A stretch of 64,000 nucleotides of DNA from the IMG/VR virus record IMGVR_UViG_3300021979_000003, positions 32,001 to 96,000 of that record, one strand, 5' to 3'. The translations under genes and the position numbers were made by a program. Each line of letters starts with the position of its first letter. The first letter of the stretch is position 1. Of this stretch, positions 1 to 64,000 are shown in pieces. This stretch comes from a virus (Duplodnaviria > Caudoviricetes). The notes under the pieces were generated by a model. It was not told where the DNA came from. It saw nothing but the letters and a program-made list of their open reading frames with translations, and made no database searches.

Positions 1-235
1 CAAATAAACCGACTAAGCTTTTGCGAACGCATTTTTCAACAACACTTTCCATAAAGTTACAAAGATGAAACACATCTTCATTGTTTTTAATGAGGTGAGT
101 AACATTATCTGTTGTTGCAATAGAACCAATACGATCAGCCATAACATCACTTATGTTATATTCTGATGACAGGAACGTCATATAATCGTAGTAGTTCATA
201 CCAACAAGTGTACAGTATGACAATTTTACACTCAT
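1..235 (-). CDS. hypothetical protein, runs off window start
   Basis: Read manually: ATG at 235 after GAGG RBS, open frame MSVKLSYCTLVGMNYY... to position 1. Confidence 0.7.
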   Translation of the reverse strand, partial: MSVKLSYCTLVGMNYYDYMTFLSSEYNISDVMADRIGSIATTDNVTHLIKNNEDVFHLCNFMESVVEKCVRKSLVGLF

Positions 236-260
236 TATTTTTCCTCTACAAAGAGTTAGT

Positions 261-815
261 TTATTCTACATCCGCGTCTCGGTACTTCAACATTGCCCAT
301 CGACCACTTAGTGTAGGCGGTAGATCGACCACAGTAGCTTCTTTCATAGTAAACGGTCGGTTCTTCACCTTACTGAAGAACTCGCCTTCCTGACCCATCA
401 CAGGGCTTCCCACGGTTACTTTATCACCTTTAGGAGGGAAAGCATCTGATCGATCACTTGTACCCAAAAGATAACCTTTTTCTCCGGCAGGTTTTAGAAA
501 CACACTGTCCTGATCATACAGTTTACCATATTGTGGAAGTTTTTCAAAGATACTAGGACTCTTTTCAGTTTCCACAACAAAGAAACTTTCTTCAGAAACT
601 TCTTGTTCATTTTCGGAGCCGTAGTTTTCGATATAACTTCCATAAATTTTAGTCACATCGAATCCATCACTAAGAAGCTTGGCTTTTAGTGAAAGGTTGT
701 TCAGCTTATTCTGTGACTTAGATTTGTCACCACGAAATGCACTGATCATCCCTACATTATAGGATTCCATTTTCTTGTATAAGCGGTTAAGACCACTTTC
801 ATTTAGTTCTGCCAT
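261..815 (-). CDS. putative SAM lyase (T3 gp0.3 SAMase-like)
   Basis: Motifs ISAFRG...N, G-S-Y-I-E, SEESFFV and DQDSV follow the order I recall for T3 SAMase (SAFR, GCYRE, EEK, EQDCV). Confidence 0.6.
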   Translation of the reverse strand: MAELNESGLNRLYKKMESYNVGMISAFRGDKSKSQNKLNNLSLKAKLLSDGFDVTKIYGSYIENYGSENEQEVSEESFFVVETEKSPSIFEKLPQYGKLYDQDSVFLKPAGEKGYLLGTSDRSDAFPPKGDKVTVGSPVMGQEGEFFSKVKNRPFTMKEATVVDLPPTLSGRWAMLKYRDADVE

Positions 816-838
816 TTAACATATCCTTTTAGATATAT

Positions 839-1063
839 TTATGAAGTTAGTGTGTTGCCACCAGTTCTAACAGGAAACTCACGCTTGTCCAATTCTTCAA
901 GACGCTGGACATTAGACAGTGGAAACCACTGACTCTTTCCGTCGATTATGAGTCTTAGTAAGCCCCCTTCGGTTTGAATATGCCATACATTATCAACATA
1001 CCATGGTGAAGGCGAATCCTGAAAATACACTTTTAGCTTATATACACGTTTTATTTGTTCCAT
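839..1063 (-). CDS. hypothetical protein
   Basis: ORF with AGGAG RBS and upstream promoter. Confidence 0.75.
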   Translation of the reverse strand: MEQIKRVYKLKVYFQDSPSPWYVDNVWHIQTEGGLLRLIIDGKSQWFPLSNVQRLEELDKREFPVRTGGNTLTS

Positions 1064-1084
1064 AATATTCTCCTAGTTTCTTAG

Positions 1085-1112
1085 AGAATACCATGTGTAT
1101 ATTTTATGTCAA
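1085..1112 (-). promoter_or_regulatory. sigma70-like promoter, 16-nt spacer class
   Basis: TTGACA-N13-TGG-TATTCT. Confidence 0.65.
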
Positions 1113-1420
1113 GATTCCAAAAGCTTTTCGATGGCCTCTGGTTTCTCTGCCCTGAAACGACTGTAGAACTTTTTCATAGCACGTTTACCAACACGTGGAA
1201 AGCTCCAACCGTTACGTGGCGATTCATTCATACCAATAACACTACCATCTTCCAACAGTGCCCAAACGTGTACGTTACGAAAGTTGTTACTTGGGAAACA
1301 GTAATCATAGCCGTAGAACGTTTCGACAACTTTCTTATCGCCGTGCTTGTCCAACAGATCACTCCACTCAATGTGAGCGTCAGATGGTACAAACTCGTTC
1401 ACTGTTTTTGCGTTATACAT
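1109..1420 (-). CDS. hypothetical protein
   Basis: ORF track 1109..1438; likely start MYNAK at 1420. Confidence 0.7.
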   Translation of the reverse strand: MYNAKTVNEFVPSDAHIEWSDLLDKHGDKKVVETFYGYDYCFPSNNFRNVHVWALLEDGSVIGMNESPRNGWSFPRVGKRAMKKFYSRFRAEKPEAIEKLLES

Positions 1421-1447
1421 AAAAAATCCCCATATCAACTTAGTTAT

Positions 1448-1477
1448 ATTATAAGTTAATTATGAGGGTAATGTAAA
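1448..1477 (-). promoter_or_regulatory. sigma70-like promoter
   Basis: TTTACA-18-TATAAT in AT-rich intergenic region. Confidence 0.55.
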
Positions 1478-1492
1478 TTATTTTTTAATTAA

Positions 1493-1936
1493 TTATAGAC
1501 GTTCGTCGGGCTTATGACAAAAGATACAAGAATCTGATGTTTCATTTACTTTATTTGAATAGTCGTAGTTTTCAAGCTCGTACTTTTCACCGTTTATAAG
1601 TTTTACATAGAAAGGACCATGAAGGTCATCATCTGAATTAGTGTGATAATGACAAGCACCATCTGGACTGTTTGTACAACGCCATCCAAAGTATTGATCA
1701 CATATCATACATCGCGAATCACTATAATCCCATGAATCGATATCATCTTCCTCTAACAATTTTATCTGGTTAGGAGTAAGTGGTATAAGCTTATGATTAC
1801 AACTTTGTATTAGCTTATCCAGTTTACTATTAGCTTCCATTATTTCCTTTCGAGCATTAATAATGTCCTGATGATGTTTATAATCCTTTTCTGAAAGAAT
1901 TTTATCAATATTAGGTGTACCAATATTTCCAGTCAT
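1493..1936 (-). CDS. hypothetical Cys/His-rich protein
   Basis: Start re-called at MTGNIG (GAGG RBS) so that it does not overlap the upstream gene; CxxC-type motifs. Confidence 0.7.
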   Translation of the reverse strand: MTGNIGTPNIDKILSEKDYKHHQDIINARKEIMEANSKLDKLIQSCNHKLIPLTPNQIKLLEEDDIDSWDYSDSRCMICDQYFGWRCTNSPDGACHYHTNSDDDLHGPFYVKLINGEKYELENYDYSNKVNETSDSCIFCHKPDERL

Positions 1937-1943
1937 AAAATCC

Positions 1944-2324
1944 TCAAAGCTTATAAACACCGTAATCCGATTTGTTATCGAACGCATTGTCTGGAATTTT
2001 CCAGTCACGCTTTTTCTTAGGATTGTTGTCATCCAGTGCCATGTTTTCAAGCTGCTTCATGCTCACCTGACTGTCAGTATCTTCGTTAAATTCTTTGTCG
2101 AATTTCTTCAAAGCTTTCATGACAAATCCCATTTTACTTTTCTCACAGTTGATAGCCACTGTCACATGATAAGAATTATCATTAATTCTTAAGACTTTAA
2201 TTTCAGTCTCTGGGCGACTTACTGATTCAAAGATGGTCTTAACTTCTTCAGAAGTAATTTCCTCTTTAGGAGAGACTAAGTATTCAACATCTTTACTTAC
2301 TAATTCTTCGCTCATGTTTTTCAC
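1944..2324 (-). CDS. hypothetical protein
   Basis: ORF in tightly packed operon. Confidence 0.7.
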   Translation of the reverse strand: MKNMSEELVSKDVEYLVSPKEEITSEEVKTIFESVSRPETEIKVLRINDNSYHVTVAINCEKSKMGFVMKALKKFDKEFNEDTDSQVSMKQLENMALDDNNPKKKRDWKIPDNAFDNKSDYGVYKL

Positions 2325-2701
2325 TCTCTTATTAGTATATCATCAAGGTGTGCAATATCTTGATCTGCAACAAATTGACCTTGTAAATCAGGAAGGTTCA
2401 TTACACCTTCGGTATAGTTTTCATTCTTTATTCTTTTGCGAGGAACTTTAAATCCTAGATTACGAAAGAAATTTCTAATCTTGGTATCTTTATAGAAATA
2501 CTTTGGGTTATACTCTGACTTTAATAATTCATAAAGATCAGGGTAATCCTTTTCATGTATAGGAGAGCCATCACACAAAAGGTACTCTCCGCTTTTAAGA
2601 ATATCATTATTCATAGATAGGTTATAACAAATAATTGTCCCTGCTGGAAGCCCATTACTTGAATGAGCTTTGACAACATACGCCATACTGTATGTGTTCA
2701 T
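2321..2701 (-). CDS. stand-alone phage tail-collar domain protein
   Basis: LPAGTII...YLLCDGS...YPDLY...NLPDLQGQF tail-collar signature. Confidence 0.75.
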   Translation of the reverse strand: MNTYSMAYVVKAHSSNGLPAGTIICYNLSMNNDILKSGEYLLCDGSPIHEKDYPDLYELLKSEYNPKYFYKDTKIRNFFRNLGFKVPRKRIKNENYTEGVMNLPDLQGQFVADQDIAHLDDILIRE

Positions 2702-2703
2702 AA

Positions 2704-2913
2704 TTACTTTTCTTCAAGGTCTGGAATAGTTTCAGTAAGTACAGTAGGTACAACTTTCCAAACCTCTTCTTTCTCATCGTAATATTCAAGGTCTTGGGTT
2801 TGCTTCATGAGATTGTGTTTTGCTTGATTAATACCACAACCATAAATTTCTTGATAATCTTTAATGGTTTGTACGGTGACCTTATTACGTTTCACATGCC
2901 ATCGCAATTGCAT
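2704..2913 (-). CDS. hypothetical protein
   Basis: ORF in operon. Confidence 0.65.
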   Translation of the reverse strand: MQLRWHVKRNKVTVQTIKDYQEIYGCGINQAKHNLMKQTQDLEYYDEKEEVWKVVPTVLTETIPDLEEK

Positions 2914-2915
2914 AT

Positions 2916-3173
2916 TTACTTATCCTTGGTGTCGATTCTCTTAATACTATCATAACGATCTTCTTTAAATACTGCACCATCGTTACATTTAACACCAACA
3001 AGCAAGTCTTCGATGTGGCTATTCTTGCTCATTTCTTTATAGTAAAAAAGCTTAATGCCATCATTTTTACTACAGGTGTCTTTGAAATGTTCATATTCTG
3101 AGTATTCAATCTCACCACTCTTAGAACATCCTACCATAGCTAGTGCCAAACACAATACAATAATTTTTTTCAT
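2916..3173 (-). CDS. putative lipoprotein
   Basis: MKKIIVLCLALAMVG-C signal peptide with lipobox; start re-called at 3173. Confidence 0.7.
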   Translation of the reverse strand: MKKIIVLCLALAMVGCSKSGEIEYSEYEHFKDTCSKNDGIKLFYYKEMSKNSHIEDLLVGVKCNDGAVFKEDRYDSIKRIDTKDK

Positions 3174-3183
3174 ACAATCACCT

Positions 3184-3633
3184 TTAGTTTCCAACTCTTA
3201 ACATTTTATTATTAAGATTCACAATTTCCTGATACATTTCAGAATTAGTCAGTTTAAAATGGTTATGAGCCTTTTGCGTCTCAAACACAATATCAATAAG
3301 CATGTATCGGTGTCCAGAAGTACCGACAAAAAAAGAACTATATTGCTTTATGTCGTACACCAGTCTAACGTCTTGACCTTTAACAAAAAAGAAGTTTTCA
3401 ATGAGAAAGTCATACACACCATTGGTGACAATATCAAGATGAAACCTCGTGTATTCTTTGTCTCCACTATCAAATTCACTCATATTAAAATCAATATGTT
3501 TGTCATGAAGAACATGGCTTATTGGAATCATATCATCTGTATCTAGATCATAATGAGTGACAATGTACTTGTAAATCTCAGAAATACTAAATGCGACATT
3601 TACTGAATATCTTTTATAGTCTTTTTTTTCCAT
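3184..3633 (-). CDS. hypothetical protein, paralog of 3614..4126
   Basis: Start re-called at MEKKDY (AAGGA RBS); C-terminal F-x-T...N-x-FK-x-TN-xx-MY shared with neighbour. Confidence 0.7.
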   Translation of the reverse strand: MEKKDYKRYSVNVAFSISEIYKYIVTHYDLDTDDMIPISHVLHDKHIDFNMSEFDSGDKEYTRFHLDIVTNGVYDFLIENFFFVKGQDVRLVYDIKQYSSFFVGTSGHRYMLIDIVFETQKAHNHFKLTNSEMYQEIVNLNNKMLRVGN

Positions 3634-4126
3634 AATATTCCTTGTCTTTTCCCTCACACATCTTACGGTATGCTTCCATGTCTTTTTCAAAATCTATAAG
3701 ATGATGATACATTTTTTGATTAGTGATTTTGAACTTATTGAAAGACTCTTTGGTTAAAAACGATAATGCACATACACAATATAAATGAGTGAGTCGTAAA
3801 AATTCACGATCCGCACTACAATAAAATTCCAATACTATATCATTTGAGGTATCAGGATCATATTCTATTTCTAAAGAATCGTAGACAATCTTTCTAAATA
3901 CATTTCTTGCTATATTAATGATTTCTGGGTCATAATTCTCAGTTACGTATTTACTATTTCGATCACCAGAACTCAAAACAACATCGTGTGTATTAGTATC
4001 TTCAAAGACATTATAGATTCTTTCAAAGTCTCTGTATGAATAACTATAATTATCAATAATGAATTGAAAAACAGTCTGTAATGATATACTAAGTCTGGGA
4101 TGAAATACTCTGTGTGCTTCTACCAT
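3614..4126 (-). CDS. hypothetical protein, paralog of 3184..3633
   Basis: ORF; shared N- and C-terminal motifs with neighbour. Confidence 0.75.
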   Translation of the reverse strand: MVEAHRVFHPRLSISLQTVFQFIIDNYSYSYRDFERIYNVFEDTNTHDVVLSSGDRNSKYVTENYDPEIINIARNVFRKIVYDSLEIEYDPDTSNDIVLEFYCSADREFLRLTHLYCVCALSFLTKESFNKFKITNQKMYHHLIDFEKDMEAYRKMCEGKDKEYYGKKRL

Positions 4127-4142
4127 ATTTGTATCTCAAAAT

Positions 4143-4228
4143 TGGCACCCCCTGATGGAGTCGAACCATCCACTTTCCGCCCAACGTTATAGTAGGAGTT
4201 TAGAAGACTCCTGTCGGGAACAGGGGGC
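4143..4228 (-). tRNA. non-canonical tRNA-like RNA, anticodon-like loop CU-UCU-AA (Arg AGA), no D-arm, encoded CCA
   Basis: Acceptor GCCCCCT/AGGGGGT-G-CCA; T-arm GATGG-TTCGACT-CCATC; AGGAGT/ACTCCT stem around CTTCTAA. Confidence 0.7.
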
Positions 4229-4240
4229 ATTAAACTATTT

Positions 4241-4447
4241 TCATGTTTCAAAGAAGTAAATACACAAATTTTTGAACTGTGTTTTATTTATCTCTTTGTT
4301 CTTAATCTTGTCGTAGATTTTACCGTAAGTGTGTTCGCTTCGAATATACATTAGGTCATCAATATGGTCTTCAATTTTAACCATATCTTCATCTTTAATC
4401 CACCCATGAGTATATCGACTTTTACGTGCATTCATTATACTACTCAT
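4241..4447 (-). CDS. hypothetical protein
   Basis: ORF in operon. Confidence 0.65.
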   Translation of the reverse strand: MSSIMNARKSRYTHGWIKDEDMVKIEDHIDDLMYIRSEHTYGKIYDKIKNKEINKTQFKNLCIYFFET

Positions 4448-4456
4448 TATACGCCC

Positions 4457-4867
4457 TTACTGATAAATTTCAAACGTTTTCTGATTACCGTTTGCAAAAT
4501 GAATAATTGATTTAACATTATCTGCTAATGCATGATCAGGTGCCATTACAATTTCTTCTTTAGAATAAACAGTAATCTTTTCATCTTCCATTGTAACGGC
4601 TTCATAGATATTGTCAACTACTGTTTTAAATACAAATACAGTGTAGTCTTCACCAAAAATATAACCAAATAACGTTGGCTCGATATCAAGATTGCATTCT
4701 TCTTTAGCTTCGCGGATCATTGCGGCGACAATGGTTTCATCTTGCTCAACTTTTCCACCCACGAAGGTAGTTTTACCTTTTAAAAACTCAGGGCGATTTT
4801 TACTAATCATCACGTATTCTTCATGTGTGGGATCAGTAATAACACTCATTACATAGCTTATAGACAT
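4457..4867 (-). CDS. Nudix hydrolase
   Basis: Intact Nudix box GGKVEQDETIVAAMIREAKEECNL. Confidence 0.9.
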   Translation of the reverse strand: MSISYVMSVITDPTHEEYVMISKNRPEFLKGKTTFVGGKVEQDETIVAAMIREAKEECNLDIEPTLFGYIFGEDYTVFVFKTVVDNIYEAVTMEDEKITVYSKEEIVMAPDHALADNVKSIIHFANGNQKTFEIYQ

Positions 4868-4877
4868 TTTATATTCC

Positions 4878-5243
4878 TTATGTTAGAAGCTTCAAGTTTT
4901 TCAAATCATCACCAATGTCATCTTCATGAATTGGACCAATACCCAAACAAGTAACAGTAGGCTCTTTAAAAACAGTAAATCCCGCATCTTTGATGAAAGC
5001 CACGCCACATACATGATAATACGATTTCAGAAGTTCCTCAAGCTCTTCTTCAGTATCTACGACTAAGGTTATCTTTTTAGCGTGTTTGCTATCTATATAG
5101 GCTTGTGCAGCTTCTGGGAAGCGGCGTTGTGCGTCCCACCATGCATGTAGATATGCGTGACCTGCTTGAGAACAAAGTTTACCACGGTTGCCGTTCATTT
5201 TTTTCAATGCTTCTTTACACACTATATCATAAATTTTATACAT
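4878..5243 (-). CDS. pth2: peptidyl-tRNA hydrolase type 2
   Basis: GKLCSQAGHA, KKITL, DAGFT...TVTCLGIGP motifs of the PTH2 family. Confidence 0.9.
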   Translation of the reverse strand: MYKIYDIVCKEALKKMNGNRGKLCSQAGHAYLHAWWDAQRRFPEAAQAYIDSKHAKKITLVVDTEEELEELLKSYYHVCGVAFIKDAGFTVFKEPTVTCLGIGPIHEDDIGDDLKNLKLLT

Positions 5244-5255
5244 AATAGTTCCTAA

Positions 5256-5495
5256 TTAAAATGGTACAGGTATTACACCTGTAAATGCTAGTATCATACG
5301 AATAACGAGGGTAATTAAACCAATCATGAACATAAAGGCGAACCCAACCACTGCGTTACGTTTATAACCTTTATCATTGCCGTTATATGAGTCAATGATG
5401 CCGCACATAACCCATCCAATGGCAGGTGCGATAATAAAAATCAAGACTACCACAAAAATGATAAACATCAAGAACACATTTTCAAGAATAAACAT
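5256..5495 (-). CDS. small two-TM membrane protein
   Basis: Two hydrophobic segments; paralogous to 5503..5739. Confidence 0.7.
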   Translation of the reverse strand: MFILENVFLMFIIFVVVLIFIIAPAIGWVMCGIIDSYNGNDKGYKRNAVVGFAFMFMIGLITLVIRMILAFTGVIPVPF

Positions 5496-5502
5496 AATTA
5501 CC

Positions 5503-5739
5503 TCAAACTGAAGCTATGGCTAAGCTAAGAACAATCCCGATACAATAAAACAAGAATATAAGACCCAATAGGAAAATGGTCATAGCAAAACCATTGAAAA
5601 GGTTTGCTCGATATTCATTTGTTTCAGTATTCGTGTTCACTAAAAATCTCATTGCTTTACCGATAATGGGAAAGACCCAAAAGATAGTAAACAGACCTAC
5701 AATAAGGAATGCTAGTACAGTTATGAATGAAAACTCCAT
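5503..5739 (-). CDS. small two-TM membrane protein
   Basis: Two hydrophobic segments; P-x-IG-xx-M...Y-xx-N-xxx-GFA shared with neighbour. Confidence 0.7.
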   Translation of the reverse strand: MEFSFITVLAFLIVGLFTIFWVFPIIGKAMRFLVNTNTETNEYRANLFNGFAMTIFLLGLIFLFYCIGIVLSLAIASV

Positions 5740-6329
5740 TAGTCTTTCCCTCCAAAGAATCTTCTAACGGCCCTTGACATGATACCAATCGTAGTATCAC
5801 CTTTCTTACTACCAACATATTCAGTAGTAGGCGGTGGGGTTCGCTTTCCAGTATTCTCGTTAACGAAATCCAATGGTGGAGCTTCAACTGTCTTATCAGG
5901 CTCTTCATCTTTTCTCACAACATTGGGATCACAGATAAGTGGTGCTTTTTCCAGTACACGCCATCCAGCACCCCATTTTGCATCACAGTCCAGACAATGA
6001 TAAAGACCATCATATTCAAACACTCTCTTATGAGTGCCTACTGTTAGCTTACCATCAACAATTTTTTCTTCAGACTCTTTCACCGTTTCTTTCTTAGGTT
6101 CAGAAACTTGCGGTACAAACGATGGAGTCTGTGTATCTACACCATAAATCCATCCACCCTCAACGCGCATGACAGTGATGAATTTTTTAACCTCATCACA
6201 ACCAGTTTCGTGATGAATGAACTTATGGCCTACGTGGATACTCATAGTCTCATGTAGCTTCAGATCATAAATGGTTCTCTGTCGTTTTTGATTATAATCG
6301 GACGGTCCAAGACCGGGATTCTTACACAT
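5739..6329 (-). CDS. hypothetical protein
   Basis: ORF; HCLDC possible metal site. Confidence 0.7.
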   Translation of the reverse strand: MCKNPGLGPSDYNQKRQRTIYDLKLHETMSIHVGHKFIHHETGCDEVKKFITVMRVEGGWIYGVDTQTPSFVPQVSEPKKETVKESEEKIVDGKLTVGTHKRVFEYDGLYHCLDCDAKWGAGWRVLEKAPLICDPNVVRKDEEPDKTVEAPPLDFVNENTGKRTPPPTTEYVGSKKGDTTIGIMSRAVRRFFGGKD

Positions 6330-6330
6330 A

Positions 6331-6939
6331 TTACGCCACCTTCTTTTGTTTCTTAAGGTCTTCCTTAAGCTTCTTCAAAGTATTCTTGTATTCGGCTTTC
6401 ACCTCATCAAAATCAAGGTTGCTGTCTTTAACAACATCCAGATCAATGTAAATTTCTGGCTCATGGTTCATGCGGTGGATCACAAGGTGTTGCATCATAG
6501 CCAAGGTTGCTGACATCGCTTCGAACCAGTTAGTATCCAATACAGTAGAACGCTTCAGGAAGTCTTGAAGTACTGTATTGTTTTTAGCTTTGTTTGCTTC
6601 TTTCTTGATTTGCTGACACAGAAAATCATACTCAGCAAAGTAACGTGCAGCGGCAAGGTATGACTTATTGTAGCAGGCATTCTCAAGTACAAACCCAAGA
6701 TTGATTTCAATTTGGGTCATACGAACTTGCATAGGATAGATTTCTTGACACACAGGAGTAACATCATCTACATTCCGCTTGTGTTGTTTCACAAGCTTCG
6801 CTCGAAGCTTGTGATCAGGCTCTTCGAGAGTTTTATCAAACTCATTGTCCATACGTGACAAAAGATTCTCACTAAGTTGCTCTTTGATAGTGTCCATCAG
6901 ATTTAGAGCGACAGAATAGTTTTTGATATCGTGTGTCAT
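6331..6939 (-). CDS. hypothetical helical protein
   Basis: ORF with GAGG RBS and upstream promoter. Confidence 0.75.
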   Translation of the reverse strand: MTHDIKNYSVALNLMDTIKEQLSENLLSRMDNEFDKTLEEPDHKLRAKLVKQHKRNVDDVTPVCQEIYPMQVRMTQIEINLGFVLENACYNKSYLAAARYFAEYDFLCQQIKKEANKAKNNTVLQDFLKRSTVLDTNWFEAMSATLAMMQHLVIHRMNHEPEIYIDLDVVKDSNLDFDEVKAEYKNTLKKLKEDLKKQKKVA

Positions 6940-6970
6940 TTCAATTCCTCAATAGTTATATGTTAAGTTA

Positions 6971-6999
6971 ATTATACACATCATGTAATTAAAAGTCGA
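6971..6999 (-). promoter_or_regulatory. sigma70-like promoter
   Basis: TCGACT-17-TATAAT. Confidence 0.55.
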
Positions 7000-7144
7000 G
7001 GGCGGACGGAGGATTCGAACCCACTCATGCAAGATAATTATTCCATGACCGGCCTAGCCATTAGTAACACCTTACACTTATCATTGAAACATTACAATTG
7101 ACCGGTTTAATAATGTTTCTCAGACCAGCCCTAATGCATCCGCC
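7000..7144 (-). ncRNA. 145-nt tRNA-like RNA (acceptor stem, T-loop and large insert; no encoded CCA)
   Basis: GGCGGAT/GTCCGCC acceptor-like stem, GGTTCGAATCC T-arm, TCATG/CATGA variable-arm-like hairpin, GAAACATTA/TAATGTTTC and CATTAG/CTAATG helices. Confidence 0.65.
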
Positions 7145-7152
7145 ATAATTCG

Positions 7153-7620
7153 TTAGCCTTTGATGAATGCTCCCACGACAATAACAGCAATTAAGATAAC
7201 ACCAAAGGTTGTTAGGAATGAAGGCTTTTGTTTCCCTCGCTTTCCATGTTGATCTTTTTTATTAGTAAACCAGTTTCTAGGCTTAATAACAAATTCTTTT
7301 TTAGAACTAAGTTCACCTTTATCTTCGACACGAACATTCCAGTTCATGGCAATAAGGCAATCCTTTACTTCTTTGATGTATTCCGAGTTTCTTGCCACCT
7401 CATCAGTCATAGGAATACCTACCGATAGAGCGACCCATCCGTTTTTGACATAAAACTCATCAATTTTCGCATTGATTCTAGCAATCATTTTAGAGATAGC
7501 TTCTTTTCTCTTCGCTTTCTCTTTGTCTTCCACTTCAGATACAACACTATCTGCGTCAGGCAATGATACATTGTATTGATCTTGCTGGTATACTGAATTT
7601 AAAAGTTCTTCTTGGCTCAT
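7153..7620 (-). CDS. membrane-anchored hypothetical protein
   Basis: C-terminal TM helix preceded by a basic patch. Confidence 0.7.
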   Translation of the reverse strand: MSQEELLNSVYQQDQYNVSLPDADSVVSEVEDKEKAKRKEAISKMIARINAKIDEFYVKNGWVALSVGIPMTDEVARNSEYIKEVKDCLIAMNWNVRVEDKGELSSKKEFVIKPRNWFTNKKDQHGKRGKQKPSFLTTFGVILIAVIVVGAFIKG

Positions 7621-7627
7621 TATGACC

Positions 7628-8104
7628 TCACATTATAGTGGTGAAAAAACCATACCGCAGACGAAACTTCTCGCCATAAGTATTTCTCAGCTTTTTAACA
7701 ATATCTGCAAATTCTTTGTTATTCATTGCATTTTCGATATCAGTTTCATAATCGATGCTGGTAACATCGAAGTAAATTTCATCAGTATCGAAAGATTCAA
7801 AACGAACACCTTCAAGCTTACGGTTCAGTCCGAAAAACTTTTGGTTGTCTCTAGATACTTCGCCAGCCTGAAGAAGGATATGATCAGGAAGACCAGCTTC
7901 CTCTTCAATATCCCAACCTGAAATATGAGTCCAACCGTCTTCGTATTCAACTTCTTCAACAGTCTCACCACACAACGGGCAGAAAGAATATCCTTTGTTT
8001 ACACCGAACTGATGTTCATTCTTACAACGATATTCATAGGTATATTGCGGCTCTTTGTGATCAATTTCAAAGTAAAATCCGAAGTAATGTGAAGTATCAA
8101 ACAT
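7628..8104 (-). CDS. zinc-ribbon-containing hypothetical protein
   Basis: CKNEH...CPLCG. Confidence 0.7.
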   Translation of the reverse strand: MFDTSHYFGFYFEIDHKEPQYTYEYRCKNEHQFGVNKGYSFCPLCGETVEEVEYEDGWTHISGWDIEEEAGLPDHILLQAGEVSRDNQKFFGLNRKLEGVRFESFDTDEIYFDVTSIDYETDIENAMNNKEFADIVKKLRNTYGEKFRLRYGFFTTIM

Positions 8105-8110
8105 AATTTT

Positions 8111-8269
8111 TTACCTTCCTTTTTCTTGGCTAGTTAGGTGATAGCCGTTACAGTGTTTACAATAGTATAGTCGTTTTTCAATACGATGTCCACCACTTTT
8201 ATTTTTACAGGTAGCAAGTGCCAGTTGTGCACCTATTTTGTCATAACGTCTTTTCCTACAATTCATCAT
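8111..8269 (-). CDS. small zinc-finger protein (below ORF track cutoff)
   Basis: Manual translation MMNCRKRRYDKIGAQLALATCKNKSGGHRIEKRLYYCKHCNGYHLTSQEKGR; ATGA overlap with upstream stop. Confidence 0.65.
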   Translation of the reverse strand: MMNCRKRRYDKIGAQLALATCKNKSGGHRIEKRLYYCKHCNGYHLTSQEKGR

Positions 8270-8577
8270 CTATTACCACTAGCATCTTTTATTCTTTCTT
8301 CAGACATATCATCCAAGAATGAAATAGCGTATAAGAACATAACAACAAATGAAATAAAAATAGAATACAAAACTGATACGACAATTGCCAATAACAAATG
8401 CCACTGAATTGATGTCAAAAACATACCCATTGAAAATATATTAGCCATAAAAAACAATATTAACACATACACACACGCGTTTACTAACTTATTTTCAAGA
8501 ACGTGTTTTCTTTCTACGACTTTCAAATCACGAGTTTCGCCGCTCTCATGATCAGCGAAAATATTATAACCCATCAA
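8266..8577 (-). CDS. membrane protein
   Basis: Two TM segments. Confidence 0.7.
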   Translation of the reverse strand: MMGYNIFADHESGETRDLKVVERKHVLENKLVNACVYVLILFFMANIFSMGMFLTSIQWHLLLAIVVSVLYSIFISFVVMFLYAISFLDDMSEERIKDASGNR

Positions 8578-8836
8578 TAAAATCCATACGTGTCTTGTGG
8601 TTTACCATAACCCAGATACGTTCGATGATAGCCATAGGCACAATGAAACTGAAAAGGGTAACAGTCCAAATAACAAGGCCCATTGCTAATGAATGTTTAA
8701 CTCCAACTACAATTCCAGCAAGAGTACATCCAATAGCACAGATAACCATCAATGTGATGATCTTTTTTCGAACATCCATATAGAAATTATACTTTTTACG
8801 TGTTCGTTCATGCTTTGTTGCCATTGAATCTGTCAT
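8564..8836 (-). CDS. membrane protein
   Basis: Two TM segments, AGGAG RBS. Confidence 0.7.
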   Translation of the reverse strand: MTDSMATKHERTRKKYNFYMDVRKKIITLMVICAIGCTLAGIVVGVKHSLAMGLVIWTVTLFSFIVPMAIIERIWVMVNHKTRMDFIDGL

Positions 8837-8859
8837 AAGGATGTCTCCTGTTTAACAAT

Positions 8860-8888
8860 ATTATAAAGCATGATTATTTTAAATGCAA
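8860..8888 (-). promoter_or_regulatory. sigma70-like promoter
   Basis: TTGCAT-17-TATAAT. Confidence 0.7.
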
Positions 8889-8912
8889 GAAAAAGGCGGG
8901 ATAAACCCGCCT
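8889..8912 (-). terminator. intrinsic terminator
   Basis: AGGCGGG-TTTAT-CCCGCCT followed by T run. Confidence 0.8.
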
Positions 8913-8934
8913 CATCTTTTTCTCTATTTTACTC

Positions 8935-8963
8935 TAAGTTTCTATTAAGTTTCTATTAAGTTT
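8935..8963. repeat. short tandem repeat, 11-nt unit x about 2.6
   Basis: TAAGTTTCTAT TAAGTTTCTAT TAAGTTT. Confidence 0.8.
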
Positions 8964-9231
8964 TGCGGTAGTTACTTTCCACTACCAAGTCAGTCACGCA
9001 TTAGCTTCTAAGGCTTTTCAGCCTCCGCTGTCTCGTTGAGACTTGCGCTCCCCACTGACTCGTCTATGTATGAAAGGACCGTTGTGGGAATAACGACCTT
9101 CCCCATTCCCTTATCTCTAGTGTGTACGTTGTAAGCTATAAGGAATGGAAAACTCGCCTACACGCCCTTTCTTACTCTTAGTTTAAGGGAACTATAAGAA
9201 AGGTAATTCGTTTCCCTCAATCTTCATATAC

Positions 9232-9260
9232 AGTATACTGCAATATTATTTAGGTTGCAA
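9232..9260 (-). promoter_or_regulatory. sigma70-like promoter for candidate ncRNA
   Basis: TTGCAA-17-TATACT overlapping the end of the upstream CDS. Confidence 0.7.
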
Positions 9261-9770
9261 CCCCTTATCTCGAATTACTTCGTTCATTTTTTCTAACGCT
9301 GAACGAACTTCCTCAATACGATCATTAGGGTGTGTACCGTCATGGTGAAGCTCAGCCGAATAAGGTCTACGAGATAGAACATCTTCACAAAAGCTCAAAG
9401 CATTATATGCTTCAATTAGTGCGTGATCTTCATATTCCTGATCTACCATAACTTTTGGTGGCTCTTCGTCGTCATGTTCGACATCATCAGACCAACACTC
9501 ATCTTCAGTATCGACATAAAAAATATCGTCGTGAAGACCATTAACGATCCTTCCACCAGCACCAACTACCACATAATGATTTGGCATGTTACCGATTTCA
9601 GAAAGAATGGTACAGCTTTTAGCTTTAGTTTTAAGACTAAAACCTAGCATTCTATAATAGTTATCTCGATGGTGTTTATCATAATCATCAGCATCGCAGA
9701 TAACTGATACTGCTATGCCTTTCCTAAGAGCATGTAACGCTCTGTCATGTTCACACAATGGAACCAGCAT
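9246..9770 (-). CDS. hypothetical protein
   Basis: ORF in operon. Confidence 0.7.
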   Translation of the reverse strand: MLVPLCEHDRALHALRKGIAVSVICDADDYDKHHRDNYYRMLGFSLKTKAKSCTILSEIGNMPNHYVVVGAGGRIVNGLHDDIFYVDTEDECWSDDVEHDDEEPPKVMVDQEYEDHALIEAYNALSFCEDVLSRRPYSAELHHDGTHPNDRIEEVRSALEKMNEVIRDKGLQPK

Positions 9771-10108
9771 TATTTGTTTCCTCCAATAACCATAGAATAG
9801 TGCGTGTAAAATCCTTCAAGTTCTGGTACTGTAAACCAGAAGTTATGTTTAACAGTGGAAATACATTTACACTTTCCAGATTCTTCCCAATAAAGAATAT
9901 AAGTTTTTTCACGATCAATAGAGACAGCTTTCTTCTGTGCACTAATGAACGCAATCTCTTTATATCCTAATTCATCTTCACAACGCTTCTTCCAAATCTT
10001 CATACATTCTTTACATTGTGAGACTGGATACATCATAGCTTTGTAATCTTTGTGTTCTTTACAACGGTCTACACCATCGTATGAATACTCAGTATCAAAC
10101 AGTTTCAT
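9770..10108 (-). CDS. hypothetical protein
   Basis: ORF in operon; Cys-rich N-terminus. Confidence 0.7.
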   Translation of the reverse strand: MKLFDTEYSYDGVDRCKEHKDYKAMMYPVSQCKECMKIWKKRCEDELGYKEIAFISAQKKAVSIDREKTYILYWEESGKCKCISTVKHNFWFTVPELEGFYTHYSMVIGGNK

Positions 10109-10117
10109 ATAATTCTC

Positions 10118-10378
10118 CTAAGACGATACTTTCTGAAGGTTAAACCAAAGATCAGGACCAATACTGATCATATAATTTCCCCCCTCTATTTCTACAGTTC
10201 GGCCATTAAGCTCTACTGCTTCATCATAACAGAAATACGGGGAAAGACTCATCATGTGAACTCGGTAGAGTCCATCACTTTCAGTAATCCCCCTAAGCAT
10301 ACTTTTTCTACTTCCAGTAGCAGTAGTATACACTGCATACTGTAACATAGATTTCATTGTATTAATAGGAAGTGTCAT
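10118..10378 (-). CDS. hypothetical protein
   Basis: ORF in operon. Confidence 0.65.
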   Translation of the reverse strand: MTLPINTMKSMLQYAVYTTATGSRKSMLRGITESDGLYRVHMMSLSPYFCYDEAVELNGRTVEIEGGNYMISIGPDLWFNLQKVSS

Positions 10379-10380
10379 AC

Positions 10381-11607
10381 TTATTCCTCTTCGTCGTAAT
10401 CCTCATCATATATGTCTTCTTCATATCGCTTGATAGAGTCAAGGCAAGAATTGAAGAACAATTTATATGCCCGAGTATTGTAATCCTGTCCTGAGTAACG
10501 TGATGGGGTTACCGTACCATGAATGTAATTGTCGTACCAAAGCATAAAGCTATAAAAGTTCTTAAACTCGTCAATATCAATATCAGTATTAAAGAAAAAG
10601 TCTTGATAAAAATGCATGTACTCAGTGGTCTTTGCGCCAGAATCGTGCATACTAACCTTATTGATATACTCATAAACAACTCTACGATGAGAGCCAGATG
10701 TATCAATTGATTCTTTATTCCTATCAAAATAGTCAACAACGTCAAGAATCTTTCGTTCATCCTCTGCATCTTCTTCATCGGCAGATTCTACGACACGTTG
10801 GATAGACTTTCTAAGTGATTTCTCGCCCCCACCGTGTTCTATGCTCATACTTACAACCATGAAGGTTGTTCTTGGAATACCTTCTAAAATTTCAGTCAGT
10901 TCAGATAGTAGAGCATCTTTATTTTCAACGTCGTCTTTAAAAATAGATTCTTCAACTAGCTGTTCGTCACGATTCTTCATTTTTTCCATTAGATAGGTAA
11001 AAAATGAAAGCAATGTTGCTTTTGATGGATCACCAAAGACATTTGTTTTAAAATCTTCAAATGTAAGGTTTTCATATCGCATTTCACCATTTTCAAAGAC
11101 TGGACATTCAGGATCATAAGACCCAGATAGAATACTATCATAAATGTCTTTTTTAATAGTAAAAGGAAATACTTGTACTGGACGATCATACTTAATCGGT
11201 TGACTATATACGTCTTGAAATTCTACACTTTCACGAGCAATGTAATTATCGCCTTGCTTAAAGTAGAGTACGCCTTCATGAAGAAAGTGGTAAATGGTTT
11301 CGAGGCTAAGTGTATCTCGATTTAGTTTAGTGGATGTGTTTGGAATTGTTTCATCATTCTCTGCGATGATGGCATTCTTTTTAATAAACTCATCGATCAT
11401 TTGTCGAGTTTCATCACTGACATCAACTTTACATTCACCATAGTCATCGTACACACCGTCTAGTAGGAACGGAAACATAAATCGATACTTACTACAACTA
11501 CGAATCATATCATAATTTGGTGACTCTACAAGAAAGCCAACCTTTACTTTTTCATTCCATTGGATAGGAAGGTTGGTTACTGAACACGTTACATTAAAAC
11601 TACCCAT
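10381..11607 (-). CDS. hypothetical protein
   Basis: Long ORF; N-terminus MGSFNVTCSVTNLPI resembles a recurrent phage hypothetical family. Confidence 0.8.
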   Translation of the reverse strand: MGSFNVTCSVTNLPIQWNEKVKVGFLVESPNYDMIRSCSKYRFMFPFLLDGVYDDYGECKVDVSDETRQMIDEFIKKNAIIAENDETIPNTSTKLNRDTLSLETIYHFLHEGVLYFKQGDNYIARESVEFQDVYSQPIKYDRPVQVFPFTIKKDIYDSILSGSYDPECPVFENGEMRYENLTFEDFKTNVFGDPSKATLLSFFTYLMEKMKNRDEQLVEESIFKDDVENKDALLSELTEILEGIPRTTFMVVSMSIEHGGGEKSLRKSIQRVVESADEEDAEDERKILDVVDYFDRNKESIDTSGSHRRVVYEYINKVSMHDSGAKTTEYMHFYQDFFFNTDIDIDEFKNFYSFMLWYDNYIHGTVTPSRYSGQDYNTRAYKLFFNSCLDSIKRYEEDIYDEDYDEEE

Positions 11608-11619
11608 ACAATTTCTCCA

Positions 11620-11817
11620 CTATTTTTTAGGTTTATCAAATGTTATACCATTCTGAAGTTTCATTCTGGCATAATCTCTACAAATTTCCCTGATGGTCGA
11701 TGCTTTTACATTACCCAACAAACGAACATCAGGTTCCCAACTGTTAGCACACTGTAATAGTTCTAGTGCGCTTTCATAAAGCTGGTGATCTGTTAGTTTA
11801 TCATTACTGTCGCTCAT
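11620..11817 (-). CDS. hypothetical protein
   Basis: ORF with GGAG RBS. Confidence 0.65.
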   Translation of the reverse strand: MSDSNDKLTDHQLYESALELLQCANSWEPDVRLLGNVKASTIREICRDYARMKLQNGITFDKPKK

Positions 11818-11819
11818 AC

Positions 11820-12260
11820 CTAGTCCAACATATCAAAACGTAATTGTTCGAGTATATCTATAACCCATTGTCCACCAGCTTCTTTTACTTCTCCATTGTA
11901 CACATAGTAGTGCTTTAATGGAAGCGTTAAGTCAGTCCACAATGAATTTTCTTTAAGCCAATCAGAATTATCATTTATCTTTTGCTGTAAAGCTTTTTTA
12001 AACTTATTCTTATTGACTGTTTGGTTTGCTACTGGAAGCTTTCTACCATATTCTTTTGCTTTGTATCCATGTAGATCACGCAGCATATCATCATAGGTTT
12101 TAAGCCAATACCAGTATCCCTCTAATGACTCAAAATGACCATCAGGAGTATTCACTGGTGTATGGGCAAAGTTTGAAAGAAACCTACCCAGAGAGGTCTT
12201 ACCACGTGAGTAAGCGTTAATATGTGTTATGCCATCTTCTTCTGGATCAATATCTAACAT
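11820..12260 (-). CDS. NADAR-like protein (T4 gp30.3-related)
   Basis: INAYS...LGRFLSNFAHTP...DGHFESLEGYW...L-x-GY-x-AK-xx-GR pattern; start re-called at MLDIDP. Confidence 0.55.
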   Translation of the reverse strand: MLDIDPEEDGITHINAYSRGKTSLGRFLSNFAHTPVNTPDGHFESLEGYWYWLKTYDDMLRDLHGYKAKEYGRKLPVANQTVNKNKFKKALQQKINDNSDWLKENSLWTDLTLPLKHYYVYNGEVKEAGGQWVIDILEQLRFDMLD

Positions 12261-12591
12261 AATGATGGTATACCGTAGTCCATCGATTGGACATTCCCAT
12301 ATTATAAATAATTTCTTCTGCAAGTTTTTCTGGTACTTTGTGGCGTTGTACACACTCTAGGTTACACAGCTTATCAATAATTTCATTTTTAGAAAACGTG
12401 TTACCAACTTCTAACAAGATAGAAAACTTTTCAAATACATCATGTATTTCATTAAACTCTTCTTGTGAAATATTATTTTCGTGGATTGTTCGGATAATAG
12501 GTAAACTACTATCCGAAACCAGCAAATCCACTGTATGCTCTAGGTGCTTGATACGCTCTTTTAGATCGTCTATTTCACTCATTTTAGCCAC
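12247..12591 (-). CDS. hypothetical protein (DUF1878/YhaI-like)
   Basis: ERIKHLEHTVDLLV...ISQEE pattern. Confidence 0.45.
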   Translation of the reverse strand: MAKMSEIDDLKERIKHLEHTVDLLVSDSSLPIIRTIHENNISQEEFNEIHDVFEKFSILLEVGNTFSKNEIIDKLCNLECVQRHKVPEKLAEEIIYNMGMSNRWTTVYHHYVRY

Positions 12592-14819
12592 TCATTGTTG
12601 AATTCTTCTGTGTTCTGAATGAGGCTATTATCAATAACCACATCCGCCGACTCAGCATCATCAGTAACAACCATGTCATTTGCTTTCGCAAACAGGTCAA
12701 AGTAATCATACATTTTCATGAACGATGCATTGATATTCATGATATAGTTGAACTGATTTTCAATAGCACTCATTTGCGAACCGATATTTGATCCAGTCAT
12801 GTTATGGCTAGGCATATCAGCCCACAACATTGTTTTGTTTTCAATGTCGTAGATAAGTGCCAATACTGCCCTTGCGTCACACGTAAGGTCAAAACGATCT
12901 ACTACCTTCAATGGATCATATGTCTTATCGAATACACCATTGTCGCTGCACATAACGCCACAGAATGCATCAAAGCTATCTAGTGACTGATGACTAAATA
13001 CGTTTACATACATCACAACATAACGTGCATTACGGGACTTCAGTTTGTCTAGGTTAATATCAACAAACTCAGTAGCACCGTCAGGCGCTGACGTGAAGTC
13101 ACCAGAATGCTTCGAGTACTTACCATGTATATCATAATACGCACAAGTCTCAATTTGAGTAAAATTGTCATTAACAATAGTAGTAGACAAGTCTAGATCA
13201 ACACGACCACTTTCATCATTTTCCTTCCAATAGGTAAAGAAACGAAGATAGTTAGTATCCTCAGACACTTTCATACTAGAACCACGCTCAGCCTTAAACA
13301 TGCTGTTCTTCATGGAACGCATCTTCATCGGTAGAATACGTGTAGTCAATGAAGGATCGATGAAGATTGATTTACCTTCATACTCAGAGTCTTTAAGCTT
13401 TTCCTTAATGACTTCATCAATCACTGCAATAAGTTTCTTACAGTTTTCTTCGGAAATTTCTTCACGGTCTTTATCAATGACATTACTAAATCCACGCTTA
13501 TTAATATAAACACGAGAAACCGTATAGTTATTAAGACGTGAAGAAAAGTTATCACGTGCACCAACCAGAACCCTCATAGAGGCAGAAGAACCACAGTCCT
13601 TAAATGCATCTGTAATCAGGTCGATAGACTCAGGAAACTTACGAGAGAAGTTATCTAGGTTACGTGCAAAGATACCCGGACGTTGAGACGCCAGCTTTAC
13701 AACTTTACCAATGTTCTTCTCATCAACCAATGCAATTTGAAGTTTACCTTCAAACGTCTTAATTGTTTCCGGCTTGTTAAGGACAGTGTTTACAGCCTTG
13801 AATGAATCTTCGTACTTTTTCTTGAACACGCCAAAGTGAACCGCCATGTTAAGCTCAACCCACTTGTCACGTTCTTTGATCATATCTTCTAGTGGGTTTT
13901 TAATGTTATTCAAGTATGCAGCAACAAGCTTACGTTGGCTATTGGAAAGCTTGAACTTTCCATATTCCTCAGACTTGTTTACTTTTTCTGCTACACGCAT
14001 AACATCTTTAGCAGTTTTAACATTCTTAGAGGTCATATCGAAAACGGTTTTATAATCAAACCTGTCAAGCAGAAGATTGACAACCTTAGATACAGTTTCT
14101 TTAAACGGCATTTCACGATCAATAATCACTTTGATTTCGTCATCCGTTAGAACACTAACCATTTTTGTCAGGTCAAGTTCTTGTTGTGGAGACATACCAG
14201 TTTTGGATTCAACGCAAGAACCAACATAAGAGAAAAGTTGATCTTGTGTGATTAGACCGATTTCTTTCAGACGTGTGTTAACACTGAAGTTGCTTGTTTT
14301 ACCAATAGTCAACTCAACATCATACGCTGTGTATTCACAGATAGGACATTCTGATTGTGTCATGTAATCAGCAACACGATGACCACAGTCTAGAGTTTTC
14401 AATTCATTTACTTCGTCAGAAGCATCTGAAAACTGCTCAAGAAAGTCAACCAGTTCATTATTAACCAAGCGGCTATTTCGAATAACATCTGTTTTATCAA
14501 CAGCATGGTGCGGGAAACCTTCATACAAAGGCTTGAACACAACATAGGCACCTACCATTTCGGTAAGAGTTTTGAATGTAACATCTACCGTTTCTTCAAA
14601 CTCTTTCTTAGTAACATAACGAAGATGAGTCATGGCATCATCAGAAAGATAGAAGCCAAGGTTGATAAGCTCATGGTTAAATGCCTGAAGCATATGCTCT
14701 TCAACACGAACAGACTTTGTATTGTCTCCCGCTACTAACGACAGACGTGCTTCAATTGCGATTTCATTAAAAACTTTATTACGCTTAGACATTAGTAACT
14801 TCTCCGTTGACATATTCAT
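12579..14819 (-). CDS. Prok-RING_4 / TROVE-like repeats / TerD-domain protein
   Basis: LDCGH...CPIC RING-like finger, long helical middle with RPGIFARNLD, C-terminal TerD-like VDLDLS...HSGDFTSAPDGATEFVDINL. Confidence 0.75.
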   Translation of the reverse strand: MNMSTEKLLMSKRNKVFNEIAIEARLSLVAGDNTKSVRVEEHMLQAFNHELINLGFYLSDDAMTHLRYVTKKEFEETVDVTFKTLTEMVGAYVVFKPLYEGFPHHAVDKTDVIRNSRLVNNELVDFLEQFSDASDEVNELKTLDCGHRVADYMTQSECPICEYTAYDVELTIGKTSNFSVNTRLKEIGLITQDQLFSYVGSCVESKTGMSPQQELDLTKMVSVLTDDEIKVIIDREMPFKETVSKVVNLLLDRFDYKTVFDMTSKNVKTAKDVMRVAEKVNKSEEYGKFKLSNSQRKLVAAYLNNIKNPLEDMIKERDKWVELNMAVHFGVFKKKYEDSFKAVNTVLNKPETIKTFEGKLQIALVDEKNIGKVVKLASQRPGIFARNLDNFSRKFPESIDLITDAFKDCGSSASMRVLVGARDNFSSRLNNYTVSRVYINKRGFSNVIDKDREEISEENCKKLIAVIDEVIKEKLKDSEYEGKSIFIDPSLTTRILPMKMRSMKNSMFKAERGSSMKVSEDTNYLRFFTYWKENDESGRVDLDLSTTIVNDNFTQIETCAYYDIHGKYSKHSGDFTSAPDGATEFVDINLDKLKSRNARYVVMYVNVFSHQSLDSFDAFCGVMCSDNGVFDKTYDPLKVVDRFDLTCDARAVLALIYDIENKTMLWADMPSHNMTGSNIGSQMSAIENQFNYIMNINASFMKMYDYFDLFAKANDMVVTDDAESADVVIDNSLIQNTEEFNNEWLK

Positions 14820-15279
14820 ATTCGCTCATTTTACCAGTAAGGAAAAGAAATGAACGCTGATACTTAATCATTCTGTTGATATCTTTTTGACTTACACCTT
14901 TCAGACGTGTGATGTTTGAGTTGTCCTTAAGGTCTGCCAGCTTAACCTTTCGACTATCTTCGTTTTCTTTAATGCCACGAATATAGTTGGTGTAACTGTC
15001 TTGTGGCATGTGAGTGAGGCGTACAAGAGCATCTACAACACGTGCACTGAATCCCATTTTAATAAGGTCTTCGAAAGTTATATCAGTGTCCTCTACCACA
15101 TCGTGGAGTACTGCGATTTGACGCAACTCAGGGTCATCATCTGGCATCGCGTTCATAACACGAAGGACATGAAGCACGTAAGGTCTACCACCTTTATCTA
15201 GAACGCCATCATGTTTTTCAGATGCGAGGGCGATAGCTTTGGATAGCATTTTCCATTGATTACGTGCTTGATCAGTCAT
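14785..15279 (-). CDS. HD-domain hydrolase, RelA/SpoT/Mesh1-type small alarmone hydrolase-like
   Basis: KH...D-K-GG-x-PY-xx-H...AVLHDVVEDT...VKLADLKDN. Confidence 0.85.
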   Translation of the reverse strand: MTDQARNQWKMLSKAIALASEKHDGVLDKGGRPYVLHVLRVMNAMPDDDPELRQIAVLHDVVEDTDITFEDLIKMGFSARVVDALVRLTHMPQDSYTNYIRGIKENEDSRKVKLADLKDNSNITRLKGVSQKDINRMIKYQRSFLFLTGKMSEYEYVNGEVTNV

Positions 15280-15341
15280 GTCTTTCTCCTAATTTATTTC
15301 GACTATAACTAATGGTATCACAGTTTAACTCAGTTGTGAAC

Positions 15342-16016
15342 CTAAATTTTTCCGTGTTTCTCTCTCCAATTCCCAGAGTTGGATTGCTTGCTTTTCTTAC
15401 GACGGTAGTTCCATGTTGCAAACGAGCGCGTACCAGTCAAGTAAAAGTACAGACCAGCACCAACTACTGCACCCAAGCCGTGCGCCAAGAAGCTCACATT
15501 TAAAGGTAGAGCGAGTAGTACAACATGAAAGATAATCAGATAACCAGCTAGGAACTTATAGCTTTTAATCTTATTCAAAATACCAAAAGTAATGAATGCC
15601 ATAATAACACCGGAGTAACCTACAGTTGGAACAGTACCAAAAAATATTAGAAGTGGTCCGATGATGAATGCACTTCCAATATACAAAAACCAGAGTACCC
15701 ACTGTTTGAAGTAATACTTATAGCGAAGTTCTTCAGCACCAACACTTAGGCATAGCATATTCATTACAAAATGAAGAAGTCCAATGTGTGTGAAGTTTGC
15801 AAACAACCACGATACACTTGAAATCTCTTCGGGGCTATTGACCGCAAACAGTCCAATTAAGTCAGGGTTAATAAAGGTACATATAAAGAACAGTGTGTTA
15901 ATCACAAGTGCAGTAATCAGGGGCCAATTTCTACCCCTCATATTACGACTGTAACCCTTTTTGAAAGGGTTACGGAAAGTTAGCTTACGTTCTGTTTTAA
16001 TATTAGTCTCATACAT
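15342..16016 (-). CDS. rhomboid-family intramembrane serine protease
   Basis: HIGLLHFVMNM, GYSG and LAHGLGAVVG motifs, multiple TMs; start re-called at MYET. Confidence 0.85.
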   Translation of the reverse strand: MYETNIKTERKLTFRNPFKKGYSRNMRGRNWPLITALVINTLFFICTFINPDLIGLFAVNSPEEISSVSWLFANFTHIGLLHFVMNMLCLSVGAEELRYKYYFKQWVLWFLYIGSAFIIGPLLIFFGTVPTVGYSGVIMAFITFGILNKIKSYKFLAGYLIIFHVVLLALPLNVSFLAHGLGAVVGAGLYFYLTGTRSFATWNYRRKKSKQSNSGNWREKHGKI

Positions 16017-16020
16017 ACGA

Positions 16021-16533
16021 TCACCAGAGTTCAAATATATCGTGAATTTTATCCATGTGTTTCTCATTATACAGATTGTACACAGGAATATCAAACAAAC
16101 TCGCTAACTTAATAGCCGTTGCTGTACCACCTGTGTTTCTTGTACAACTATCAATATCATATGCACCATCAGGAGTCCAGCATATTACCATATCTGATTT
16201 TTCATTTGGGTCTAAGTTCTTACCAAATATCTGAAATACATTTCTGGCATGAAGCTTCTTAGAGCCTTGTGACAAATTATTGTATGCTGGATGAATAATA
16301 CTTATCATTTCATCAGCCAAATCTAAAAGGCGAGAATCTTTTATAACAATTCCATTATTACTAAACCCGCTCCATGGAATGAATATCTCTAAATTATTAG
16401 TGGTTTGTTCAAATGCGGTGTCACATCCTTTTGCTCCCCCACTTCTAACAATGTGATTTTGAAGTGGGAGGCGGGTTATGAAATCATACATTTCTTCTGG
16501 TACTTTTCTACTACCGATACCAGTCACTATCAT
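16021..16533 (-). CDS. SLOG-superfamily (DprA/Smf-like) protein
   Basis: TGIGSR, RSGGAKGCD, HARNVFQ, VICWTPDG, GGTATAI. Confidence 0.8.
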   Translation of the reverse strand: MIVTGIGSRKVPEEMYDFITRLPLQNHIVRSGGAKGCDTAFEQTTNNLEIFIPWSGFSNNGIVIKDSRLLDLADEMISIIHPAYNNLSQGSKKLHARNVFQIFGKNLDPNEKSDMVICWTPDGAYDIDSCTRNTGGTATAIKLASLFDIPVYNLYNEKHMDKIHDIFELW

Positions 16534-16838
16534 CGATAATATACTTCCTTGGCGACAAAGATTTTATAAGAACAGTTCCTTACCATAATGCCATCATTAA
16601 GTTCTGCCTGTTCGAGATAGTTCTTCACGTTTTCATCAGTACAATGATTCACAGTAAAAAATTCTTCTCCTGCTTCTTCAATCGCGTCAATGTTACGATC
16701 AATATCATCAAGGATAATTTTTTTCACTTTATAAGCATCGTCTTCTTTCTTGAATAGACCAATGCAATAGAATGAAACATCGTCTTCCGTGTCTTCGATT
16801 ACATACACGCCCCAAACATTTCTATAAGTTATAATCAT
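16530..16838 (-). CDS. hypothetical protein
   Basis: Start re-called at MIITY (GGAG RBS). Confidence 0.7.
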   Translation of the reverse strand: MIITYRNVWGVYVIEDTEDDVSFYCIGLFKKEDDAYKVKKIILDDIDRNIDAIEEAGEEFFTVNHCTDENVKNYLEQAELNDGIMVRNCSYKIFVAKEVYYR

Positions 16839-16849
16839 ATTGCTTTCTC

Positions 16850-17704
16850 CTACGTCCAAAGTGTTGATCTTATATCGACCAACTTTTTGAGCATCTTGTT
16901 ATCTTCTTCATAGAAGTCTTGCTCTGAATCGTGCTTACTATTTATTTTATTTGAATACTCTCTGTATACATCTGGGTGATCTTTCTTAAACCTATCACTC
17001 AAGATGAAACACACACCGTATTCTTTTTCGTATTCTTCACGATCTTTAATCGACATAAACGCTTCAACTGAAATGTATTTTCGGTTGGGACGTAAATCGA
17101 CATACCAAACATAAAGCTCAAGTATTTCCTTGTACTTTTCTATCTGTCTGATTATGGAATTCTGCTCTGAAATACTGGATGCATCATATGGGTTCATGTC
17201 AATGTTTTTAGTTATATGCATGACACCAAGTTCTGGTGACCGGAACTTAGAACTTTGAATTCCAAGGAAATCAAAATGTTTCGAAATAATACGTTGCTTT
17301 TTATATGAGTCGTACAGTGGATGTGATTCATCCATGCAAATAAATTCCATCCATGCCAGTTCGCCTTCTACGAACTCTTTGAGAAGATTAAACATACCGT
17401 GAAACATACGGTCATCGACTTCATTGTAACCAACGCCCAGACCCGTATCAATCATGTGTGTTCTTTCAGTGATACGATGTGCAATTACATTACGTAAGTT
17501 GGGAATACGATCACTGATAAGGAATCGGTATGCACTATCAATCTTATCTGGAACTGTTTCTAAAAGAAAGTATCGAATCGGTGTATCTTCACGATATTTC
17601 TTGTAGAAATCGTTCCAACCATCATGAGAGAGTGCAAAGGGTTTCTCTGCACCGTACTTGTCTCTCAATTTTTCTACTACTTTACTCGAAATACTTCTAA
17701 TCAC
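16850..17704 (-). CDS. hypothetical protein
   Basis: Long ORF in operon. Confidence 0.75.
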   Translation of the reverse strand: MIRSISSKVVEKLRDKYGAEKPFALSHDGWNDFYKKYREDTPIRYFLLETVPDKIDSAYRFLISDRIPNLRNVIAHRITERTHMIDTGLGVGYNEVDDRMFHGMFNLLKEFVEGELAWMEFICMDESHPLYDSYKKQRIISKHFDFLGIQSSKFRSPELGVMHITKNIDMNPYDASSISEQNSIIRQIEKYKEILELYVWYVDLRPNRKYISVEAFMSIKDREEYEKEYGVCFILSDRFKKDHPDVYREYSNKINSKHDSEQDFYEEDNKMLKKLVDIRSTLWT

Positions 17705-18477
17705 ACATCAACCCCTAGTGATATATTTTTAATATGTTCGAATGATGGGTTATCAAACGAATCCACAATGGTTACATTTCGTTGTGCTTCGCGAGATTCC
17801 GGTTTATTTTTATCGGGTATCTTGTCCCACACTTCATCTTCAATAGGCATTGTAACCTGTTTACGGTAGATGTAAACCCCATAACGAAACTCGTTAGGAT
17901 AGTCATACCAATTAACATCTTTACGAAGACCCAACATGCTAATGACTTCAGTAGTCTTCTTCTTATGCATGTCACTACGACTTAGGTAATAATGACCAAC
18001 CATAGACACTGAGTTTCGCACACAGTCAACTTGCCTCCAATAAATGGAATTAACCGCTTCATTGTAGTCTGGAACGTTGAATGCACGAGCATCAAAGTGT
18101 GGAGTGGTTTCAGACACATGCTCAGGCCATTTCTTCATCGCTTCAATGACGAATTTAGATGTTGCCATAGCAGCCAGAACACTAACCACTTTTTGTTTCT
18201 TAGCATTGAAGAAAACATCTTTGCGATCAATAAGAATAGAAATCTCATCGCTTTGAGTATAGGCCAAGCAACCGCCACACTTTTCCATGACGTGCTTAGC
18301 CGTTGCAACCATCACTTCCCGAAAGTCTTCATCATACGGACGCTTGAACGGTTTGGTAAATTTACTGAAACCACGTCCGTCTAGACGTACAACGATAGGA
18401 AGGTTTGGATTAAGCTTTTCACGAGTTTCTTTTTTCTCGTACATTTTCATTCTATGTGCAAAATCAGTACTATCCAT
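17701..18477 (-). CDS. thg1: tRNA(His) guanylyltransferase / Thg1-like 3'-5' polymerase
   Basis: VRLDGRGFSKFT, YTQSDEISIL, FDARAF, YWRQ-x-DC-x-RNS. Confidence 0.92.
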   Translation of the reverse strand: MDSTDFAHRMKMYEKKETREKLNPNLPIVVRLDGRGFSKFTKPFKRPYDEDFREVMVATAKHVMEKCGGCLAYTQSDEISILIDRKDVFFNAKKQKVVSVLAAMATSKFVIEAMKKWPEHVSETTPHFDARAFNVPDYNEAVNSIYWRQVDCVRNSVSMVGHYYLSRSDMHKKKTTEVISMLGLRKDVNWYDYPNEFRYGVYIYRKQVTMPIEDEVWDKIPDKNKPESREAQRNVTIVDSFDNPSFEHIKNISLGVDV

Positions 18478-18495
18478 AACAATTATCCTTACAAA

Positions 18496-18717
18496 TTAAA
18501 TGGTTACAAAAGACGCAGTAGACAAGAAATAGTCAAATACTGGCTCTGATACAAAGATCAGTGCGCGTTCACCATGGACGGTTTTACATACATAGTGTTC
18601 ATCTTCAAGAACATGTACAACATTTTCAGAAAATTCAATCTCAATGGTTTGACCGTGGAGACTTCCACCTGCTACACGAACTTCATCATTAGACACAACA
18701 ACACTCATATCAGTCAT
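18496..18717 (-). CDS. hypothetical protein
   Basis: ORF with upstream promoter. Confidence 0.65.
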   Translation of the reverse strand: MTDMSVVVSNDEVRVAGGSLHGQTIEIEFSENVVHVLEDEHYVCKTVHGERALIFVSEPVFDYFLSTASFVTI

Positions 18718-18747
18718 AATATTTCCCCTTTTATGTTACGTTTATAG

Positions 18748-18775
18748 ATTATACCAAAGATTACTCAGAAAGCAA
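18748..18775 (-). promoter_or_regulatory. sigma70-like promoter, 16-nt spacer class
   Basis: TTGCTT-N13-TGG-TATAAT. Confidence 0.65.
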
Positions 18776-19825
18776 ATCTTTAATGATATAATAGTGATCT
18801 TCAAAAAACATATCTCGCATGTTTTCGATTTCAAACAAAGAGAACCATCCTGCATGTTCTTTCTGGCTTTTTGTTTTACGCACCTTGGGGAATCCCTTAA
18901 GGCTTGTAACATTGTCCAGTTCTACCAGACCTGCATTAGTAATAATGCGTCCGCGTAGTGAACGGATAGGATCATCATATGTCTTAACTTTGCGTACATT
19001 AGAACTAAGAATGTTTTCATGTACTTGAATGTTGGTGTCTTTTTTCAAATTTTTAACAACACCTTCCTCAATAGTATCACCTTGAGAAAGAAAGCCTCCC
19101 GGCAAACAATAAAGGTCTTTACCAACAGCACCTTTGCGCTTTACGACCAAGACATAGCCTTTGTAATAAACCACTGCATCTGTAGTTACAAAGGTAGGAG
19201 GAAATGGTGCTGCTTCCCACTGTGACTTTTGAAATTTAACTGCCTCATATTCTTCCTTGAGGTCTTCAAAGTCATAACCCTTGCGAAAAGTATCATACCA
19301 CTCACCCTTCCTGAACTTATCATAAAGATTGGTCATGTTGGGAGCAATGTGTAATGAGATATCTTCCATACCATAGAAGTCTTCATAAAGTTCCTGACTG
19401 ATGCCCATATCAACTTTATTCACATTGAAGATTGGCTCAGGGAAAATGTTTTCATATCGGTGATTTGATTCACTCGATACATACACATTTAGTTCTAGAT
19501 TTTTTCGATCTACATACAAAGCATTAAGACGCTCATTCAATTTCGAATGAACATCTGTGATCCACTGACGCTTATTAACGGGGTTGTCTTTGACAAGGCA
19601 GATAGAAAAGTCTTCCTTTTCCAACCCATCATTGACTTCGAAGGTTTTTAGAATGTTGTCTGCACGATCATGCTTGTTGAAAGGCATTGTGTAATCTTTA
19701 GAACGATCAGCAGAACAAACAAAGATCAACACATGATCATTCTCATCTGATGCTTTTCTAAGAACATGGAAAATTTCTCGGGTTACAAACGAGAACTTAC
19801 CGACTACTACTCCAATCTTTGCCAT
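18761..19825 (-). CDS. NMN adenylyltransferase-Nudix fusion (NadM-Nudix-like) with both catalytic motifs degenerate
   Basis: Architecture, PFPPTFVTTDAVV, LPGGF, RSLRGR-x-IT and FEDHY match NadM-Nudix; HxGH replaced by TREI, Nudix RExxEE replaced by KNLKKD. Confidence 0.75.
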   Translation of the reverse strand: MAKIGVVVGKFSFVTREIFHVLRKASDENDHVLIFVCSADRSKDYTMPFNKHDRADNILKTFEVNDGLEKEDFSICLVKDNPVNKRQWITDVHSKLNERLNALYVDRKNLELNVYVSSESNHRYENIFPEPIFNVNKVDMGISQELYEDFYGMEDISLHIAPNMTNLYDKFRKGEWYDTFRKGYDFEDLKEEYEAVKFQKSQWEAAPFPPTFVTTDAVVYYKGYVLVVKRKGAVGKDLYCLPGGFLSQGDTIEEGVVKNLKKDTNIQVHENILSSNVRKVKTYDDPIRSLRGRIITNAGLVELDNVTSLKGFPKVRKTKSQKEHAGWFSLFEIENMRDMFFEDHYYIIKDLLSE

Positions 19826-20039
19826 AGCGAGAACCCCTTAATTCGATACGCTTTTCTTTATGATAAAGATATGATACCACAGCTACATAGAAAATAGCAA
19901 CTATTTTATTAATGTATGGGATAGATGATAGTATAACAGAAAACAGTGCCTTCGAAATTATAAAGGCACCGCTATAGAATGCTATAATGTAAAAAGCTCC
20001 AAAAAAGGAGCAAATTATTAAAAGTCTCAGTCTTTCCAT
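19797..20039 (-). CDS. membrane protein
   Basis: Two TM segments. Confidence 0.6.
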   Translation of the reverse strand: MERLRLLIICSFFGAFYIIAFYSGAFIISKALFSVILSSIPYINKIVAIFYVAVVSYLYHKEKRIELRGSRYGKDWSSSR

Positions 20040-20044
20040 CTTTG

Positions 20045-20578
20045 CTATCTCATAAAGGGGATTTGTCTTTTAAACTTATTTCTTGAAAAATCATTATTCA
20101 AATAATATCGTTCACCGAAGTGGTCATATACTCTAGAGAAAAATGAAGGGTGAATCTTTTTATGTAAACTCTCCATTGATATCTTAGGCATATCACTATA
20201 GTCTTCTCCGATATTATACTCATTAGACAAACCAACGGAAATCCTAAAAGAGTAATTATTTGTATACAAATAATCTTCGCTATTAAACACAGATACTGTT
20301 TTGTAACTTGAATCAATTTCAGGTTGGTTGATGGTAACCCTGAAGCTTGCAAACTCCAACACACCATCAATATATTCCATTTCAAATCGACGTATAGAGT
20401 CTAATGATCGGTGATCTAAAAGCAATATACGATGATCACGCACGTAGTCTTCAAATATTTCTTTTTGAACAGTGCGTATGTAATGTGTCAAATCATTAAG
20501 TATTGATATATCCCTTTGGTATGGAAGGTAAGGATATACAGCAACTGTTTTATTATTCATAGGTATAGTCTGTTGCAA
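20045..20578 (-). CDS. hypothetical protein
   Basis: ORF in operon. Confidence 0.65.
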   Translation of the reverse strand: MQQTIPMNNKTVAVYPYLPYQRDISILNDLTHYIRTVQKEIFEDYVRDHRILLLDHRSLDSIRRFEMEYIDGVLEFASFRVTINQPEIDSSYKTVSVFNSEDYLYTNNYSFRISVGLSNEYNIGEDYSDMPKISMESLHKKIHPSFFSRVYDHFGERYYLNNDFSRNKFKRQIPFMR

Positions 20579-21021
20579 TAATTAGGTAGTTTCGTATTTT
20601 TATTAATAATGGTGTTTACGATTGTTGCACTAGACAACATACTGTATTTATTAAGTTCAATTGCATCAGAAACAGTTGAGGTTATCAAATACGTATATCC
20701 TCTTACTGCACTTAGCATACGGTCATTTTTATTTAAAACATGAAGCTTATCATAATAAATTTCTTTTCTGTCTAGCCAATGTCTAACCAATTCACCATCA
20801 GGGTCACTAGACATTCTACGATTGTATATGTCTATTTGATAACCACGTTGACGTAGTTGGTATATCATAACTAGCAAATAGGCGTTAAAGTCCAGCTTAG
20901 ACATAGAAAAACTGTCCATGGTGTGGACAGTAGTTTTTTGACTACGATACCGATTTATCTTAGATAGCGTAGTCACTGTGTTGGCTAGTGTATTATCAAA
21001 TTCGATAAGAGCTACCGACAT
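20557..21021 (-). CDS. HAD-fold protein, degenerate motif I
   Basis: ALIEFDNTLA versus DxDGT; LRQRGY-x-I-x-I...R; WL...I-x-YDKL. Confidence 0.55.
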   Translation of the reverse strand: MSVALIEFDNTLANTVTTLSKINRYRSQKTTVHTMDSFSMSKLDFNAYLLVMIYQLRQRGYQIDIYNRRMSSDPDGELVRHWLDRKEIYYDKLHVLNKNDRMLSAVRGYTYLITSTVSDAIELNKYSMLSSATIVNTIINKNTKLPNYCNRLYL

Positions 21022-21022
21022 A

Positions 21023-21406
21023 TTAAATTAGAACTATACAGGCAATAATTGCATAGTGAGTTAGGTGATGAACCATTTGATCTAATCCCAAGCTCCACCA
21101 GAAACGTTTATCTTTAATGTCATAACGTCCTAGCATATTAGGACTAGCTTTTACACGATCCATAACAAAGTGCACAGCCATGTCGAACAATGCTAAGCAT
21201 ACTGATAGGAATAGCATTTGAGTGAATGAGATAGCAATGATAAAGGTTGCAAGTGCATGTACACCAGTATGTGCAAGTAGAGGCTTCACCCACCCGATAT
21301 CTTTGAACTTACCAAGCATATAAACATTCTGAAGTGGGTAATCACAAATAAAATGCTTAAGTTGGTACAAAACCAATAATACAAAAATACTAGTTACGAT
21401 TTCCAT
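21023..21406 (-). CDS. DUF3307 membrane protein
   Basis: HFICDYPLQ...LLAH-x-GVH...H-xx-MD...GLDQMVH. Confidence 0.8.
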   Translation of the reverse strand: MEIVTSIFVLLVLYQLKHFICDYPLQNVYMLGKFKDIGWVKPLLAHTGVHALATFIIAISFTQMLFLSVCLALFDMAVHFVMDRVKASPNMLGRYDIKDKRFWWSLGLDQMVHHLTHYAIIACIVLI

Positions 21407-21566
21407 TTATAGCTCCTGTAATGTTCATGTTTATTAAATAACGATAAGGGACGTGAATACCATGTTCTATATTCTGGTCCCTTGTCTGATTATCATAATT
21501 CCAATTTCGATAGTTATAGTATTCCACACTAAGATTTTTAGTGTAGTCGTTTTTATTACTGCTCAT
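21390..21566 (-). CDS. small hypothetical protein (58 aa)
   Basis: Manual translation MSSNKNDYTKNLSVEY...; GAGG RBS. Confidence 0.45.
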   Translation of the reverse strand: MSSNKNDYTKNLSVEYYNYRNWNYDNQTRDQNIEHGIHVPYRYLINMNITGAINGNRN

Positions 21567-21572
21567 AACACC

Positions 21573-21920
21573 TCAGTTTAATATATCGGAGTTTATGATA
21601 TTAATTTCGATATTATACTTACTTCGCATAACTGCTCTCGCACCCATGATGTGGCGCACGGCAGCGACATTTGAAGAATGAACATAGATTCTTTTAAGCT
21701 TAGAAAGCTCGATATCTTTCCAATAAAGACGTTCTTCAATCCATTTGAAAATATCTTTCCCTTCAATCTCTTCGCCTAAATCATTGTCCAAGCTGACAAC
21801 TTCAAACGTGTTTGTTTGAAGAGCTTTAAAAGCATCGGCAGAATTCTTAACCCATACCCATTCCCCTTTAACGAACTCTTCTGGGTTTCGTAAATCATCG
21901 ACCCATAACATATTTGACAT
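21573..21920 (-). CDS. cyclic-phosphate-processing receiver-like domain protein
   Basis: LWVDDLR-x-P...W-xx-VKN...VSLDNDLG...G-xx-I-xx-WIE...VHS-x-N. Confidence 0.75.
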   Translation of the reverse strand: MSNMLWVDDLRNPEEFVKGEWVWVKNSADAFKALQTNTFEVVSLDNDLGEEIEGKDIFKWIEERLYWKDIELSKLKRIYVHSSNVAAVRHIMGARAVMRSKYNIEINIINSDILN

Positions 21921-21950
21921 AACAACCTCCAACGTACAATGGTACGTATA

Positions 21951-22085
21951 TTATTTTTCTTCTGAATCCTTATCGGCTTTCAGAACATTAGCATCATCTT
22001 CTGCTAATTGGTCTTCACGCCAAATTTCATAAATTTCCTGTGAATTGCTAACTGTTTCATACTGAGTATCATTCGTGTTTGGCAT
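21951..22085 (-). CDS. small acidic hypothetical protein (44 aa)
   Basis: Manual translation MPNTNDTQYETV...; GGAG RBS. Confidence 0.45.
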   Translation of the reverse strand: MPNTNDTQYETVSNSQEIYEIWREDQLAEDDANVLKADKDSEEK

Positions 22086-22533
22086 ATAACTCACTCCGTT
22101 TTAAATGATGTTTGATATCATAAAGATATTTTGTATCTTTTCGGTAAAACAAATATGCAAATACAGGAAAGGCTAGACCTAATCCCACTGATAGTATTAT
22201 GGCACATTTGAAGAATATTGCAAGGGCAACATACGATAAAATAGAAACTAGGTAAAAAGTAATAAAGCGCACCGGCTGTTTGAAAAATGAAAGATATTCG
22301 GCAAGATACCTATCGTCAGGATGCGTCATGTTTTTTATAGAATTGACTCGTCTGGCTTCAATAAAAACCAGTAGTCCATAATATAGATTGAAACTAGCAC
22401 CAACTATAGCCAATGCTTTAAAGGAAGGAAAGATAGCCAAAACAATTATTAGCACGATATTAATAATGAAAAATATCGAACGATAAAGAGAAGCATTGTT
22501 CAAAATCTCATAGAAATGCTTACTTATGACCAC
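22069..22533 (-). CDS. multi-TM membrane protein
   Basis: Four hydrophobic segments. Confidence 0.65.
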   Translation of the reverse strand: MVISKHFYEILNNASLYRSIFFIINIVLIIVLAIFPSFKALAIVGASFNLYYGLLVFIEARRVNSIKNMTHPDDRYLAEYLSFFKQPVRFITFYLVSILSYVALAIFFKCAIILSVGLGLAFPVFAYLFYRKDTKYLYDIKHHLKRSELYAKHE

Positions 22534-22667
22534 TATTTTTGCACCTCATGATATCTATATTCGCGTCCACATTTTTTACATTTGTGAATAAATTTGGGAG
22601 GAACAGTCATTACGGCAGTTCCAGTATATACTAATTTCTGATCAGGACAATCCACACAGTATTTCAT
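22533..22667 (-). CDS. small zinc-ribbon protein (44 aa)
   Basis: Manual translation MKYCVDCPDQKLVYTGTAVMTVPPKFIHKCKKCGREYRYHEVQK; GAGG RBS. Confidence 0.65.
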   Translation of the reverse strand: MKYCVDCPDQKLVYTGTAVMTVPPKFIHKCKKCGREYRYHEVQK

Positions 22668-22681
22668 ATCATTTCCTCACA

Positions 22682-22689
22682 TATAAATA
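22682..22689 (+). promoter_or_regulatory. T4-type late promoter
   Basis: TATAAATA 23 nt upstream of the ATG at 22713. Confidence 0.6.
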
Positions 22690-22712
22690 TATTTATTAAG
22701 GAGTATACATTT

Positions 22713-23060
22713 ATGAAAGCTGGTGACATTATACCACAGAAAGAAAAGATGGGTAAAATAATATCTCATATTGTTAAAAACATAGACAAGGATGGGAAAA
22801 CTGTCTTTACTGGTCAGGAATTGAAAGAGAAGTATGACTATGACTTTATTCATAGTGGGCTTATAGTTACAGTCGATAAGAACATTGATCCATCGCCTGA
22901 CAGAGAATATAAGGTAGATGAGTTCTGGGGTAATGAAATTAGAATTGATATCGCATCAAAGGGTCTATCCAACTCCCAGATCAAAGAGATATTGAAAAAA
23001 GCTTTTGATGAGTATGTAGAAGTTATAAATCGAAAAAGTCAGAAATACGAACAGTTATAA
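22713..23060 (+). CDS. hypothetical protein
   Basis: ORF with AAGGAG RBS and late promoter. Confidence 0.75.
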   Translation: MKAGDIIPQKEKMGKIISHIVKNIDKDGKTVFTGQELKEKYDYDFIHSGLIVTVDKNIDPSPDREYKVDEFWGNEIRIDIASKGLSNSQIKEILKKAFDEYVEVINRKSQKYEQL

Positions 23061-23084
23061 AAAATCCCCCATAGGTGGGGGATT
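23059..23084 (-). terminator. intrinsic terminator between convergent genes
   Basis: AATCCCCC/GGGGGATT hairpin with T run on the minus strand. Confidence 0.65.
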
Positions 23085-23173
23085 CGACATTATAGAACAC
23101 ACTTTGGCAGGCATCAAGCATTCTAATATTATTTATATAGCAATGAGTATCTTTATATAGTAAGTTTAAATTT

Positions 23174-23404
23174 TTATACTAAAGCATAGTTCAAAAAGAC
23201 ATAAAAAAAGTCTCTAAACTTGTCGTCTAAAGACTTTTTATGCTTCACCTTACGGCTATAGTTTTTGTCTCGCCCTTTCTTAGGCTCTTCGACTTTATGC
23301 TTAAACATCGGTGATGTTACTAAAGCTGCGTAATAATTATCTTTTATTGTACCTCTCCCAATATCATGCTTGTGTTTGGGAGTATTCTTTTTTCTCTTAC
23401 TCAT
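23174..23404 (-). CDS. arfA: alternative ribosome-rescue factor A homolog
   Basis: GTIKDNYYAALVTSPMFKHKVEEPKKG...YSRKVKH aligns with E. coli ArfA [37 protein letters not shown]; start at MSKRKK (AGGAG). Confidence 0.85.
   Translation of the reverse strand: MSKRKKNTPKHKHDIGRGTIKDNYYAALVTSPMFKHKVEEPKKGRDKNYSRKVKHKKSLDDKFRDFFYVFLNYALV
23200..23242 (-). promoter_or_regulatory. intragenic hairpin upstream of arfA stop codon (non-stop mRNA generator)
   Basis: 15-bp stem AAAAAGTCTTTAGAC-GACAA-GTTTAGAGACTTTTT with two G.U pairs, followed by more T residues. Confidence 0.6.
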
Positions 23405-23417
23405 TGCATTTCTCCTA

Positions 23418-23789
23418 TTACATTTTAAATCTGGCTCCCTCAATAAATTCTTCAAGTCTCTCAGGGTCCATTGAATTCAAGATACTTTCCAATGATTCAA
23501 AAGTTAGGTCGCCTGCATCATGAATGATAATAGTATCACCCATTGCAAACCTAGCTCTTAAGGTCATTGCATAACAAGTTCTTGTGTCGTTATTTATGGT
23601 TCCCTCTGGCATACCAAACTTTTTTTCTACCTTTTCAAAGTCTTTTGCCAAAAGCTTAAATATACCGTTGAGTTTACTACGTTCTTTAACATAGTCCATG
23701 TACGCAATTCTATGTAAAGAATCTACTTCCACCGACGTATTACTACCATAGCTACGAACCGGCCTGACAATTGCGATATATGATGCCAT
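23418..23789 (-). CDS. hypothetical protein
   Basis: ORF with AGGAG RBS. Confidence 0.75.
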   Translation of the reverse strand: MASYIAIVRPVRSYGSNTSVEVDSLHRIAYMDYVKERSKLNGIFKLLAKDFEKVEKKFGMPEGTINNDTRTCYAMTLRARFAMGDTIIIHDAGDLTFESLESILNSMDPERLEEFIEGARFKM

Positions 23790-23810
23790 ATAATTCTCCT
23801 AAAATATTGG

Positions 23811-23818
23811 TATAAATA
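23811..23818 (+). promoter_or_regulatory. T4-type late promoter
   Basis: TATAAATA upstream of endolysin. Confidence 0.65.
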
Positions 23819-23845
23819 TTACCATAGTATGCAAAGGGAGTCAAC

Positions 23846-24427
23846 ATGAGCAACTTTTTTGATAAATTTATGGAACTATTTAAACCCAAAAAGGAAGTTG
23901 AGATTCCATATCGTAAAATACATGGGGAACCAATTATGAACATTAATGAAATTAGAAGAACTGACAAATTGTCTGACAATTTTAGACTAAGCGAGTTTCT
24001 AAAATCTCAGACTGCATCACGTAGAGGTATTTCCAACTCTCCAACAGATGAACACCTAAAGAACATGAAAATACTCGTTGACAACGTTTTACAGCCATTG
24101 AGGGAAGATATTGGGAAGCCTCTAGTGATAACAAGCGGATATCGCTCAAAAGAGCTTAATGATGCCATTGGCGGCTCTGAAAACTCACAACACTCTAAGG
24201 GACAAGCTGCTGACATAGAGTGTTTCGGAATGTCTAACCGTGAATTGGCTATATTCATCAGAGATAATTACGAATTTGATCAACTAATTCTAGAGTTCTA
24301 TAATCCTGACGAAGGTGAAAACTCTGGATGGGTTCACGTGTCATTTAATGAAGACCATAACCGCAAGGAAGTTATGACTGCTCTTTCGCAAAATGGTAGC
24401 GTTAACTACCAGTATGGAATTTACTGA
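23846..24427 (+). CDS. peptidase M15A-family endolysin (Zn D-Ala-D-Ala peptidase fold)
   Basis: LSDNF-x-LSEF, ITSGYRS-xx-LN-x-AIGGS-xx-SQH-xx-GQAADI, GWVHVS. Confidence 0.9.
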   Translation: MSNFFDKFMELFKPKKEVEIPYRKIHGEPIMNINEIRRTDKLSDNFRLSEFLKSQTASRRGISNSPTDEHLKNMKILVDNVLQPLREDIGKPLVITSGYRSKELNDAIGGSENSQHSKGQAADIECFGMSNRELAIFIRDNYEFDQLILEFYNPDEGENSGWVHVSFNEDHNRKEVMTALSQNGSVNYQYGIY

Positions 24428-24846
24428 TAGTAACTGTCCCACTCAGATTCTAAATCAAAAGTATCCAATTCAGATTCTGTCATTGCCTCTATTTTAGAGG
24501 CAATTTTATTTTCAGTGCTGAAAGATTTTTCGATATGCATAGAAACTGTAGTTGCTATCCCAATCATTTGTTCGTAACCAACATCGGTAATCCATCCATT
24601 GTGGCCTTTCCAGTCTATAGACTGCATCATGCCAGATTGCAATGCCATTACAGTTGATGTTATTTTCGCAATAGAACCTTCATCAGTTTTTAATATTATT
24701 CCGTTATAGTCAACGCCACCCGATTCAACTTTTCTTCTAAGGTTTGATAACTTTTTAAGCATAATCTTATGTTTGGTAGTAATAACTTCTTCACTGCCAT
24801 CATATATGTTTATTGTATGACCTTGTGTTTTATATATCTCTTTCAT
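24421..24846 (-). CDS. DUF4376-like tail-fibre-associated protein
   Basis: RR-xx-E-x-GG-x-x-x-NG...TD-xx-S...I-x-WK-xx-NGW pattern. Confidence 0.65.
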   Translation of the reverse strand: MKEIYKTQGHTINIYDGSEEVITTKHKIMLKKLSNLRRKVESGGVDYNGIILKTDEGSIAKITSTVMALQSGMMQSIDWKGHNGWITDVGYEQMIGIATTVSMHIEKSFSTENKIASKIEAMTESELDTFDLESEWDSYYQ

Positions 24847-24848
24847 AA

Positions 24849-25316
24849 TTATTCAATTGGAACAAGTGAAATGAAAATTGTTTCATTTGTTCCCCACCAT
24901 CCTCTATTTCTATTATTGTTTGTAGCGTAAATCTCAATGAACTCATTCACTAAGTAAGGTGGTGTATTACCAGCAATACTACCTATAGTTGTATCCGAAT
25001 GAGCAAAAACGTTTTTTAGAACACCACCAGCCAAATCACTATCAAAAACAACAATGTCATCAATTATGATCTTAGTAATTGAAACACCGTCATCCGAAGT
25101 TTCTATACCGCCGAAATTAAAAACACCCGTTCCTTTCGCAATAAGAACAGGACTGTACGTCTCATTTGGTATTGTAACCTCTAAAACACCTGCGTTTTGG
25201 TCATCATTATTGTAAATATTAAGAGCATTCTCTGGAAGTCTGGGTACTGTGAGTATTCTTCTCAATAGGCTAGATTTTATGTTTTGTTTGTTTCCTCTAA
25301 AATTAATATCAGGCAT
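24849..25316 (-). CDS. putative virion structural protein
   Basis: Beta-rich composition; context. Confidence 0.5.
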   Translation of the reverse strand: MPDINFRGNKQNIKSSLLRRILTVPRLPENALNIYNNDDQNAGVLEVTIPNETYSPVLIAKGTGVFNFGGIETSDDGVSITKIIIDDIVVFDSDLAGGVLKNVFAHSDTTIGSIAGNTPPYLVNEFIEIYATNNNRNRGWWGTNETIFISLVPIE

Positions 25317-25830
25317 TGATCAATAACTCCCAATCACCACTCCCAGAATATACAATAGTTATCTCAGTCATCGTGTCTAGTGTAAAAGACGATGATGATC
25401 CAGCGGTAGTAATTATCGCTTCAGTTACACTATCGTCTACGTTTAACGTTGATGATGTTATTGCATTAGAACTTCTAATTGTCAACGACTCGCCAACCGA
25501 AACATTACTTGTGGCAGGCAACGTTAATGTCTGGTTACTTGTCAAATAATACTTGACTCCCGTACTTAATGTGATAGATGTTGAAATAACATTATATGAA
25601 CCAACACTAGATACTGCTTTTAATGATTCCGATAATTGCCCTTTGGTCAATGCTTCATCATTATTAACAGCATCACCTATTTGAATTGGTGCAAGTGTGG
25701 TCTTATCACTTTCATAAAAAGTGAACTTACTATTAACGAAGTCATATTTGATCATGCCTCCGCGCTTGCCTAGCTCAAGGTTACTATTGACACTAGACAG
25801 GTTGTAGCTTTTCAATGTTAGAGTACTCAT
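25309..25830 (-). CDS. putative virion structural protein
   Basis: LELGKRGG and DAVNNDEALTKGQL shared with 46614..48968. Confidence 0.6.
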   Translation of the reverse strand: MSTLTLKSYNLSSVNSNLELGKRGGMIKYDFVNSKFTFYESDKTTLAPIQIGDAVNNDEALTKGQLSESLKAVSSVGSYNVISTSITLSTGVKYYLTSNQTLTLPATSNVSVGESLTIRSSNAITSSTLNVDDSVTEAIITTAGSSSSFTLDTMTEITIVYSGSGDWELLINA

Positions 25831-25871
25831 TTAATTCCCTTAATTTTAATTATTATTCTTGCATAATATTT

Positions 25872-25899
25872 AGGCTATCACAATGTAACGATTTGTCAA
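25872..25899 (-). promoter_or_regulatory. sigma70-like promoter, 16-nt spacer class
   Basis: TTGACA-N13-TGA-TAGCCT. Confidence 0.55.
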
Positions 25900-25948
25900 C
25901 GGCAATAAATACTTTAAAGCGCTATCTATTTTAAGGAGAAACATCGTC

Positions 25949-26440
25949 ATGGCTAACATCATAGTCAATGCTAATGGTACTATTAGTGACTCTTTTTCTA
26001 TCGGTAAGTCCGGTAAAGGCATTGTAATATATCAGGGGGATACAATACCATCAAACCTTTTAGGAAATACCGGTGACGTATTCATAAAGAGAACCACTGA
26101 ACCCTTAATTTTAAAAAAGAAGTCAAGTGGTTGGGTCAATATTAGTAACAAAGAAGTAATAACTGTCGCATCAACCACAACTATTTCGCCTACACAATCA
26201 TCTACTTTGTACCTAGCAGATAGCTCATCAAGTAGTCTAACACTAACCTTATCTACGTCAAGCCTAGAAGTTGGTAAAGAAGTAATAATTAAAGACTCCA
26301 CCGGATCATCCTCAATTAATTCAATAACGGTTAATACAGAAGGCTCTGAAACAATAGATGGTCAAGCATCATTTACAATATCTTCGAATTACACTTCCAT
26401 ATCTATCATATCGGATGGTAGTAACTGGTTTATTATTTAA
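25949..26440 (+). CDS. putative virion structural protein
   Basis: TLTL...G-KEV-x-IKD-x-TG...N-x-ITV...GSETIDG domain common in phage virion proteins. Confidence 0.6.
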   Translation: MANIIVNANGTISDSFSIGKSGKGIVIYQGDTIPSNLLGNTGDVFIKRTTEPLILKKKSSGWVNISNKEVITVASTTTISPTQSSTLYLADSSSSSLTLTLSTSSLEVGKEVIIKDSTGSSSINSITVNTEGSETIDGQASFTISSNYTSISIISDGSNWFII

Positions 26441-26449
26441 GGAACACAC

Positions 26450-27649
26450 ATGAGCTATATATTTGATAATCAAATAACATTTGAAAGAAATGAACAACTT
26501 GACGCATTTGGAAGACTAAGAATATCAAGTCTACAAACATACTTTGATTCCCCACTAAAACATCACGAAGAAATATACATTTGGGATACCCTAACTATTG
26601 GCAGTGGAACATGGAATTATTCTTTTTCGCAAAATCTTTTAGACGCTTCCGTGACAGGAAATGGGGATAGAGTATTACGTCAGACAAAAGAATATTTTCA
26701 GCTACAAAATGGTAAGTCACATTTTGGTTTTATTGGTGTTGTATTCGGAACTACTACAACTGGTGTCACAAAAAACACAGGTGTCTATGACGATGATAAC
26801 GGATTTATGGTTAGGCAAAGTGGTGATGGTTCTATGAGCTTCGTTATAAGGTCTAGTGCATCAGGAAGCGTACAGGAGTCTGTAATACCACAGGCTTCAT
26901 GGAATATAGATACATTGGATGGCAATGGTCCTAGTGGGATAAATGTGGACTTTGAGAAGCTTCAAATCCTAGCATTTGATATGTCTTATAGTGGGAATGG
27001 TTCTGTGAGATTTGGTGTTATGGTTGAAAACAAAATGATCATTGCTCATCAATCATCCGCTTTCAATCTATATGCAGTAAATAACTTCACCACACCGAGT
27101 CTACCTATTAGCTATGAAATTGAATCAACAAGTGGGGCCTCAACTCTTAAACAACAATCATGTTGTATTATGATAGAAGGAAACTACGAAGAGCGCGGTG
27201 TACAACGCAGTGTGAACACTGGAACAACAGCTAAGAATGTAGGTTCAACGTTAACACCAGTTTTAAGTATAAAACTAAAATCACAATACAGAAAAGGCGT
27301 GATACATCCAGAATCCTTCAACATACTACAGACATCAAATAATAAAACACTTTATTATGCAATATATATGTACACATCATTAACTGGCGCAAGCTGGTCA
27401 GAGTCCCAATCCGGCACAAATTGTATTGCTGAAGTAGACACATCAGCAACTGCGTTTTCTGGCGGAATATTAGTTGATTCTGGATATCTACCAGCAAAAG
27501 CTACTACAACGATTTCTGAAAAATTTAACAATATACTAAGTTTGGCTGGTGATATAGCAGGAAATACAGATATTCTAACAATTGCAATTGCGGGTGTAGG
27601 TGGATCAGTACCATGTTTCGCATCATTAAATTATTATGAAGTTTATTAA
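26450..27649 (+). CDS. putative virion structural protein
   Basis: DAFGRLRIS N-terminal motif typical of myophage virion proteins. Confidence 0.65.
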   Translation: MSYIFDNQITFERNEQLDAFGRLRISSLQTYFDSPLKHHEEIYIWDTLTIGSGTWNYSFSQNLLDASVTGNGDRVLRQTKEYFQLQNGKSHFGFIGVVFGTTTTGVTKNTGVYDDDNGFMVRQSGDGSMSFVIRSSASGSVQESVIPQASWNIDTLDGNGPSGINVDFEKLQILAFDMSYSGNGSVRFGVMVENKMIIAHQSSAFNLYAVNNFTTPSLPISYEIESTSGASTLKQQSCCIMIEGNYEERGVQRSVNTGTTAKNVGSTLTPVLSIKLKSQYRKGVIHPESFNILQTSNNKTLYYAIYMYTSLTGASWSESQSGTNCIAEVDTSATAFSGGILVDSGYLPAKATTTISEKFNNILSLAGDIAGNTDILTIAIAGVGGSVPCFASLNYYEVY

Positions 27650-27660
27650 GGTAAAATAGT

Positions 27661-28467
27661 ATGGCTATAAAAAGAAAAATTACAGCACAACCAATCCCAG
27701 ATGTAGACGCATCACCTGACTATAAAGATCAGGATAGAGTATTTGATGCACTAGCGCCAGAAGGCGTAGGTTGGAAGTTGGAAAACAGCTTTCGAGGTGA
27801 ATATAACATATTCCATGTATGGAAGAAAGGCGATATAAATTACGACGATGGTATGGAAAACTATTGGACAAGTAAAGGTGATGACTTAATAAATGGAACG
27901 GTTGGTGACGGTCAGAAGTTTTCTATATCTATGGGAACTGGTGAAACTACTAAGAGTGTTGAAGGGTCTTTCTTACCTTATGAATCTTTTATCTACGGCG
28001 GTACTATTTTCTGGGAAGGCGATAGTAATAAGAAAACTGTAACTTTGGATGTTGTTGCAACTGCTGCATCGCTAACAACAGGTGATAGTGTTATTGTGGA
28101 GTCTGGGACTAACAAGGTGGTTCCAAAATCAGATAACTCAGGGACAAATGCACTTGATGGTATACCGACATTGGTTGATAATAAAACCTCAACTGGTTGG
28201 TGGGACTTCATCGACAATGAATTGGTTCCTAACTTTAACATGGAAGGTAGCTTTGATATATACACAGTGGATAAAACTGTTGCTAGACTTTTAAACGATT
28301 TCGATTTAATGCCTAAAGCATCGGGTGAGAGTTGTATAAAGGCCGATAATGCTTGGAAAGTATTTCCCGGTTATAAATTTAAACTTATTGCCAACAATAT
28401 AGAAGATGGTAATTGGGATGTTAGTTTAGTATTCCATATGATCAAAAGAAAAACAGTGAGTTATTAA
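27661..28467 (+). CDS. putative virion structural protein
   Basis: Operon with structural genes. Confidence 0.5.
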   Translation: MAIKRKITAQPIPDVDASPDYKDQDRVFDALAPEGVGWKLENSFRGEYNIFHVWKKGDINYDDGMENYWTSKGDDLINGTVGDGQKFSISMGTGETTKSVEGSFLPYESFIYGGTIFWEGDSNKKTVTLDVVATAASLTTGDSVIVESGTNKVVPKSDNSGTNALDGIPTLVDNKTSTGWWDFIDNELVPNFNMEGSFDIYTVDKTVARLLNDFDLMPKASGESCIKADNAWKVFPGYKFKLIANNIEDGNWDVSLVFHMIKRKTVSY

Positions 28468-28469
28468 GC

Positions 28470-28958
28470 TCACTGTTTTTGAAATATCACAAGGTTTACA
28501 CCTTTTGCTTTAATATTTTCCACAAATTCAAACTTTTTCATTTCGAGATATCTTAGCATTTTCGGATGCTCCAAGAATTTCTCTAGTTTTTTAAGATCAG
28601 CGTCAGTCACTGCTACGAACTTGAGTTGATCAATTCTGGTATAGAACTTGCTAATAACAACTTCCAACATCTTCTCCAACTCATCTTTATGGCTATAAGC
28701 CTTGTTTACGTTGACAGGATTCATTAACTGCTCAATAGAACCTACTACGATACTGAACACATCCGGGTTATTGGTAGTACTAAAAAGAATTCTACCATCA
28801 GTATAAAGTAAAACAACTAGATAAAGATTATTTCCGACTTCTGACGCTATCGCAAATGTTTTCTTTTCGGGAAGGTATTTTACTTTACCGTCATTGAATT
28901 CTTCGTTTGATCCATATGAAGCTTCATATAAGTCTGACTCTCGCATTATTAGCTCCAA
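28470..28958 (-). CDS. hypothetical protein
   Basis: ORF in operon. Confidence 0.7.
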   Translation of the reverse strand: MELIMRESDLYEASYGSNEEFNDGKVKYLPEKKTFAIASEVGNNLYLVVLLYTDGRILFSTTNNPDVFSIVVGSIEQLMNPVNVNKAYSHKDELEKMLEVVISKFYTRIDQLKFVAVTDADLKKLEKFLEHPKMLRYLEMKKFEFVENIKAKGVNLVIFQKQ

Positions 28959-29431
28959 TCGTCATCTATTGCTTGTGAATATTCCCCACTAAAGGACATC
29001 ATACCAATATCCTTTAGCCTCTCACTATCAGGCAATTCACCTTCGTAGTCATAGCTTAAGGTTACATGTGGCGAATAATCATCATATGAATGTATAAACC
29101 CGCTTGCTAAGAGTTCATCATGACGCGCTTGTAAATCTTTTGACTCAAGCTTTACCACCAGACAATTCTTTTCTGGACCAAACAGTGCAAACCCAACAGG
29201 CTTTGCTTCGTAAGTAAGATCACTCGGTGGAATAAGAGGATTACCTTTATCTTCTGAATACATTAATGTTACATGTATTTTCTCATCTTCAATAGGATTC
29301 TTAAGCTTTAAGCTCTTAATTAAGTCTTTAATTTTTTCCATTCCATCTTCGTCAGGAACAACACCAAAATATGTTCCATTTTTAAAAGACTTATAGTAAT
29401 ACTCAAATTTACTTTTATCAAAATAACTCAT
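28949..29431 (-). CDS. acb1: anti-CBASS nuclease Acb1 (T4 gp57B-like 2H phosphoesterase)
   Basis: NPIEDEKIHVTLMYS and HSYDDYSPHVTLSY (two HxT motifs), C-terminal EY...DW as in T4 57B. Confidence 0.85.
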   Translation of the reverse strand: MSYFDKSKFEYYYKSFKNGTYFGVVPDEDGMEKIKDLIKSLKLKNPIEDEKIHVTLMYSEDKGNPLIPPSDLTYEAKPVGFALFGPEKNCLVVKLESKDLQARHDELLASGFIHSYDDYSPHVTLSYDYEGELPDSERLKDIGMMSFSGEYSQAIDDDWS

Positions 29432-30357
29432 CGTTTGCCCTCAATATACTGTTTAAATATTGAGTCATGTTCTTCCTCAATATCATCACTCCAATCGAAA
29501 TTATCATCATCGTCTCTATTTCTCTCCAAGCTTTCCATGATTGCGTTGTTATGATGGTTGTACATACTTTCAACCATAGTTTCTACTTGAGAATTAAATA
29601 GGATGTCGTTTATATCTTCATCTAAATTTATTTCATTTGATTCTTTAAACTTTGCAGGGTTTCTTTTAAAGAAGTCTGCAATACCAACTGCGGCAGCAAA
29701 ACCAATAATGCTACCCACCAAATAGTTATAATCATCAGCCACTTTTCTCTTAAGCTTCTTAGGTAGGTAAGAATATACTTTTTTGGGCTTGGCGTTTGGT
29801 GCGTCAGGGTTATCTTTTTGATACTCTTTATACAAAGAGTTCATAGACTTGTACATCTTGATATACTTACCACGATACTCTTCAAATATTTCCTTTTCGG
29901 CTTCAGGGCTTAATCCAAAAGATGATATTAGCTCTTCAAAAAACTTGGAACTGTAAAGCATACCATTCTTTTCATACTTCTGAATCATTAGATTATAATC
30001 AAAGTACATCTTATCTTTAAGCTTCTTAGTCATTACCTTTACTTGCTTCTTCATTTGTTTAGACATAGAAGCATTGTTACGTGTGGTGACCTTACGCATA
30101 GCTTTCTTATAAGCATCTTCCGTTCCAGATTTAAGATCACCCATAAGGTTCTTTGCACCTTTGAAAAGAGAGCCTAGACTATCTTTCAATCCTTCGTCTA
30201 GGTTCTCTTTGTCCATGTACATAAACATGAAAGTCATTCCATTTTGATCTTCAAAAATCATGTCACATGGTATTTTATTTAATTCTGAAACAAGTTCACT
30301 TTCATTTTCCTTTGATGCTTCAGATATAACGTTTCTTAGTTTCTTAATGTCAGCCAT
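29428..30357 (-). CDS. hypothetical, possibly head-associated protein
   Basis: Lys/Glu-rich with multiple L/I-x-E motifs. Confidence 0.55.
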   Translation of the reverse strand: MADIKKLRNVISEASKENESELVSELNKIPCDMIFEDQNGMTFMFMYMDKENLDEGLKDSLGSLFKGAKNLMGDLKSGTEDAYKKAMRKVTTRNNASMSKQMKKQVKVMTKKLKDKMYFDYNLMIQKYEKNGMLYSSKFFEELISSFGLSPEAEKEIFEEYRGKYIKMYKSMNSLYKEYQKDNPDAPNAKPKKVYSYLPKKLKRKVADDYNYLVGSIIGFAAAVGIADFFKRNPAKFKESNEINLDEDINDILFNSQVETMVESMYNHHNNAIMESLERNRDDDDNFDWSDDIEEEHDSIFKQYIEGKR

Positions 30358-30362
30358 TTAAT

Positions 30363-30596
30363 TTACCTTTTTGTAAACCTGAATTTTTGAGGGTTACGAT
30401 TTTTAATAGCAGACAGTAGACGCTTTTCCAACAAAGCAGCCGCTTCTTCCCCGTACTTTTCTTCAATCTCTTCAATTAAATTAATACTAGAATTAATTAC
30501 GTGATCTGCTCGTGTTTTAATAACAGCTTCCGAAAGTCGGCTACGGCCATTATCCATTAAGCAATCTAAGATTCCGCTACTCATGTTTCTTCCCAA
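30363..30596 (-). CDS. hypothetical protein
   Basis: ORF in operon. Confidence 0.7.
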   Translation of the reverse strand: MGRNMSSGILDCLMDNGRSRLSEAVIKTRADHVINSSINLIEEIEEKYGEEAAALLEKRLLSAIKNRNPQKFRFTKR

Positions 30597-32041
30597 TCCT
30601 CATCGTCGCCGCTTATAAATCCTCGTAGTCTGGCAAGCTTATTGCTTCCCATTCCTGCTGCAAGTTCGTTAGGTAGTTTAGCACCTGTCTCGATATCAAC
30701 AGCTTCGTATTCTTCATCGTCGGCGTTTAACGCATTTTGTATTTCGTTATATTGTTTCTCAGTCCCACTCATCTGAGTTTTAGACGAGTTTGAACTACTC
30801 ATGTATGTATTTATGTTCGCTAAGAAATCTGGGTCATCCTTAATCCTCATACACTCACTGAGGAACTTCAATCGTACACGTCTTCCTGTACCACTACTGT
30901 TACGTGTTTTAAGTACTTGAAGCTCATAAGCACCTTTCTCTCGCATTGCATCAGTTACAATAATACCTAGTACCAAGTCTGCGGTATTGATCTTTGAGAT
31001 ACCACCAGCAATATGACTATGATCAAGGTCATCGTTACCAACTGCGGTACGGTTAAGCTGTGATGCAGTTAAACACAATATATTAAATTCTTGCATCATA
31101 TTACGTAGTTCTTCACTCACGGCTTTATCTTTTCCAAAGGTGTCACCAACTGATACTTTCTGTGCTGGCGATAACAGGTCCAAATAGTCAATAGCAATAA
31201 CGTCTGGTTTAATACCTTTTGTTTGAATATAATCTTTAATGTAAGCCTTCACTTCCGTTGTTGGTGTGCCACTAGGCATGAACTTGATATTCATTTGACC
31301 GCCATATTTCTCACCAGCATTGCGAATTGCCATGTCAACCGAATCTAGGTTGTCATATAGACTACTGGTTGTTTTCTCAAGATACATAGCGTCCATACGT
31401 CTCGCACACAATTCAGGGTGTAGCTCCAACGTGATATAAAGAACGTTCTTACCTAGCTTCCAGTGATCAATACAATTGTTCTGAAGCATTAGTGACTTAC
31501 CAGTACCAGAGCCACCAGCATAGATAACAAGATCGCCATAGTTGAGCTTACCAACAACTCTATCTAGAGCATCAAAGCATGTGGTGATATTACCACTTCT
31601 ATCAAGAATATTTTGTAGGCGCTGCTTCACGTTCTCGTGATATGGTAAGCCATGGTCTTCAATCAATCGTGTCTGCATAGCTTCTTTAATAAGGTTCTCG
31701 ATTGCACCATAGTCTTCGGAGCCTAGATACTCGGAGCTTTTCACAACTGCATTCTCCAAAGCCTTGTGTAGACAAAACTTTGGGTATTCTTCCATAAACC
31801 ATTTTTCAATAGCAAAATCTGTTTTTGATGGAACTTTTATTTCAATACCCGTTTTGGATTTCAAATACTCTGGGTCAGGCAGTCCACTATACTTGTCGCT
31901 ATAGTCAATGATTTCATTTACAGCTTTTCTAATTCTTGGATCAAAATGTTCTGGTTTGGTGACACTTCTTACACGAGTGAAAATATCACTATTAGAAAGT
32001 AATACGCCGATATATAGTTTTTGTAATTCTAAATCGTACAT
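30581..32041 (-). CDS. replicative DNA helicase (T4 gp41/DnaB-like)
   Basis: Walker A GGSGTGKS, YITLEL, IDYLDL, TASQLNR, HIAGGISK. Confidence 0.92.
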   Translation of the reverse strand: MYDLELQKLYIGVLLSNSDIFTRVRSVTKPEHFDPRIRKAVNEIIDYSDKYSGLPDPEYLKSKTGIEIKVPSKTDFAIEKWFMEEYPKFCLHKALENAVVKSSEYLGSEDYGAIENLIKEAMQTRLIEDHGLPYHENVKQRLQNILDRSGNITTCFDALDRVVGKLNYGDLVIYAGGSGTGKSLMLQNNCIDHWKLGKNVLYITLELHPELCARRMDAMYLEKTTSSLYDNLDSVDMAIRNAGEKYGGQMNIKFMPSGTPTTEVKAYIKDYIQTKGIKPDVIAIDYLDLLSPAQKVSVGDTFGKDKAVSEELRNMMQEFNILCLTASQLNRTAVGNDDLDHSHIAGGISKINTADLVLGIIVTDAMREKGAYELQVLKTRNSSGTGRRVRLKFLSECMRIKDDPDFLANINTYMSSSNSSKTQMSGTEKQYNEIQNALNADDEEYEAVDIETGAKLPNELAAGMGSNKLARLRGFISGDDEDWEET

Positions 32042-33069
32042 TAGGTATACTTCTCCTTAAATATTCTTTTCATAACCTCGATTTTTACGGGGTTGTCAAT
32101 TTTTTCTGAGATTATTCTGTCAACAACAAATAGCTTTCCATACATTTGTGTTGCTTCACCTAAGTCAAAGTTGTCATTCCAGTCTGGAAAGAAAACAGAC
32201 CAATTGTTTTTAACTGCGGTATCTATCATCTTCATACCACCAGAGCCAAAGTCTGGTACAACAATAACAGTACCTTTGAATTGATTGATAAGTTGAACCT
32301 GATTATATGTTGGTTCAAAATTCATGGTTGCGATACCATCATACAATAATGAATCAATTGGAGATTCATTAACTAACAAATACTTTCTCTGTTTGAATAT
32401 ACTATCGATGTTGAAGACATACTTTGAACTATTTGGACTTCTCGTTATATAACGATCTTCCTTTTTGCACTTGTCTATCATCCTAGCTGTATACCCAACT
32501 ATATTACCTTCATGCATGAAAGGTATTATAAGCCTTCTATTGAGCTTATTATCTTTTGATGGTGTCCACATGATATAAGGATGGTTTTCTACACCACGAT
32601 CAACTGCGTAGTTATATACGTCAATTAAATCTTTACTATCGTTCTTCAATATTTCGTCATGTATCAGCGTCGTACCAGAAGGCAAATCTACTTTTTTAAA
32701 GTCCAAGTCCAGCTTAGGCTTTGATTTAGTAGTTACGTCCAGACCTAGTAGGTTATATGCAACACTACTACTCTTAAGACTTTCTAACTGTGCCTTGTTT
32801 ATTTCAGAGGATGGAACCCCCAATAGCTCCATAAATTTCTTGACTTTAAATCCTAAACGCTCACCCTTTTCCTGTCTGAATTTAAAGCGACAGTTGAAGC
32901 AGTTATAACCTATAGTGTCATACTCAATAAAAAGACCACCACGGCCTTTGGTATCAGGGCGCGATTCACCCATATAAACACAGCAAGGGCAGTTAAACGA
33001 TATACATTTCCCGGTTGATCTTGACTTAGATGGGACATAATTCAATAATGTTTGTTTCAATATTTCCAT
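32041..33069 (-). CDS. DNA primase (T4 gp61-like)
   Basis: Zn-binding CPCC...CFNC, RLIIPF...GYTAR, TOPRIM-like ESPIDS; adjacent to helicase. Confidence 0.8.
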   Translation of the reverse strand: MEILKQTLLNYVPSKSRSTGKCISFNCPCCVYMGESRPDTKGRGGLFIEYDTIGYNCFNCRFKFRQEKGERLGFKVKKFMELLGVPSSEINKAQLESLKSSSVAYNLLGLDVTTKSKPKLDLDFKKVDLPSGTTLIHDEILKNDSKDLIDVYNYAVDRGVENHPYIMWTPSKDNKLNRRLIIPFMHEGNIVGYTARMIDKCKKEDRYITRSPNSSKYVFNIDSIFKQRKYLLVNESPIDSLLYDGIATMNFEPTYNQVQLINQFKGTVIVVPDFGSGGMKMIDTAVKNNWSVFFPDWNDNFDLGEATQMYGKLFVVDRIISEKIDNPVKIEVMKRIFKEKYT

Positions 33070-33086
33070 AACTTAACCTCTATAAG

Positions 33087-33114
33087 AAGTTACCATGGAA
33101 CCCCATATTGTCAA
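33087..33114 (-). promoter_or_regulatory. sigma70-like promoter, 16-nt spacer class
   Basis: TTGACA-N13-TGG-TAACTT upstream of primase. Confidence 0.6.
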
Positions 33115-33120
33115 TGAGGT

Positions 33121-33915
33121 TTATAGACGATTAATTTTACTATATATGAAGAAGTATTCTTCTGGTGTTTCAGTAATAAGTACTGCTCTATACTTTCCTT
33201 CAGGTAGTTCGTGATGACTCCATGTATGGTTGTGGATGTTATTCACCTCAATAAAGTCTTCCCATTGTGAACTATCTTCAGTGCGTATTGGATAATACTT
33301 ACCACGGTGCTTTTGAATCTTAACCTTTATAGGATCGGAAGTTTGATTGTCGTATGTATTAAACTCGACCATTCTGAAGTTCTCATCGACATCAATAAAC
33401 GGTTCAAGTACATATTCACCGTCAATCTCTTCTTCATGAGAATCTAATCGAATGTTATATGTTTCATTCATCTTCTCACTTACAATCTCAGAATAATTAT
33501 CTATTACTTCCATTTCACCTTTCATCATGAAGTCATGATCGATATATAGTGGTTCTTCGTTTCCTTCAGCATCTACAATGGATACAAAATATCCATATCC
33601 ACGTCTTGGTAAAAGCTGGTTTATAAATGTTTTAGGCAATACTACACTATAAACTTTGGTGTTATTTGTGGGGGATAAATAAAAGGTATCAACGACTAAT
33701 GTAGTTTCATCGTCAACAATCTTTACACATATATTTTTGTTTTCGAGTGCTATAGAACGTCTATCACGATCAGTAAGTTTGAAATTAAGAACGTTATCTA
33801 GGTTGCGATGTAGGGTTATTGTGTCATTAAACATGGTACTTGTATTCTCTAATCCTTCGTATGAGACGTTCCTAAATATAGGTACGGTTCGTGAATATTT
33901 ATATATGTGAATCAT
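33121..33915 (-). CDS. hypothetical protein (possible virion protein)
   Basis: Long ORF. Confidence 0.65.
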   Translation of the reverse strand: MIHIYKYSRTVPIFRNVSYEGLENTSTMFNDTITLHRNLDNVLNFKLTDRDRRSIALENKNICVKIVDDETTLVVDTFYLSPTNNTKVYSVVLPKTFINQLLPRRGYGYFVSIVDAEGNEEPLYIDHDFMMKGEMEVIDNYSEIVSEKMNETYNIRLDSHEEEIDGEYVLEPFIDVDENFRMVEFNTYDNQTSDPIKVKIQKHRGKYYPIRTEDSSQWEDFIEVNNIHNHTWSHHELPEGKYRAVLITETPEEYFFIYSKINRL

Positions 33916-34311
33916 TTAATATTTATCCTTGGAGTTGAAATGCTTTTTGATATAGCGAAGATAAAAAACACATTTCCTTTTATATCTGAAATAGAGTCTA
34001 ATAATAATATTTATCACGGTATTATTTTAAATTACGACAAACTCAGTGTATCATTTATAGATATAGGGAAAATGAGAGACAAAAAAGAATTTGTGGCATT
34101 GATAAACTTATCCGAAAGGTGGTGGTGGTATTCAAACAGATCGATACCCCTGAACTTATTCTATTCAAACGAATCAGAACTGTTCATGAAGTATGTGACA
34201 CATTTGCCAGCAAAGACTTCTAACGTCGTCTCAGGGCACGTAGCATCGTTACAATCAATACTGGATGCCACTAAGACGAATAAGAAAAACAGGACTCTCA
34301 ATGTACTCTAG
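33907..34311 (+). CDS. hypothetical protein
   Basis: ORF; GGAG RBS suggests start at MLFDI. Confidence 0.65.
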   Translation: MNHLIFILGVEMLFDIAKIKNTFPFISEIESNNNIYHGIILNYDKLSVSFIDIGKMRDKKEFVALINLSERWWWYSNRSIPLNLFYSNESELFMKYVTHLPAKTSNVVSGHVASLQSILDATKTNKKNRTLNVL

Positions 34312-34895
34312 GCTCTTAAAACATACTTGATATAGTTCATACGTATAGTGATAGATACCGCATAAGCAATAGCATGGCTATACTTGAAGTAGAACTCACC
34401 ATTAGTAGGTTTTGTATAAAGAGTCTTTCTTGCCTCTTCTTTATTACTAAGATATAAATCCAATAAACTTTTTTTAGCTGGACGCATAAGTGCAAGTACA
34501 TCGGCCAATTCTTTAACGGACTTAGGTCGCACTTGGTTCACAAGATGAAAGTGATTAGATAAGTGTGGTAAATCGTTAACCACCTCTTCTTCTTTCAACA
34601 AGTTCCAATCCACTTCCAGATTCATAAGGTAATCAAGTTGCTCTTCATTATCAATATCTTCATACACTGAGTTATTCAAAACATCTATTTTGAAGAAACC
34701 ATATTTACCTGTTTCCTTATAATCAATAGAACACATATTGGTGTTCATAAACTTTGGTGCATTCTGAAAATAAACACCTACGTTGTGTTTCTTTATAACG
34801 CCATTGCCAATCATAGATGCATCTACATGATCCACAACAGATAAGAGCTTGTCCCTATCTGCCATGTCAATATCAATATCTGTATCATTTATCAT
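34308..34895 (-). CDS. miniature DNA polymerase III alpha (DnaE, family C)-like protein
   Basis: DIDID, H-xx-GVY, GFFKIDVL and FKYSHAIAYA motifs in only 195 aa. Confidence 0.75.
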   Translation of the reverse strand: MINDTDIDIDMADRDKLLSVVDHVDASMIGNGVIKKHNVGVYFQNAPKFMNTNMCSIDYKETGKYGFFKIDVLNNSVYEDIDNEEQLDYLMNLEVDWNLLKEEEVVNDLPHLSNHFHLVNQVRPKSVKELADVLALMRPAKKSLLDLYLSNKEEARKTLYTKPTNGEFYFKYSHAIAYAVSITIRMNYIKYVLRA

Positions 34896-35718
34896 ACATA
34901 GAACTCAAAATTGCTGACTTAATGGTTTCTAATGATTTGTCATTTTGTCTTGTGTTCTTCCCCATAAACACGTTCTTTTCTCGAATACCTCTAACAAAGC
35001 TGTCGATATTAATGCTTTTCATAGCATGTGCTAAATGAAGTACATCATTTAATGTAAACTCTGAATTGGAAGTTGCGTTTAGCTGCTCGGGATTATACAG
35101 GAGATTAATTGAGCGCATGTCTAAGCAATCAACCTTGTCCTTCGTTGAACTGCACTTCACACTTCTTCCTAACCCATAAATCCTTTCACCTTCATTTGAT
35201 AAAACAGGGACAGACCAACATTTATCTACATTGTATAAATGCACAGTTCCCGTAATGCCATTTTCTTTAAGAGTGTGAAGGAAAAGGTATAGCTTCTCAG
35301 AATCACCCAATATATGATCAGCGTCCATTTTGTTATCATGAAGGAACAGCTTTTTATAATAGGTTTCAACGTTTTTATATTTCTCACATAATACAAAGTT
35401 GGCGAAAGTCTCAGGAATACACAAAAGATAACGATCTTCATCTAGATCAATTTTATTTTTTGCGAGATAAGTAATAATCTCATCGCTTTTACCTATATTA
35501 AAAAACATGTTGTATCGTTGCTTCTGGTAATTGGTTTGAATCGCATAGCAACGGTATCCACTATTAGTGAACACACGCATGTTTTTATAAGACTCAGGGT
35601 CTTTGAGCTTTATTAGGTTTGATACCCTCATAAAGCTACTTAGTAAATCGGTTCCAGTAGTATCATTCTTTTGATATAGCTTCTCTAGGACTTTGTTTAC
35701 ATCAATACGCTTATACAT
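34885..35718 (-). CDS. hypothetical protein
   Basis: ORF in operon. Confidence 0.7.
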   Translation of the reverse strand: MYKRIDVNKVLEKLYQKNDTTGTDLLSSFMRVSNLIKLKDPESYKNMRVFTNSGYRCYAIQTNYQKQRYNMFFNIGKSDEIITYLAKNKIDLDEDRYLLCIPETFANFVLCEKYKNVETYYKKLFLHDNKMDADHILGDSEKLYLFLHTLKENGITGTVHLYNVDKCWSVPVLSNEGERIYGLGRSVKCSSTKDKVDCLDMRSINLLYNPEQLNATSNSEFTLNDVLHLAHAMKSINIDSFVRGIREKNVFMGKNTRQNDKSLETIKSAILSSMYDK

Positions 35719-44651: not shown

Positions 44652-46458
44652 TTTACCAAACAATACAACTGTCGATGGAAAGAAAATAATTTCCGAAGAT
44701 AATAAGAACGATCATAGACACGATAGTTCTCAAATACAAGGTTTAAGTGAAGACGCTATTGGCAATGCTTTCGTATACGCAGAGTTTATAGATGGTGTAT
44801 CATATAGTCAATTGCAATCAGAATTTATTTCAAACACAAATAATGTTATGAGTGGTAATTTAATTATTTCATCCAATAGTTTAACTGAAAATAACATTAT
44901 AAATGTTTTAGAACTAAACAATTTAAAAAATAATAATGGAATATCAGATTATGATATAACATCATTACCTATTACTGAAGAAGTTAATAATAATACACAA
45001 TCCATTATGGTTAGTGGTGCCGTGCCATCAATTGATATGTCTTGGACTACTATAGGCAGTGGGAATGTCACAGAAAACATATCTTTAACTGGACCAACTA
45101 ATATTTCATCGGGTGGTACATATACATTTGAAATTACTAACTATAATAGTTTTAACGCATATAGTGTGTCAATATCAGAGGGTTCTGCAACAATAAACTC
45201 TAATGGCACTATTAGTGTAACCGCTCCACAAAATGCACCCAATCAGCAAACAATAACTATGACGGTATCTAACGATACCTTGAATGTGGATAAAGTAGTT
45301 ACCATGACACTCGTCGAAGACCCTGATATGAATATTACATATTCACGCGATAATAACTTGTATTACCAAATACCTTCAAGTGGTATTAACATTGACACCC
45401 AAGATTCATTTTACTTACGACTTGAAAATTATAATTCTGCGTATAATTATACTACTACCGCAAGTATAGCGGGTTTTTCGTTTAGTCAAAGTAACGATAC
45501 CATAACTGTTACTCCACCTAGTGATAATAATACTACCCAAACGGTTACACTAACCGTTGACCGTGGTGATGATACATTTAATATCATACTAAACCTTGTT
45601 CCTTTTGACCAAGGGTGGGACTTAAAAGGATTTACCGGTACGGCATATGGTATATTTAATGATACATCTAATACCGATGACGTTAAAAATGTAATGTTCA
45701 TGAATAACGACGGAACTAAGTTGTATGTATATGGTTATAACAATCAGGCTACACTTGGTATATTAGAAAGGAATCTTTCAGTGCCGTATGATATTACTAC
45801 CGCAGGCAGTGTAGTAGCTACACATGTAGACACTATCATATCATCGAATCATGACCCTCGTGGAATTATAGTATCAAGCGATGGTAAAGTTCTTACAATT
45901 ATGAGTGGAGAGTTTGGGGAAATGGCGATGATTTCTTATGACACGCCATGGAACTTTAATGGCGGTAACAGAGTGGGATATGGAACACCAGACTTCTTAT
46001 TAGGAAGTAATTTTGATTCAGAAGATATATATCCTCGTTGTATTTCCATGAGTGACGATGGGGCATATTTCCACGTCTTATTCTATGATGACTCAATTGG
46101 AAGTGTCGATTTAGCAGAATATAGCTTATCAGTTAACTATTTTGTGGGTTCAGCAACACTTAATAATCGCAGAAACTTAGATACCAATGTTCAGCGCTTA
46201 GACTTCATGACAAATTTTATGTCTCCAAGCGGTGACAAAATGGTTTTTAAACGTTATAGAGCTTCTGGTGAATCATATTTAAGTTGGTATACACTATCAG
46301 TGCCTTATGATATATCTTCAAGCATACAAGTTCGGGCTACCGAAGTTAGTACTAATTCATTATTAACAAATTATAGTTATAATGCAATATCACCTGATGG
46401 ACAAAATTTATTTGTCATAAGTGATGCAAACGACAGCATATATCCATTTAAGATTTAA
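44641..46458 (+). CDS. tail fibre / receptor-binding protein with Ig-like domains and C-terminal beta-propeller
   Basis: Repeated (L)S-x-PYDI and F/I-xx-DG-K repeats; Asn/Ser/Thr-rich. Confidence 0.65.
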   Translation: MMNNLPNNTTVDGKKIISEDNKNDHRHDSSQIQGLSEDAIGNAFVYAEFIDGVSYSQLQSEFISNTNNVMSGNLIISSNSLTENNIINVLELNNLKNNNGISDYDITSLPITEEVNNNTQSIMVSGAVPSIDMSWTTIGSGNVTENISLTGPTNISSGGTYTFEITNYNSFNAYSVSISEGSATINSNGTISVTAPQNAPNQQTITMTVSNDTLNVDKVVTMTLVEDPDMNITYSRDNNLYYQIPSSGINIDTQDSFYLRLENYNSAYNYTTTASIAGFSFSQSNDTITVTPPSDNNTTQTVTLTVDRGDDTFNIILNLVPFDQGWDLKGFTGTAYGIFNDTSNTDDVKNVMFMNNDGTKLYVYGYNNQATLGILERNLSVPYDITTAGSVVATHVDTIISSNHDPRGIIVSSDGKVLTIMSGEFGEMAMISYDTPWNFNGGNRVGYGTPDFLLGSNFDSEDIYPRCISMSDDGAYFHVLFYDDSIGSVDLAEYSLSVNYFVGSATLNNRRNLDTNVQRLDFMTNFMSPSGDKMVFKRYRASGESYLSWYTLSVPYDISSSIQVRATEVSTNSLLTNYSYNAISPDGQNLFVISDANDSIYPFKI

Positions 46459-46492
46459 ATTCGCGGATTATTTTAGACTTATATTCTCCTAG

Positions 46493-46500
46493 TATAAATA
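46493..46500 (+). promoter_or_regulatory. T4-type late promoter
   Basis: TATAAATA. Confidence 0.6.
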
Positions 46501-46507
46501 TATTCAG

Positions 46508-46529
46508 AAGGTTGCTTCGGTAACCTTTT
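46508..46529 (+). other. C(UUCG)G hairpin: 5' stabiliser or weak terminator
   Basis: AAGGTTGC-TTCG-GTAACCTT-TT. Confidence 0.55.
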
Positions 46530-46613
46530 GTCAATAAACATACTATATTTCTACGGAATTGTAGTGATAAATATAAAAGTAAATTGATCAATTAAACTAG
46601 GAGATATAATCTT

Positions 46614-48968
46614 ATGACTACAAAAAACTTTGGTATTGCTGCGGTAGGTGGTGACCTACAATACGGTAAGAAAGGCGGTCGAATCGTATTCGATTCTGCT
46701 AACGACCTTTTCAAAATCACTGGCTCTGACGGTGCTACCGTTTCTCGTGTAAAGGTTGCTGACGCGGTTGATACTGACGACGCAATTAGCCTATCACAAC
46801 TAAATGGTGTAGAATCTGCACTACAAGGACAAATTGACACAGTTGAAGCAAGTGCTGGCCTAGAAACAGACGGTTCACTAGTTATCACTGGTACTAACTA
46901 TGTTGATGCTGCTACTTCCCTAAAGGAAATCGGCACTCTACTAGATACTCAAGTAAAAGCTAACGCTGACGCTATTTCTACAGCAAACGGTACAGTTTCT
47001 ACCCTACAGGGCGAAGTTGATGCTACTCAGACAGGTGCTGGTCTAGGAACTGATGGTTCTTACACTACTTCCGAAACAAGCAACTATCTAAAAGCTGCTG
47101 ACTTTACTGCTGCTGGTGAAACTGAATCACTATTTGGCGCAGACCTACTACTTGACGCACAGATCAAGCAAGTTGCTGACGACCTAGCTGCTCTAGGTAC
47201 TGGTTCCATCAACGATATCCAGACTGAACTAGACGCTACTCAGGCAGGTGCTGGTCTAACTGTTGACGGTAACTACTCCGCTCTAACTGGTTCCAACTAC
47301 CTATCTGGCGCTACCAGTATCCATAACGCAACTAGCCTACTTGACACTCAAGTTGCTGCTAACGCTACTGCTATTGCTACTGCTGATGGCGAGATTGGTG
47401 ATCTAACCACTCTAACTACTACCGAGCAAGGTTCCCTAGTTGGTGCAATCAACGAACTAGACGCTGACCTAGCTGCACTAGGTACTATGGCTTCTCAGGA
47501 CGCTGACGCTGTTGCAATCACTGGTGGTACAATTGATGGTGTTGTAATTGGTGGCACTACTGCTGCTAACGGTACATTTGCTGACGTAACTGTTAACGGT
47601 AACCTAACTGTTCTAGGTGAAACTACTACTCTAGACGTTACCAACCTAGCAGTTGAAGATAACACTATTATCCTAAACAACGGCGAAACTGGTGCTGGTG
47701 TTACTAACAACACTTCTGGTATCGAAATCGACCGTGGTACTGAACAGAACGCACGTTGGGTGTGGGATGACACTACTGATTCTTGGGCTGCTCAGGTATT
47801 TGACGGTTCAACTTGGCAGACAGCTTCTATTACTGGTAACTTCTCTGGTTCCGCTGTTGACTTCGGCTTTGCTTCTACTTCTCTAGTACGTGGCGATAGC
47901 ACTGAATTCGCAATGGGTACTGAGAACCAAGTACTAAAAGTTGGTGCTTCTGACATTGAATACGGTTATGTAACTGACGTTCGCAGCACTGCTGGTGACG
48001 TTGTATTCGGTCAAGGTACTCTAAACGGTACTGGCGGTGAATACCTAGAATTCGCTCACGAAGCTGACGCGGTATACCTAACTGCACGTAACAGTGCTGG
48101 TACTGGTGACGTTGACCTATACCTATCTGGTCAAGGCAACGGCGACGTAATCATTTCTCAGAACGCTTCTCAGCAAGGTCTAATCATCGCTGAAGACGAT
48201 ACTACTCTAACAGTATCTGGTGGTAATGCTGCGGCTGCTGACGCTGGTGACGCTATCCTAAAAGGTGGTGACGGTACTTCTACTTTCGCTTCCGGTGACG
48301 TTATCCTACAAGGTGGTACTGGTGGTTCTACTGAAGGTATTACTATTATCAAAGATTCTGCTGGTAACGAGGTTTCTAGCTTCACTGGTGTTGCTTCTGC
48401 AACTGACTATGTGAATGTTGAAAACGGTATTGGCGAAGCTACTATCTCTGCTGTTGGTGATAGCACTGACGTTGATCTAGTACTAGCTCCTAAAGGAACT
48501 GGTGCGGTTCTAGTACCTGCTGGTTATGACATTTCCTCTGCTGCTGACGAAGCAGTTGTAAACAAAGGTTATGTTGACAGCCAGATTACAGAAGTTGCTA
48601 GCAACGTTGATCCGCTAATCATGCGTTCAAGCATTGCTGCTGATAGCACAAACAGTACTTTCAACATCGGTACTATGAGCAACATCGCTGGTAAGACCTA
48701 CTATGTAAGCCGCGTAACTCTACACGTTACTACTGACTTCACTGGTGGTTCTATCGATCACATGGTTGTTTCTGACGGTACTACTGAACTAGCCGAAGAA
48801 GCTGACAGTGACGTACTAGCTGGCACTTACGTAGTTGACCTACCATTCGCTGTAGCAACTGCTGGTGGCGCTTCTATCGACGTGAACTTCCTACAGTCTG
48901 ATGGCACAACTGCTGCTATCCCAACTGCTGGTAACATGATCGCGGTAGTAGAGTACAAAGTACTTTAA
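46614..48968 (+). CDS. abundant virion fibre/structural protein
   Basis: Strong codon bias (Leu mostly CTA), three internal repeats (DATQ-x-GAGL-xx-DG...NY...LLD-x-Q), LTTLTT...LVGAINEL motif. Confidence 0.75.
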   Translation: MTTKNFGIAAVGGDLQYGKKGGRIVFDSANDLFKITGSDGATVSRVKVADAVDTDDAISLSQLNGVESALQGQIDTVEASAGLETDGSLVITGTNYVDAATSLKEIGTLLDTQVKANADAISTANGTVSTLQGEVDATQTGAGLGTDGSYTTSETSNYLKAADFTAAGETESLFGADLLLDAQIKQVADDLAALGTGSINDIQTELDATQAGAGLTVDGNYSALTGSNYLSGATSIHNATSLLDTQVAANATAIATADGEIGDLTTLTTTEQGSLVGAINELDADLAALGTMASQDADAVAITGGTIDGVVIGGTTAANGTFADVTVNGNLTVLGETTTLDVTNLAVEDNTIILNNGETGAGVTNNTSGIEIDRGTEQNARWVWDDTTDSWAAQVFDGSTWQTASITGNFSGSAVDFGFASTSLVRGDSTEFAMGTENQVLKVGASDIEYGYVTDVRSTAGDVVFGQGTLNGTGGEYLEFAHEADAVYLTARNSAGTGDVDLYLSGQGNGDVIISQNASQQGLIIAEDDTTLTVSGGNAAAADAGDAILKGGDGTSTFASGDVILQGGTGGSTEGITIIKDSAGNEVSSFTGVASATDYVNVENGIGEATISAVGDSTDVDLVLAPKGTGAVLVPAGYDISSAADEAVVNKGYVDSQITEVASNVDPLIMRSSIAADSTNSTFNIGTMSNIAGKTYYVSRVTLHVTTDFTGGSIDHMVVSDGTTELAEEADSDVLAGTYVVDLPFAVATAGGASIDVNFLQSDGTTAAIPTAGNMIAVVEYKVL

Positions 48969-48989
48969 GATTACTAAGTAATCAAGACT

Positions 48990-49017
48990 AAAAGGAACCT
49001 TCGGGTTCCTTTTTTTA
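48990..49017 (+). terminator. intrinsic terminator
   Basis: AAAAGGAACC-TTCG-GGTTCCTTTTTTT. Confidence 0.9.
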
Positions 49018-49046
49018 TTGCATCAAGATTTTCATTATGCTATGAT
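49018..49046 (+). promoter_or_regulatory. sigma70-like promoter
   Basis: TTGCAT-17-TATGAT. Confidence 0.7.
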
Positions 49047-49081
49047 CACAAGAAATTACGAATAGTTTAAGTAAGGAAAAT

Positions 49082-49720
49082 ATGGAAGATCGACTAGATA
49101 ATACCGCATACCAAGAAGATTTAAGTATGTATAATACAATTAGTATCTTGGCTACTCAACAACTTAATAAATTTGGAAGCACCGGAACATACGATATGAA
49201 GCCTGCGTGGCTTAACCTTTTTAGTTTTATTGTAAACTTGCATTATTATCAAAAATTCAAGGTTCCTCTATTTAATGGTAGATTCTACGTCACTTCATAT
49301 ACTGTTAGTGTTTCATTCAAGCCGGTCGATGACGTTTTCCTATCACGAACTCAATTATCACAAGTTGATGGAGCCACAATCATATCCAAAAACTTCATTG
49401 AAGATGATGGGAGGTATGTATATACTCGCCTCAATGAAGAATATGAAGACTATGGGTTTATAAAAGAAATCGTAGAAAATCTTATTTCTAAAATTAGAAA
49501 AGGAACTAATGTATATAACCTTCATGACGAACTTTCTGATTTTGGTTTCATGGACATAATCAAAAAGCATGTTTACCCAAACGTTGGTGCTATAACTGAC
49601 GAAGATTATAAGTATATGACGAATAAATATTTCAAGGGGATAGAGAAATCTACTCCTAAGAAAATTACTACTATAAAGTCTTCAAGTAATGTTATTGAAT
49701 TCAATAGGACAAAAAAATGA
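49082..49720 (+). CDS. hypothetical protein
   Basis: ORF with AAGGA RBS. Confidence 0.7.
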   Translation: MEDRLDNTAYQEDLSMYNTISILATQQLNKFGSTGTYDMKPAWLNLFSFIVNLHYYQKFKVPLFNGRFYVTSYTVSVSFKPVDDVFLSRTQLSQVDGATIISKNFIEDDGRYVYTRLNEEYEDYGFIKEIVENLISKIRKGTNVYNLHDELSDFGFMDIIKKHVYPNVGAITDEDYKYMTNKYFKGIEKSTPKKITTIKSSSNVIEFNRTKK

Positions 49721-50349
49721 AAGACCATATAAAAGATATTTCGTTGATGAAGGGGTTTGAGCAATATAGTACCAACGCTAAATTTCTAGGTGTCGAATCT
49801 ATTGAAGAGTTTCAAACAAAAGAATTTAACGATTCGGTGATTGAAACTGACTTCGGATTTATCAAACCATCCAGAACCGTCAAGGTTATTCACAGTGACG
49901 GTTATAAGTGTGTCCAGTGTAAGAAAGAAGCACGGTATGTCACTTACCAACAGTCGAATGACAACGGACAAATTTACGTTTACTTCTGGGTTAAGAAACC
50001 AAATTGTTACGTCCCTCTAACAAAAGATCATATCCACGCTAAGTCACTAGGTGGTACAGATGCCTATGACAACCTCCAATCACTATGCTATCTTTGCAAC
50101 CAAGAAAAATCAGATGATATTGTTCTACCAAATGATGGTAGCGAAACGCGTCCAAGGAAAGTACTCGACGCTGAAGTGTACAAGGATTATAAAAAGAAGA
50201 TAGCAGACTTTAAATATCTAAGAAAAAGAATTAAACGAATGATGAAAACAATGCCTTGGTATTTCAGAATTCTTGGAGTTGATAAGTACTTTGAAAAGAA
50301 AGTAATCGAATTGATGAGGAAGAAAGGATATTTCGTAGACGACGAATAA
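49717..50349 (+). CDS. HNH endonuclease domain protein
   Basis: CVQC...TKDHIHAKSLGGTD...NLQSLCYLCNQEKSD. Confidence 0.85.
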   Translation: MKDHIKDISLMKGFEQYSTNAKFLGVESIEEFQTKEFNDSVIETDFGFIKPSRTVKVIHSDGYKCVQCKKEARYVTYQQSNDNGQIYVYFWVKKPNCYVPLTKDHIHAKSLGGTDAYDNLQSLCYLCNQEKSDDIVLPNDGSETRPRKVLDAEVYKDYKKKIADFKYLRKRIKRMMKTMPWYFRILGVDKYFEKKVIELMRKKGYFVDDE

Positions 50350-50353
50350 AAGT

Positions 50354-50377
50354 AAGGTGGGCACTGCCCACCTTTTT
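50354..50377 (+). terminator. intrinsic terminator between convergent genes
   Basis: AAGGTGGGC-ACT-GCCCACCTTTTT. Confidence 0.8.
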
Positions 50378-53156
50378 ACGTATCAATATGCTCGTATGTT
50401 GTAAAGCCATTTTCCTTTTTAACTAAAATTGTTTTATCAACATGTTCAACAAGCTCTTCCTTATGAGTAACCAAGTACACTGCTTTATTAAAATCTCGGG
50501 CTTTAGTCTTAAGTATTTCTACAGCATCTTTTGCTCCAACGCTATCCATACCAAAGTCTAAGATTTCATCTACGAATAAGCAGTTCATAGGATTCACTAG
50601 ATTCTCGTATAAGTCCCTGAACGCCATATTTAACGCAAAGGTTACCCTGTTCTGCTCACCCCTAGAAAGGTTGTTGAAGTTTACCTCACGGCCTTTATCA
50701 GTAATACTAAAGGTTAGGTTAGGATCAAATACGACCTGATGTGGTAGAGACAGTTGATCTACATACTGTTGAAAAACCTTATTCAAGAATGGCAGGCTGT
50801 AATCAATAATCCTTTTGCGCACAAACGAATCACGATTTGTGAGTAGTTTCTGTAAAAACTTCTCATGTGCCAATTTTCTTTCAAGGTCTTTTAGTTTAGT
50901 ATAATCAACTTCCTGTATACCTAGTTCACCACCTTCAAGCTCTTCGATTTGTTTAGTGTAAGGGTTCTCTTCCTTTTGCTTATCTTCTACTCGGGTCATC
51001 AAAGACTCTATTGTATTTTTATGATTATAAGCATCCTCAACAGTTCTATAGAAAGTATCTTGTGGTTCTTCATCAATACTTATAGAGTTAATAACCGATT
51101 CATAATCTTGTATCTTCTCTTCATAAGTATCGACTTCAGATAACTTATCATTGATATTTTCAGTAAGCATAACTTTGTGCTTTTCATGCGATCCTTCATC
51201 TTCGATGGGCTGTTCACATGTAGGGCAAATGCTTTCTTCAAAACTAACCAACTGAATGTTTAGATTTTCAAGCTCTTTAACCACACGGTTTTTATTACTA
51301 TAAAGGTTTCTTAACTCGGACTTAACCACGTTGATTTGACTCTCAACTTCTTTGATTTCGGCATTCTTTTTATGCTTCTCAATTTCAGCTTCAATGTCAA
51401 CATCACCCATACTCTGTAGAGTCTCAATAAGTTCTTGTATAGTTTTGTTTTTATTACGCTCCCATACATCAGACTTTTCTTTTAGGTTTTCGATATTCCT
51501 CAATATTCGATCATTACTTTGTTGTAATGTTTCGACACGAATCTGTTCTTTATCGATATCAATCTTTGTTTGCTTTATCCTTTCAGCCAAAACCTGTGCC
51601 TTTCTGGATAGTGCGTCAATACCAAGTATTTGCTCAATAACTTCACGCTGTACTGCCGCACTAGAACTCATAAAATGAGTAGAGTATGTATTCATGGCTA
51701 CGATAAACTTAAACAACAAAGCATTCATCTGGATAAGATTGTCTATTTCTTTTTGTGTTTCTTTGTTCTCACCATGTGCACGATTAGTATCATCTGCAAA
51801 GTCATCACTTAAAACAGTACTCTCTTCGTCAACCATTTTAATAAGCTTTAGGTTGTTTGGCTTTCTACCACGCTCGATACGATAGTCCACACCATTAACA
51901 TTAAAATCTAACGACACCATCATGTGCTTACCATTAACATAGTTCACGATATCATCTTTCTTAGATGGTGTGATTGTGTCACCATATAGTGCATAACTCA
52001 GCCCATTGATCACAGTAGTATTATGGGTAGGTATGTAATCATCGGTAATGTAAAGCTCTTCGGTATCAGCCACTTTAATACAAGCGACTTGCTGTTTATC
52101 AATCGTTTTAATAGAAGCAATCATAGAACAAAGATTCTTATGAATAGGGAAATCTTTTTTATGCTCTAAACTAAAAAGCTTGTTTGCATCTGGGTACTTG
52201 GCTCTTAGAAGTATATCTTTTTCGGTATCTTCAATGCCACGCATTTTATCTCTAATAGTATAAGCAATAAACTTCAGATCAGATACCCCAGAAAGACTCC
52301 ATGATAATCTTTGGATGTCCTTAGAAAGCTTCTTATCTTTATCTGCAAAATATGTGGTTACGTACTCTTCGTCTTGCTCACTTCTAGCATCATTGAACGC
52401 CATCATAAGATCACGACGCTGATAGTATGATCCATCCATAAAGTTTTCAGGTACATACTTTTCTTGATCAATTTGCATATCAGTGACAAATTTTATCAAT
52501 GGACATAGGGTATTCATCTTATACTTCATATGAAGGTTTCCACCCGAATATGTATATTCATACAAGTCTTCAGTCATGTAAACCTTTAGTTTGTCGAATA
52601 CCTCATATGATACATCTTTAAAAACAATACTATTATTTTTAATTTCACCACATGCGAGATATAAACCGAAAGCATAAGGATGTGTTGGCAATACAGATTC
52701 TTTATCACCAATAGTATCAACGACCGGTAATCCAACATAAACACCCGAAGTCATAGCATCATAGATTTCTTTGGTATCAACCGTCTTATATTCTTCACCA
52801 ATATACACATTCCAAAGATGCTCTTTACATGCACGTGTCTTTTTGCCATCTTTAGTTCTAATCTCATAGACGGTGCGTTCACCTTGCGGATACTTACCTA
52901 ACACGACAGTAGTAGTGCCTCTAGGTGTTAAAAGAAAATCTCCAACATCAACCTCTTTCATGGTTTTCCAACCATAAGGTGTTCTGAGTTTTGAATACAA
53001 CGGTTGGGCTTTACCAACACCATTTCTTATTCCTTCGCCGTAGTCTGGGTTACTCCCTAGAATTAGGGTAACAAACCCTTCGTCTATATTAACAGACTGA
53101 GTAACTTGCCCAACAGAGAAGAAGTTTTTTAAAGTTAAATTCTTAAATGTAATCAT
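50376..53156 (-). CDS. recombination endonuclease ATPase subunit (T4 gp46 / SbcC / Rad50-like) with intein
   Basis: NGVGK|intein|TT Walker A, coiled coil with CPTCEQ hook, LSRGE signature, LFVDEILD Walker B. Confidence 0.92.
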   Translation of the reverse strand: MITFKNLTLKNFFSVGQVTQSVNIDEGFVTLILGSNPDYGEGIRNGVGKAQPLYSKLRTPYGWKTMKEVDVGDFLLTPRGTTTVVLGKYPQGERTVYEIRTKDGKKTRACKEHLWNVYIGEEYKTVDTKEIYDAMTSGVYVGLPVVDTIGDKESVLPTHPYAFGLYLACGEIKNNSIVFKDVSYEVFDKLKVYMTEDLYEYTYSGGNLHMKYKMNTLCPLIKFVTDMQIDQEKYVPENFMDGSYYQRRDLMMAFNDARSEQDEEYVTTYFADKDKKLSKDIQRLSWSLSGVSDLKFIAYTIRDKMRGIEDTEKDILLRAKYPDANKLFSLEHKKDFPIHKNLCSMIASIKTIDKQQVACIKVADTEELYITDDYIPTHNTTVINGLSYALYGDTITPSKKDDIVNYVNGKHMMVSLDFNVNGVDYRIERGRKPNNLKLIKMVDEESTVLSDDFADDTNRAHGENKETQKEIDNLIQMNALLFKFIVAMNTYSTHFMSSSAAVQREVIEQILGIDALSRKAQVLAERIKQTKIDIDKEQIRVETLQQSNDRILRNIENLKEKSDVWERNKNKTIQELIETLQSMGDVDIEAEIEKHKKNAEIKEVESQINVVKSELRNLYSNKNRVVKELENLNIQLVSFEESICPTCEQPIEDEGSHEKHKVMLTENINDKLSEVDTYEEKIQDYESVINSISIDEEPQDTFYRTVEDAYNHKNTIESLMTRVEDKQKEENPYTKQIEELEGGELGIQEVDYTKLKDLERKLAHEKFLQKLLTNRDSFVRKRIIDYSLPFLNKVFQQYVDQLSLPHQVVFDPNLTFSITDKGREVNFNNLSRGEQNRVTFALNMAFRDLYENLVNPMNCLFVDEILDFGMDSVGAKDAVEILKTKARDFNKAVYLVTHKEELVEHVDKTILVKKENGFTTYEHIDT
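52020..53009 (-). mobile_element. intein (330 aa), Ala1, WCT class-3 signature, degenerate LAGLIDADG-like core
   Basis: AQPLYSK-x-RTPYGW; block B EHLW; block F ACIKV; block G THN|T. Confidence 0.85.
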
Positions 53157-53169
53157 TTAATCCCCACAA

Positions 53170-54192
53170 TTATAATTCATTATATATCTCAATAAGGTAT
53201 TTAGGATCATACTCACCGGAGTCCATAGACTTAATCTGCTCAACAACAATGGTATCAACACTATCACATGTTGCAGCTTCTTCTACCTCAACCCCTTCGT
53301 TATCGCCAGCATCCACACGAGATAATAATTTTATAGATCGTATGTCATAATCTTGAACTATAGTATCTCGGAATGTTGATATTTCAGAGTAGGTAGTATC
53401 CGACTCATCATAATCTATTTTTAAGTGCAATTTAGAGACACCATCGAAATGTTTCTTTGGGTCATCCTTAATCATACTATATTCATATCTTCTGTACTTA
53501 GGCGCATCAGGCCAAGCATAATATTCAGGTTCACGGTCCCACTCTAATACCATGGCTCCACGTTCATCGTCCCATACATCATTGAAATCATGTGGGAACG
53601 CATTACCAATATAGGTGACGTTGCCTTTAGTTTGTCTCTTATGGAAATGGCCGGTAAATACTTGTCCTGCCTTTTTAAAGTCGTCGTCTTTTAATTCACC
53701 AGTATCAGGCATTTTAACCATAGAGTTTAAATAGAAGTCTGGTAGCTCGAAATGACCAAAGATATATTTGTGCTTATTCTTCTTCAATTCTTTCCATTCG
53801 TCGCCCACTAGCCATGGATAGAATGCAACATCATCCTTAACTAGCTTATCATCGATATAGATAATGTTAGATAAATCCTTGGCATATATTAGTGATGATA
53901 TATCTCTATTTTCTCGGAAGTAAAGATCATGATTTCCTACAATAAAATAGGTTTCTTTGAAATTATCATTCAGTAATTTCATACCCTCATATGAATAGTT
54001 GAGGGTTTCTACGTTTACAGTTTGCCTATTGTGATGCCAATCACCTAAGAACAAACACGTTTCTATATTCTTTTCTTTTGCTATTTCTATCATCCACTTA
54101 ATAAACTGAACACAATCTTCGTTGTGTTCAGTAGAATTAGCTTTATGTCCAAAGTGAATATCTGTAAAAGCAATTGCCTTATCAAATAACAT
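53170..54192 (-). CDS. recombination endonuclease nuclease subunit (T4 gp47 / SbcD / Mre11-like)
   Basis: TDIHFG, FLGDWHH, VGNHD, GHFE, TGHFH metallophosphoesterase motifs. Confidence 0.92.
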   Translation of the reverse strand: MLFDKAIAFTDIHFGHKANSTEHNEDCVQFIKWMIEIAKEKNIETCLFLGDWHHNRQTVNVETLNYSYEGMKLLNDNFKETYFIVGNHDLYFRENRDISSLIYAKDLSNIIYIDDKLVKDDVAFYPWLVGDEWKELKKNKHKYIFGHFELPDFYLNSMVKMPDTGELKDDDFKKAGQVFTGHFHKRQTKGNVTYIGNAFPHDFNDVWDDERGAMVLEWDREPEYYAWPDAPKYRRYEYSMIKDDPKKHFDGVSKLHLKIDYDESDTTYSEISTFRDTIVQDYDIRSIKLLSRVDAGDNEGVEVEEAATCDSVDTIVVEQIKSMDSGEYDPKYLIEIYNEL

Positions 54193-54202
54193 ATATGTCC
54201 TT

Positions 54203-55003
54203 TTAAGTTGGAAAAATTCTATCAGAACCTGATTTTTTAGGCTTGATTAATTTACTATAATTACTTACCGTTTTTAGTTTATCTAATTTACCTTCTAATG
54301 ATTTAGGTAAATCCTTTTCTTCATTTGAATACTCTTTCATAATAAAATCATATGAAACATTAATGTAGTCTTTGAATATTACAGACTCACACATGCGCTT
54401 GAGAGACGATTCATGGATGTTTAATACATAACCAAGCTTGGTATCCCATGTGTCTTTACTTAGCTTTAGAGACTCACAGAGTGCCCTACCGAAGACCATT
54501 CCTACGTTCTTGTGTATTGGAGAGTTATTGAGCGAACGTTGCATATTCTGAACGAACATGTAAGGCCATTTTATACTGCCACCGCAACCATCTTTAATTG
54601 TACTACTATCTATAGATATGTGATCAGAGTCTATCATATTATAAGTGCAGTATTTGTCAAACAATGTTTTTATGGCATCATTATTGTGCCACTTATCTCT
54701 AAAGGAAGGTGCGCCCAATAGAGTTGCCATATCTCTACTTGATGGCTTACATATAAAAAACAAGGTATTTACAAATGTCGTTTTATTCAGACACCTTTCG
54801 TTGCAGTTAAGAAGTATTCTTGGAAAGACGGAAGTGTCTTTGAAAAACTCTACATATAATGTAGCCAGTTCTAATAAATCTTCAGGTAAAAGGCTTTCAA
54901 TCTGATCCATAGCTTGATTTAAATCAGATATGAACTCTTTCCTAGCATCAATAGATGAACTAGAGAAGTGTTTTGTTTCTATATATTTTAATTCTAATCC
55001 CAT
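54203..55003 (-). CDS. hypothetical protein
   Basis: ORF with GAGG RBS and promoter. Confidence 0.7.
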   Translation of the reverse strand: MGLELKYIETKHFSSSSIDARKEFISDLNQAMDQIESLLPEDLLELATLYVEFFKDTSVFPRILLNCNERCLNKTTFVNTLFFICKPSSRDMATLLGAPSFRDKWHNNDAIKTLFDKYCTYNMIDSDHISIDSSTIKDGCGGSIKWPYMFVQNMQRSLNNSPIHKNVGMVFGRALCESLKLSKDTWDTKLGYVLNIHESSLKRMCESVIFKDYINVSYDFIMKEYSNEEKDLPKSLEGKLDKLKTVSNYSKLIKPKKSGSDRIFPT

Positions 55004-55024
55004 AAAATTTTTACCTCTAAAGTG

Positions 55025-55052
55025 ATTCTATGGGATAATTGCTATCTGTCAA
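55025..55052 (-). promoter_or_regulatory. sigma70-like promoter, 16-nt spacer
   Basis: TTGACA-16-TAGAAT. Confidence 0.6.
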
Positions 55053-55495
55053 GCCCTGATAGTAGAATTCATCTTGTTAAGTACCGTGATATTCAATGTT
55101 TTAGAATCATGACATACGTCATCACATATTACCATATCTTCCATTATTACAGCCAAATCAACTTTTCCATTGTCGTTAAACTGTATGGAAGAGATTTCTA
55201 ATTCCATATCATCACCTAGAATATATTCTAATGTATAGAAAATACCATAGGTTTTCTCAGTTCTTGTTATTTTAAATTTGTCAAATATATCCCAAACTTT
55301 TCTAGGAGCTTCTTGTTCACAGCCAATACATGATTTTTTATCTTCTTTCTGTGGGTAATTTTCCCACCATGTTACTACTTGTTTAACAACCGTTATCGTA
55401 TCCGCATCAATGTTCGTGTTAACCATTTCATTCCAGTCTTTAAAGACTTCATCGTAATGTTTTAATTCATCGGGAACATTGTATATAAACTCCAT
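55049..55495 (-). CDS. hypothetical protein
   Basis: ORF. Confidence 0.7.
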   Translation of the reverse strand: MEFIYNVPDELKHYDEVFKDWNEMVNTNIDADTITVVKQVVTWWENYPQKEDKKSCIGCEQEAPRKVWDIFDKFKITRTEKTYGIFYTLEYILGDDMELEISSIQFNDNGKVDLAVIMEDMVICDDVCHDSKTLNITVLNKMNSTIRA

Positions 55496-55512
55496 ACTCT
55501 TTCCTTATAAGC

Positions 55513-55543
55513 AAAAAAGGCCACGAAACATACGTTTCTGGCC
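55513..55543 (-). terminator. intrinsic terminator
   Basis: GGCCA-GAAAC-GTAT-GTTTC-G-TGGCC-TTTTTT. Confidence 0.75.
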
Positions 55544-55631
55544 TGTAATATTTTAGAATTTTTTGATGTCAATCATAGTATCATAATCCTCACTAATATT
55601 TATTACTTGAGAACCATAATTAAATACAAAT

Positions 55632-57605
55632 TTAATATTTTATACAATACAATAGTGCAATATTCTGTGGTCTTGTTTCAGAACCACCCGTACTATTGAT
55701 GTTTAATGTATGACTATGATTACCAGCATTATTAAGACTCATACCATGTGTATGTGCACCAGCAGTAGATGTAGTATAGTCTTCAATACTACCGTCACCA
55801 TTAAGAGATAACGGACCACTGTTATCGTTGCTATAATCAGAACGACGGAAAGTATGACTATGTTCACCAGCCGATGATGTTGAACCAGTATGCGTATGGT
55901 TACCAGTAGTGTTAGTAGAGCCTGTGTGACTGTGTGACCCTAACTGATCACTTTCGGTATTACCTACTGGTCTAGTATTACTAGAACCTCGTATAAACTG
56001 ATTTTGAAGGTTTGGTAGGTTAAATGTAGTACTACCATTACCTGCACCATATAATGTTCCTATGTATGCATATAGTTCCGCATACGTTGATCTGCTCACA
56101 GCAGAGCCATCACATACTAGCCATCCACTAGGCGCTGTTTCACCCGCAAATGGTAGAACTGCTCCCGGTGGTAGAAGCTGGTTAGCAATTAGTGAGTTAG
56201 TTGGGATTTGACTAGGAGCAATACCGACATCCCTTTGTGATGCAGTACCCAAGTTTTCCACATCATTAGGAACATCCTTAAGGTTATTCCATGATATTTC
56301 ACCATTACTATCAACAACGGCAGTGCTACCCACGTCGATACCAGTACCTGTGTTGATCTTACCTTTTGAATATATACCATTAGTAGGGATAAGGCTGCTT
56401 TCACCATAATTATTAGATACTAACAAGCCACCAAGGTAAGCCCTTTGTTTATTCGAACCGTTTATCAATGCTAACGCGTTGTTGGTATCTAATGTAGACT
56501 GAGAGCCTTCTGCTTTAACATCAAGAAACGACGTTCCATTACTGAATCGTATTTTGTTTCCGCCAGATAGTGTTAGCTGGCCTGTGATTGTATCACCTGC
56601 AACGTTTACATATCTTGCTTCTAAATCACTGAAATGATAACCATCGATACGATCTGCGTTAAGCTCTGAGCCGGGACCATCTACAGTAATAAGCCTTGAC
56701 AAAATCTCAGAACCAATGTATCTTGATTCTAGATCATCTATTTTTTCATTAACGATTCTAACAGCGTTACTACTAGCAATATTAACACTACTAGTAGATG
56801 ATACGGAATCACTAATAGGATGATTTGAATCGCTGTACAGCGTATACCAAGGATCAAAATCGTTGACACCTAAGTTGCCCGTATTTTTTCTAACCTTGAT
56901 ATCATCAGAATCAGTTGATACGAAAATCTGTGAAACCCTTGGATTGGTTTGACTCGGATCAGTTCTAAGTCTTGCTGAATATATATAACCCTGCTCACCA
57001 GTAGGAGGTCTATTGACGGTACTATAACCAGCAACAAAAATACCACTAGTCATTGTATTGGCATTAGGCTCTGATACGTCTGGGTAATTAAGAAGACTAT
57101 CGAAATCAAAATCACTTTCAATAATACGTAAACCGTCTGAACTTACTTGTAGAAACTTATCAGCATTAGTAATATCTGTTGGGACAATATCAGTAACAGA
57201 TATGTTGCTTGGAATTAGTTCACCTTGACTGTTTACTTTTACGAAATCGTTTTCGTCATATTCAGACCAATCGATATCATTAGGCATCAAACGTCTATTG
57301 CTATACCCACCTTCGTTCGTTGAAAAGATAAGCACATCTTTATCCACCTCGGATTCTGATATAATAGAGGTTCCTGTAATATAACTAGCATTCCACCCAC
57401 TATTGAATGTAGGCGACTTAGCTATATCTATAGTTTGTTCATATATCTTTTCATATGTTATACTTTCATCCAAGCTACTAGTTCTGGTGATGAACTTACT
57501 TTCATCATTTAAATAATTTCGTGGACTTAGATCGTCAATATTCTGTAGATCATCAGTAGTTAAATCTCTCATTTCTTCCCCCTTTAGTATCCAATCGCTT
57601 GCCAA
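55632..57605 (-). CDS. tail fibre with tail-collar domain and HxH metal-binding tip (gp12/gp37-like)
   Basis: LPPGAVLPFAG...WLVCDGS...FNLPNLQNQFIRG; five H-x-H repeats; ETRPQNIALLYCIK. Confidence 0.88.
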   Translation of the reverse strand: MASDWILKGEEMRDLTTDDLQNIDDLSPRNYLNDESKFITRTSSLDESITYEKIYEQTIDIAKSPTFNSGWNASYITGTSIISESEVDKDVLIFSTNEGGYSNRRLMPNDIDWSEYDENDFVKVNSQGELIPSNISVTDIVPTDITNADKFLQVSSDGLRIIESDFDFDSLLNYPDVSEPNANTMTSGIFVAGYSTVNRPPTGEQGYIYSARLRTDPSQTNPRVSQIFVSTDSDDIKVRKNTGNLGVNDFDPWYTLYSDSNHPISDSVSSTSSVNIASSNAVRIVNEKIDDLESRYIGSEILSRLITVDGPGSELNADRIDGYHFSDLEARYVNVAGDTITGQLTLSGGNKIRFSNGTSFLDVKAEGSQSTLDTNNALALINGSNKQRAYLGGLLVSNNYGESSLIPTNGIYSKGKINTGTGIDVGSTAVVDSNGEISWNNLKDVPNDVENLGTASQRDVGIAPSQIPTNSLIANQLLPPGAVLPFAGETAPSGWLVCDGSAVSRSTYAELYAYIGTLYGAGNGSTTFNLPNLQNQFIRGSSNTRPVGNTESDQLGSHSHTGSTNTTGNHTHTGSTSSAGEHSHTFRRSDYSNDNSGPLSLNGDGSIEDYTTSTAGAHTHGMSLNNAGNHSHTLNINSTGGSETRPQNIALLYCIKY

Positions 57606-59152
57606 AATACTTGTACTGTTCTAGCAGTACCACCTCTATCTCCAACATACATATTAACTGGTTGAAACCTCGTAGTTGTTAGTCCACGGATACTAACGGA
57701 AGACTCATGTATTCCTTGGTATATATAATTTGCTTCAGTTTCCATAGTGCATGTCACGTTCAAACACACACTAGGGAAGCTTATTGGGAAGTATATATAA
57801 TTTGCAGTGCTTGACGAATCTATTAATATATTTGCAGTACCCTTACCCCATTGTATAATGAGTCCATTTGGCAACCTAGTCCAACCATTAGTACCAAAAC
57901 TTCCAGAAAAATTTGTCGAAGAACTAACAATATTATTAACTTCTCCACGACTATAAACATCTAAATTCGCTCTAGCTTGTGACTTATTTGGTATATCACT
58001 CAAGTTCAAGCTTTCATTAAGGTATCGGCTGTCCGACTCACTTTTACTATAAACATCTAAATTTTCCCTAGCGGTAGGAATATTATCAACATCACTTAAA
58101 TTATTAACGGTTTTTAATGTAAAAGTATCTATGTAATTTTTATCATATACCTCTAGGTTATCACGTGCTATTTGAGGGCTGCTTATGTCCGAGAAATTCA
58201 ATGCTTTTTGTAAGTACCTAGAATCAGTCTCGGTTGATGAATAAACACTCAAGTTTTGTCTTGCCGCTGTAGAATTATTAAGGTCGTCTAGATTATTTGC
58301 AGCATTTAAAAATCTACCATCACTTGTTGCTTTATTGTAATAGTTGGCTGATAGAGTAGAGGGAACTACTGCTACATCAGAACGCAAACCATCTTGTACT
58401 TCTGGACTGGTAGCAATTTCAATAACACCAGCAAAAGAAGTAGTAGCAGGCTGCTTAATATTATTGAATGAAGTCGCCGCATTGTTTACATCAGAAAGAT
58501 TGCCAACCCTAGACAAATAACGTGAATCGGATTCAGATTCAGAAATCACATTCAAAGAGTTTCTAGCAACAGACGCATCAGTAATATCCTGAAGGTTATT
58601 AACCACTCTTAGATATCTTCCATCTAGATCAGATACTGTGTTGCCTTCTAATGTTTGTGCATTAATAGTAAATTCATTAGGATCAAAAGGTACTGCTTCT
58701 ATCTGAGGTAAATTAGGCGCTGTAACATTTTCATTTTTAACACGCAGGAAATAACCGTTTGATGTATAATTGTCCATTCTTAAACTAGGTATAGTAACAA
58801 AATCTTGCTCAACAATTCCACCACTACCGACCTGTAAAAACTTGTACTCATTTACAGAAATACTAGACCAATCGATATCATTTGAATCAATTCTTCGGTT
58901 CTCAAACTCGTTAGATGACGAATTGAATATAAGAACATCACCTTGTTGTGGTGACTCTACTGATACATTAGTGCCACCAATTAGATCAGCATTCCAACCA
59001 GTGTCGTGTTCTGACTTAAGGGTATCAGCAATATCTATAACAAAGTCTTCATAAAACATTTTCTTGTAGCCGTTTTGATCTACAAGAATTTTAGCTCCAT
59101 CCTGAATGTCGGTTATAGGGTTTAAATCATTAATAAATACGCGTTCAGCCAT
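57584..59152 (-). CDS. tail fibre protein with NLSD...AR-x-NL-x-V repeats
   Basis: About five 33-aa repeats; C-terminal GWTRLPNGLIIQWG domain. Confidence 0.85.
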   Translation of the reverse strand: MAERVFINDLNPITDIQDGAKILVDQNGYKKMFYEDFVIDIADTLKSEHDTGWNADLIGGTNVSVESPQQGDVLIFNSSSNEFENRRIDSNDIDWSSISVNEYKFLQVGSGGIVEQDFVTIPSLRMDNYTSNGYFLRVKNENVTAPNLPQIEAVPFDPNEFTINAQTLEGNTVSDLDGRYLRVVNNLQDITDASVARNSLNVISESESDSRYLSRVGNLSDVNNAATSFNNIKQPATTSFAGVIEIATSPEVQDGLRSDVAVVPSTLSANYYNKATSDGRFLNAANNLDDLNNSTAARQNLSVYSSTETDSRYLQKALNFSDISSPQIARDNLEVYDKNYIDTFTLKTVNNLSDVDNIPTARENLDVYSKSESDSRYLNESLNLSDIPNKSQARANLDVYSRGEVNNIVSSSTNFSGSFGTNGWTRLPNGLIIQWGKGTANILIDSSSTANYIYFPISFPSVCLNVTCTMETEANYIYQGIHESSVSIRGLTTTRFQPVNMYVGDRGGTARTVQVFWQAIGY

Positions 59153-60135
59153 TAGTATTCTCCATTATCAGGACCAAGTGGCGGTAGTGGTATATCGTCA
59201 CCATCACCAAGATAATCCCCACCAGTATTTACACCAAGTACAGCATCGCCATAAAGACCAAGTGCACCATCGTTATCATTAATGCCCAATACCTGATTTG
59301 GTGGTGGACTAGGCATATCGGTGAATTCACCCGAAACCACGCCAGCAATGTTCCATCTTTCTATACGATAATAAATCTTAGTACTGTGAAATATTGGCTG
59401 ATTAAAAAGTACACGTATTTTCGAATTTAGTGTGTCCACATCCGGCTCGAATTGAATGAAGTCTCCACTTATTGCAGCATTCATTAACAATTGATCATCG
59501 TCAAAACCTATATATTCATTCCCATCACCACTAGTTGAGTTATCACCCATTAAAGTAATGACACCACTACGACGATGCCAACCATCATTCTGCACTAGAG
59601 TATACGTAACACGTAGATGATATACTTGCTCTAGATCGAATTCTAGAAATAATCCTGCATCTGAGCTATCAAGCTGTTTGGTGAGAAGACTTCTAGATGG
59701 TCTTAATGAACCTATTGCAGGACTATAATTTACATTAAAGTCAGAAGGATGAATGTAATCATTCACATTCTCACTAGTAACAAATTCAATATTTGATTCT
59801 AGACGTGCAACAGCATCAGGACGATTGTTGTTGATATAGTTAACTATTTCTACAGCTTTTGATTGACTTTCAGTTTCAATAGTCAATCCTTCTTCTACTG
59901 TATAAGAGTTATAATCAACACTTGAATTTAGAAGTGTTTGAATTTCTTGAATAGCGTTAGGAAAAGGATCAATAGATACTACGTTTGCGTTTACATACGT
60001 AGAATCTTCTGGGTCTGTACCAATAAACACCTGTGCAGTATCTTGGGTAAAACCTATTTCACCTGAATCTAACTGAGGTAATTCAGAGCGTAGGCCCTGA
60101 CGTTGTAATATCTTTTCGTATCTTATATCAGCCAT
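59152..60135 (-). CDS. baseplate/tail-associated structural protein
   Basis: R-x-G...LPQLDSGEIGF-xx-DT-xx-VFIG N-terminal motif. Confidence 0.65.
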   Translation of the reverse strand: MADIRYEKILQRQGLRSELPQLDSGEIGFTQDTAQVFIGTDPEDSTYVNANVVSIDPFPNAIQEIQTLLNSSVDYNSYTVEEGLTIETESQSKAVEIVNYINNNRPDAVARLESNIEFVTSENVNDYIHPSDFNVNYSPAIGSLRPSRSLLTKQLDSSDAGLFLEFDLEQVYHLRVTYTLVQNDGWHRRSGVITLMGDNSTSGDGNEYIGFDDDQLLMNAAISGDFIQFEPDVDTLNSKIRVLFNQPIFHSTKIYYRIERWNIAGVVSGEFTDMPSPPPNQVLGINDNDGALGLYGDAVLGVNTGGDYLGDGDDIPLPPLGPDNGEY

Positions 60136-60160
60136 AAATACTTGTTCCTATTGTTATAAG

Positions 60161-60168
60161 TATTTATG
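60161..60168 (-). promoter_or_regulatory. late-type promoter
   Basis: CATAAATA upstream of the tail operon. Confidence 0.5.
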
Positions 60169-60180
60169 GTTGCTTATTAC

Positions 60181-60876
60181 TTATTCTTTGTAGTACTCAT
60201 CCAGTATATTAAGCCATTTTTCTTTGTAATAAACAAATTCTTCACCAGACTTTATTATTTTTTTGGCTTGAATATTATCAGAGTTGGCAATCAATATAAC
60301 ACATTGCTCTATATTCGTATCAAAAAGGAAGTCGTGTGCAACCGCATATGCTGCGGCTTGTGTGAAATAATCTTCCATATGTTCTTCTTTCTTATCTTTG
60401 TACGAGTTCTTGAAGTCAATTATGGAAGGCACACCCTTGTATGTTCCTACTAAGTCAGTTCGACCCGCATAACAGTTAGGAACAAATAAAGGAACTTCTG
60501 CTCCCCATATTTCATCAACATCTTTTAAACCAACATCCCATATTTTCTTAGCCATATCACTAGCCACTTTAAATATGAAATTTTGCTTAAACAATTTTTC
60601 GTAATCAACAGTTTCCACGATTTGATGATAAAGTATGTCATGCATACAGTTACCAAAGTTCAAACTTTTATCCAATATAGCCTGAGCGTTCTTATGCCCA
60701 ATTGTTCGTTTCCATTCTTCAATTACTTCTTTCTTATCAGACATCTTAGATAGTATAGTAGTCACTGAATAGACTGGATCGTATTTCTTACCATCCATTT
60801 CTATAAAATAAACACGACCGGCATCACCGGTCGATTCATTAACTACATTTGGATAATTAAACTTCTCTTTGTACAT
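60181..60876 (-). CDS. PD-(D/E)xK exonuclease (Cas4/RecB-like, T4-type)
   Basis: SVTTIL, GNCMH, YAGRTDLVG, IIDFKNS, YFTQAAAYA. Confidence 0.88.
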   Translation of the reverse strand: MYKEKFNYPNVVNESTGDAGRVYFIEMDGKKYDPVYSVTTILSKMSDKKEVIEEWKRTIGHKNAQAILDKSLNFGNCMHDILYHQIVETVDYEKLFKQNFIFKVASDMAKKIWDVGLKDVDEIWGAEVPLFVPNCYAGRTDLVGTYKGVPSIIDFKNSYKDKKEEHMEDYFTQAAAYAVAHDFLFDTNIEQCVILIANSDNIQAKKIIKSGEEFVYYKEKWLNILDEYYKE

Positions 60877-61217
60877 TATTTCATACGCTTTTTAGTTGCT
60901 TCCTTAGCTTTTTCCGAAGCTGGATTGTATTCTTCCTCATCAGATAAGTCGGGACGCCCTTCATCAGTTTCGCCACTGCCTTCTGTAGAGAATACAACCT
61001 GTTTCTCTTGGTTGACACTAAGGTTATCATTACTATCAGCAAATTCTTCTACATCGTTCTCAGTAGCAACTATATCATTTTTTTCTAATTCTGCAATAAT
61101 GTTTTCGATGTCAATTTCAGTTACACCAGTTTTCATGAACATCATTATGATGTTCATGATTTCACTATTGAGTTTTTCTTTATAGTCATTACTTTCGTAT
61201 AGGTCGCGTATTCTCAT
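60876..61217 (-). CDS. acidic hypothetical protein, possibly head-associated
   Basis: MRIRDLYE N-terminus; context. Confidence 0.6.
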   Translation of the reverse strand: MRIRDLYESNDYKEKLNSEIMNIIMMFMKTGVTEIDIENIIAELEKNDIVATENDVEEFADSNDNLSVNQEKQVVFSTEGSGETDEGRPDLSDEEEYNPASEKAKEATKKRMK

Positions 61218-61219
61218 AA

Positions 61220-62149
61220 TTATTCTTCACGTCTTTGGAATTCGTCACCAAGATCAAGTTCTTCGTCGTCAGAACCTTCCTCAGACTCTTCAGAACCTTC
61301 TTCTTCATCACCTAGACCTAGATCAGCTAGTTCCTCTTCAGAGCCTTCTTCGTCGCCTCCAAAGCCTTCTAAGTCGTCAGATTCCATATTACCTTTTTCA
61401 TCAGATACCATGCTGTCCATTTCAGCATCGCCACTTAGTACAGCAACTACGTTAGCAAATACTTCTTTGGTGTCTCGAACTTGAGATAATAGATCGGTAA
61501 GAGAGGAATTCATCTTTTCGTAAATGTCATCAGCCATTTCATTAGAGTACTCAGAGCGAACCATTTCTACAAATGGGTCAAGGTATTTGTTCTGAGTTTC
61601 ACCAATCTTAGCTTGGTATCCCATAAGGTCATCCAATAGACCTCGTGCACTCATAATAGCTTCTGCTTTTTCAGCATCTTCTTTAAGAAGAATGTTTAGC
61701 TTTGAAGAAATGCTTTCATTGTAAACTTTTTTCTCCATAGCATTGATCTTCTCAGCCATCTTCTTAGCTTTGTCATTTTCACCGTTCTTAGCAACATAAC
61801 TCTCATACATGTTCTTTAGCTCATATAGAGTATCAGCAGAAGTTTTAACACGCGATTCGTTATGTGCCTTAGAAATGATTTCATCCAGTTCACTTTGTGT
61901 GGACTTCTTATTTGTTAGAATGTTCACCGCTTCTACAACTAGAATAGACTGGTTGTATTCATGACTCTTATGGTAAGAGTTGAATTCAGATGATTCTACA
62001 ATATGATTCATATTTTCTTTTGCTTTCTTACGTAGCTCTACTAGTGCAGACTTTGAAAGCTTGTTTGATATATCTGTAGTAAAACCAAAAGATTCTTTAA
62101 GAAGCTTATTGATCTTAGCTAGATTTGCTTTATCTTGTTTTGATAACAT
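61220..62149 (-). CDS. putative prohead core/scaffold-like protein
   Basis: Helical, repeated L/V-x-ES motifs, acidic C-terminal tail. Confidence 0.5.
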   Translation of the reverse strand: MLSKQDKANLAKINKLLKESFGFTTDISNKLSKSALVELRKKAKENMNHIVESSEFNSYHKSHEYNQSILVVEAVNILTNKKSTQSELDEIISKAHNESRVKTSADTLYELKNMYESYVAKNGENDKAKKMAEKINAMEKKVYNESISSKLNILLKEDAEKAEAIMSARGLLDDLMGYQAKIGETQNKYLDPFVEMVRSEYSNEMADDIYEKMNSSLTDLLSQVRDTKEVFANVVAVLSGDAEMDSMVSDEKGNMESDDLEGFGGDEEGSEEELADLGLGDEEEGSEESEEGSDDEELDLGDEFQRREE

Positions 62150-62151
62150 AG

Positions 62152-62736
62152 TTATTTCCCCAAATTTTTATATTCTTTTAATATATTTTGTTTAAAACTT
62201 TTCGCACGGAATTTGTTTTCTTCGAACTTAGTGTTCTCAATGTCCATTCCATCAAAATCATGTTCTTGTTTATATTTATTGTAGTTTTTCTTGTTCATAC
62301 GAGCTTCAGTAAGATGCTTTTCGTATCGACTGTTATTGTTTAGCAGTCCTACAATTTTGGAAGAACTAAAGGTTTTACCTTTATAGAGGTGTGATGCAAT
62401 AGAGTAAACGGTTTCATATAGAAGAACGTCGTCCACTAATACAGAACCATATTCATCGTAAAGAGAATATGTACCTTCAACCTTCTCTATCTTGTATGGA
62501 CCTATAGTAATAGCATTCTCAGAAATCATCTTAGTATCTTTTATTTGATTTAAAGTTTTATCACCCTTAGATGAATACTTCTCGACTTCTTCAACAGCGC
62601 TGTTAAAGCGCTTTAGAATTTCATCCATACTCTTAACACCAGATTCTGATACACTTGTTTCACGCTTAACGCCATTTTCGGCATCATTAAGAACGCTCAT
62701 CAACTTATCAAATTCTTGTATACTCTTATTAGACAT
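62152..62736 (-). CDS. hypothetical protein
   Basis: ORF in operon. Confidence 0.7.
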   Translation of the reverse strand: MSNKSIQEFDKLMSVLNDAENGVKRETSVSESGVKSMDEILKRFNSAVEEVEKYSSKGDKTLNQIKDTKMISENAITIGPYKIEKVEGTYSLYDEYGSVLVDDVLLYETVYSIASHLYKGKTFSSSKIVGLLNNNSRYEKHLTEARMNKKNYNKYKQEHDFDGMDIENTKFEENKFRAKSFKQNILKEYKNLGK

Positions 62737-62944
62737 CTATATACACCTCTCTTAAGTAATAATATTCTCCATCGAAATCCAAGATATGGCAATCAACTAA
62801 ACGTTGCGCCATAAACTGCGTCTTTTCTGGCAAATCATCCTTTTTTAATTTATACCGTTTCTTTTCAAGCATCCTTTCAACTAGTTGAAAATCATGATCA
62901 GAAACATTGGTATAAAGACCACCAACAATTTCAACTACCTTCAT
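62729..62944 (-). CDS. hypothetical protein
   Basis: ORF in operon. Confidence 0.7.
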   Translation of the reverse strand: MKVVEIVGGLYTNVSDHDFQLVERMLEKKRYKLKKDDLPEKTQFMAQRLVDCHILDFDGEYYYLREVYIDV

Positions 62945-63138
62945 ACGGTATACCCTGTATAAATTTTAAATGCAGTTTCCTTATCAGATTCGTCAATAGC
63001 ATGTACTACTTTGACTAAATCTCTAATACTCATAGTTGCTAGAATTTTCTTGACCTCATCAATATCTCGATCAAGAAAATCAGATAATATTTCACTTAAA
63101 GGCTTTTTAATGTCCATAGTTCTCCATAAAGGGAACAA
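62941..63138 (-). CDS. hypothetical protein
   Basis: ORF; likely start at MDIKK. Confidence 0.6.
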   Translation of the reverse strand: MFPLWRTMDIKKPLSEILSDFLDRDIDEVKKILATMSIRDLVKVVHAIDESDKETAFKIYTGYTV

Positions 63139-63149
63139 AGTGTTCCCTA

Positions 63150-63404
63150 TTACTTATCTCTCAATTTGTTAAGTCGTGCTACCTGTTTACTTACTGGATT
63201 CGTCATCTTGGTTCTTTTCGTCTTCAAAGCAATAGACCTTTCTTTCTGCTTTCTAAGACGACGCATTCTCATTTTCTTTTTCAAGTCTAATGGACCAAAG
63301 CAACCTTGTGGAGTCGAAACAAGCTTTCCTTTTCTTTTACCAGTAGTACAACGGTACTTCTTAACAATTTTGTTTCCACGTCTTGCGTAAACTAACTTAG
63401 CCAT
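63150..63404 (-). CDS. small highly basic protein
   Basis: Lys/Arg-rich, AAGGA RBS. Confidence 0.7.
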   Translation of the reverse strand: MAKLVYARRGNKIVKKYRCTTGKRKGKLVSTPQGCFGPLDLKKKMRMRRLRKQKERSIALKTKRTKMTNPVSKQVARLNKLRDK

Positions 63405-63413
63405 TGTTTATCC

Positions 63414-63839
63414 TTATAGATTATCGTTGAAAATAAACTCAATATTTAAAGAACCGCCAGCGGATTCAAATACTTCTTCTTCAATGGTTATACCATCGAA
63501 CATATATTTAAGGTAATGTAGAGGATCATCAATTTGATAATTCTCATCTACACTAGCAAATATACCTGAGTGTTCAACAATAAATTTAAAAACATACCCA
63601 CTACCAGTCAATGACGGTGCACCTTCGTTTTCAATTGTTGTCACACTATATGGTGCAGCAACAACAATCGGCTGTGCCCTCATGCTAATTAGGGAAATGA
63701 TGTTATCAAAAATTCTTTGTGATTTGTCTTCATAATTACCAGTAGATGTTATATCTATGGTTGTGAACAGAGTAAAATACTCTATGTTACCAGTTAAATG
63801 TTCACTAGGTTTAGAAGTTGTTTTTCTTTCTAAAGTCAT
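63414..63839 (-). CDS. putative virion structural protein
   Basis: GAGG RBS and late-type promoter GATAAATA at 63871-63878. Confidence 0.6.
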   Translation of the reverse strand: MTLERKTTSKPSEHLTGNIEYFTLFTTIDITSTGNYEDKSQRIFDNIISLISMRAQPIVVAAPYSVTTIENEGAPSLTGSGYVFKFIVEHSGIFASVDENYQIDDPLHYLKYMFDGITIEEEVFESAGGSLNIEFIFNDNL

Positions 63840-63896
63840 AATACTGTCCTCATTTTCTATGATATAAAAGTATTTATCCTTATACTTCCTTTAGAT

Positions 63897-63925
63897 AAAA
63901 AAATAGCCGGTAAAAACCGGCTATT
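63897..63925 (-). terminator. intrinsic terminator
   Basis: AATAGCCGGT-TTTT-ACCGGCTATT plus T run. Confidence 0.85.
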
Positions 63926-63952
63926 CATATCGATAGATACTTATCTATGCTA

Positions 63953-64000
63953 TTACAGTAAGTCGTAAGCAACCTTAGCAACAGTAACGCCAGATAGATC
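63953..64000 (-). CDS. 3' end of a gene running in from beyond the window
   Basis: ...DLSGVTVAKVAYDLL-TAA-TAG followed by terminator. Confidence 0.55.
   Translation of the reverse strand, partial: DLSGVTVAKVAYDLL

Follow-up and report, generated by a model that had tools for sequence, protein, structure and literature searches.

To our knowledge, tRNAs outside animal mitochondria have been taken to be cloverleaves, an assumption shared by gene finders, Rfam and censuses of phage tRNAs. In an ordinary tRNA, the 5' strand of the D stem is followed by a D loop that carries G18 and G19 and, in arginine tRNAs, A20. The identity elements of arginine tRNAs for bacterial ArgRS are C35, U36 or G36, and A20. 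Several described systems come close to the RNA reported here. The (8/4) allo-tRNAs and tRNA-Sec, some of which occur in phages, retain both a D hairpin and a genuine variable-arm hairpin, together with serine identity (Mukai et al., PMC5389517; RF01852). D-armless tRNA-Ser(UCU/GCU) molecules of animal mitochondria, such as those of Ascaris suum, have a short flexible connector in place of the D arm as well as reduced T arms (PMC7609411). The defence-evading phage tRNAs of PMC10264068 and PMC11555353, to judge from titles and abstracts, involve changes in the anticodon loop or the supply of tRNA, not a changed fold. Full-text literature searches, together with searches for terms within the allo-tRNA paper (PMC5389517) and a 2020 review of non-canonical tRNAs, returned no description of the layout presented below.

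The gene lies on the minus strand of a 64,000-nt stretch of DNA (the window) from the genome of an uncultured giant marine phage. It is 86 nt long and runs from 4228 to 4143, with RNA position 1 at 4228 and position 86 at 4143. The RNA has an acceptor stem, N73, a TΨC-type T loop and a 7-nt anticodon loop with U33 and a purine at position 37. No D-arm hairpin is present between positions 9 and 26 of the window gene; 8 nt separate the acceptor and anticodon stems, with 9 to 10 nt in the place of the D arm, and 23 nt extend from the anticodon stem to the T stem. Every detail of the original prediction, which listed an acceptor stem with G1·U72, a T arm, CCA and a stem-loop bearing CUUCUAA but no D arm, is present at these positions. 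On the basis of sequence analysis, we consider the element to be a working elongator tRNA-Arg(UCU) with a rewired core, with a probability of roughly 0.65; it would read AGA and probably AGG as well.

The 5' strand of the acceptor stem, GCCCCCUG (8 nt, 4221–4228), pairs with its 3' strand, CAGGGGGU (4147–4154), as established by covariation in the family; in the window the pairing is GCCCCCU(G) with (C)AGGGGGU and includes G1·U72. A 2-nt linker, UU (4219–4220; 1 or 2 nt across the family), leads to CCCGAC (4213–4218), the 5' strand of a helix designated H1. This strand is contiguous with the anticodon stem and forms all six possible pairs with GUUGGG (4180–4185), which would play the role of a D-stem strand. 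The anticodon arm (4194–4212), also delineated by covariation, consists of a 6-bp stem, AGGAGU/ACUCCU, and the loop CUUCUAA (4206–4200) with the anticodon UCU at 4204–4202. The segment 3' of the anticodon stem, ACUAUAAC (4186–4193), begins with ACU (4193–4191), the 5' strand of a second helix, H2. Downstream of GUUGGG, the RNA reads C-GGA-A-AGU-GG and then enters the T arm. The C and the conserved GGA (4176–4179) form a D-loop-like motif and are the proposed equivalents of G18, G19 and A20, whereas AGU (4172–4174) is the 3' strand of H2. The T arm (4155–4169), AUGG/UUCGACU/CCAU, contains 4 bp, with a fifth possible between G4170 and C4154. The RNA ends with the discriminator G73 and an encoded CCA (4143–4146, with CCA at 4145–4143).

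Tools that search for tRNAs did not recognize this element. ARAGORN called no tRNA and no tmRNA in the window, and Rfam at its gathering thresholds gave no match, tmRNA included; a tmRNA or other known tRNA-like structure was rejected on these results. The Rfam tRNA model RF00005 did not match the element even at an E value of 10, and the sole match in a permissive search was to tRNA-Sec, at 28.7 bits and below the cutoff of 47. Both tools miss the element, and ARAGORN calls just one of 76 family members. Folding of the single sequence gave a minimum free energy z-score of −1.9, with 8 of 200 shuffled sequences folding equally well. Given that the lone sequence folds barely better than its shuffles, the case rests on its relatives.

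To describe those relatives, we built a covariance model, R1, from 12 members distant from the window copy, leaving the window sequence out. The window copy scored 65.1 bits against R1 (E value 8.6e-17), showing that the element is more than a product of chance, and it was the sole strong R1 match across the 239-kb genome record. R1 identified 77 distinct members at E < 1e-9 among the collected loci, and at least 77 occur in viral contigs. A blastn search against records of cultured phages yielded one relative, in Nitrincola phage 1M3-16 (NC_024217, about 4474–4563), where the stretch is unannotated and stops 3 nt short of the tRNA-Met gene of that phage; the wider family was found by pattern scans of IMG/VR. 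The same pattern occurs in 78 stretches in IMG/VR versus 12 in prokaryotes (one genome for each of 185,579 species). True members account for 11 of the 12 prokaryotic matches, mostly on contigs of metagenome-assembled genomes (MAGs), and one comes from an isolate, Spirabiliibacterium pneumoniae HPA106.

The nearest relative of the window gene, at locus L012 (identical to L015 in this stretch), shows 90.6% identity over 96 nt, although the adjoining DNA cannot be aligned. Differences between the two genes in the stems are compensatory, with an acceptor C-G pair becoming U-A and a T-stem A-U pair becoming C-G, and the first acceptor pair is kept as G1·U72 changes to A1-U72. Across the family alignment, 97.7% of 1770 cells contain standard pairs, compared with 71% when partners are shuffled and 44 to 51% after sliding, and both sides have changed in 20 of 23 pairs. 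All eight acceptor pairs covary (97.9% paired), as do five of the six pairs in the anticodon stem and two of the four in the T stem (99% paired). Most members (67 of 77) can form an eighth acceptor pair, whereas just five can form a fifth T-stem pair, and the family branch is therefore 8/4.

The absence of a D hairpin, and the failure of ARAGORN and Rfam to find the gene, would also be expected if an ordinary tRNA-Arg(UCU) gene had lost its D arm and were decaying as a pseudogene. We regard such an origin as highly improbable. The 77 distinct members share one layout and show compensatory changes in every helix, all the helices of the window copy are intact, the identity with L012 persists where the surrounding sequence has diverged beyond alignment, and the gene stands in for the ordinary one in tRNA clusters, as described below. 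By sequence comparison, then, the element is neither a lone oddity nor a decaying gene, and the scores and covariation bear out the proposal of a real, non-cloverleaf, tRNA-like RNA. Covariation among homologues, which the original prediction had named as a check, thus points away from decay.

Some members and possible relatives differ in arrangement. Rewired genes occur as tandem pairs separated by 1 to 6 nt in L171 (6592–6418, minus strand; anticodons ACG and UCU) and in L195 (1449–1627; CCU and UCU), and the ACG copy in L171 carries neither GGA nor CCA. In a 'type B' subfamily of about 82 nt, built on the same principle, the enclosing helix has 4 bp (CUCA/UGAG) and the anticodon stem 5 bp, the branch is 7/5, the D-loop-like stretch is longer (UAAYUGGA) and leads into GUAUG, and the T loop is UUCGAGU; in IMG/VR this subfamily was seen in L028, L033–L035, L055, L056, L062, L065, L072, L075, L079, L084, L088–L090, L095, L100, L104, L119, L134 and L143. 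Weak relatives scoring 30 to 34 bits are found on Verrucomicrobiota MAG contigs in L200 (1603–1691, minus strand) and L202 (2137–2226, minus strand). These share the enclosing-helix layout, but their anticodon loop is UGU (threonine-type), their T loop is UGCGAYU and GGA is lacking; no ordinary tRNA-Thr was called in either locus. The fold is therefore not strictly tied to arginine.

The central feature of the rewired layout is H1. The pairing of CCCGAC with GTTGGG had been proposed as an extended helix outside the cloverleaf, and it is supported by covariation in all five modelled pairs, with 98.7% of cells paired. RNAalifold applied to the family alignment predicted the acceptor, anticodon and T stems; H1 was not predicted. 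Given that the pair counts come from an alignment fitted to the model, we retested H1 by position alone, comparing two 5-nt segments, one terminating 6 nt ahead of the anticodon loop and the other 2 nt ahead of GGA. The two were fully paired in 71 of 76 members, versus a mean of 17 (maximum of 27) with permuted partners, and 33 strand combinations were represented. H2, which joins the nucleotides immediately after the anticodon stem to those lying 1 or 2 nt past GGA, was counted with a flexible register. At least 2 bp were formed in 74 of 76 members (22 strand combinations), with a mean of 2.72 bp versus 1.06 (maximum of 1.47) after permutation. In the window, the H2 strands are ACU and AGU at the positions given above. 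H2 crosses H1, and the core is therefore a pseudoknot.

The original prediction had held that the ArgRS determinant A20 is missing together with the D loop. This is probably wrong, given that GGA follows within 0 to 3 nt of the H1 3' strand in 56 of the 57 parsed members, the exception having GGU, in a scan that required the anticodon loop and T arm alone and did not demand GGA. From the geometry, the H1 strand continuous with the anticodon stem would occupy the place of positions 22 to 25, and the strand behind the arm that of positions 10 to 13. By analogy with ordinary arginine tRNAs, GGA would then sit where a displaced G18-G19-A20 is expected, the order of stem strand and then GGA being kept behind the anticodon arm. 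The D-loop-like stretch is very short, and no equivalent of U8-A14 is obvious.

The anticodons conform to arginine identity. A scan with the anticodon left free gave 36 hits, comprising 31 with UCU, three with CCU and the same layout, and two ordinary tRNAs. UCU, CCU and the ACG of the tandem copy in L171 are all arginine anticodons and have in common C35 and U or G at position 36; the main set of the family shows no others. The discriminator is variable among the 77 members (U in 29, G in 29, A in 17 and C in two), and CCA is encoded in 63 of the 77.

Comparison with ordinary tRNA-Arg(UCU), a class I cloverleaf (RF00005), revealed that a 16-nt stretch of the anticodon arm including CUUCUAA is the same in ordinary phage tRNA-Arg(tct) genes called by ARAGORN (L010, L014 and L019–L021). 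The rewired and ordinary genes also share a TΨC-type T loop, a 12-bp acceptor branch, the CCA end, a location within tRNA clusters of phages and, presumably, the task of reading AGA. Unlike the ordinary form, the rewired RNA has no D hairpin, with a D-stem-like helix being formed instead by the strands that flank the anticodon arm; GGA lies behind that arm, an additional pseudoknot helix is present, the branch is 8/4 rather than 7/5, and the window RNA has 86 nt.

The longer acceptor stem, shorter T stem and 6-bp anticodon stem are shared with (8/4) allo-tRNAs and tRNA-Sec, and tRNA-Sec is the best Rfam model for the element, at 28.7 bits, so that the RNA might be a member of one of these described classes. 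We judge this to be very improbable. Membership in tRNA-Sec was rejected because the score falls short of 47, the anticodon is UCU and not UCA, and the 6-bp D hairpin is lacking. With regard to the (8/4) allo-tRNAs, the 8/4 branch is present, but the rewired family has neither the D hairpin nor the variable-arm hairpin, N73 varies and the anticodons are those of arginine. Neither UCU nor an absent D arm is mentioned in the allo-tRNA paper (PMC5389517). The D-armless mitochondrial tRNA-Ser(UCU/GCU) molecules likewise lack a D hairpin, and the UCU anticodon in common is coincidental. In contrast to the mitochondrial forms, the rewired RNA has a canonical T arm, its covarying long-range helix and GGA would rebuild an equivalent of the D arm, and it belongs to a bacterial and phage system in which AGA is read as arginine.

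Two further elements in the collected sequences resemble tRNAs that are not cloverleaves. About 1.6 kb before the start of the window (G000:C1, approximately 30,360–30,430, minus strand) lies a second, smaller tRNA-like gene without a D hairpin; it has a 7-bp acceptor stem, A73, CCA, a T arm (UAGGG/UUUGAAU/CCCUA) and the loop region ACUCUAAAC, contains no GG motif and does not match R1. In Nitrincola phage 1M3-16 (L001, 4640–4480, minus strand), an unannotated non-cloverleaf tRNA-like structure upstream of the rewired gene consists of a 16-nt inverted repeat, TCTTGGAAGGCTCTGG and CCAGAGCCTTCCAAGA, that encloses two T-arm-like hairpins, GGTTCGATTCC and GGTTCAAATCC.

We then asked how the rewired gene is distributed relative to the ordinary one. 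Ordinary tRNA genes are situated within 300 nt of the rewired gene in 27 of 76 members and within 50 nt in 17 of 76, on the same strand wherever listed. Among loci that hold at least 10 ordinary tRNA genes, an ordinary tRNA-Arg(tct) was present in none of the 29 with the rewired gene versus eight of the 11 without it (Fisher's exact test, p = 2e-6). A rewired-type match and a normal tRNA-Arg(tct) were found together in three smaller loci. Five MAG loci analysed with ARAGORN contain 4 to 14 ordinary tRNA genes each, with tRNA-Arg(tct) in none. In L199, L202, L205 and L207, on MAG contigs binned as bacterial and ranging in size from 142 kb to 1.28 Mb, the members sit in dense arrays of 13 or 14 tRNA genes per 8 kb that lack a normal tRNA-Arg(tct); these may be prophages, giant phages binned wrongly or chromosomal arrays of tRNA genes. 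In the genome of the window itself, no arginine tRNA is included among the six tRNAs called by ARAGORN; the record is approximately 54% complete, and an ordinary tRNA-Arg(UCU) could therefore be located in the missing part.

This distribution bears on the suggestion that the RNA is a tRNA mimic acting outside translation, as a decoy or sponge for a host tRNA-directed nuclease or for a sensor of uncharged tRNA. Such a role would suit the non-canonical core missed by tRNA finders and an anticodon loop that, as required of a decoy, exactly matches the loop of ordinary tRNA-Arg(UCU), and counteraction of tRNA-targeting defences by phage tRNAs is known (PMC10264068; PMC11555353). A decoy carried alongside a functional tRNA, however, would not predict mutual exclusion with the ordinary gene (0 of 29 versus 8 of 11). 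The 12-bp acceptor branch, T loop, GGA and CCA, all of which are needed for translation, are moreover conserved, and the phage makes heavy use of AGA and AGG. We consider a decoy unlikely, and a decoding tRNA that replaces the ordinary tRNA-Arg(UCU) in clusters fits better than the decoy put forward earlier.

Codon usage provides a further view of the proposed arginine tRNA. AGA accounts for 33% and AGG for 10% of the arginine codons in this genome, or 43% together. When 134 AGA positions were aligned with homologues, they faced CGN codons in 20% of cases and serine codons in 4%, and AGG faced CGN in 29% and serine in 2%. The corresponding values for CGT codons, taken as a reference, were 23% CGN and 2% serine, whereas the genome's own serine codons faced CGN in 1 to 2% and serine in 23 to 29%. 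AGA and AGG thus align like CGT and unlike serine codons, indicating that AGA means arginine here, and a recoding of AGA as serine was rejected on this alignment.

Insertion of serine at AGA had been suggested earlier on the grounds that G73 and a long variable region resemble serine identity, and a tRNA for some other residue than arginine may be considered with it. The window copy does carry G73, its variable position is occupied by 23 nt, and tRNA-Sec, its weak Rfam match, is a substrate of SerRS. The family does not conserve N73, however, the 'variable region' consists of one H1 strand and the GGA linker with no free hairpin arm, and AGA and AGG rarely face serine codons. The alignment with homologues largely refutes such a tRNA, which we now regard as extremely improbable.

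With respect to its neighbourhood, the RNA gene is flanked by two ORFs that share its minus-strand orientation: one of 68 codons, with its stop codon 12 nt upstream, and one of 170 codons, which starts 17 nt downstream. Genes for a PTH2-type peptidyl-tRNA hydrolase (Pfam, E value 1.4e-17) and a NUDIX hydrolase are located just upstream (4457–5243, minus strand). A PTH2 protein with 67% identity is also encoded in L012 (10775–11137), 1.4 kb from the rewired gene of that locus. A scan for consensus elements revealed a sigma-70-like match, TTGAAA-16-TATAAT (11 of 12 positions; 4446–4473, minus strand), approximately 220 nt upstream and ahead of the 68-codon ORF, as well as another at 4617–4590; support for promoters and terminators consists of consensus matches alone, which are not evidence of function.

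The downstream 170-codon ORF (3614–4126) was rejected as a counterpart of the endonuclease that adjoins the rewired gene in other phages (hhalign probability of 0.1%) and had no match in a protein atlas, Pfam or PHROGs. All-against-all clustering of neighbouring ORFs revealed no universal protein partner; only homing-type endonucleases recur, in a minority of loci. Genes of the GIY-YIG and HNH types are common nearby, with a GIY-YIG family found in 12 of 76 loci. A zinc-finger endonuclease-like family of 200 to 270 amino acids with an NH2-terminal Cys/His finger is encoded in nine loci (L073, L081, L097, L130, L137, L149, L150, L153 and L154; alignment A5), lying within 0 to 20 nt of the rewired gene in eight of the nine. 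It matches PHROG families of the type 'endonuclease / Holliday junction resolvase', and Pfam DUF7128 below the cutoff. These associations suggest that the rewired gene has spread with homing cassettes.

Starting from the observed helices, conserved motifs, family membership, replacement of the ordinary gene and codon usage, we infer the following course of transcription, processing, tertiary docking, charging and decoding. The RNA would be transcribed together with its minus-strand neighbours, cut by RNase P and trimmed at the 3' end to the encoded CCA. Its 8-bp acceptor stem would stack on the 4-bp T stem to give 12 bp, as in ordinary tRNAs. H1 would enclose the anticodon arm and extend it coaxially, as the D stem does ordinarily, and the C-GGA would serve as a displaced D loop, with G18 and G19 docking on the T loop and A20 acting as the ArgRS determinant. 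The 3-bp H2 would link the anticodon stem, at its 3' end, with the nucleotides that precede the T stem, completing a pseudoknot core. Host ArgRS may then recognize C35, U36 and the A in GGA and charge the RNA, and the charged RNA would read the many AGA and AGG codons of the phage.

The defence-evading phage tRNAs (PMC10264068; PMC11555353) are likewise phage-borne genes that differ from host tRNAs, and they suggest why the core might have been rewired, with evasion of a tRNA-directed nuclease as a plausible guess. In the broadest form of this reading, we see an even chance that a natural elongator tRNA with a pseudoknot core, in which a D-stem strand and the D loop lie behind the anticodon arm, is accepted by RNase P, ArgRS, EF-Tu and the ribosome of bacteria, and that phages have spread it widely, possibly for escape from, or orthogonality to, a nuclease directed at tRNA, whether that of the host or the phage's own.

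The window gene is thus a candidate AGA- and AGG-decoding tRNA of a phage in which these codons make up 43% of all arginine codons. If this reading is true, the L-shape of tRNA would be reachable through a different chain topology, and tRNA-Arg(UCU) would turn out to be present in many phages whose records show none. The family would then provide a natural test of the demands that RNase P, ArgRS, EF-Tu and the ribosome place on the tRNA core, and orthogonal tRNAs might be built on it as a new scaffold. Protection against tRNA-cleaving defences, should the rewiring confer it, would represent a new counter-defence strategy.

What the first reader, a model, noticed from the sequence alone, without database searches (positions are those of the whole stretch)
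8889..9260. Autonomously transcribed, roughly 340-nt highly structured RNA of unknown class
Seen in the sequence: a roughly 400-bp gap between CDSs, more GC-rich than its flanks, bounded by TTGCAA-17-TATACT (9232-9260) and an intrinsic terminator (8889-8912), with the next gene given a fresh promoter. The minus strand folds into CCTTTCTTA/TAAGAAAGG (9203-9195/9174-9166), an 11-bp CCATTCCTTAT helix with one bulge (9148-9138/9114-9103), GGTCGTT/AACGGTC around loop ATTCCCAC, and AGTCAGT/ACTGACT closing a multiloop. That multiloop holds GCGCA/TGCGT, GTCTC-AAC-GAGAC, AGGCT-GAAA-AGCCT and TTAG-AAG-CTAA. GGTAGT/ACTACC and an 11-nt tandem repeat tail follow. Loop TTCCCAC is complementary to GTGGGGA (9055-9049), a possible pseudoknot. 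Several G.U pairs and the GNRA loop work only on the minus strand, which suggests selection at the RNA level. I could not match it by eye to tmRNA, RNase P, group I intron, HEARO, raiA or small ribozymes. Inference: a new phage ncRNA class (scaffold, sponge or decoy).
Basis: partly seen in the sequence, partly recalled or inferred. Interest (0 to 1): 0.85.

Follow-up and report, generated by a model that had tools for sequence, protein, structure and literature searches.

The report
New structured RNA of giant phages
A 340-base gap between genes of an uncultured giant marine phage encodes a conserved, intricately folded non-coding RNA (one pseudoknot shown by compensatory changes, a second probable one, and a kink-turn) that matches no known RNA family; its function is still unknown.

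Summary
Window 9260-8888 (minus strand) is a non-coding gap. It has a sigma-70-type promoter, a strong intrinsic terminator and a fresh promoter for the next gene.

The gap is kept in every contig I could fetch that carries the full-length upstream 174-180-aa gene: seven distinct versions plus two near-copies, all from metagenomes. On the 170-nt core, 98.4% of cells are paired, against 87.8% in shuffles and 37-53% when the partners are slid. 20 of 39 pairs show changes on both sides. 18% of paired cells are G.U, so the fold works only on the minus strand. No ORF is conserved, and the RNA is far more conserved than synonymous sites of the adjacent gene.

- The 5' end is an H-type pseudoknot.
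- A long-range helix closes the core.
- The P9/P10 arm carries a Kt-7-type kink-turn.
- The short helix H1 replaces the 7-bp closing helix.
- The UUAG/CUAA hairpin is not conserved.

Rfam, ARAGORN, phage BLAST and a covariance model give no match outside this clade. The closest named relative, Salicola phage SCTP-2, has none.

Verdict: a real new RNA family. Transcription and function remain untested. Only notes on this same genome were found in the scan.

The parts
9232..9260 (-). Promoter-like site TTGCAA-17-TATACT. The -35 hexamer lies in the last codons of the upstream ORF. The inferred start is near 9226-9224.
   Evidence: Scan. Both hexamers are kept in all versions. In the most divergent version (L015) a TTGATA-17-TATACT site sits at a new position directly before the shortened RNA.
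9166..9218 (-). 5' H-type pseudoknot made of two interleaved stems: P1 (9218-9210 with 9192-9184) and P2 (9203-9194 with 9175-9166). It is an accessory domain and is absent from L015.
   Evidence: In register, P1 is paired in 42/48 cells and P2 in 47/48, against 18-39/48 when slid. Double changes occur at four P1 positions and one P2 position.
9149..9155 (-). P3 5' strand, GAGUUUU. It pairs with GAAACUU of the tail (8942-8936) and closes the core.
   Evidence: Predicted by RNAalifold. 47/56 cells are paired. L015 keeps a 5-bp version in a shifted register (UAGUU/AACUA), with a change on both sides. Support is moderate.
9103..9148 (-). P4 helix (9148-9138 with 9114-9103) capped by the 23-nt loop L4. 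The 3' half of the loop (ACAC-ACUAGAGAU) is conserved.
   Evidence: 7 of 9 pairs show changes on both sides and 98.6% of cells are paired.
9072..9102 (-). P5 hairpin (9102-9092 with 9083-9072) with a near-invariant loop AUUCCCAC (9091-9084).
   Evidence: 7 of 11 pairs show changes on both sides. The loop is invariant from UCCCAC onward.
9049..9071 (-). Conserved joiner AUACAUAGACGA, the H1 5' strand GUC (9059-9057), and invariant GUGGGGA (9055-9049). GUGGGGA is the proposed partner of the P5 loop (pseudoknot PK2).
   Evidence: H1 reads GUC/GAC in win, GUCC/GGAC in L014, ACC/GGU in L017 and GCC/GGC in L015. PK2 is paired in 55/56 cells but both sides are invariant.
8993..9048 (-). Three-way junction domain:
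- P7 (9048-9044 with 9000-8996)
- P8 hairpin (9042-9030)
- P9 (9029-9027 with 9005-9003)
- kink-turn: GGA at 9026-9024, a 3-nt bulge at 9011-9009, GAA at 9008-9006
- P10 (9023-9020 with 9015-9012) with loop GAAA
- H1 3' strand GAC (8995-8993)
   Evidence: P7 has 3 of 5 pairs and P10 3 of 4 pairs with changes on both sides, and both are 100% paired. P8 is GUUC/GAAC in L015 and absent in L017. The kink-turn letters G.A and A.G are invariant and the bulge varies (UUA, GUA, AUC, AUA). This fits the consensus in PMC4382518.
8966..8992 (-). Joiner UGACUUG and the P11 hairpin (8985-8981 with 8972-8968, loop GGAAAGUAA). It is an accessory part and is absent from L015.
   Evidence: 48/49 cells are paired, with A-U to G-C changes.
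8914..8965 (-). Purine-rich tail with the 11-nt repeat AAUAGAAACUU (TRF array 8963-8935). It contains the P3 3' strand (8942-8936) and several UAGA motifs.
   Evidence: TRF. Copy number varies from 1 to 3 among versions. UAGA occurs 5-7 times per RNA against about 2.3 expected.
8888..8913 (-). Intrinsic terminator: GAGGCGGG-UUUAU-CCCGCCUU followed by a U run.
   Evidence: Scan. It is conserved, and L015 has a compensated stem (GCGAGG/CCUCGC).
8860..8888 (-). Promoter-like site TTGCAT-17-TATAAT for the next gene (ATG at 8836). It is not part of the RNA but marks its end as a separate unit.
   Evidence: It is kept as TTG[CT]-N17-TATAAT or TAAAAT in all versions.

Best explanation
This is a single-copy gene for a non-coding RNA of about 340 nt on the minus strand. 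It belongs to a new family confined, so far, to a small clade of uncultured giant phages found in marine and other metagenomes.

How it is probably made (inferred): host sigma-70 RNA polymerase starts near 9225 and stops at the intrinsic terminator near 8888. The unit sits in a block of small genes with sigma-70-like promoters, which suggests early expression.

How it folds:
- A 5' H-type pseudoknot (P1/P2). It probably shields the 5' end, and it is dispensable in one lineage.
- A core closed by the long-range helix P3.
- Helices P4 and P5, whose invariant P5 loop probably pairs with invariant GUGGGGA (PK2).
- The short helix H1.
- A three-way junction (P7/P8/P9) whose P9-P10 arm carries a Kt-7-type kink-turn.
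- A purine-rich tail with UAGA and (ARN)-like repeats, then the terminator.

The kink-turn has 3b.3n = A.G. That is the type that folds in Mg2+ without protein and that serves tertiary contacts in riboswitches and rRNA. Together with the many invariant unpaired nucleotides, this points to a compact tertiary fold rather than a base-pairing sRNA.

Most likely mechanism (inferred): the folded core acts in trans as a specific binding surface for a host or phage partner, either a protein or a small ligand. The tail plus the terminator U-run may act as a landing pad for a chaperone such as Hfq.

Shown: conservation, covariation, strand, absence of coding, conserved promoter-like and terminator boundaries, single copy.
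Inferred: transcription, timing, PK2, the kinked conformation, the partner.

The confidence of 0.55 is for this whole reading including the trans-acting partner-binding mechanism; the narrower claim that this is a genuine, selected, structured RNA I put at about 0.9.
For: Homologues and synteny:
- Homologues of the upstream protein lie on contigs that all keep a 345-417-nt gap at this place.
- The gaps align along their length into seven distinct versions.
- A metagenome pattern scan added two near-copies of known versions, L020 and L023.

Secondary structure:
- RNAalifold finds 71 pairs, 25 of them with compensatory changes.
- On the model-based core alignment, 98.4% of cells are paired against 87.8% in shuffles (0 of 500 shuffles reach it).
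- 20 of 39 pairs change on both sides, against 8.2 in shuffles and 0-5 in the slid controls. Slid pairing is 37-53%.
- An unbiased scan for stacked complementary columns returns the same helices first.
- The 5' pseudoknot stems are supported in register against slid controls.

Strand and coding:
- 50 of 279 paired cells are G.U. Pairing is 98.2% on this strand and 80.6% on the other.
- No ORF is shared among the versions.

Selection:
- RNA identity to the window version is 0.61-0.95. Four-fold synonymous sites of the adjacent gene are 0.35-0.75 identical.

Boundaries and folding energy:
- Promoter and terminator were found by the scan and are conserved. L015 has a relocated promoter and a compensated terminator.
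- MFE z = -3.54.

No known family:
- Rfam gives nothing and ARAGORN gives nothing.

Kink-turn:
- The letters fit the consensus, and the meaning of A.G at 3b.3n is given in PMC4382518.
Against: - No expression data could be obtained, so the transcript, its ends and its timing are inferred from sequence signals only.
- There are only seven distinct versions, all from one lineage. The shuffle control ignores relatedness. PK2, P9 and most of P3 have no covariation.
- GUGGGGA could instead form the non-canonical stem of a second kink-turn with UGACUUG. This is possible in six versions but not in L015.
- No partner is identified. All neighbouring proteins are of unknown function. The upstream protein's N-domain gives no RNA-binding fold. 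The held half of the genome has no L7Ae.
- There is no terminator between the upstream ORF and the RNA, so it could also be made by read-through and processing.
Confidence: 0.55

Rival explanations
1. The RNA is a ribozyme or a ligand-sensing RNA. The pseudoknotted, kink-turn-braced core would form an active site or a binding pocket, and the RNA would work through chemistry or ligand capture rather than as a protein platform.
For: - Many invariant unpaired nucleotides cluster around H1, PK2 and P7.
- The kink-turn has 3b.3n = A.G, the class that folds without protein and that is typical of riboswitch aptamers.
- No protein partner is evident nearby.
Against: - No known ribozyme or riboswitch family matches, even at E up to 10.
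- No conserved cleavage-site signature was recognised.
- No expression platform overlaps the core.
- Nothing was tested biochemically.
Confidence: 0.15
2. The RNA self-assembles into multimers, like the large ornate phage-associated RNAs. The invariant UUCCCAC and GUGGGGA, or GAGUUUU and the repeated AGAAACUU tail motifs, would pair between molecules instead of within one.
For: - Both 7-mers are invariant and show no covariation that would fix an intramolecular reading.
- The tail carries 1-3 copies of the P3 partner motif.
Against: - There is no direct evidence.
- The intramolecular versions are sterically plausible and are the ones predicted.
- Copy number drops to about one in several versions.
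Confidence: 0.08
3. It is a cis-acting leader (riboswitch-like or attenuator) that controls read-through into the downstream small membrane-protein genes.
For: The order promoter, structured RNA, terminator, gene on one strand is that of a transcription-attenuating leader.
Against: - The terminator lies about 55 nt beyond the last core helix, across an unstructured purine-rich tail.
- No alternative antiterminator pairing with the terminator arms appeared in the stacked-pair scan.
- A conserved -10 TATAAT promoter sits between the terminator and the gene in all versions.
- No riboswitch family matches.
Confidence: 0.08
4. It is a 3' untranslated extension of the upstream operon that stabilises that mRNA, or an RNA processed from it, and not an independent gene.
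For: No terminator separates the 174-aa ORF from the RNA. The -35 hexamer lies inside the coding sequence.
Against: - The promoter hexamers are invariant while the surrounding codons change.
- In L015 a new promoter is placed right before the shortened RNA.
- A stabiliser would not need about 200 nt of covarying, pseudoknotted core with invariant loops.
Confidence: 0.06
5. It is a DNA-level element (replication origin, packaging site or recombination site), or the remnant of a mobile intron.
For: It is a GC-richer non-coding island with repeats and inverted repeats.
Against: - Pairing is strand-specific, 98.2% against 80.6%, because of G.U pairs.
- Compensatory changes keep RNA helices.
- No intron family matches.
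- The flanking ORFs are intact and not split.
Confidence: 0.02

Closest known systems
GOLLD and ROOL RNAs (large structured RNAs of unknown function, often in phages and next to tRNA genes)
   Same: It is phage-borne, lies near tRNA-like genes (a conserved tRNA-like element is 1.9 kb downstream), has its own transcription signals, a complex multi-helix fold with pseudoknots, and no known function.
   Different: There is no match to either Rfam model. It is about 340 nt rather than roughly 600-800 nt (sizes from my own knowledge). The architecture differs, and the distribution is a narrow clade of uncultured giant phages.
SAM-I-type riboswitch aptamers (multi-helix junction braced by a kink-turn plus a loop-junction pseudoknot)
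   Same: It has a Kt-7-like kink-turn with 3b.3n = A.G, the protein-independent folding class. It has a hairpin-loop-to-junction pseudoknot candidate, and many invariant junction nucleotides.
   Different: The order of helices differs. No Rfam riboswitch matches. No expression platform overlaps the core, and a fresh promoter precedes the next gene. I do not file it as a riboswitch.
phi29 pRNA (phage-encoded structured RNA with its own promoter that oligomerises through loop-loop pairing)
   Same: It is a stand-alone structured phage RNA with a multi-helix junction and a pair of complementary invariant segments that could pair within or between molecules.
   Different: There is no sequence or structure homology. 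It is twice the size. It is not near packaging genes in the part of the genome that is held. The comparison rests on my own knowledge and is a lead, not a test.
CsrB/RsmZ-type protein sponges and class II Hfq-binding sRNAs
   Same: A repeated short motif (UAGA, AAUAGAAAC) and A-R-N-like triplets lie just upstream of a terminator with a U run.
   Different: There are no GGA-in-loop repeats. The only Rfam hit of this kind is far below threshold (PrrB_RsmZ, 15.9 bits against a gathering score of 44). Most of the RNA is a tightly structured core that sponges lack.

Membership tests
Any Rfam 15 family (including tmRNA, RNase P, 6S, group I/II introns, HEARO, raiA, GOLLD, ROOL, riboswitches and small ribozymes) | A covariance-model score at or above the family's gathering threshold | tested here: not met
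   There are no hits at gathering score in the whole window. At E up to 10 on 8800-9320 the best hit is sroD at 22.6 bits against a gathering score of 50. That hit and most of the other thirteen lie on the tail and terminator, several on the other strand; three weak ones touch the structured core.
tRNA / tmRNA | Acceptor and T arm; for tmRNA, a tag reading frame as well | tested here: not met
   ARAGORN finds no gene in the window. There is no T-loop motif in the RNA.
Kink-turn (structural motif, standard type) | A three-nucleotide bulge followed on the bulged strand by G then A, which form tandem G.A and A.G pairs with 'GA' on the other strand next to a Watson-Crick C helix | tested here: met
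   The bulged strand reads AGCC-NNN-GAA-GCU and the other strand AGC-GGA-GGCU (window 9029-9003). The G.A and A.G letters are invariant in all seven versions. The bulge varies (UUA, GUA, AUC, AUA). The flanking helices P9 and P10 are 100% paired, and P10 covaries. The consensus is as stated in PMC4382518. The kinked shape itself is not testable with these tools.
Kink-turn, metal-ion-folding class | 3n = G (best: 3b.3n = A.G) | tested here: met
   3b.3n is A.G in six of seven versions and A.A in L015. The rule is from PMC4382518.
Riboswitch or attenuator leader | An aptamer directly coupled to an expression platform (a terminator or SD helix that competes with an aptamer strand) controlling the gene downstream | tested here: not met
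   The terminator is separated from the core by an unpaired tail of about 55 nt. No conserved alternative pairing with the terminator arms was found. A conserved promoter lies between the terminator and the next ORF.
Group I / group II intron | An interrupted host gene with flanking exons, and the conserved catalytic core | tested here: not met
   The flanking ORFs are complete and separate in all contigs. No intron model matches.
Independent ncRNA gene | A discrete primary transcript with defined 5' and 3' ends | not testable with these tools
   Promoter-like and terminator-like sites are found and conserved.

The most novel reading that the evidence does not exclude
The RNA is a new class of large RNA that folds without protein: a ribozyme, a ligand sensor or a self-assembling RNA. 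Giant marine phages would make it early in infection. Its pseudoknot-plus-kink-turn core would perform chemistry or capture a host molecule, rather than merely serving as a protein scaffold.
Probability: 0.22. Interest if true: 0.85.

Novelty: categorically new. Interest (0 to 1): 0.62.

Why it matters
Large RNAs with complex folds and no homology to known families are rare. Several past examples turned out to be ribozymes, riboswitches or unusual assemblies.

This one is well defined. Its boundaries, seven natural variants, a covariation-supported secondary structure, a recognisable kink-turn and one covariation-supported plus one probable pseudoknot give direct handles for probing, mutate-and-rescue tests and structure determination.

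It sits in the early-type region of a giant phage with an estimated genome above 400 kb, next to non-canonical tRNA-like RNAs. It may therefore show an RNA-based part of host takeover.

Caveats: the family is new as an RNA family, but no new kind of biology has been shown. The clade is narrow and uncultured, and large lists of unnamed candidate viral RNAs exist (PMC10690425) that I could not search.

Tried and rejected
Searches for the RNA elsewhere:
- BLASTN of the gap against 50,697 phage records gave no match.
- Exact-motif scans of IMG/VR gave none.
- In the metagenome scan, six of eight pattern hits were chance; model R1 does not match them.
- The genome collection gave one chance hit in Rothia, which R1 does not match.
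- Model R1 finds one copy in the own genome.
- R1 finds none in a close relative. That relative's helicase is 89% identical, and its syntenic region is packed with ORFs and lacks both the 174-aa gene and the RNA.
- R1 finds none in Salicola phage SCTP-2, and none in 13 more distant IMG/VR relatives, which are all fragments.

Searches through the upstream protein:
- Anchoring on distant single-domain homologues of the upstream protein gave no gap and no RNA.
- I suspected from the sequence that the upstream protein might be L7Ae-like and so a partner for the kink-turn. I rejected this. AlphaFold gives a small barrel (pLDDT 93) with no significant fold match. There is no PDB sequence match. No L7Ae family member is found in the genome.

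Other readings rejected:
- A mimic of the ribosomal L11-binding region (shared UUAGAAGC): the UUA is the variable bulge of the kink-turn.
- A small ORF (32 aa at 9106-9008): it is frame-shifted or lacks a start codon in the relatives.
- Tail motif TAGAAACTT as a seed for phage targets: nine copies in the genome on both strands, two of them in the RNA itself, which I judge near chance.

Could not be done:
- The supplement of PMC10690425 is not held, so I could not check whether this RNA is among its 10,006 candidates.

Full report
**1. What is in the window**

Between the stop codon of a 174-aa ORF (9770-9246, minus) and the ATG of a 90-aa ORF (8836) lies a gap of about 410 nt.
- The consensus scan finds TTGCAA-17-TATACT at 9260-9232 and a terminator at 8913-8893 with 8 pairs (6 of them G-C), followed by a T run.
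- Right after the terminator sits TTGCAT-17-TATAAT at 8888-8860.
- GC rises to 0.43-0.455 inside the gap, against 0.335-0.385 beside it.
- TRF confirms the 11-nt repeat: 8935-8963, 2.6 copies.
- The minus strand folds with z = -3.54 (0 of 100 shuffles as good). The plus strand gives z = -2.74.

**2. The genome**

The window is part of a 239-kb IMG/VR virus record that CheckV estimates at 54% complete.
- It carries tail-fibre domains, a DnaB-like helicase and a UvsW-like helicase with an intein.
- The helicase is 56% identical to that of Salicola phage SCTP-2 (440 kb). It is about 40% identical to those of Atu_ph07 and PA5oct.
- Near-identical proteins are recorded on a contig of 461,710 bases.
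This is a giant phage. The related contigs come from marine and other metagenomes.

**3. Homologues of the gap**

DNA searches of phage records and of IMG/VR found nothing. The upstream protein has full-length homologues at 60-93% identity.
- Every fetched contig that carries such a homologue and extends past the gene keeps a gap of 345-417 nt at the same place, in the same gene order.
- The gaps align along their length and give seven distinct versions.
- A three-motif pattern scan of metagenome contigs added two near-copies of known versions (L020, like L007; L023, like L018) and six chance hits.
- The most divergent version (L015) lacks the 5' domain and one hairpin but keeps the core. Its own promoter-like site sits directly in front of the shortened RNA, and its terminator stem has compensating changes.

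**4. Is it an RNA under selection?**

- RNAalifold predicts 71 pairs, 25 of them with compensatory changes.
- I built a covariance model of the 170-nt core. It re-aligns the eight sequences at 124-197 bits.
- On that alignment 98.4% of 308 cells are standard pairs. Shuffles give 87.8% (0 of 500 reach the observed value) and slid partners give 37-53%.
- 20 of 39 pairs change on both sides. Shuffles give 8.2 and the slid controls 0-5.
- The alignment was fitted to the model, which favours the structure. However, the MAFFT alignment gives the same helices, and so does an unbiased scan for stacked complementary columns.
- 50 of 279 paired cells are G.U. Pairing is therefore 98.2% on the minus strand and 80.6% on the other strand. 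That excludes a DNA-level palindrome and fixes the strand.
- No ORF is shared among the versions. The 32-aa ORF of the window is frame-shifted or lacks a start codon elsewhere.
- RNA identity to the window version (0.61-0.95) far exceeds identity at four-fold synonymous sites of the adjacent gene (0.35-0.75).

**5. The revised fold** (window coordinates)

(a) 5' domain. P1 (9218-9210 with 9192-9184) and P2 (9203-9194 with 9175-9166) are interleaved and share no nucleotides, so they form an H-type pseudoknot. In register they pair in 42/48 and 47/48 cells, against 18-39/48 when slid. P1 has double changes at four positions and P2 at one.

(b) P3. GAGUUUU (9155-9149) pairs with GAAACUU in the tail (8942-8936) and closes the core. 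It is conserved rather than covarying. L015 keeps a shifted 5-bp version with one change on both sides (and my reading).

(c) P4 and P5 are the best-supported helices, each with 7 covarying pairs.

(d) The P5 loop UUCCCAC and GUGGGGA (9055-9049) are complementary and invariant on both sides. This makes a probable second pseudoknot, unproven for lack of variation.

(e) Closing helix of the next domain. What is kept in all seven is a 3-4-bp helix directly beside P7. It reads GUC/GAC, GUCC/GGAC, ACC/GGU or GCC/GGC.

(f) P7, P8 and P9 form a three-way junction. P8 is missing in L017.

(g) The internal loop between P9 and P10 reads GGA on one strand and NNN-GAA on the other. [quoted passage not shown] The paired purines are invariant and the bulge is variable. 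The 3b.3n position is A.G in six of seven versions. McPhee et al. report that this is the best sequence for folding in Mg2+ alone. They also report that it is typical of kink-turns that mediate tertiary contacts in riboswitches and rRNA, unlike protein-dependent ones such as U4 (PMC4382518).

(h) P11 and the joiner UGACUUG are accessory parts, absent from L015.

(i) The tail is purine-rich, with 1-3 copies of AAUAGAAACUU and 5-7 UAGA motifs per RNA against about 2.3 expected.

**6. What it is not**

- No Rfam family matches at gathering score. At E up to 10 the best hits are far below threshold and most lie on the tail or terminator or on the wrong strand.
- ARAGORN finds no tRNA or tmRNA.
- It is not an intron, because the flanking ORFs are intact.
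- It is not a typical riboswitch leader. There is no coupled expression platform, and a conserved promoter lies before the next gene.

**7. Distribution**

- There is one copy in the genome.
- A relative with an 89%-identical helicase lacks both the 174-aa gene and the RNA in the syntenic region.
- SCTP-2 has no match. Neither do 13 more distant IMG/VR relatives, all fragments.
- The upstream protein is a fusion of two domains that occur singly in other phages, and those loci have no such gap.
The family is therefore confined, as far as can be seen, to one sub-lineage. It travels with the full-length 174-180-aa gene.

**8. Function**

Nothing nearby gives a clue.
- All neighbouring proteins are of unknown function.
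- The N-domain of the upstream protein models confidently (pLDDT 93) as a small barrel without a significant fold match.
- No L7Ae-type protein is encoded in the held half of the genome.

The anatomy has three telling features: many invariant unpaired nucleotides, one supported and one probable pseudoknot, and a kink-turn of the self-folding class. Together they argue for a compact tertiary fold that works as a shaped object rather than as a linear antisense RNA.

I therefore favour a trans-acting RNA that binds a specific partner, with the tail plus terminator as a possible chaperone site. I give about 0.55 to that reading as a whole. I give about 0.9 to the narrower claim that this is a genuine, selected, structured RNA. 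A ribozyme or ligand sensor, a self-assembling RNA, a cis leader and a 3'-UTR element remain open, in that order. All functional statements are inference.

**9. Novelty and limits**

As an RNA family it has no known relative, so I rate it as new. I could not check the unnamed candidates of Fremin et al. (PMC10690425), whose supplement is not held.

Noticed in passing
window 7001-7144 (minus), gap 6939-7153: A tRNA-like element with an acceptor stem (GGCGGAU.../...GUCCGCC) and a canonical T arm (GGGUUCGAAUCCUCC), but a long insert. It is conserved in L007 and L014, with variable inner parts. Neither ARAGORN nor Rfam calls it.
   Followed up: partly
window 9246-9770 (minus): The 174-aa protein upstream of the RNA is a fusion of two domains (about 1-93 and 110-165). 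Each occurs alone as a 70-110-aa protein in other phages. Full-length forms fall in a single 50%-identity cluster. The N-domain models as a small barrel of unknown function.
   Followed up: partly
window 40647-42095 (minus): A UvsW/ResIII-like helicase ORF ends in a Hint/intein splicing domain (Pfam). This suggests an intein-interrupted or split helicase gene.
   Followed up: no
window 12579-14819 (minus): The 746-aa protein that other notes call TROVE/RING/TerD-like gave no Pfam family at E up to 0.001. That architecture is not confirmed by this test.
   Followed up: partly
window 8860-8888, 9232-9260 and genome-wide: Promoter-like sites of the form TTGCA-N17-19-TATA[AC]T occur only 7 times in the 239-kb record. 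Two of them flank this RNA. The minus-strand block around it carries several further sigma-70-like sites, which fits an early region.
   Followed up: partly
window 30581-32041 (minus): The DnaB-like primase-helicase is 56% identical to that of Salicola phage SCTP-2. A 98%-identical copy is recorded on a 461,710-base contig, so the complete genome is probably above 400 kb.
   Followed up: partly
window 22701-22808 (plus): A weak match to the core model (16.2 bits, E 0.036). I take it as chance.
   Followed up: no

Follow-up and report, generated by a model that had tools for sequence, protein, structure and literature searches.

A phage-borne arfA gene with a conserved terminator-like hairpin inside its reading frame

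The arfA gene and its neighbourhood

The window analysed here is a stretch of 64,000 nucleotides that corresponds to positions 32001-96000 of the 239-kb IMG/VR virus record IMGVR_UViG_3300021979_000003, a record with an estimated completeness of 54% (CheckV), a G+C content of 36%, and six tRNA genes. Judging from its tail-fibre proteins, DnaB-like and other helicases, and SbcC-like nuclease, the source is a tailed phage. The nearest cultured relative by helicase (56% identity) is the 440-kb Salicola phage SCTP-2, which has no Pfam ArfA match.

The arfA gene (23174..23404, minus strand) comprises 76 codons and a stop codon, running from an ATG at 23404-23402 to a TAA at 23176-23174, and is preceded by an AGGAG ribosome-binding site that can be read in the sequence 7 nt before the ATG (23412..23416, minus strand). 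Its product of 76 amino acids matches the Pfam family ArfA (PF03889) with an E-value of 1.5e-14 and 53.6 bits, against a cut-off of 25.5, and residues 12-56 cover the whole model (positions 1-44 of 44). A Pfam search at the genome level places the ArfA match at the same site with 53.5 bits, and ArfA was the sole family found when the protein was scanned against Pfam at E-values up to 0.1. The phage ArfA gene that the initial annotation had proposed here from the letters alone is thus borne out by the family model.

ArfA is a short peptide that becomes ordered only on the ribosome. Its N-terminal part makes contact with RF2 and includes A18 of the E. coli protein, an important residue that activates RF2; its basic C-terminal tail occupies the vacant mRNA channel. 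The core of the phage protein (residues 12-56; 23237..23371, minus strand) aligns to residues 6-46 of E. coli ArfA and includes both A27, the equivalent of A18, and the basic tail KKGRDKNYSRKVKH. In phmmer searches, residues 15-56 align with the chains of E. coli ArfA in the ribosome structures 5U4I, 5MDV, and 5H5U; in this alignment A27 falls on A18, and the motifs IKDN and AL..P.F are retained. Compared with the canonical KKGKGSYxRKxKH, the basic tail has one extra residue and carries R-D in place of K-G, giving GRDKN in the window, while the orthologues described below have GKDKN, GKGKS or GKGS. On this sequence evidence, the phage carries an orthologue of the ArfA of Gammaproteobacteria, with a predicted ribosome rescue activity. 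Neither PHROGs nor NCBIfam holds a family for the phage ArfA protein, Rfam gave nothing near threshold around the gene, a megablast of the locus against cultured phages returned no match, and a tblastn of the protein against the same phages gave weak hits only.

Upstream of arfA there is a gene of 123 amino acids and unknown family (23418..23789, minus strand), whose stop codon lies 13 nt before the arfA ATG; given this spacing, both genes are probably co-transcribed. This gene is preceded by a sigma-70-like promoter, TTGACT-17-TAATAT with a TG (extended -10) (23816..23844, minus strand), recognised by consensus match only, which suggests a candidate early promoter of the arfA unit. The unit is flanked by two plus-strand genes, i.e., a convergent gene of 115 amino acids and unknown family (22713-23060) and an endolysin-like gene of the Peptidase_M15_3 family (23846-24427). 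Both carry the motif TATAAATA 24-28 nt before their start and are probably expressed late.

The leftward arm that includes arfA also encodes a Pth2 (4878-5243), a Thg1-like enzyme (17701-18477), a cREC_REC protein with a cyclic-phosphate receiver domain (21573-21932), a Nudix protein, an HD-domain protein, and tRNA genes, and thus arfA sits among genes for translation rescue and RNA repair. Genes for tmRNA, SmpB, a release factor or RNase III were not found in the 239-kb record, itself estimated to be 54% complete, suggesting that any rescue circuit would use the factors of the host.

The altered KGKGS motif (GRDKN in the window) could be read in another way, namely as the mark of a peptide derived from ArfA that binds ribosomes and disturbs host translation, or the RF2 or tmRNA of the host, without any rescue benefit to the phage. 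We consider this very improbable, since the match extends over the entire Pfam model, the A18 equivalent is retained, syntenic orthologues with the canonical GKGS exist, and arfA shares its block with Pth2 and tRNA-repair genes, which support translation.

A hairpin conserved within the reading frame

The initial annotation had described a 15-bp hairpin with a U-rich 3' side right after the ...RKVKH core, about 30 nt before the stop and followed by the hydrophobic tail FFYVFLNYALV. We recovered this hairpin, named here T1, at exactly the same coordinates (23205..23239, minus strand; codons 56-67), with the tail as described and the TAA following the end of the stem after 28 nt. T1 is terminator-like and was characterised by terminator scan, folding, covariation, and recoding. 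It opens at the codon directly after the core and consists of a 5' arm (23239-23225), the loop GACAA (23224-23220), and a 3' arm (23219-23205). Five of the 15 pairs are A-U pairs contributed by the A-tract and the U-tract, and the other ten form the core, which includes two G-U pairs. No more than three pairs are G-C. The 3' arm merges into a run of seven U (23209-23203), followed by AUGUC and then by a run of five U.

An independent terminator scan picked up the same structure, with 15 pairs and a loop of 5. The core stem has a folding energy of -10.6 kcal/mol, or -15.9 kcal/mol with the A-U extension, and the 171-nt region with T1 folds with a z-score of -3.05; none of 200 shuffles folded as well. 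Such hairpins are scarce within genes: the whole 239-kb record has 21 terminator-like hairpins on both strands, two of them inside sense ORFs of at least 100 amino acids (211 kb coding). T1 is A+U-rich and has two G-U pairs, so that it could be leaky. With its A-tract before the stem it also looks bidirectional, and it could stop antisense transcription coming from the convergent late gene.

An exhaustive protein search yielded 54 relatives. Seven of them are encoded on jumbo-phage contigs in the same gene context, with identities of 93% (L003), 79% (L004), 67% (L008), and 47-57% (L009, L011, L012, and L014). Their common neighbours are Peptidase_M15_3, a convergent gene of 115-128 amino acids, cREC_REC, DUF3307, and Thg1, which indicates that these closest relatives are orthologues in related jumbo phages. 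A gene of 123-128 amino acids, matched by size and position, lies directly upstream of arfA in L003, L004, L012, and L014. A profile-based locus search of IMG/VR gave a single orthologue together with a false lead, a 45-kb contig filed as viral (L007/L017; IMGVR_UViG_2541047228_000006). We rejected the ArfA gene of the latter as a phage gene: it lies between iscS/iscU/iscA/hscB-like genes and gyrA, and this region is bacterial chromosome, probably flanking a prophage.

The hairpin is present in all eight copies of the gene, i.e., the window and the seven orthologues, always as a stem of 10-15 bp followed by six or seven U and always starting at the codon after RKxK[H/Y]. The stem sequences are wholly different between copies (e.g., GUCUUUAGAC, UCACUGA, CUCUCGGU, and GGUUCA), and the core stems range from -7.7 to -11.8 kcal/mol, each with its U-tract, which is within the range of intrinsic terminators. 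The recurrent K-K/N ... F-F residues of the proteins are nothing but the A-tract and the U-tract read as codons.

Covariation was scored on seven sequences, the window and six orthologues; L012, whose 3' arm was misplaced by MAFFT, was judged separately. In this set 94.2% of the cells are paired, and six pairs, with 12 cells, are altered on both sides. None of 500 shuffles reached the covariation score, and at most one such pair remained when the partner was shifted by 1-3 columns. We also fixed the peptide and redrew the codons from the usage of the phage itself, in 2000 trials per gene. The native folding energy was reached in 0-24 of the 2000 trials in seven of the eight genes, and in 60 of 2000 in L012. 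Synonymous recoding thus seldom folds as well, and the fold is therefore selected beyond the demands of the protein sequence.

The coding sequence itself is also under selection. From the start codon to the FF codons, hairpin included, there are 18 silent versus two amino-acid differences to L003, and 25 versus nine to L004. These ratios reflect strong purifying selection, on which ground we rejected the reading of the gene as a nonfunctional relic.

The drifting tail and the element behind arfA

Codons 68-76 of the window, which encode the tail YVFLNYALV (23177..23203, minus strand), are not conserved among the orthologues. The tails after the U-tract comprise 6-27 codons in the eight copies and are unrelated between subgroups. 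Even between the window and L003, whose proteins are 93% identical, an 11-nt indel causes the shared downstream DNA to be read in different frames, and in L009, L011, and L014 the tail ORF merely crosses a conserved non-coding element. Purifying selection up to the hairpin and none on the tail is the pattern to expect if ribosomes normally get no further than the hairpin; the tail codons are probably seldom translated. The hydrophobic character of the tail is weak evidence for a non-stop design, because a U-rich sequence encodes hydrophobic residues in any case and the tails of the orthologues differ. The central proposal of the initial annotation, a hairpin retained ahead of the stop as in the bacterial genes whose mRNA becomes non-stop, is supported at the level of sequence by the hairpin at the same codon in 8/8 orthologous copies, the covariation of its stem, the fold-biased codons, and the drift of the tail.

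The non-coding element just mentioned (23058..23137, minus strand) lies directly behind arfA in all eight orthologous copies. It consists of TATAAATA at 23137-23130 (CTAAATA in the distant copies), a conserved unpaired stretch of about 50 nt that includes TGCCTGCC and TAATGTCGAAT, and a G+C-rich terminator, T2 (stem 23082-23066, minus strand, followed by six U), identified by terminator scan and by its covarying stem. Comparison of the orthologues revealed no conserved pairing in the element beyond the T2 stem. T2 also lies behind the 115-aa gene and has its U-tract only on the arfA strand, where it would end the arfA transcripts that read through T1.

Elsewhere in the window, TATAAATA is located 18-30 nt before the gene starts at 22713, 23846, 42202, and 40640, as T4-type late promoters are. 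The motif is not enriched across the window (eight occurrences against 10 expected), and it is only the placement just before gene starts that suggests a late promoter. The element may thus correspond to a small RNA of about 65 nt that is made late and is linked to arfA. No second copy of the element was found in the phage record, and a search of IMG/VR with it returned the known relative only.

As an alternative, T1 may be just an ordinary, perhaps bidirectional, operon terminator, or a 3' hairpin that stabilises the mRNA and overlaps the ORF end by chance. ArfA would then be made constitutively, either full-length by read-through or released from its own non-stop mRNA, with no meaningful gating by tmRNA. 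T1 is indeed the first terminator after the two-gene unit, the symmetry of its A-tract and U-tract permits action on both strands, and the second terminator, T2, which is the stronger one and lies 120 nt downstream of T1, suggests read-through and counts against gating. Moreover, Pseudoalteromonas phage J2-1 retains an ungated ArfA (L043; MF988720.1 63035-63190), a protein of 51 residues, named as ArfA in its GenBank record MF988720.1, that ends at an ordinary stop codon overlapping the start of the next gene and has no hairpin. Gating is therefore dispensable for the keeping of an ArfA gene by a phage. However, an ordinary terminator would tolerate a stop codon placed ahead of its stem, and yet 8/8 copies keep the frame open through the hairpin, without any in-frame stop before its end and with the stop 19-82 nt further on. 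The start of the hairpin is always the codon directly behind the core. Any termination at T1 necessarily yields a transcript without a stop codon, and a tail that drifts and changes frame speaks against a functional full-length protein. For these reasons we consider a plain terminator function quite unlikely.

Proposed control of ArfA and comparison with known systems

The initial annotation had taken the control of bacterial arfA as established, which agrees with the reviewed literature. The hairpin of E. coli arfA leads to cleavage by RNase III or to premature termination, the product of the resulting non-stop mRNA is degraded after tagging by tmRNA, and full-length ArfA, which is rare, is unstable owing to its hydrophobic end, the expression of ArfA being tied to tmRNA capacity (PMC3989581, PMC8012679). 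The phage gene resembles that of E. coli ArfA (YhdL; PF03889; 5U4I, 5MDV, 5H5U, 5MGP) in its homologous core, in a hairpin located within the ORF, a few codons past ...KH, and in encoding a U-rich hydrophobic tail behind it. It differs in its stem, which is both shorter and perfect and leads into seven U, looking like a classical intrinsic terminator rather than like a mismatched RNase III substrate. The protein differs from E. coli ArfA in its basic motif, with the extra residue and an aspartate, in a basic N-terminal extension of 10 residues, and in being encoded by a jumbo phage. The truncated product predicted for the phage ends about 11-13 residues after KH, and truncated E. coli ArfA ends about 10 residues after it.

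A second known design is that of Bacillus subtilis brfA (yqkK), which has a rho-independent terminator within the ORF, nine codons before the stop; BrfA is an RF2-dependent factor made from a non-stop mRNA and removed by tmRNA tagging (PMC6881298). The phage gene is like brfA in having a terminator-like hairpin in the coding region about nine codons before the stop. The likeness concerns regulation only, as BrfA is a chromosomal, Gram-positive protein, and BrfA and ArfA are treated as evolutionarily unrelated (PMC6881298).

The nearest bacterial ArfA that we found, in a single-protein scan of genome contigs, belongs to a metagenome-assembled genome of the Alteromonadaceae (L018; 55% identity). 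The chromosomal ArfA proteins of this family share the motifs GRGTIKDNY and ALVTS with the phage protein. In 16 of the 18 Alteromonadaceae chromosomal arfA genes parsed (L019, L021, L024-L032, L034-L036, L038, and L039), the ORF ends in ...Y[LQ][ILM]AA and the stop codon is located within the loop of a long hairpin or next to it; unlike that of the phage, these genes have no internal terminator with a drifting tail. The end ...Y[LQ][ILM]AA is similar to the C-terminus of the ssrA degradation tag, and full-length Alteromonadaceae ArfA may carry its own degron.

On the basis of the family match, of a hairpin conserved through compensatory changes, and of the drifting tail, we infer the termination or cleavage at T1, the tagging by tmRNA, the dependence on RF2, and the timing as follows. 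The arfA gene would be transcribed probably early, jointly with the upstream 123-aa gene. At T1, the hairpin and the U-tract right after the core would most likely cause intrinsic termination and, less likely, serve as the target of a nuclease; either way, most arfA messages would end before the TAA, and the ribosomes that translate them would stall at the 3' end. The product of about 66-68 residues would be tagged for degradation as long as the tmRNA-SmpB of the host is not fully occupied. When trans-translation becomes saturated, for instance because mRNA is broken down on a large scale in infection or because host defences cleave RNA, ArfA would escape tagging and build up, bind the ribosomes stalled at the 3' end of stop-less mRNAs, recruit host release factor 2, and restore these ribosomes for phage protein synthesis. 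On the sequence evidence as a whole, we find it probable that an intragenic intrinsic terminator generates a non-stop arfA mRNA, so that ArfA accumulates only when the host tmRNA is overloaded.

The same regulatory outcome would be reached if host RNase III, or another double-strand-specific nuclease, cut the stem to produce the non-stop mRNA. The arfA mRNA of E. coli is cut by RNase III within the stem (PMC3989581), the phage stem reaches 15 bp when the A-U extensions are counted, and the long hairpins of the Alteromonadaceae chromosomal genes, which enclose the stop codon, have a layout that suits cleavage better than termination. Nevertheless, the invariant run of six or seven U behind every stem is a signature of intrinsic termination that is not needed for cutting, and the phage record has yielded no RNase III gene. 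In addition, RNase III favours about two helical turns, and T1, with fifteen pairs that are mostly A-U or G-U, is short for this enzyme. Cleavage as the source of the non-stop message thus appears unlikely to us, and intrinsic termination is considerably favoured over it by the perfect short stem, the invariant U-tract, and the nine tail codons, which bring the phage gene closest to the brfA type.

Since the bacterial non-stop design of arfA is textbook knowledge and phage ArfA genes have been annotated, the advance made here is incremental. ArfA-domain genes are found, as in the phage of the window, on other marine phages: J2-1, pelagiphage HTVC027P, whose gp30 was named ArfA (PMC12753301), and Citromicrobium phage RXM, whose g10 was named likewise (PMC8953757). 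The passages on ArfA in these two reports give the name only and contain nothing on a non-stop design, and our literature searches found no paper on the non-stop layout in phages. What is added is clean evidence for a selection that keeps the arfA hairpin within a phage clade, so that the tmRNA-gated, non-stop control of ArfA appears to be selected for in this clade of giant marine phages, beyond the mere carry-over of a host gene. If true, these phages would monitor the ribosome rescue capacity of the host and add their own back-up only upon its failure, and ribosome stalling on broken mRNAs would be a real bottleneck during infection. The pre-truncated, ungated ArfA of J2-1 and the gated clade would then represent a natural experiment on why gating is kept.

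We have also contemplated a broader role, in which the gated arfA would be the sensor arm of a phage counter-defence kit, switched on when RNA-cleaving defences, such as mRNA interferases and anticodon nucleases, exhaust tmRNA by way of non-stop ribosomes, with the RNA of about 65 nt behind the late-type TATAAATA promoter belonging to the same module. This extension is speculative and, on balance, doubtful.

Two further ArfA genes were observed in other arrangements. Pseudomonas phage pf16 carries an unannotated ArfA-like ORF (L042, about 131796-131915) whose stop codon lies inside a 9-bp hairpin, and which partly overlaps a hypothetical gene annotated on the opposite strand. On a 1.2-kb contig (L013:593-863), an ArfA gene (P0009) whose product is 63% identical to that of the window is located within an array of seven tRNA genes. 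Its ORF passes a hairpin and enters a tRNA-Lys(UUU), and tRNA processing would also remove the stop codon.
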